DNA of 33,548 bases, taken from the NCBI GenBank assembly GCA_002269645.1, contig NIVC01002268.1:1-33548 (forward strand), given 5' to 3'. The notes beneath the pieces are model-generated. The model made no database searches. It saw only the letters and a program-made list of their open reading frames with translations, and was not told the DNA's origin. Source of the stretch: Macrostomum lignano. Its lineage: Eukaryota. Position numbers and translations under genes: made by a program. Position 1 is the stretch's first letter. Each line of letters begins with the position of its first letter. Below, one piece after another: positions 1 to 33,548 of the stretch.

Positions 1-277
1 GTTACCTTAAATGTGCCTCGCAAGGGCGCCTATAGTAAATGATTTAGTATATTCGAAGATATGAGAAGCAATAGTTTCAAAGGGTGAATAAGATTTCCCG
101 CTGAGGTTTACGAAGGAAATATACTACGATATTTTTATTTAGATGATGAGATGAGATTTAGTTGATGAGACAAACTAATGGAAAAATATCGTCGGAAAAA
201 ATTCTTTGCATGAAATTTTAATGCTCCAGCTTTAAAGCAATGCCTCTAAAAGCGATTTTCTTGTAACTCCTTCATAG

Positions 278-921
278 ATTGCCGCTAATCAGACCAACGC
301 TACGCTCAATTCCAAATGGACACGAGCAGAGCAAATTACGGGATGGCCGCAGTCCGGAGCCGATCGGTCCAAACACGCATGTCGAAGAAGCAGACCACCA
401 TGCCATAATGTCCAACGGCACTGATGTTATGATTTCGACACTAGCCAAGATGCCTGGAGCGAATCAGAAGCCATCCAGGGCTCAAGACGCTGCCAAGTTC
501 GGAGTATTTCGATACAGTTCCTATAACTTGCAAGGCGCCAGCGGATTTGTGAAAGGTGACCGTCTGGCCTCCGGTGCAGCAGCGAAACTGACGCAGCAGC
601 AGCGACGACAGCAGCAGCTGTAGCGAAGATTCGTTCAAACAGCGACTGGCTAAGAAGTTCTCAGCTGAGCCAGCATCGTTAAGGTTGAGTAGGCGGCAAG
701 TCAACTGGAAAAAGCCCTCTGGAGACCACTGGCAAAGCGAGGCGTTTAACAGCCCGAGCGGGGACGGGCCTCGAGCCGGCTCAGACAGAGAGCTCAGCAA
801 TTCTCTGCAATTCGGCGACGGCAGCCATGGGGACACTCTGGAGTTCCAGCTGACGAACGAATCTGCCATTGAAGATTTGGAGCGGCGAAAAAATGCCAAA
901 GGATTCTCAACTCTGAAGCCG
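278..921 (+). CDS. Probable upstream low-complexity (Ser/Asp/Gln-rich) exon of the galectin-fold gene
   Basis: Acceptor-like ttcatag ends at 277. The phase-0 donor CCG|GTAAGA at 921/922 matches the phase-0 acceptor at 1209. Frame 0 is open 279-623 and frame 1 is open 592-921, so a continuous exon needs further frameshifts around 560-600. Confidence 0.35.
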
Positions 922-935
922 GTAAGAGTTCTTTT

Positions 936-1191
936 AGATAGGAAATCGAGGGATAGCAAGGATGTAACCTAAATGGGATATCTCGGATAGGAAATCGAGG
1001 GATAGCAAGGATGTAACCTAAATGGGATATCTCGGGATAGGAAATCGAGGGAGAACAATGATGTGACCTAGATCGAATGTCTCGGAATAGGAAATCGAGG
1101 GAGAACAAGGATGTGACCTAGATGGAATATCTCAGAATAGGAAATCGAGGGAGAACAAGGATGTGACCTAGATCTAGGTGGAATGTCTCCG
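936..1191. repeat. Intronic minisatellite, ~50 bp unit, ~5 copies
   Basis: ggaaatcgaggga recurs at 941, 990, 1040, 1090 and 1140. Confidence 0.9.
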
Positions 1192-1208
1192 AATTTTTTT
1201 TCAACCAG

Positions 1209-4200
1209 TCCGACAAGTTGTCGATAACAGTCGGTTCGGTATGGAGCTTTACTTTGGGCTGCATTCCGGCGAATAAGTTGAAAGCTCCTTTACCTGTGAT
1301 ATTCTACAGGTGACATGAAGCTATATATATTTTTGAACTATACAGATAATTCCATTCCGAGCGCGACTCCCAGTGCAAATACGGTATGGACACAGCATTG
1401 TGATTTACGGCCGAATGACCAACTACTCTTCAGCTGGGTGAGACTAACTGTTAAAATGTATCTTTAAATATAGTTTTTCATGCGCTGAACAAGCGTTTAA
1501 AATATTGGTAAAAATCACACTGCTGCTCTTCAGGCTTAAATTGTCTTTGGAAAATCTCGATTACTCGCCCGGTGCCCAGGCCTTCGAGTTGCTGATTTCC
1601 TTCCCTGGCGGAGCCGACCAGCCGTCGCTGATGCACACCTGCCAGCTAATTGGGGGGCAACCCGTCTGCGAGGCGAAGGCGCTGCTGTCACCAAAGCAGA
1701 ACGACGAGTTTCGTCTGGTGATTTGTTTCAAGCGACTGGGACTCAGCGTAAGATTTCTAACCTTACTTCTTGGGCATCTGACGAGTAGCCGCAGACCAGA
1801 ACAGCTGGGAGTTTGAAGAGGATTTAATGAGGAGTCCACCGTTTTTTTCATCCAACTCTTGTTTAATTCGAAAGGCGACGAAAAGTTGTTTGCAATCTGG
1901 AAGGATCTGTCTTGGCATTGAGTTGGCGTAGGTTTAACCTGACGAACTATTTTTTTCAACCGGTTTTCAGACGGCTCTCGCCGACACGGAATGCGTGTTA
2001 CCGCATCACATTCCGGTGTCCGACTTCACTCACCTGGTGCTGCACCCGACTGCGAGTACACTAGCGTGGAGTTTCACGAACGCCTGGAGCTGCCGCTACG
2101 CGAACACCTGGCCTGCCCGCTCAGCCTGGTTGAATCTGTGCGGCTCGGCCTCGGCCGGACAGCAGCTCCACCGGCCTCCTGTTCGGCCTGGCCGACGGCG
2201 CGGCCATGACCTGCTCGCTCAGCATCGCCAGCCTGACAGCTACGGTAGGTCGAGCCGATCCGGACGACACTTGCAGCAGCAACGGCGGCGACGACGGTGG
2301 CGGCTTCGTCAAGGAGATGGAGAAACGCGGTTTAAACCAGCTGGCGAAACTGCGCAGCGTTTTGCTGACAATTCACGGCCAGGTGGTTCGGGTGAGTTTC
2401 TCAGGGGTGCTGCAGCCAATTAAGGCGAAAATGGAGTCGCAGCTAACAGGAAGGCAGAAGTACGAGTATAGCCCTGGAATTCTCCTTGTAGGGCATGTAC
2501 AGGCATGTGGGTAGTTTAATGTTTCAGGTTTCTTAAGTAGTCTTTAGGTCAGACTGTTTTTCCACTCTGATACCTGCTAATCCACCGCGTCTAATAATAG
2601 AACTAGACAACATAGATCAGACCATTTTAATGTACTTGCATAGGCAATTAAAGTAGAAGGACACGAAACTTTATTTTCCTAGAAATGGGCTGGAGGCTGC
2701 GTTGAATCCAGCAACGCCATAGACACTTGTGCGCGTGATCTAGGCGTTGCTGAATTTAGCACACTCGTGCGCCACCCATTATCCCGAGTTCCGACCTTCG
2801 TCTAACCACCCATTTGTCGCTCGGAAGTACCATAGACAAAACCATTATCCAGAACTCAAGGACTAAATGCTGCCGTATTGGAGAAGTATGGGGGAAACTG
2901 TACGCCTACATTTTCTGGAAGTACAGTACATTTTGTAATTTATAGTATATGTGCCAATAGGAATTATTGACTGATCGGTGTTCGTTTATTGTGTCTGAAA
3001 TGCATTAATAATGAGTTTCAATTAGGCAGATTTCTCGTTAACTCCGAATTCAGATTCATATTAATGGCGAGTACATAATGACGTACTTGATGAAGTTGGA
3101 TGCTAGAAGAGTGAAGAGCCTGTACATTGAAGGCGATCTAATGCTGGAGGATTTCAAAATCAAGGAGATGGTGAGAGTTTGAAATTATAAAATTTTGTTT
3201 TAAGAAAGCACATGCCTAATTGCAATTAACAATTTTTAACAAAAAATCTCTCATATCTTGCCATATCTCGTCCAATCAGAGCTCACTACCTCACCCATAG
3301 CCCTGCCCGATGAATCGTGTCTGCTATCCGCTCAGCCAATCGGAGCTCACTACCTCACCCATAGCCCTGCCCGATGAATCGTGTCTGCTATCCGCTCAGC
3401 CAATCGGAGCTCACTACCTCACCCATAGCCCTGCCCGATGAATCGTGTCTGCTATCCGCTCAGCCAATCGGAACTTACTACCTCGCCCCATCATTCCCTC
3501 CAGCGAGCCAATCCACTGACGGCTCTTCCCAAGCAGCTGCCAGTAGGCGGCCAGATTCGAATCTGGGCCCGGTTGCTGCCGTCGGCCGCTTCGATGCCGG
3601 CCGGCAACAACTGTCGAATTTCGCTTCGAACCGGCGCTGACCGAGCTCAGCGGACTTTGCCCTCCTTGCCCGGGTGGCGCCCAGCAGAGAATCGGACAGC
3701 GGCGCCGTCGGCTGTCTGGCCCTCAGCGCCATCGTCAACGGTCAGCAGAGCGACGAAGCAGTGGACGCCACCAGCCGCAGCGACGCAAAAGATAGGGACG
3801 GCTTCGCCTTCGAGACGACGATCGTCCGACGCTTGAAGGACTTCTACGTAGTGTTGGACAGCGGGCACAACGCCAGCCTGCGCCACCGGATCGACCCGGA
3901 CCTGGTGACTCATCTGCACCTGGCTGGCGCCGCCACCGCCTTTCTGTTTGTCAGCTTCCCAGCCAGCCTGTGGCTTCCCTACACCAATCGCCTGCCGCCG
4001 ATGGATCCGAGTCGGCCGGGCCGGTTGATCCGTCTCGGTCTGTCGGACGGGGCCGACCTGGCCGAGACCGACGGGGGCAACTACGGAGCGTAAGTGTCGA
4101 TTAGGCCCAGGGTCCAGATTTCAGTATCCCATGCAGTTTGGCCTTTTTACAGAAAATCTTAAGATGAAAGAGACATCAGGTTTGGAAGAGATATGGAAGC

Positions 4201-6846
4201 AACGACCAAGCAAACCCGGTACAGTTTAACTTGGTGTTTCAAGCCGTTTCCACTGATGAAGTAGGGCGCTACCTCAAAAAGTCGAATTAGATAGTCTACG
4301 CTACTTATCAAGTAGTATGACGCATGTCTTACACGTGTATGTTATTTTAATGTTTAATAAAAATGAGGGCAAAGTAGATCAGCGGTTAACGCGTCTGTCT
4401 GATTCTGCAGCGCAGAAGTGCCCGGGTTCGATTCCGTGCGCGGCTTGAGACATGCAACTGCGCCCATCAGCTTAGCTTCTTTCGATGGGAAACGTTCTCA
4501 TTTTCTTGAGAATTTCCAATTTGCAGCAGCCGCACCGTTTCGCTGGCCATCGGCGCCGATCCGGACGGCGTCAAGCCGCTGATCTGCGAGTTCTGCCTGA
4601 CCGACAGCGGCCAGCAGGCGGCCCTGGCCTGGATGAACGACGCCCGCCAGACTCGAGTGGCTGAGCTGTGCCCGGTGCCGCTGTTTAGCGAGATTCGAAC
4701 CATCGACCTACTGCTGGCGGATAACGGCGATTGCAAAGTGAGTGGCAAAGCAAAAAGTTGATTTCCCTGTCCGATCGTTGATTTCCCTGTCCGATAGTTG
4801 ATTTCCCTGTCCAAATGTTGATTTCCCTGTCCGATAGTTGCTTACCCTGTCCGATAGTTGATTTCCCTGTCCGATAGTTGATTTCCCTGTCCGATAGTTG
4901 ATTTCCCTGTCCGATAGTTGATTTCCCTGTCCGATCGTTGATTTCCCTGTCCGATCGTTGATTTCCCTGTCCAAATGTTGATTTCCCTGTCCGATAGTTG
5001 CTTACCCTGTCCGATAGTTGATTTCCCTGTCCGATAGTTGATTTCCCTGTCCGATAGTTGATTTCCCTGTCCGATCGTTGATTTCCCTGTCCGATAGTTG
5101 ATTTCCCTGTCCGATCGTTGATTTCCCTGTCCGATCGTTGATTTCCCTGTCCAAATGTTGATTTCCCTGTCCGATAGTTGCTTACCCTGTCCGATAGTTG
5201 ATTTCCCTGTCCGATAGTTGATTTCCCTGTCCGATCGTTGATTTCCCTGTCCGATCGTTGATTTCCCTGTCCGATAGTTGCTTATCCTGTCCGATAGTTG
5301 ATTTCCCTGTCCGATAGTTGATTTCCCTGTCCGATAGTTGATTTCCCTGTCCGATAGTTGATTTCCCTGTCCGATAGTTGATTTCCCTGTCCGATAGTTG
5401 ATTTCCCTGTCCGATAGTTGATTTCCCTGTCCGATAGTTGATTTCCCTGTCCGATAGTTGATTTCCCTGTCCGATAGTTGCTTATCCTGTCCGATAGTTG
5501 ATTTCCCTGTCCAATAGTTGCTTACCCTGTCCGATAGTTGCTTATCCTGTCCGATAGTTGCTTATCCTGTCCGATCGTTGCTTACCATGTCCGATAGTTG
5601 ATTTCCCTGTCCGATAGTTGCTTATCCTGTCCGATCGTTGCTTACCCTGTCCGATAGTTGCTTATCCTGTCCGATAGTTGATTTCCCTGTCCGATAGTTG
5701 CTTATCCTGTCCGATAGTTGATTTCCCTGTCCAATAGTTGCTTACCCTGTCCGATAGTTGCTTATCCTGTCCGATAGTTGCTTATCCTGTCCGATCGTTG
5801 CTTACCATTTCCGATAGTTGATTTCCCTGTCCAATAGTTGCTTACCCTGTCCGATAGTTGCTTATCCTGTCCGATAGTTGCTTATCCTGTCCGATCGTTG
5901 CTTACCATTTCCGATAGTTGATTTCCCTGTCCGATAGTTGCTTATCCTGTCCGATCGTTGCTTACCCTGTCCGATAGTTGCTTATCCTGTCCGATAGTTG
6001 ATTTCCCTGTCCGATAGTTGCTTATCCTGTCCGATAGTTGATTTCCCTGTCCAATAGTTGCTTATCCTGTCCGATAGTTGATTTCCCTGTCCAATAGTTG
6101 CTTACCCTGTCCGATAGTTGATTTCCCTGTCCAATAGTTGCTTACCCTGTCCGATAGTTGCTTATCCTGTCCGATCGTTGCTTACCATGTCCGATAGTTG
6201 ATTTCCCTGTCCGATAGTTGCTTATCCTGTCCGATAGTTGCTTATCCTGTCCGATAGTTGATTTCCTGTCCGATAGTTGATTTCCCTGTCCGATAGTTGC
6301 TTATCCTGTCCGATAGTTGATTTCCCTGTCCGATAGTTGCTTATCCTGTCCGATAGTTGCTTATCCTGTCCGATAGTTGATTTCCCTGTCCGATAGTTGA
6401 TTTCCCTGTCCGATAGTTGCTTATCCTGTCCGATAGTTGATTTCCCTGTCCGATAGTTGATTTCCCTGTCCGATAGTTGATACTTCAATTGCAAGCCTCA
6501 ATTTAACATTCCAAGCCTCATTCTAACATTCCAAGCCTCAATCTAACATTCCAAGCCTCATTCATTTCAAGCCTCATTCTAACATTCCAAGCCTCAATCT
6601 AACATTCAAGCCTCATTCTAACATTCCAAGCCTCAATCTAACATTCCAAGCCTCAGTAAAACACTGTGCTCTGGTTGTTAGTTCAGAGCACAGATTGTGA
6701 TCACAGTTTAAGAAGCCGCTACATTGCAGCTTGTAGTCAACAAGCGAATAGTCTCCAGCTACAGAGCTGACATCTCTCCTAAGGACGCCAGATGGATAGT
6801 CATCACTGGCAATATCAGTCTGCTCAATGTTGAATTGGAAAATCAG
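1209..6846 (+). CDS. Four-domain galectin-fold (Gal-bind_lectin-like) protein, core exons; frameshifted in this sequence (assembly errors or pseudogene)
   Basis: Exons 1209-1309, 1534-1747, 1971-2391, 3054-3170, 3504-4089, 4527-4737 and 6730-6846 all have AG/GT boundaries with matching phases (0/2, 2/0, 0/0, 0/0, 0/2, 2/0, 0/0). The translation shows the galectin C-terminal pattern four times: LPHHIPVSDFTHLVL, IHINGEYIMTYLMKLDARRVKSLYIEGDLML, LRHRIDPDLVTHLHLAG, LVVNKRIVSSYRADISPKDARWIVITGNISL. One base must be added near 2046, 2156 and 3642 to keep the frame. The fold call is from motif recognition only; no HMM was run. Confidence 0.65.
2701..2760. other. Near-perfect intronic inverted repeat (60-nt hairpin)
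   Basis: aatccagcaacgccatagacac (2705-2726) pairs with gtgatctaggcgttgctgaatt (2735-2756) around an 8-nt loop; G-U pairs extend the stem to 2701/2760. Confidence 0.7.
3270..3490. repeat. 64 bp tandem repeat, ~3.4 copies, ending at the 3503 splice acceptor
   Basis: gctcactacc recurs at 3281, 3345 and 3409, with a diverged partial copy near 3473. Confidence 0.92.
4368..4470 (+). mobile_element. tRNA-derived SINE head or tRNA pseudogene (Pol III A and B boxes)
   Basis: A-box-like TAGATCAGCGG at 4375-4385 and B box GGTTCGATTCC at 4425-4435. The acceptor stem does not pair, so this is not an intact tRNA. Confidence 0.55.
4757..6480. repeat. Intronic satellite, 20 bp unit (gttgatttccctgtccgata), ~86 copies
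   Basis: Directly visible 20-bp periodicity with variants cttaccc, cttatcc, ccgatc, ccaaat and ccaata; lies in intron 4738-6729. Confidence 0.98.
6491..6655. repeat. Second ~20 bp minisatellite (caagcctcaatctaacattc), ~8 copies
   Basis: Repeated caagcctca(a/t)tctaacattc directly after the previous array. Confidence 0.9.
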
Positions 6847-6962
6847 GTAATTATTTAACTATCTATTTTTGATTGTATTTAAATATAATTAAATATAGCT
6901 ACTTAAATTCGCAAAAAGGTAAAAACTCCGCAATTTTAAGGTCCCGACAAGTCGTTGTTCAG

Positions 6963-7055
6963 TCTCTTAGCCAGAGCCTCGAGCAGAACGATCCGACTAC
7001 CTTTTGCGGCATCTGCTGTCAGATGATTCAAAACAGGGCGAAACAACTTGATTAA
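6963..7055 (+). CDS. Candidate terminal exon of the galectin-fold gene (SLSQSLEQNDPTTFCGICCQMIQNRAKQLD*)
   Basis: Phase-0 acceptor gttcag at 6962 follows the phase-0 donor at 6847. An alternative acceptor at 6940 would give VPTSRCSVS*, so this is uncertain. Confidence 0.3.
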   Translation, partial: SLSQSLEQNDPTTFCGICCQMIQNRAKQLD

Positions 7056-8189
7056 CTATAAACAGTGCATGTATATTCACTGAGCTGCCAACTGAACCTA
7101 TTGATCAGTGTTAATGCAGTTCACTTGTAAATTGCCTTATTTGCTTTGCGGTATAGCTAACTTCAAATCGGTGCGCCCCCCCAGTGAGTTAGGCGAGCTC
7201 ATATTTACAGATATTTTAACAAAATTGGCGGAAAGGTCATTTTATTTTCTTAGAAATTAAATAGCAATACGTTTTTGGTATTAACCGTCACTACATGTGG
7301 CGTGATCGTTCATAACAGAAATATTTAGAAAAGCCTAATAAATTTCTTAATAGTTTATCCATACACTTCACAGAAAAAATAACATGCTCGAAAGCTGCAC
7401 CCACTATACTACTGTCGGATTTGTACTACTGTAATTTTATGCAATACGTAAATGCAATCTTGCTCGCGTTCAACAAGGTAAATACAATATATTTAACGTA
7501 CACCACAGAGGAGTTGCATCTGTGTACATTTTATTAAAACGCTACCCAATCTAAAAAAATACCTGTGTTTTCTTTTGTTTAAATTAAATTACTTAATTTT
7601 CGAGAAAATAAACATTTCCAGCGATAGATTTGTTATAATCTTTGGTTTTGAAACAGCCCACTCCACCCTCCTCAGATTAGATATCCAAAAACACCTTGCT
7701 TGGTTGGATGCAGGAAGTTGAATTATAATAAAGTGCATCAGGTGAAAATGAATAAAATATGGGACTGTTCTCAAAACATGTGCATTTTCCATGCATCAGC
7801 GTGTAATCAATTTACTACAGGCAAGGAGACTCGGAGCAAGGTCCTGAGGTGAAGACTCCCCAGTAAGGTCAGACAACTGTAAGCTGACTGCAGTTTTTAA
7901 GTTTACACAGGAAAGATAAGCGACTTTCTGTGTCATCATATACCTACATGTAAAACTCTTACTGATATTCAAATTTTTACTTAAGTTCTCCGGATCATTG
8001 CATTTTGAGCAATATGAGCGTATGTAGCCTGTGAGCTTACTGCTGACATAAGTATTGATAAAACAGAATTTTCACATTTTTTTATCTTTGACATAAAAGC
8101 ACTGTCATAGTTATAGTTGCATTTTGTGTCCAGAAAGCACTGGGCCGCGTCCAATGGGGGCCAGGGGGGGGGGGCTGGCCTCTGAGTTA

Positions 8190-8520
8190 GACCACAGGGC
8201 CCTCCTATGACCCCCTATCAGGCTGCACCTCCCCTATGACCCCCAGTCAGGCTGAAGGCTCCTCTATGACGACTAGTCAGGCCCCTCTATGACGACTAGT
8301 CAGGCCCCTCTATGACCCTTAGTTAGACCACAGGCCCTCTTATGACCCCCAGGCAGGCCACAGGCCCTCCTATGACCCTTGATCAGACCGCAGGCACCCT
8401 ATGACCACCCCCCAGTCAGGCTTAAACCCCCTATGGCCCCCAGTTAGACCGCAGGCCCTGTTATATGACCCCCACCCAATCAGGCTACAGGCCCCTATTT
8501 GACCCTCTGTCGGCTCTTCT
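8190..8520. repeat. Degenerate minisatellite (~22-30 bp; ccctctatgacccccagtcagg core)
   Basis: More than ten copies of a ctatgacc-like core flanked by cagg/ggccc motifs. Confidence 0.75.
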
Positions 8521-9869
8521 TAATGACACTTCACTACAAAATCTAAAATCATAGACCGATCTTAGACCATGCACTGTTCAAAAGGATAATATATTTTCTG
8601 CATAAAAACTTTTTTATATCTAACTTGAAAGGTGCAATGAATTTCGAATCAAATGCAGATAGTAATATTCAGCTTAAAATTGAGATTCTGAAGCAGTAAA
8701 TTTTGTTACTCCCAGGTTCTGGCTCGAGTTCTCCATGATTGCGGCAAGGTGAATAAAAGGTCGAAAGATTTTAGACTCCCGGCCGTGAGCTGCAGACGCA
8801 CCTGCTCAATTAATATCACGCAAGATTTTCCATTGCCGGCCAGTGCGCGCTCCCACCGCCTATTCACGAGGCAATTCAGGGCCTTCCGTCCCCGCAGCCA
8901 GTGTTGTCCCTCGGGTTATAAGTGCAGTCCCGGCTCTGGGTGTATTGGGGCTGGGAGGGACATTGGGGTGGGAAGAGGGAGAGTCTGAACTGCTAGTAAC
9001 CCGCTAGGAGAGAGCAAGGGCGGGGAAGAGGATGAGGAAAGTACAGCTTGCGACACAGGGGGTGGGCATTGGAATTGCATCAATCGATGCCGGAGAACTC
9101 CAGCTGTCTCGCCGCCACAGCTCATCTCTGAGTCATCTGGCCTGCTGGCCGGTTTCTGCTCAAACGAGTGTACAAAATCAGAACTCTGTCAAAATGTACG
9201 CTTTGACCAGCTGACACTGTTATAGGGGTGACTAATGATCTGGCTTGACTTGCACAATTGTCAATCGATGCCAAAGCCAATCACGCTTCATCCGTGTATA
9301 TATATTTCTGCTTGAGACTCAGGATAATGATCAGAGAGAGAGATGACGAATGGGCATTACAATTACAAGCATAGTTGGAAAATAAACCTAGTAGACTGAC
9401 TTATTGGGTGTTTTAAACAATTAAATAGCAAATTATTTCACTTTAATTTAAACATATAGTTCGTGTCAATTGAGAAAATCGAGCTCTGATTTCAATACAA
9501 TATACGCTCGTAGGCATTGAATTGATCCGCACGAGGCAAGCGACCGGATACGGAGGTACAATGAGAATCGGATGAATGAACGATGACAAAGTCGAACGTT
9601 AAGCACAGCGAAAAAATTAAGACGAAAAGAGAGGCGAAGAAAGAGTAAAGCGCGCTTAGAAAGACCAATGTGCGCATTTATGTTATACGGGCTTATGAAT
9701 TGGTTGCCAATACCTAAATCGCGAGGTATCGGAGCGTTAAAACAAAGATTAAGATAGAGAAAATAAAAAGGGCCTTTTGTTTTATCAGTCCAACTTTGTC
9801 GCAGCCATCGCGTTGAGAGCCAGTTACAGTTTGCCTAGCCTATCAGTGCATCAGGCGTCAACTTCGCCA

Positions 9870-12076
9870 TCAGTGCTTGCATTTGTAGATGACCACGCCC
9901 AGGCCAATGACGCCGAGAATCGGGCTCAGGCCGATAACCAGGGCGAGGCCGATTGGCACGGCGATGACTATACCGGTGGCCTCTAGGACTAGAATATTCA
10001 ATGAGACAAGGGAATTGGAGCGAATAAAGATTAGAGTGCAGATTGTGTTGGGGCTAACTATAACACCTACTCGGCGGGCGAACGAAGTGATCGAACTCTA
10101 ACGCTGCTAGCTATAGGCTGTTAGGCAAACACCAGCGTTATCGATGCAGCCATAGGCTACGAATTTGTAAATCATTGCAGGTAAACTTATTGCAAGATTG
10201 GCTGCTATCGGATTGTTTAAGAATACATTTACTGGCAATACTACATGTATTCATTTAGTTCTCGAAAGGAAAATTGTTTCCAGCTATCCAAACTAAGATT
10301 CAACCGTAAAATTCTATTTAGTTATAGGCTCAACCTACCGAAGAGTGTTCCGCGGACGAGCTTGCGCAGAGCCGGTCTGCCCGGAAACAGCTTCTGCTTG
10401 CAGCCGAATATGCTGAGGCGACTGCTGTGCCGACCGAAAACAAAGTTGCCAGCGCGCCAGTTCTTGCCGCACACGTAGCAGAATTGATAGCTGCATCGGT
10501 TGCAGGTCATGTGATTGCAGCCTTGATTCTTCTCGATGTACACTTTGCAGGACGGACACTTGCGAGCCTTCCGAATGAACTGCGACCCGTCGAAGTAGGT
10601 CTCCAGACCCCAGTCGCGCAGCATCTGCTTGCCGCTACTGTTGGCGCTGCAGGACATATTCGGGTGTGGCGGCGAGTGGCAGCGGAAGCACCAACTGAAC
10701 TCGCAGCGCTGACAGCGAGTCAGCTCGCCACCGAGCCGCTTGCTGGCCTTTTCATTTGGATTTTTCGTCACCATATTGCACTGCGGGCAGGTCTTCTTGT
10801 TTGGATCGCCGTTGAGGTCCGTCAATATTTCGTAGTACCGATCAGCCCTGTCGCCAAGGAATTCGATGATCTCGCTGACGGTGAGGAAGCAGCTACAGCA
10901 GGGGCAGCCGACTTCCACGGTGCGGGCATATACTTTGGTGCGGACCCACTCGTTGTAGCAGGCGTAGCAGACATGCTGCCCGCAGCAGGTGCGAGCCACC
11001 ACCAACTGATCATCGAGCAGGCACAAGGAACACGTGGCAGAGCAGCGGAAGTTCATGCGCTCCAATCCACTGACCACTCCAGTTCGCGACTGGTACACCT
11101 GAAAGCACTCGGTTAGCATGCCGTGAAGCATAAAGATGTCATGATAGTTTTCCCAGCGTGTTATGCGATCGTTGATAACATTAATCTGCAGATGCGACTG
11201 TGTTTCGGTCAGCTTTTCGTAGACCTGTCTGAAGGTGTGCGGGGCGAGGCCCGTGTCAAACAGGCGCTTGTAGAACACCAGCGTGTCAGTAGTCCGAGAC
11301 AAATTCACCGATTTGCTACGGCTCTCGAAGTCGTACTCGCTTTCCAGGTGATACATTAGCAAGTATTTGAAAAGCTTGAAGAGCGAAATTAAACTGATCG
11401 AGTGAAAGTAGTCTCGCTCTTCCGACAGAAAATTCTGCAGCGCCTCAAGCATAATGAGATGCTCTTCCGAGTCGTCATTGAACAGGGCAGCGTGTTCAGG
11501 AAACAGAAGTATCTTTGCAGAACGTTCCGACCCTGAAGCCGAATCGGATCCTTCGACATTCACTGGCATATCCCGAGTTGCCTCGCTAGATGTGTCGCTC
11601 GCAAACCTGCGTCTGACGGGATCCATGGGCAATGGGCTTGACGTTCGACTGGAAGTCCGACTCGGGGGCTGACTCGAGGATTGAACCGCATCCGCCTCCC
11701 TAACAACACTGGAAGTGCCAGGTTCAGCCTCCGCCTCCTTGCTGCTCAGCGACTTGAGTTCGCTAAAATACTTCTCGGTGAGCCGGGCGAAGATCTCACG
11801 ATCCTGACTAGATAGCGATAGCTTCCTAGATTTGTTGCATACCCACATTTTAAGGCGTTCCAGCGCCTCCTCTGTGTCCTGCTTAGCAAGAACATCCAGC
11901 TGTTCTAGGTCTAGATCATCAGCTAGCTCTTCGTCCGACGCACTGTCCGACTGATCGGAAACAGTGGCTGTGTCCGGATTCAGCTGAGTTACTTCGTTTT
12001 CGACAGTCTGATCGCAGCCATCTGCTACGCGAATTTCTTGCAGCGACAGCGACACTGGCTCCTCCTCTGTAGTCAT
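9870..12076 (-). CDS. RNF217: RBR-type E3 ubiquitin ligase, RNF217-like (RING1-IBR-RING2 plus C-terminal TM); exons 12076-10339 and 9988 (or 9982)-9870
   Basis: RING1 CSLC...CCGQHVCYAC...CPCCSC; IBR CPQC...CQRCEFSWCFRCHSPPH...C; RING2 CPSCKVYIEKNQGCNHMTCNRCSYQFCYVC with the catalytic Cys. The following GRHSSRLSIFGCKQKLFPGRPALRKLVRG matches my recollection of the RNF217 post-RING2 motif. The phase-1 donor G|GTAGGT at 10339/10338 joins a phase-1 acceptor encoding the hydrophobic segment LEATGIVIAVPIGLALVIGLSPILGVIGLGVVIYKCKH* (stop 9872-9870). Confidence 0.9.
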
Positions 12077-13952
12077 ATCTGTCTGTTGAATAGATATTTG
12101 CTGAGCACTGGTGCTTATCCTACTAGCTTTATGTGCGTTGCGTATGGCGTATTAAATACGTGTTTCGTGTACGCAATACCGCTAAGTCTAGTTGGTAAGA
12201 ACCGTGCGCGCGTCGACTTTACACTGTAGCAAGGCGGTGAGAGAAGAGAGAGGGTTTATATTCTCTTTCTGCCCTCTCTACCCTCTCTTCGTGCCCCAAG
12301 CAAAGCCCTTTCCACTGCGGCCCTCCTCGTCCCTGCAATATTGCATCTCGTTGGCATGCCAACAGCGCGCCCAGCCCTACTTCTATTTCTTACCCAATGT
12401 GCAATCTGAGTACATGCATGTACGCTCGTAGCAGTTCCAATGGGCGGGTGCACCTCACCCTCACCCACTCAGATGGGCATACGGAATAGTTTAACCAACC
12501 TCCCCTCCCATTGCCAAATTTTTGGCGTCAAACGTCATTGCAGTTTCAGATTGTTGAAAGAGTTACGCACAGAGTTAAAATTAGAATCGCGCCTATACGT
12601 CAGTGCGGGGCCACGCTGGCCTCACTTTCCGGGTCTGGTGTTCACTGTTTTTATTCCCAAAATAGTTTTCCGCTTACCCTTCTTTCTGTCACTTAAAAGT
12701 CTGGATGTACAGTCCGACTGCTAAGTGTGCTCGGAAACCCAGCTGACCACACATTCGAATTCGAATAAGCTTAGCCAAGACAAGAGAAGACAGAACTCAA
12801 GAGGGCCATTATATGCTCCACCAATGCAGCTGGAATACGCCACTACGCAGAGCTCACAATGTGCCTCTGTCCCTAATACCAACTAGACTTTGCATTTCTT
12901 CAAGTAAGCAAGAAAAGAGTAGCCTTAGTCCAAAACCCTAATGCTGTCATTTTCTGTGACTTCTTTTCTGTGAGAACAACGAACACAGAACCCGTACGAA
13001 TTGTTGCCCGTGAACTATAATACTTCAGTAGAACACTTCTGCTGTACCCTTGCGTCTCTCTCTCCCTGTGCCAAAGGAAATTCGACCGTAGACTGGCACT
13101 GTTGTCGCTTCTTCGCTTCTCGTCTTTATTCTTGGCCACATGCATAAAAAGTGTAGCTAAAAGCCTCGCAACTTGCGCACATGCAGGGCAGCTTGTTGGA
13201 ATTGCTTTTCGTGTGGGCGTTTTCTATGGATATCATGTCCTGAAGATTGTGAAAGAATTTTGCCGAGTTGTCTTTCTTGGCTTTAAAAAATGCCAATAAA
13301 TGTAAAAATTACACACGCAAGCCCAAATACGTGTACAGAGTGTGTAAAATTCATGTAAAATTGAGTCTATCTCTGTTTTTGCTTCCCGCAATTCAACTTG
13401 AGTTCAATTTACGAGAGAGAGAGAGAGTGTACAAAACAATTTGCACATATACAATTCGTATGGGTATTTTTAATTTGACACAAAAATGCTAGTGAAATAG
13501 CGCAGTTTTGTCTGTAGAAGGGAATTATTAAAACTATTTCTAAATTAAAATTCATGCTTCTATTGTCAATTAGTCATAATAGCATTATATCAGCATATAG
13601 TCTGGGGATTTTTAAAGTATTCATACACATAATGTACTGAACGCATACTGAAATGCTCAGGATTACTGTCAAAGTTCAAATTACACCCAATAGACAGCTT
13701 CAGCTAAACGGTTTGCCTGGTCATATGTATCTATTAAAATGTATCCTGCATCTGCATGTACACAGTACATCGTTAAAAATCGCGCAAATTTTGTGTCATA
13801 TAATTGCAGCCAGCAAAAGGTTTGATTGTTTCAGTTGATTCAAATGTATACCCATAAAAATAATTTTATTATTTTTCTAAGTATTTTCTTTCTGCTTCTA
13901 ATTGCTTCGCGAATTACAGCTTGTTAGCATCTTTATACTCATGTAGAACAGC

Positions 13953-14125
13953 CAGTAGCGCAACCAGAAATTTGTGGGGGCGGCTGATTCTGGAGGGTAA
14001 GACGGTTAAGACCCAAGGGGGGGGGGAATGGGCCACGGGGCTGCTCTGTTTTTTTGTGAAGATTTGCTTGGCCCCCCTTTGATTTTTTTCTGGTCTCCGG
14101 CCGCCCCATCCTGATTGCGCCACTG
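13953..14125. mobile_element. Small MITE-like element (173 bp) with 15-bp TIRs
   Basis: cagtagcgcaaccag (13953) versus the reverse complement of ctgattgcgccactg (ends 14125) is 13/15 identical. No target-site duplication is evident. Confidence 0.5.
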
Positions 14126-14397
14126 AGTACAATAGTACTTTACTTTAACACGTACTTAGGCTATCTGTCAGGAATCATCATACTTAGTCATGTTCAATTT
14201 AAAAATGACGCCAATCCGAAGTATTAAATATGTACACAGTATAACAATGCATGTTAACAAACAAAATTAATATCTCGCTTTTAGCAATAATTATATTTAA
14301 AAAATATGAAAAGTAACAACAAATTAGACTTACATTACTAAAAACTTTTCAGTCATTATTATTCCATATATGCACCGGAAATCGAATGAGTGGACAG

Positions 14398-15542
14398 GGG
14401 CCCGTGCCATAGAATCTTAACTCTTAACTCTCTACTTACTCATACTCTTAACTCCTAAATCCTTAAGAGTGTCCTAACTCCTAGCTCCTAGCTGGCTTTT
14501 CTGTGCTATAGAATCAAGAGTAAATTTTAAGAGCTAGGAGGCTCCTTAAGGACGTTAGGAGACTCCTGGGTGAATTTAGGAGACCTCATTAAGGTCCGTG
14601 GCATGCTATAGAATTAGGTTAGGAGAGGAAGTCTAGGAGCTAGGAGTTGGCTTTTAGGAGTGATTCTAGGAGCGTGTGTCCTATAGAATGAGAAAATTTC
14701 GCTCCCAACTCTTGACTCCTAAGCAAGAGTTCAAGGGTCAATTTTCACTTTTAGACAAGCTAGGATTATAATGTTTTCGGACAATTCTTTGATAATTAGA
14801 CTGGTGTATTATTTTCTTTATTGATATTTACAAGTATACATGTACATTTAGACTTCTTACTTTTAAATTTGACCATGCATACTTTTTTGTGACTACTACA
14901 ATTACAGTACATGTACATGTATACTCGTACATGTATGTATTAAAGCGTGGTATTTAATACTGAAGAAATCAATGATTTTGAATGCAGCTAGGCCTATCTG
15001 GTAACAAAGTAAAAATTACTAGAATGCAACTATTATTTATTATTATTACAGCATTTGATACTCTTCTGCATTGCTTGGTCAACACATAATAAAACGAGTA
15101 AATACGCTAAGTATAATTTATATAGGCAGTCACAGATGTGTTTCATATTATGCTATTAATGGTTATCATAAATTGGCACTGCTTAGTTGTTATAAATTTG
15201 TACTAAATGCACCAAAGAGAACCTCATTGCGTGCAGCGATGGCTCTCACAAATGATATTTTTTGAGCAATTTGCATTTTCACTCCTGAGATTCAATCTTT
15301 AAAGACCATAAAGTTAGGATTGTGATATAGCACACAATTCTCTATCATCCTTAAACAATTGTGCAACACTCCTTGAACACACCCCCACTCCTAGGCTGCA
15401 CTCCTTGCAAGAACTCTTAGCTCCTAACTCTTAACTCCTGAAATCTTTAGCATACAAAATTCAATCACTCCTTGTCAAGAGTATTCTTGAGTCCTAGTTC
15501 GTAGCTCCTAACTCCTAACTCCTGATTCTATAGCATAGGCCC
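14398..15542. mobile_element. Non-autonomous PIF/Harbinger-type DNA transposon
   Basis: TIRs gggcccgtgccatagaatc and (reverse complement) gggcctatgctatagaatc are 16/19 identical. A 3-bp CAG duplication flanks both ends (14395-14397, 15543-15545). Dense subterminal (t)taggag/ctccta repeats. The minus strand near 15190-15260 reads FVRAIAARNEVLFGAFSTNL, resembling a decayed Myb/SANT-like Harbinger protein. Confidence 0.7.
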
Positions 15543-16365
15543 CAGTGAAGCAAACCATGTACAACATTCTCACATTGAGTGATATCAAAAAATGTGTCTA
15601 AGGCTAAGGCAATTTTTAACTTTAGAATTGTTCATATAACTTCTTGCTTGCAGCCTAGTTGATCTTATAAGCACTCGATTATATCATGCATTGTCATGCC
15701 ATAGCCTAGGCATCAGCCAGCATGCAGCAATGGATAGACCTAGCCCTAGACCTAAGTAATTAGCAGTCCCAGTTCTTACATTTTCAATACATGACAACAA
15801 TTGTTTGATAAATGCATTAGGCGTAAGCCATTATAAGCAATTCCTTGTCACATGCTATGACCCCTGATTTATTGCATTATTTAGCTATTTGACGATCCTA
15901 CAAGCAATGCATTTGTTCTGCACAAAAATTGTCAAATTGCTAGGTAATTTATCATTTTGCCTTTCTGTAACTACATAGTATAAAGTGTAAAGGCACAGGC
16001 ACTTATAAATCTCAACCATATGATTAAAAATAAAATTTCACAAAAATGTAATAGTTGAACACAACCTGAACAAAGCAACAAAACAAAAAGCAAAAGAAAG
16101 AAATTCAATAAGGGGTAATATTTGCAATTCTTATTGGTTTCAAGCATTTTTTTTCTTTTATATTCTATCTACAAAGTATAATCTATGTAGATAGACAGAA
16201 ATTGTATCATGTGCCAATTCTAGTTGCTAATGCCTATATTTAGGCCCTATTGATAATTATATCTGCAATTGCCAATTGTTGCCTTAGTCTAGGGCCTAAT
16301 TGGTTATTGGTTTTTTGCTAATCCTAAAATGCAAAATCGCATCCAACATCCAGATACTATAGGGC

Positions 16366-18162
16366 CACCATTTTATCTCCTTGTTCAAAAAAACAAGCAA
16401 AACTTCAATTGAAACACTTTAAGAAAAATTAGTGCTTACAGAAATTCAATTCAAACAAAGTCCTTTTCTATTAAAATAGAAGAACTTCAATTTAGACTAT
16501 CTATGGCCAAAACTGTCCCTGAGTGACAGGCATGCACAAATTTGAAATTCAAAAGAAACAAAGTCACATTCTATTTCAACAAGTTTATATACATAGATAC
16601 AAATACATTTTTAGTACATTAATCTAACTTTTTGTTTTTCTTATACTGCAGAACTGTACAATTGTTGCTCAATGAGAAATGATATCAATGCTGAAGATCA
16701 GATTGAAGAAGACAATGAATTGTTGGAAAAAGATAAAATCAATAAATTTGAAGCAGAATTTGATAAAGATACATATTATGGAACAGCAGCCTTGTCAGTA
16801 TGCTATTCTAAGTAATAATGACAAAAACCATATCATCAAGGCTGCTGAACATAGGGATGACTTTGTGGAACTGGCGCGCCAACTTGGAATCAAGAGGTCA
16901 ATGGCGTACACAATTGTAAGGTCAGGGAGAGTGGAAAGCAGCCCAAAGGTGGAGCCAAATGATTCAAGTGGGATTAAAAATGCAGGCCTACAACTTAGTC
17001 TCATCAAAGCAAATCTGCTTTATCATTCTAAAAGAAATGAATGCTAATCTATGCCAGCAACTCCTAGAAAAGCTGCATGTAACAGAGAAAATGATCAGCA
17101 TTAAGCTTGATAGAGCTCTGTACACCACTAAGATCTCCTGCAGATTGCAACTCCTGTTATATGATCAAAGTGAGGAGAGAGTTTTATAAGTGGCTTTGTT
17201 CTGTTGATGTTATATCTGGTTACAAGATTTTCATTGATGAATTTGGCTTTAATATGTAGATGAGACAATCAATAGGATGCTCTTGATGTAGTAAATGCAT
17301 ATATAGGCAAGTGGCTATTCAGAAGGGACTTTAAGTTACAATCTGCTTGGCCATTTGTCCAGGTGTTGTGCACTACCAAATTTATGATAAGGGCATGACT
17401 AAAGAGAAGTTTAATGAGTTCCTGCAGATCACCATTGGCAACTTCCAAGCTGAGTTCCCAGTCTTGTGTTTTTATGTTGTCATCAACAATGTAAGTTCTT
17501 ACCATATTGATAGTTGATACTGAAGACTTACGAGATTCTGGACACCATTTAGGTCAAGTAGCTTCCACCATACAGTCCATTTTTGACTCCTATAGAGAAC
17601 TTAATCTCTTGTTGGAAGGCTGCTCTGAAGAGAGAACTGGCAGCAGACTAGCAAGAGTTCATTGCTCCAACAGCTGAGCAGCATGGGAATCAGTCAATGG
17701 TGGCCTATTGGCAAGACATTCTGTACATAGTGGACAGAACCATTGGCTGCATCTTTGCAGACAAGTGCAATGAGTGGTTCAACCATGTGTTTACATATGT
17801 CCCATTGCTGCCTTGATAGACGGGCAATTGATGGTTAGGTGTTGCAAGTTGGCCAATTAACACTGTCTTGTTCTTGTTTTTCATTTACTCTTAGGTTTGT
17901 CAATTTATTATGTTTTATCTCTTGAGTCTCTGTCAAAATAGAATATGACTTTGTTTTTTTGAATTTCAAATTTGCGAGTGCACGTTTCTTGGGGACAATT
18001 TTGGTCATAGACAGTCTGAATTGAAGTTCTTTTGTTTTAATAGAAAGGGACTTTGTTTGAATTGAATTTCTGCAAGGGCTAATTTTTCTTAAAGTGTTTG
18101 AATCGAAGTTTTGCTTTTTTCTTTTGAATAAGACTTTGTTCAAAATAGGACATCAAATGGTG
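16366..18162 (+). mobile_element. Near full-length IS630-Tc1-mariner transposon (~1.8 kb) with ~220-bp TIRs
   Basis: Left 16366-~16583 and right ~17930-18162 are long diverged inverted repeats (shared aaacactttaagaaaaattag and gaaattcaattcaaacaaagtcc). TA follows the right end; the left TA is not preserved. Confidence 0.85.
16672..17838 (+). pseudogene. Decayed IS630/Tc1-family (DDE_3-type) transposase
   Basis: HTH segment ELARQLGIKRSMAYTIVRSG; first Asp in KIFIDEFGFN (17236); second Asp mutated to Asn in VVINNVSSYH (17485); Glu in LPPYSPFLTPIEN (17595). D-E spacing is about 35-36 after one frameshift. Many in-frame stops. Confidence 0.88.
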
Positions 18163-18798
18163 TAGTATTAAAAATGTGATAAATTATAAAAATAAAGATT
18201 ATATTAAACTTTGACTTTTTGTTGATAGAAATAAGTATCTTGAGTAATTTTATTTAGTATTCAAAATTTAGGATACCAAACTAGCATTGATTTAGTGCCT
18301 CCTATTAAGGGACCCAACAAAATATTTTTTAATAAACTTGTGTAGCTTCTAAGCTATCAGCCTTGAAGTCTTAGCATTTCCTCCTAGTAGGCCTAAACCT
18401 TTTATATATCTTAGCAATTCCCTCTATAAACTTTGAAATCTTACCAATCCTCCCTTTCCCTAAGCTTTAACATCCAAATAGCAGTTATAATCCATTTTTG
18501 TCATTTACTAAATAATATTTTTTCATTATGATTATGACTCTATCTATATAATTTTATTTATAGACACCTATAGTACACTGAGTATTTATGGCAGCAACAA
18601 ATATAATATGCCTATGGAAATTATTGACTGTGGTTTAAAGCTTTGATTATTAGAAAAGTTAAAATCATCAAAATGTTACAAATATGTATATATTAGTTAA
18701 TAAGATTAAGATCCAAAGAACTGTTTCAAAAAATTCACAAAAGTAGTTTTGTTATATAATATATAATATATAATGGTGGCCATATTATATTAAAATAA

Positions 18799-19556
18799 TA
18801 TAGCTTTTTGCAGCCCATTCGGGCTAATGCACATTTAATTTAATCCAAGATATGTTTGCCAATGTAATGGAGCTTTTGTCTATGGTAGCAAGGCTGGCAC
18901 AGCGGCATTTAATTTGGTCCAACAAGCATTCAGTTTAGTCCATAGTTTCATTTGCAACTGCTGCGGAGGAGCTAGATCAGCCCCAGAATTGTGGACCATA
19001 TGCTAGGCTGTCAAACGAATGCCATTGACTTGTGATCGAAGCACTCGACAGAGGTGAACACCCAAAGGCTGCTGAATGTAAAAGAAAATATGGTTTACAG
19101 CATCCAGCAGCGCGTTGAAAATCTGCCGGCAGAGATCGCCTGCGAAAGGGTGGCAATCGCCAAGGCAAATTGCTCGAGAGCCTCAGGTCCAACTGCTGCT
19201 CGATGCAGTTGAGACGAACCCTTTGTTGACGGTGCCGAAAATGCAGCAGAAGTTGAAGGAACAGTTCCAGTTGGTTATCAGAGTTCGGCTATCAGCAGAG
19301 CTCTGGAACAGCAACAGAAAATTGTCGGTAGAGACGCTGACATTCTAGTGGTACGCAACAACCCGCAGACGGTAGCGAGAAGGCAGGAGTTTGCCAAATG
19401 GCTCACGAGCATTTGGACCAAATTGATGCTTGTTGGACCAAATTAAATGCTGCTGTGCCAGCCTTGCTACCATAGACAAAATCTCCGTTACACTGGCAAA
19501 CGTATCTTGGATTAAATTCAATGCGCGTTAGCCCAAATGGGCTGCAAAATGCTATA
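18799..19556 (+). mobile_element. Internally deleted IS630-Tc1-mariner element with ~140-bp TIRs and a transposase N-terminal fragment
   Basis: TIRs 18799-~18941 and ~19412-19556, with TA at both termini. The interior encodes frameshifted pieces YARLSNE..LVIEALDRGE, RKGGNRQGKL, LLDAVETNPLLTVPKMQQKL and RNNPQTVARRQEFAKWL, then runs into the right TIR with no DDE domain. Confidence 0.85.
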
Positions 19557-19867
19557 CAATGGCTATCAGTCTATCACTATCTAGATCTACTTTAGTTTAT
19601 AGCAACTATAGTTAAATATGTAACTTATAGCCTCTGTGAATGCCTATGGAATAACTGCTTTTATAGCTACAAAACTACAGAAATATGGTGATTTAGAAAA
19701 AAAGCTGTTAGTCTTGCCTGACTAGGCTTATGGTAGAAGGACCTGTATTATAATGGAAGGCTAGTGAACAGTATCTAGTTGTTTGCTAGTTAAATTGCAA
19801 TATATTGTGTACATATTGTAAATTCAAATTCACACTGAAGTAAACAAAGAAATTACTCAATTCACTG

Positions 19868-22800
19868 ATGAGTTTTATGCGCAGCCAGCAGTCAAACAAC
19901 ACAAGCCTGTACACCCTGCTGCAGTCCCGTCGAGCTCCAGCGCACTCTATTGGCAGCCAAACCGCCATAACGCCAGGCAAATCCCAGGATCGCATCACCC
20001 GGCACGCGCAGGCCAATCATTATCTACCAACCGATGCCCCAGTGTCCTTCCTTGATAGTCGTAGCAGTCCGGCCAGGCCGAAACCTTCCAGTAAGCCGAA
20101 TTCGTTGAAAGCGGCCAACAATCTGGCCGTGTCGGCCGCCTCGCTCGACCAGCCGTCCGTAGCAGCAGCGTCCGGTCCGGCCGCCGAGTCCTCTTTAGGC
20201 AGCTTGGAGCTGCTGAGCTCCCGCCTGCAGACCATGATGGCAGAGAGACGCGACGAGCTCAACAAGGAGGCGGCCTACCTGCTCAAATGCCAGGTGGCAG
20301 CGCCTGGCAGCGCCGACGTCAATAGCGAGGACGCTCCGGCGCCGCCTCCGCGTCGACAAAGCGCCGCAGCGCACAATCAGAAAAGGCAAGAACAGAAATC
20401 TGACAGCTCGCGTCTAAGCCGAAGCCGATCAGCCGATGACACTTTGAATCTGTCCGACGATATTGACGTTGAATTAAACGAGAGCGTCTCCAACGATTGT
20501 GTACTTGATGAAGGCGCAAGACCGTCCGGCAGCCTGGCGCCAATCAGGTCGGCAAAGCAGCCTAGCAGCGTTGGCGAATCCAGCGGCGGCAAAAGAGGAA
20601 CATTCGGCTTCCTCAGCCGGTTCAGATCCGGCCAGCAGCAGCAGCACCGTCAAGACGGCTCCTCCGGCGCCGCCGCCGCCACCGCCACCGCTTCTCCGAA
20701 AAAGTCGCACAGTTCGCGCTTCCCCAGCTTCAGAAAACTGTTGCGAATGCCTAAAAAGATCAAACGATCGCCGCTTGATGAGAATAAATTTCAGTCGACG
20801 GATTCGAAGAATGAGGCGGCGACTGTTGTGCCCGATGGAAATGGAGGTTAGTCATCTGGGAGGGGGCTGTCGTTTCGTATTCTTTGAATTTCATACCGGT
20901 ATTCCTAAGATTTTAATTATTTAATCTCTGAACTCCCAATGCCCACCTGAAAGACTGAGATTAGTATCCCAATGCTCACCTCAAAGGACCACTTTTAGAA
21001 TTCCAATGTCCACTCCGAAGGCCAGGATTAGAATCCCAATGTCCACCTCGAAGGACCAGGATTAGAATCCCAATGTCCACCTCGAAGGACCAGGATTAGA
21101 ATCCCAATGTCCACCTCGAAGGACCAGGATTAGAATCCCAATGTCCACCCCGAAGGACCAGGATTAGAATTCCAATGTCCACCCCGAAGGCCAGGATTAG
21201 AATTCCAATGTCCACCCCGAAGGACCAGGATTAGAATCCTAATGTCCACTCCGAAGGCCAGGATTAGAATTCCAATGTCCACTCCGAAGGCCAGGATTAG
21301 AATCCCAATGTCCACCTCGAAGGACCAGGATTAGAATCCCAATGTCCACCCCGAAGGACCAGGATTAGAATTCCAATGTCCACCCCGAAGGCCAGGATTA
21401 GAATCCCAACAATGTCCACCCCGAAGGCCAGGATTAGAATTCCAATGTCCACCCCGAAGGACCAGGATTAGAATTCCAATGTTTTAGTCGCACGACTGAA
21501 GGTCTGCTGGCTGCAATTTGATACACACAGAGATGCATTGTTTTCACCTCGCACAGGTTTCACTACATTTGCTTAGTCAGTGGAACTTCCGTTAAGCTCT
21601 CTCGCTCTCTCTCTCTCTCAGCCGCGGCTTGTGTAACAAAATTTTACTTTGGGTATCCATCGAAACTAGTTCCAACCAACCATATAAATGGAAAGTGGTT
21701 GATCTGATTCGCAAAATTGTCGCCTTACATGTATGCAGCTGCGGGGATGCACTTGGAAAGCTTCAATATGGCTTTATTGGCTGGTAAGAGTGTATAGACC
21801 AATAATCAAATAAAACTACTTAAATTATCGATACTTTTTTTAGAGAACTACAGAACTTCAACTAACTTGGACCAAATTCAGATTGCCGGAATAAAAGTTA
21901 ACAAAGTTGTTCATAACACGGACGCCATAAAAAAAGAACTAGAACTATTTTTTAAACCTTCACAAGCTGGTTGCCGATACAGAACAATTCAAGCAAACTA
22001 ATGCCTTTTGAAGGTCATTTCCTACCAATATTATTTTTATCTCTGTGCTGTAGCTGAGGAGAAACTCCGCGAAGCTTTTAATTAACCAAAAGAGACTGCA
22101 GATAATAGATTTTTTTCGATGGGCCGCGATTCAATGATGGAGAAGCTGCGATAAGATACTCGCACTGGGGTATAGAATAAGTCCAAGCCCTCATCGCGTA
22201 TTCCCGGCCAGTCAGGTTAATAATTAAGTCGATCAGGTCGGGAATGCCCCGTTCGCTGCAACAGCAGCAGCCACTGCCACAGAACTGCATTAGGTCATAG
22301 ACAATAAAGCCAATCAAAGCCACCACCACAGAGCTGCTCTCAGCCATAGATAATGAGGCCGATTAAAGCCGATGTCACAGAACTGCACTCGGCCATAGAC
22401 AATAAAGCCGATCAAAGCCACTGCTACAGAGCAGCTCTCGGCCATAGACAATAAAGCCAATCAAAGCCACCGCCACAGAGCTGCACTCGGCCATAGACAA
22501 TAAAGCCGATCAAAGCCACTGCTACAGAGCAGCTCTCGGCCATAGACAATAAAGCCAATCAAAGCCACTGCCACAGAACTGCACTCGGCCATAGAAAATA
22601 AAGCCAATCAAAGCCGCCACCACAGAGCTGCTCTCAGCCATAGATAATAAGGCCGATCAATGCCGCTGTCACAGAACTGCACTCGGCCATAGACAATAGC
22701 CAAAAAAAGCCACTGCCACAGAACTACACTCGGCCATAGACAATAAAGCCGATCAAAGCCACTGCTACAGAGCAGCTCTCGGCCATAGACAATAAAGCCA

Positions 22801-25800
22801 ATCAAAGCCACTGCTACAGAGCAGCTCTCGGCCATAGACAATAAAGCCAATCAAAGCCACTGCCACAGAACTGCACTCGGCCATAGACAATAAAGCCAAT
22901 CAAAGCCACTGCCACAGAACTGCACTCGGCCATAGACAATAAAGCCAATCAAAGCCACTGCTACAGAGCAGCTCTCGGCCATAGACAATAAAGCCAATCA
23001 AAGCCACTGCCACAGAACTGCACTCGGCCATAGAAAATAAAGCCAATCAAAGCCGCCACCACAGAGCTGCTCTCGGCCATAGACAATAAAGCCAATCAAA
23101 GCCACTGCCACAGAACTGCACTCGGCCATAGACAATAAAGCCAATCAAAGCCACTGCCACAGAACTGCACTCGGCCATAGACAATAAAGCCAATCAAAGC
23201 CACTGCCACAGAACTGCACTCGGCCATAGACAATAAAGCCAATCAAAGCCACTGCCACAGAACTGCACTCGGCCATAGACAATAAAGCCAATCAAAGCCA
23301 CTGCTACAGAGCAGCTCTCGGCCATAGACAATAAAGCCAATCAAAGCCACTGCCACAGAACTGCACTCGGCCATAGAAAATAAAGCCAATCAAAGCCGCC
23401 ACCACAGAGCTGCTCTCGGCCATAGACAATAAAGCCAATCAAAGCCACTGCCACAGAACTGCACTCGGCCATAGACAATAGAGCCCATCAAAGCCACTGC
23501 TACAGAACTGCATTCGGCCATAGACAAGTTTCGGTAAATGCCCAATCGGGCGGATAATTTCATTAGAAATCAATTTAGGATTCTCTACTTGATTTTTTCT
23601 TCTAATGAGAGACAATAGCTTTCAAGAATTTGCTTGGCTTGCAGGTCTGATCAGCTTGGTTGGCTTTATTGTTTTTAGTCAAGTCACAAGCACGCGACTT
23701 ACATAGGACAGGAAAACTCGTTTAACTATATCTTTGTGGATATAAATAGAAGGCTTGAACTTTTATTTGTAAACAAGATGCATAGCCATATTCTTAAATC
23801 ATATTTGTTTAAATTGATTTGAAGGGACCATATTACTTTAAATGCATTATTTTATCAAGAGAAGGGCCTTTAATTTAAGAGATTTTCTGGTCTACAAGAC
23901 ATGCATGTTTCAATAAACTCGTAGTTTTTATGTCAAAAAAATCTGAAAGTTCCTGTCTTCGTAAGTATATTTTGGTGCTAAACCAGCCTCCAGTATGTTT
24001 TCTAAGAAACGTGGAACCGGTAGTTACTGCTGGAGCGAATGTGAATTCTCGACTCGATCGGTTTAATTATCAACTTGACTAAAATTACCAAGTCTAATTG
24101 CTTATTGTAGGGATAAAAATAGCATCGAGTTATCTAAATCTGACTGTTTCCATCCCGCAGCCGCTGATGCAGCGCATAGCAACGGCCTACCAGACACAGC
24201 AACGGCGGCTAAAGCTCCATCAGATTCGCCAGATGATTCTTCATCCGCTTACTTAACTGCCAGTATGACCAGTCCGGCTGCGGACTCTGGTGCAACAGTT
24301 CCGACTGCCAATGGAGTTGCCGATGGACCATTTGCTGGGACTGAGTCTAATAGTAGTAGTGCAAAGCCTGCTCTGCTCAGCCCCATTGTTACAGGTGAGG
24401 TATCAAAGTGAACTGTTAACGGTAAAAATACCAAGCCTATATAATTCGCCCGTAGAACTACCAAGTATGATGGCTACTACGGGCTGATTGCTTGAGAGTA
24501 GCTGAGGATGTCCAGCATATGAGGTGTCCGTTATCACCTAGTGCTATCTGTTGAAGGTCCAGAAGCTCCGCCTGGGTGAAGGCCAGTGACCAAAGAAGTC
24601 AGAGCTGATGCAGACACATGCGGTCAATGTGCTGATGAAATTTGGAGGCTTGGCAAGGCACTTGGAAAACACTGGCGCTTATCGGAAAAATCCGACCTGT
24701 TGGCAGAATTGTCGAATATCTCGACGGTCCAAAAGGCTAGCAGCGACTTTATTCTTGTTACGCTCAGACAGGGTGTACAGCGTCCCTGATTTTGTCATCG
24801 TCGGTGCATGTACACTCTGCGTCTTGGGGGGGGGTCTCAATCGCCAGAAAAGCTTTCAAGGCCAATTTTGGTGTCTATTGGCTAGCTGACAAATTTAAAA
24901 AAAAGTTCTTATTTAAAAATTGATACTTCTTGCTTAACAAATTTCTCTATTCTTATCTCAGCAATAATAAACTGGTTACATGCTCGTATTTTTACTGCCA
25001 AGTCTAGTGTAATGCAATCGCAATGGCGTGTTATCAAAATTTGCGCAGTATTAATTATAACGGATGCTATTTATATTAAGGAATGATTGTGTGGCAAATC
25101 ATATATAGTCCTTAGCTTTATCAAGCTGGCTTCTATATAATATTTAATATGCATACATTTTTCTAGCTTCTTGCCTGTCTGTTTCTTTAATAGTGACAAT
25201 ACCAAATTGTTTACTTCAGTTACCATGGCTACAGCCGATGGCAAAGCTTTGCACAGTGAAAATCTGCCTAACAAACTGCTGACAACTTCAATTGATAGCA
25301 ACGGCAACGCTGACGAGCCCAATGTTGTTAATGATGCTGCTAAGGAGCCTGGGAAAGCTGAGGATTTGCCCACTGGTAAGCTGGTTGAATTAATAATAGT
25401 TTTATATTAATTGATAGGACCGGCTATATTGCACCGTTAATAAGATAGATTGATTGTTTGACTGGTAGAGACAGATAGGTAGAAAGAAAGTTACTATCTT
25501 AATGTAAATTAAGATACGTTTGACCAAAGATCATGTATACACAAGATGGGCCACTCATTAACCGCTTATGTGCCCATAGAAGCGTATGTGAAAAAACTTG
25601 AAAAAAAAACTACTGAACTCTATTTCACCAGTAGTTTCTGCAGTGCATGCATCATTCTTAGTTTGATTGAGTAGCTTCTTATTTGATTCATGGGAAGTTC
25701 TATCAAATTCTCAGAAAAAAATAGCGTCTATGTCCCTAAGCTACTGAACTCTATTTCACCAGTAGTTTCTGCAGTGCATGCATCATTGTTAGTTTGATTG

Positions 25801-28625
25801 AGTAGCTTCTTATTTGATTCATGTGAAGTTCTATCAAATTCTCAGAAAAAAATAGCGTCTATGTCCCTAAGCTACTGAACTCAAAATTTAAGCAACCCAT
25901 GTCCAAGTATGAAAAATCAAATTTTGAGTTAGGACTCGCTTGCATTTATTATAACAGCATTACTATAAGACTTTTCTTGACAAAAACTACTAAAATTCGC
26001 AGTACAAGTGTCCACCGAGGCACCGATACCGCCGCCACCGGAGCCGGCAACTAGCGAAATTGTTGAAGTTCCCGCACCCGAAGCCGCTGACGTCCCAGTG
26101 ACTCTTCGCGGCAATCGCAGCGGCGGCTCGCCTAGCGGCGTCAAAGTGACAGCAATGCCGGCGGCAGGGGCTGCTCAGCAGCAGCAACTGTTGCTGCCTC
26201 TACCCGTTGGCACGTCAACGCCAACTCGGGGCTCGCCAGGCAGAGGCCGACTAGGCTACAATAGGAGAAAGGTATAACTATTATGCAATGTCAATACAAT
26301 GGACAGGTATTTCAACAGAGATAGAAAAAAGGTTGTGGGCAGCATAGATAATGGGCAATGTTTAATACATCTATGTTTATTTATATCAATATCGTATGCG
26401 AATGGCATAGTGCTGAGTCATGGACAGGGAGCGCTTGGTAACATAGAGCTTGCCAGCTACAGAAGGGGTGCCATTTACAGAAAGGGCGCCAGCTACAGAA
26501 GGGGCGCCAGATACAGAGAGGGCGCCGATGCAGAGAGGGCGCCAGCTACAGAAGGGGCGCCAGACACAAAAAGAGCGCCAGATACAGAGAGAGAGAGCGC
26601 CGATGCAGAGAGGGCGCCAGATACAGTAGGGGCGCCAGTTACAAATGGGGCGCCAGCTACAGAGGGGGGCACCAGCTACAGAGGGGCACTAGCTACAGAG
26701 GGGGCGCCAGCTACAGAGGGGGCGCCAGCTACAGAGGGGGGCACCAGCTACAGAGGGGGCACTAGCTACAGAGGGGGCGCCAGCTACAGAGGGGGCGCCA
26801 GCTACAGAGGGGGGCACCAGCTGCAGAGGGGGCACCAGCATCAGAGGGGGGCACCAGCTACAGAGGGGGCACCAGCTGCAGAGGGGGCACCAGCTACAGA
26901 GGGGGCACCAGCTGCAGAGGGGGCACCAGCTACAGAGGGGGCACCAGCTACAGAGGGGGCGCCAGCTACAGAGGGGGGCACCAGCTACAGAGGGGGCGCC
27001 AGCTACAAAGGAGTATCAGCTGCAGCAAAAAATTTTTATACATTAAAAACCGCCCCTCGGCCGCAGACTAAGAGCTGCACCGAATGCGACGTGCCTGTCA
27101 GCTCCGGCGGGGTCGACAGTTCAGCAGCCGAAGCGTCCGATTTGGTCGCCGCCGTCGTGTCAGCCTCCGCATCCGCCGATGCCGCTGGGGTCAGCGCGGC
27201 CGCTCTACTCGCTGACGCCAAGGCGCGGGAGCGCTCCTCTCTAATAATGATTAGCGCGGCGATGCGCGGCGCCGCCATCCTGGCCGCCGGCATGACCCGG
27301 TCGCTTAACTTCGACGCTTTGCACGCCGCCGAACTCGACGGCGAAGATGCCGACGCCGATGCCGCCGAGCAGCAGTCGGACGGCGACGGTGAAAAATGCG
27401 CCGGCCGCTACTTTTTAATGCTTGCCGACCGGGAGGAGAAGAAGATTCGGACCGAGACAGACTGGATTGAAGCCGCTCTGGCCGACCGGCCGGACTTGTC
27501 CGAAGAGGGTCAGTTCCGTACCTGTCTGATCTGCATATCTATCTTATCTATCTATCTATCCGTATCTAGTCTAGTATCTAGTCTAGCCCGTCTATCTTCG
27601 TATCTAGTCCATATATCTCATTTAGTCCATCTATCTCAGTGTCTAGCCCATCTATCTTAGTGTCTAGCCCATCTATCTCCGGGTCTAGCCCATCTATCTC
27701 CGTATCTAGTCCATCTATCTCAGTTTCTAGCCCATCTATCTCAGTTTCTAGCCCATCTATCTCAGTTTCTAGCCCATCTATCTCAGTTTCTAGCCCATCT
27801 ATCTCCGTATCTAGTCCATCTATCTCAGTTTCTAGCCCATCTATCTCAGTTTCTAGACCATCTATCTCAGTTTCTAGCCCATCTATCTCAGTTTCTAGCC
27901 CATCTATCTCAGTTTCTAGCCCATCTATCTCCGTATCTAGTCCATCTATCTCAGTTTCTAGCCCATCTATCTCAGTTTCTAGACCATCTATCTCCGGGTC
28001 TAGCCCATCTATCTCCGTATCTAGCCCATCTATCTCAGTTTCTAGACCATCTATCTCCGGGTCTAGCCCATCTTTAATCCGTGTCGATGCTCAACAAGCA
28101 CAACAGCTAGTGCTCAACACGTATAAACTTTCAGTCGCCGGAATATTTCGCGTGGCCGTCGGCAAGGCGAAGCTGTTCCTAGCAGAGAAGCTGGCCCAGT
28201 TCCGCGGCCTGTGCGAGGACAACCTCTCTGGCGGGGTCACCCAGTACTGCGACTTGAACGGCTTTTGGGCCATCTGCGGCCTACAGATTGACGATCTGAA
28301 TAACAAGCTGCTGCAACAGTGCCGAACTATTCGCGACGCTGGATTTGTTGTCATAGCAACCAGCTCGAAGGCTTCGGCGGCGTCCGGCTCGCCGGAGCAG
28401 CAGGCCTCGACGGCGCCAACAACGAAGGCAGCCGCGAGACGGCCGACCGCGGCAAAGAAAGCGACAACTTCCTCCGCGACGGCAAAGTCGGGAGGCGGCG
28501 GCGGCGGCGAAGGCGATCGGCAGCGCCGGGAGCGGCTGGCGGAGATGAAGCGCCAGGCTCGCAAGAAGATGCTGGCAGCCTCGGCCGGTGCGGCTGACAA
28601 CGGAGACGATGTGATTTTCATGTGA
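19868..28625 (+). CDS. DLGAP: DLGAP/SAPAP/GKAP-family protein (Mars/Vulcan/HURP-like), 6 exons, 856 aa
   Basis: Exons 19868-20846, 24161-24394, 25220-25375, 26003-26271, 27067-27508 and 28135-28625 have canonical GT-AG sites and matching phases (total 2571 nt, no frameshift). The last two exons join into AGRYFLMLADREE...LSEE|VAGIFRVAVGKAKLFLAEKLAQFRGLCEDNL...DLNGFWAICGLQIDDL, the GH1 signature (compare LSEEVLGK..SAVGSAQLL..QKFQQFRGLCE.N...DLAGFWD.LQL.IED), followed by RERLAEMKRQA. The start and any additional small exons are less certain. Confidence 0.88.
20955..21482. repeat. Intronic minisatellite, 33-34 bp unit, ~15 copies
   Basis: gattagaatcccaatgtccacctcgaaggaccag at 21026, 21060 and onward. 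Confidence 0.95.
21596..21619. repeat. (CT)n microsatellite
   Basis: ctctctcgctctctctctctctc. Confidence 0.8.
22270..23526. repeat. Intronic satellite, 49 bp unit, ~25 copies
   Basis: ggccatagacaataaagccaatcaaagccactgccacagaactgcactc with period 49 (e.g. 23173 and 23222); three recurring sub-variants. Confidence 0.97.
25610..25882. repeat. Recent 131-bp tandem duplication (2 copies plus 11 bp)
   Basis: ctactgaactc at 25610, 25741 and 25872; the copies differ at about 2 positions. Confidence 0.93.
26450..27010. repeat. GC-rich intronic minisatellite, ~18 bp unit (gcaccagctacagagggg)
   Basis: Visible periodicity with variable G-run length; it produces the GAPATE and GASYRG peptides in the ORF track. 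Confidence 0.93.
27540..28075. repeat. Intronic minisatellite, 21 bp unit (ctagcccatctatctcagttt), ~25 copies
   Basis: 21-bp period inside intron 27509-28134; it produces the spurious SSPSISV repeat ORF. Confidence 0.95.
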
Positions 28626-28853
28626 AGCTGTGCCTGGCAGATCATCACTGACTCTAGCCAATGGCAGTCGTCAAGTATTAAATTCAAAATAATGTCGAAT
28701 TTGTCAGCTACACAATTTTTGTAAAAATTATTTTTCTCTTGTTTAAAAAACACACGCTCGGTTTTAAGGTCAATGAAGTTGGACGTTATTTTAGTCCTCC
28801 TATGCAATGTCTGTGCAAGTGATTCCACTTTAGCTAACATAAGAATATAGCCT

Positions 28854-28859
28854 AATAAA
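28854..28859 (+). promoter_or_regulatory. Candidate polyadenylation signal of the DLGAP gene
   Basis: AATAAA about 230 nt after the stop codon. Confidence 0.35.
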
Positions 28860-29332
28860 TAGCAAACATGGGCTTTTTAGATAGACTTTAGATAGAATTA
28901 ATTAATGATTCATTATGGATTAGAGCAATATAAGTGAGTCATATTGCTATGCAGTTGCACCAGGGTATCACAACCAATTAGCAAAGCATTAGTAATGAGA
29001 AACACATGATTGCTTTTTTATCGTGCTTCGCCTGAGTATTAGCCTCCACCCTTTCCGCTTTCTCAGTCGGGTTAACCTCGACTTAATCTATTTATCTACA
29101 GTCTTATTATATCTGCGTGCCATGCGGCCTTTTTTCTGTTTATTTATTTTCAATTTCAAACACAAACTATCAGTTTTTGCACCCTGGACTTACAGCTTCT
29201 CTTTGACGGAGTGTTGGAAAAGTATTTTTTAAACTACTTACGTTCCCTTTTTCCTCAATGTTGAAGCACTGAGTACTGAGTTTTGCTTAAGTTTCTGTTC
29301 GTCATCTATCATCAGCATCTCCCTGTATTGTC

Positions 29333-30890
29333 TCTACCCCTCTCTCCCACTCTTACCCTCACTTTATCCCACACCCTCTCCCACTCTTACCCCTCACTTT
29401 ATCCCACACCCTCTCCCACTCTTACCCCTCACTTTATCCCACACCCTCTCCCACTCTTACCCCTCACTTTATCTCACACCCTCTCCCACTCTTACCCCTC
29501 ACTTTATCCCACACCCTCTCCCACTCTTACCCCTCACTTTATCCCACACCCTCTCCCACTCTTACCCCTCACTTTATCCCACACCCTCTCCCACTCTTAC
29601 CCCTCACTTTATCTCACACCCTCTCCCACTCTTACCCCTCACTTTATCTCACACCCTCTCCCACTCTTACCCCTCACTTTATCCCACACCCTCTCCCACT
29701 CTTACCCCTCACTTTATCTCACACCCTCTCCCACTCTTACCCCTCACTTTATCCCACACCCTCTCCCACTCTTACCCCTCACTTTATCTCACACCCTCTC
29801 CCACTCTTACCCTCACTTTATCTCACACCCTCTCCCACTCTTACCCCTCACTTTATCTCACACCCTCTCCCACTCTTACCCCTCACTTTATCTCACACCC
29901 TCTCCCACTCTTACCCCTCACTTTATCTCACACCCTCTCCCACTCTTACCCCTCACTTTATCTCACACCCTCTCCCACTCTTACCCCTCACTTTATCCCA
30001 CACCCTCTCCCACTCTTACCCCTCACTTTATCTCACACCCTTTCCCACTCTTACCCCTCACTTTATCCCACACCCTCTCCCACTCTTACCCCTTACTTTA
30101 TCTCACACCCTCTCCCACACTTACCCCTCACTTTATCTCACACCCTCTCCCACTCTTACCCCTCACTTTATCTCACACCCTCTCCAACACTTACCCCTCA
30201 CTTTATCTCACACCCTCTCCCACACTTACCCCTCACTTTATCTCACACCCTCTCCCACACTTACCCCTCACTTTATCTCACACCCTCTCTCTCTCTCTCT
30301 ATCTCTCTCCCACTCTTACCCCTCACTTTATCTCTCACCCTCTCCCACTCTTACCCCTCACTTTATCCCACACCCTCTCCCACTCTTACCCCTCACTTTA
30401 TCTCACACCCTCTCCCACACTTACCCCTCACTTTATCTCACACCCTCTCCCACACTTACCCCTCACTTTATCTCACACCCTCTCTCTCTCTCTCTATCTC
30501 TCTCCCACTCTTACCCCTCACTTTATCTCTCACCCTCTCCACTCTTACCCCTCACTTTATCTCACACCCTCTCCCACTCTTACCCCTCACTTTATCTCAT
30601 GCCCTCTCCCACTCTTACCCCTCAATTTATCTCACACACTCTCTCTCTCTATCTCTCTCCCACTCTTACCCCTCACTTTATCTCTCACCCTCTCCCACTC
30701 TTACCCCTCACTTTATCTCACACCCTCTCCCACTCTTACCCCTCACTTTATCTCACGCCCTCTCCCACTCTTACCCCTCAATTTATCTCACACACTCTCT
30801 CTCTCGATCTCTCTCCCACTCTTACCCCTCACTTTATCTCACACCCTCTCCCACTCTTACCCCTCAATTTATCTCACACCCTCTCTCTCT
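29333..30890. repeat. 35 bp pyrimidine-rich satellite (ccctctcccactcttacccctcactttatc(c/t)caca), ~40 copies with (CT)n inserts
   Basis: 35-bp period; the + strand is almost free of G. Confidence 0.97.
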
Positions 30891-31684
30891 GACCCACCGC
30901 TGCCATTACTCTGTTCCCCTATTCTTAAAATCAAGCAGCCAATCGATTCCTGTCTCTAAGCCATCTCTAAGCCACAGCTAGTGTACGGTACAGTCAGTCT
31001 AGCTCGATAGTCTTCCCTTAATTGTGTGTATTTTTTACCCATCTGGCGTGCTTCGTCATCAATATAAATATATCGATCGATCTGATAAGTAAATACCCGG
31101 CTGTATCACTGACACTTTGCTATAATTATATAATAATTTTTTGACCCCAGCCCTCTTGTCTGTCGTGGTGCTGCCGACTTTATATTTTCTACTTTACGCC
31201 AGCCCCGTGTGGGCGGTTCGCAGTTATTTATTTATTTATTTGCTTAACCTTTAGAGTCTCTTGCTGTTTAACTCACAATTTCCCGGACGGTATTTTTGTT
31301 ACTTAATTAGGATCGTAGTATAGTTAAAAACTTTTTTCCTAATTTTTATTATTCAACCTGATTGATCTCTCTTGCATCGGCAGGTGGAGTAGTGGCTGCC
31401 GCTGCGATTTTATGATAATTAATTGCTACATCATTTTGGTTATTTGTTTTATATAAAACAGCTGCACGCTCATGTCATGGACTCTGTATTGATTGACCTT
31501 TTACACAAGCTTTGTTTTTTTAATCTATTGTAAGTATTAGCAGTGCGGGTTTAGCTACTCAAATATTTATGCAGTCGGCTGTTTAAAGAATCTCGGCAGT
31601 TTTATTTTTACTTTGTCGGTAAGAAAGCAATAAAAAATTATCAAATGCTTCTGACTGTTTTCTTGTGAGTAGATACATTGCGTG

Positions 31685-32075
31685 CTGTTGCTATGTGGTC
31701 GCTATGTTGTTGCTACGTGGTCGCTATGTTGTTGCTAATGCTATGCTGTTGCTGTGGGGTCGCTATGTAGTTGCTATGCTGTTGCTAATGCTATGCTGTT
31801 GCTGTGGGGTCGCTATGTAGTTGCAATGCTGTTGCTATGTAGTTACTATGGGGTTGCTATGTAGTTGCAATGCTGTTGCTATGTGCTCGCTATGTTGTTG
31901 CTATTCTGTTGCTACTTGATCGCTATGTTGTTGCTAATGCTATGCCATTGCTATGTGGTAGCTATGTAGTTGCTATGTGGTCGCTTTGCCGTTGTTATGT
32001 TGCTATGCGGTTGCTATCTGGTCGCTATGTGGTTTCTATGATGTTATTATCGTTTCAAGACCAATCGTTGCTATG
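31685..32075. repeat. Degenerate simple repeat built on gttgctatg
   Basis: Numerous gttgctatg/gtcgctatg/gtagctatg copies. Confidence 0.85.
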
Positions 32076-32682
32076 CGGCTTAATAAATTTTTTTCTCGAT
32101 TAGCTAAAATATTTACCCACACAATAAATTACAATACAAGATATATTCAGTGTAAATCTTGCCGTTGTTTTATCAATAATTCTAGCCTTCCTTTAAATAT
32201 GCGATCAAGGAGCAGCCGTACTGAGCATGACAACTAAGTTTTAGTATTCAGCTTAGCCTTTCGCTTGCTGGGCTGTATTAACTGTATTCATAGCGAGCAG
32301 CGGTTTGGCTGCAGCCGATATCTGAGTATCTTGTTTGGGTTTGAAAGCAAAATGTGTTTGATTTAGCACCTCTATATCCTGCGCATTAGTGCCGTGTACT
32401 TCTGTAGACATTATACTTAATAGCTGATCCCACTGTTTCATATGCTTATTTGTTCGCTATAGTGTGTACGCTTCATAAGTGAAAGAATTTTTCTCTAACA
32501 AAAAATTACAATAAAACCTTGTACAATGCCTACTTTAGGCTTGTTTGACATGTTTGATCGCTCTTAAAAGTGCTGGCTTGCTTAGCCTATGTCGCTAAGC
32601 GTGTAAAAAGCTTTGGATATGTCTTAGTTCATTAGCATACTTGTTCATTAATAGATTTGACATGATGGGAGCGGCCCTACTG

Positions 32683-33548
32683 AGTAGATATGAGATGGAA
32701 GCAGTAGATATGAGATGGAAGCAGTAGATATGAGATGGAAGCAGTAGATATGAGATGGGAGCAGTAGATATGAGATGGGAGCAGTAGATATGAGATGGGA
32801 GCAGTAGATATGAGATGGGAGCAGTAGATATGAGATGGGAGCAGTAGATATGAGATGGAAGCAGTAGATATGAGATGGGCAGCAGTAGATATGAGATGGA
32901 AGCAGTAGATATGAGATGGGAGCAGTAGATATGAGATGGGAGCAGTAGATATGAGATGGGAGCAGTAGATATGAGATGGAAGCAGTAGATATGAGATGGG
33001 AGCAGTAGATATGAGATGGAAGCAGTAGATATGAGATGGGAGCAGTAGATATGAGATGGAAGCAGTAGATATGAGATTGAAGCAGTAGATATGAGATGGA
33101 GCAGTAGATATGAGATGGAAGCAGTAGATATGAGATTGGAGCAGTAGATATGAGATGGAAGCAGTAGATATGAGATGGGAGCAGTAGATATGAGATGGAA
33201 GCAGTAGATATGAGATGGAAGCAGTAGATATGAGATGGGAGCAGTAGATATGAGATGGAAGCAGTAGTAGATATGAGATTGAAGCAGTAGATATGAGATG
33301 GGAGCAGTAGATATGAGATGGAAGCAGTAGATATGAGATTGGAGCAGTAGATATGAGATGGAAGCAGTAGATATGAGATGGGAGCAGTAGATATGAGATG
33401 GGAGCAGTAGATATGAGATGGAAGCAGTAGATATGAGTTGAAGCAGTAGATATGAGATGGGAGCAGTAGATATGAGATGGAAGCAGTAGATATGAGATGG
33501 GAGCAGTAGATATGAGATGGAAGCAGTAGATATGAGATGGGAGCAGTA
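32683..33548. repeat. 20 bp purine-rich satellite (gcagtagatatgagatgg(a/g)a), runs off the window end
   Basis: 20-bp period, more than 40 copies. Confidence 0.98.

Follow-up and report, generated by a model that had tools for sequence, protein, structure and literature searches.

The closest described relatives of the protein considered here are the galectins, in which the galactoside is contacted by a small set of residues. His45, Asn47 and Arg49 contact the 4-OH of galactose, Asn62 and Glu72 contact its 5-OH, Arg49 and Glu72 also contact GlcNAc, and Trp69 stacks on the galactose ring (PMC7053492). [quoted passage not shown] The tandem-repeat galectins (human galectin-8 and galectin-9, and Tl-gal of the nematode Toxascaris leonina) carry two non-identical CRDs joined by a linker, and four tandem CRDs are found in oyster CvGal1 and CvGal2 and in lamprey LOC116947959. 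In the lamprey protein the CRD types alternate, 1 with 3 and 2 with 4 (PMC10343441), and in the oyster proteins the CRDs are similar to one another and most galactose-binding residues are kept (PMC7053492). GRP/LGALSL, LGALSL2 and GRIFIN have kept the galectin fold with motif changes that abolish galactoside binding (PMC10343441). Galectin-3, the chimera type, has a long non-globular N-terminal region in front of its galectin domain.

The window analysed here, 33,548 nucleotides of contig NIVC01002268.1 from the flatworm Macrostomum lignano (assembly GCA_002269645.1), contains a gene for a protein with four galectin-like domains, D1 to D4, which we describe as two A–B units, with D1 and D3 of type A and D2 and D4 of type B. 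The A–B unit is colinear with the tandem-repeat galectins by profile and by fold; here, however, it is doubled to four domains, a tail of about 550 amino acids that is probably disordered stands in front of it, and the sugar-contact residues appear to be lost. The protein shares its four tandem domains with the oyster and lamprey galectins, but the hhalign probability between A and B domains is just 2–55%, and all four sites appear degenerate, unlike those of CvGal1 and CvGal2; the four-domain duplications of the three lineages were presumably independent events. Fold and degenerate motif are shared with GRP/LGALSL, LGALSL2 and GRIFIN, although the GRP types are single-CRD vertebrate proteins and no orthology with the four-domain protein is detectable. 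The long N-terminal region recalls galectin-3, whose oligomerisation tail, however, is Pro/Gly-rich and whose single CRD is functional; the tail here is acidic and rich in Ser, Glu, Asp and Gln.

Structure of the gene

The gene lies on the + strand, as do all the coding features given below, and its spliced model in the window comprises eight exons between 1346 and 7055 with GT–AG at all borders. When one C is added at each of three C-runs, the spliced product of 613 amino acids is the C-terminus of UniProt A0A1I8J927 (P0002) with 0 amino acid differences, which bears out the proposal of the first-pass annotation that a multi-exon gene is interrupted by three frameshifts. D1 (1346–2080) begins with an exon for strands S1–F2 (IIPFRARLPVQIRYGHSIVIYGRMTNYSSAG; 1346–1437) that ends in phase 2 at the canonical F2|S3 intron position, shared in position and phase with paralogue P0004, and continues with an exon for strands S3 to F4 (1534–1747). 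The next exon (1971–2391) runs from the end of D1 (F4–F1) through the linker to strand F4 of D2, and D2 (2081–3170) is completed by a 117-nt phase 0–0 exon (3054–3170) for its last strands (F4–F5–S2–F1), where positions 87–131 of the PF00337 profile match. The whole of D3 (3504–3964), a linker and strands S1–F2 of D4 (3965–6846) share one exon (3504–4089); strands S3 to F4 of D4 follow in 4527–4737, and its last strands in a second 117-nt phase 0–0 exon at 6730–6846, so that both of the 117-nt exons predicted earlier lie where they had been placed. The gap of 2 kb between the D4 exons is due to intronic minisatellites (4756–6655, from a repeat search), a 20-bp unit in 86 copies followed by a 20/56-bp array. 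The terminal exon (6975–7055) encodes a 26-aa Cys-containing tail (SLEQNDPTTFCGICCQMIQNRAKQLD; 6975–7052) and the TAA stop codon (7053–7055); the tail matches the C-termini of A0A1I8J927 and P0007 and is not conserved in the paralogues.

Upstream, tblastn of A0A1I8HL23 (P0001) and P0007 locates the coding region of the disordered N-terminal half at 278–920, with public-model exons at about 278–519 and 726–920. The segment 520–725 may be an intron, or it may be coding and contain a further indel, the window frames overlapping at 592–620. The gene extends 5' beyond the start of the window, which holds its 3' two-thirds, and the full product has about 1,170 amino acids. The gene had earlier been started at 1209, with an exon at 1209–1309; this stretch is not an exon, being 101 nt long, frame-breaking and absent from A0A1I8J927 and P0007, and the public models join 920 straight to 1346, where D1 begins.

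Frameshifts in the window copy

The three −1 frameshifts fall within a CDS of 1.84 kb, at the C-runs 2044–2047 and 2151–2152 in the exon 1971–2391 and 3640–3642 in the exon 3504–4089, and each amounts to one missing C whose restoration recovers identity with A0A1I8J927. The likeliest reading of them is as single-C indels of the assembly or as a null allele, and not as the marks of a decayed gene. That the window copy has recently been inactivated, as a pseudogene or null allele, and that the three or four single-base indels are real, we regard as unlikely. In its favour are the number of shifts, to which one extra base (+1) near 330–334 relative to the public models can be added, the stop that the unrepaired frame reaches soon after the first shift, and the intact state of the neighbouring 609-aa (1.8-kb) ORF at 10325–12151, which is free of frameshifts and indicates that indel errors are unevenly spread over the window, so that the shifts could be real; the annotation of GCA_002269645.1, moreover, supplies paralogue proteins to the clusters and none for this gene. 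Against these points stand the absence of any amino acid difference from the intact model over 613 residues, the fact that each of the three shifts lies in a C-run that is one C short, and three independent public models (A0A1I8HL23, A0A1I8J927 and P0007) that are intact at all three sites. Because no amino acid has changed and only C-run lengths differ, the shifts are more likely to be assembly indels, or else to mark a null allele of very recent date, than to belong to an old pseudogene. The absence of the gene from the GCA_002269645.1 annotation is probably owed to the C-run frameshifts, which flag either a local problem of sequence quality or a null allele.

Galectin homology of the four domains

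The protein had been read from the DNA alone as four consecutive galectin-fold domains, and profile searches, a structure-database search and predicted models agree with this. Against the Pfam family PF00337 (Gal-bind_lectin), the whole of A0A1I8J927 scores 33.8 bits (E 2.6e-8), above the cutoff of 22.1, while the single domains of the window fall below it: D2 reaches 16.8 bits and D3 13.3, and D1 and D4 give no match. The corresponding domains of the paralogues score higher in part, with 54.3 and 30.0 bits for D1, 29.1 and 25.7 for D3, 18.3 and 24.8 for D4, and 13.0 or no match for D2. When profiles made from three-sequence domain alignments are compared by hhalign with canonical CRDs cut from an eel protein, the probabilities are 97.7% for D1 (135 columns), 97.4% for D3, 90.4% for D4 and 63.8% for D2, in which the match is confined to the C-terminal half. 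A search of PDB sequences with a single sequence ranks galectin-8 first at E 0.0013; with a profile of the A–B unit the E value for galectin-8 falls to 3.4e-15, and the same profile aligns with the tandem-repeat galectin of T. leonina (4hl0) in one colinear stretch, 2–275 to 9–276, that takes in both CRDs.

The predicted structures point the same way. An AF2 model of D3–D4, built from a six-row alignment, has a pLDDT of 72.1 and a pTM of 0.74, and its first Foldseek matches are the tandem-repeat proteins galectin-8, Tl-gal and galectin-9 over about 310 columns, with E values down to 1.4e-13; against single CRDs the TMt is 0.63–0.78. The model of the whole four-domain region (three-row alignment), whose pLDDT of 49.7 is too low for reading at the level of residues, is all-beta and likewise has galectins first in Foldseek. 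On sequence profiles and these models, all four domains are galectin-like, with a predicted galectin-type beta-sandwich of two sheets.

A different ConA-like beta-sandwich, of the laminin-G/LNS or SPRY kind, might merely resemble a galectin, and neurexin LNS and laminin LG chains do occur among the Foldseek matches. Those matches, however, have TM values of at most 0.3 and rank under the galectins, PF00337 is the sole Pfam family matched, the 60 listed of the 147 matches in the PDB profile search are almost all galectins or congerins, and the intron positions are of the galectin type, so that we consider such an origin very improbable.

The introns are a line of evidence independent of these searches. 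D1 and D4 both have the phase 2 intron at F2|S3, and D1, D2 and D4 have a phase 0 intron within strand F4 at the same alignment column, which corresponds to T97|V98 of human galectin-1; D2 has only this F4 intron and D3 has none. Positions and phases are identical in the paralogue P0004. The gene fits the three-exon CRD layout (PMC10343441).

Two-domain units and their duplication

Compared with one another as profiles by hhalign, the domains pair as D1 with D3 (95.9%) and D2 with D4 (84.5%), over 128 columns in each case, and the other pairs reach 2–55%. The first-pass annotation had derived an (A–B)x2 arrangement by duplication of a two-domain unit, in part from the likeness of a D1 motif (LPHHIPVSDFTHLVL; 1998–2042) to one in D3 (LRHRIDPDLVTHLHL; 3878–3922), and the profile comparison upholds it. 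Single sequences by themselves show weak similarity (z 2.0–3.8 in Smith–Waterman comparisons with shuffles), D2–D4 not being separated from D2–D3, and it takes paralogue profiles to bring the relationships out. The two A–B units align end to end at 20–26% identity and share the linker motif FP..L.LPY...FP, which reads EFP.ELELPY..FP in one and SFP.Q.GLPY..FP in the other. One strand of the earlier argument did not survive: the 117-nt exons had been taken as a signature of kinship between D2 and D4, and since the same phase 0 F4 intron occurs in D1, the intron in front of each of these exons is an ancestral galectin feature.

The A type is still close to canonical CRDs, matching N-terminal, F4-type CRDs best, and the B type is very divergent. 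On these profile relationships, the four domains arose by internal duplication of a two-domain unit like that of the tandem-repeat galectins. The order of the four domains is identical in all three paralogue groups of M. lignano, which places the duplication before their divergence.

Sugar-contact residues

The contact residues were mapped through profile alignments to H45, N47, R49, N62, W69, E72 and R74 of human galectin-1 (Met = 1); for D3, and locally for D4, the confidence of these alignments is low. In D1 the seven positions read E, L, S, a gap, P, E and K; in D2 the first four are unaligned and the others read F, E and E; in D3 they read L, a gap, R, S, Q, S and A; and in D4 a gap, K, L, D, W, D and R. 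At most two of the seven residues are kept in any domain of the window, and no domain, here or in any paralogue, has His45, Asn47 or Asn62. On this mapping, none of the four domains possesses the His–Asn–Arg triad or Asn62.

The first reading of the DNA had already concluded that the canonical sugar-binding residues are lost, and as regards the HxNxR triad this stands for D1 to D4. It had named AFELLISF (1580–1603, where HFNPRF would be expected), DFALLARV (3653–3676), GGFVKEM (2299–2319) and NGQQSDE (3737–3757) as the equivalents of the binding motifs, and these are consistent with the profile mapping. The further statement that no Trp is conserved must be dropped, as D4 keeps a Trp and an Arg: the Trp of LAWMNDAR (4624–4647) aligns with W69 of galectins and is invariant across the paralogues. 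D1 of the paralogues, for its part, keeps W, E and R in the pattern W..E.R, whereas D1 of the window protein has lost the Trp, and the paralogues would therefore represent different stages of decay. The protein would be a clear invertebrate case in which the fold is kept and the lectin site lost, four times in one chain.

Public records and lineage range

The gene had been described as hidden, which it is not: A0A1I8J927 of M. lignano, automatically named 'Galectin domain-containing protein' in UniProt, is 100% identical over the entire 594-aa hand-spliced construct that was used as query. A word-indexed homologue search with this construct, and its alignment A1, gave as the sole match the near-identical UniRef entry A0A1I8HL23, also from Macrostomum lignano. 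This entry bears the label 'Protein SCAR' (SCAR/WAVE), which we reject; it has no precomputed Pfam domain, and Pfam scans of the near-identical longer models A0A1I8J927 and P0007, in which SCAR homology or WH2 domains were looked for, gave only PF00337 at E values up to 1.

An exhaustive HMMER scan of the construct against 1.84 billion representative proteins returned five matches, the first of those listed being A0A1I8J927 itself. Two others represent two paralogue groups of M. lignano, P0003 (A0A1I8GPB3; 34% identity, E 6e-59), which covers the four-domain region, and P0004 (PAA52624.1; 32% identity, E 7.5e-36), which covers it from query residue 50. The last two come from fish and are built of canonical galectin CRDs, 12 in one and about 20 in the other, and no vertebrate GRP is among the five. 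The scan thus contains just three M. lignano paralogue groups, and within its 1.84 billion proteins, searched with a single sequence, the four-domain family appears restricted to this species, in keeping with the lineage restriction suggested earlier. In the literature we found nothing relevant on Macrostomum galectins or on the paralogue locus tag, and no paper on this family. The protein is therefore already catalogued under an automatic galectin label and is unstudied in the literature; there are precedents for its fold, its tandem or quadruple architecture, its long N-terminal tail and its loss of binding residues. What is new is the combination, together with the restriction to M. lignano in the scan; no long-standing question is opened by it.

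N-terminal region and constraint

The N-terminal region of about 550 amino acids has a GRAVY of −0.9, a pI of 4.35 and 77% disorder-promoting residues, and lacks conservation even between paralogues; this composition agrees with the disordered N-terminus of the earlier reading, and we consider that the region is probably disordered. No transmembrane segment is present in the protein sequence, and no hydrophobic signal peptide was found in P0004, which alone among the models begins with Met. The N-terminus of the window gene itself lies outside the window, which leaves some chance that the protein is secreted. Between near-identical copies there are 30 differences in 553 tail positions against 1 in 613 in the domains, and a second near-identical pair shows 10 in 527 against 0 in 594; a third pair is neutral. 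That differences are far fewer in the domains than in the tail indicates that the domains are under constraint.

Possible function

What the constrained domains do can be approached through galectins with ligands other than galactosides. The C-terminal domain of galectin-8 binds a peptide of NDP52, a precedent for a galectin with a protein ligand, and the structure of this complex (PDB 4han) is among the Foldseek matches of both models. By this analogy, a non-lectin scaffold for protein interactions can reasonably be inferred. We favour, as the probable though far from certain explanation, a duplicated and degenerate galectin unit acting as a non-canonical intracellular multivalent adaptor. 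Such a protein would no longer bind beta-galactosides in the canonical manner; the surfaces of its beta-sandwiches would hold protein or other ligands inside the cell, and the disordered half might add further valency.

Galectin-10 and some fungal galectins bind glycan through a remodelled site or another face, and the protein might likewise still be a lectin of non-canonical specificity, through a remodelled site, for which W..D.R of D4 is one candidate, or through another face of the sandwich. The invariant D4 Trp and the W, E and R of paralogue D1 leave room for some glycan contact, the domains are under constraint, and four CRDs would give multivalent cross-linking like that of oyster CvGal1 and CvGal2 (PMC7053492). 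Yet His45, Asn47 and Asn62 are missing throughout the family, and the window D1 has lost even the Trp that the paralogues keep, which suggests drift of the site; we hold a remaining lectin function to be rather unlikely, though a remodelled site, above all in D4, is a serious alternative.

The adaptor reading can be carried one step further, to a proposal that we put forward tentatively and would not call the expected outcome: an intracellular family restricted to Macrostomum, in which a duplicated tandem-repeat galectin has become a tetravalent, sugar-independent module with a fast-evolving disordered tail. If this were true, the family would be a natural case of galectin domains wholly repurposed as a protein scaffold, which might form condensates or cross-link other components. 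The gene would be worth comparing with the galectin-related proteins, and would bear on what galectins do inside the cell independently of sugars.

Other features of the window

Two further candidates within the gene were set aside. A tRNA-like stretch in the intron at about 4375–4445 was negative by ARAGORN, by Rfam and by folding, and the antisense ORFs that overlie the exons are of a kind usual in GC-rich coding sequence, with no evidence for a minus-strand gene there. The window as a whole is eukaryotic in character: its introns are short and of the GT–AG type, its exons are GC-rich and set in sequence richer in AT, and minisatellites are numerous.

Structural features of the four-domain gene

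The intron that separates the second and third galectin-type domains (D2 and D3) of the gene under study, at 3171-3503, has no counterpart in the four-domain Macrostomum lignano paralogue PAA52624.1, in which a single 635-nt exon spans D2 into D3. Approximately two thirds of this intron is made up of a tandem repeat of 64 bp in 3.4 copies (3272-3488). The difference could reflect a gain in the gene in the window or a loss in the paralogue.

PAA47915.1, a longer, partial model of the paralogue, whose locus is outside the window, has four Pfam stretches and starts with an extra half galectin-like segment (...IRINDIELIKLEHGQLHNEIQMLSLDGDAEFTAVDF; N-terminal ~90 aa), which could represent a fifth domain or an upstream galectin gene merged into the model. 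The C-terminal tail of the gene under study (6975-7052, + strand; SLEQNDPTTFCGICCQMIQNRAKQLD) contains a CGICC cluster, possibly a lipidation or metal site, and is missing in the paralogues, whose last residues are ...STCN or ...SCCIN.

Within the disordered region, the 520-725 stretch is spliced out in two different ways by the public models of this gene, P0007 and P0002 (A0A1I8J927), and two long open frames share 29 nt of CAG-rich sequence there (592-620). A further indel may be hidden in this part of the gene, or alternative splicing may occur.

A tRNA-like stretch with the T-arm motif GGTTCGATTCC lies on the + strand at 4375-4445, within the intron at 4090-4526. Neither ARAGORN nor Rfam called a tRNA at this position and no cloverleaf fold was found for it (z 0.58); it may be the remnant of a tRNA-derived SINE.

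Neighbouring open frames and minisatellite arrays

On the - strand, an uninterrupted ORF of 609 aa, free of frameshifts, occupies 10325-12151 and has IBR/RING-between-RING zinc-finger domains at its C-terminal end (Pfam IBR, E 5.8e-15); it is likely to be an RBR-type E3 ubiquitin ligase gene.

The density of minisatellite arrays in the window is unusually high; their periods range from 18 to 70 bp and their copy numbers reach 43. Arrays are located at 938-1173, 20934-21482, 22269-23527, 26452-27011, 29342-30927, 31686-32045 and 32683-33548, the last of which continues past the window end, and some of the window's arrays are contained in long open frames. In the + strand open frame at 27582-28622, the C-terminal part (28080-28622) matches the GKAP domain (PF03359, E 6.5e-11). 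Ahead of this part, and in frame with it, lies a minisatellite of 21 bp in 23.6 copies (27582-28073), which reads as SSPSISV repeats.
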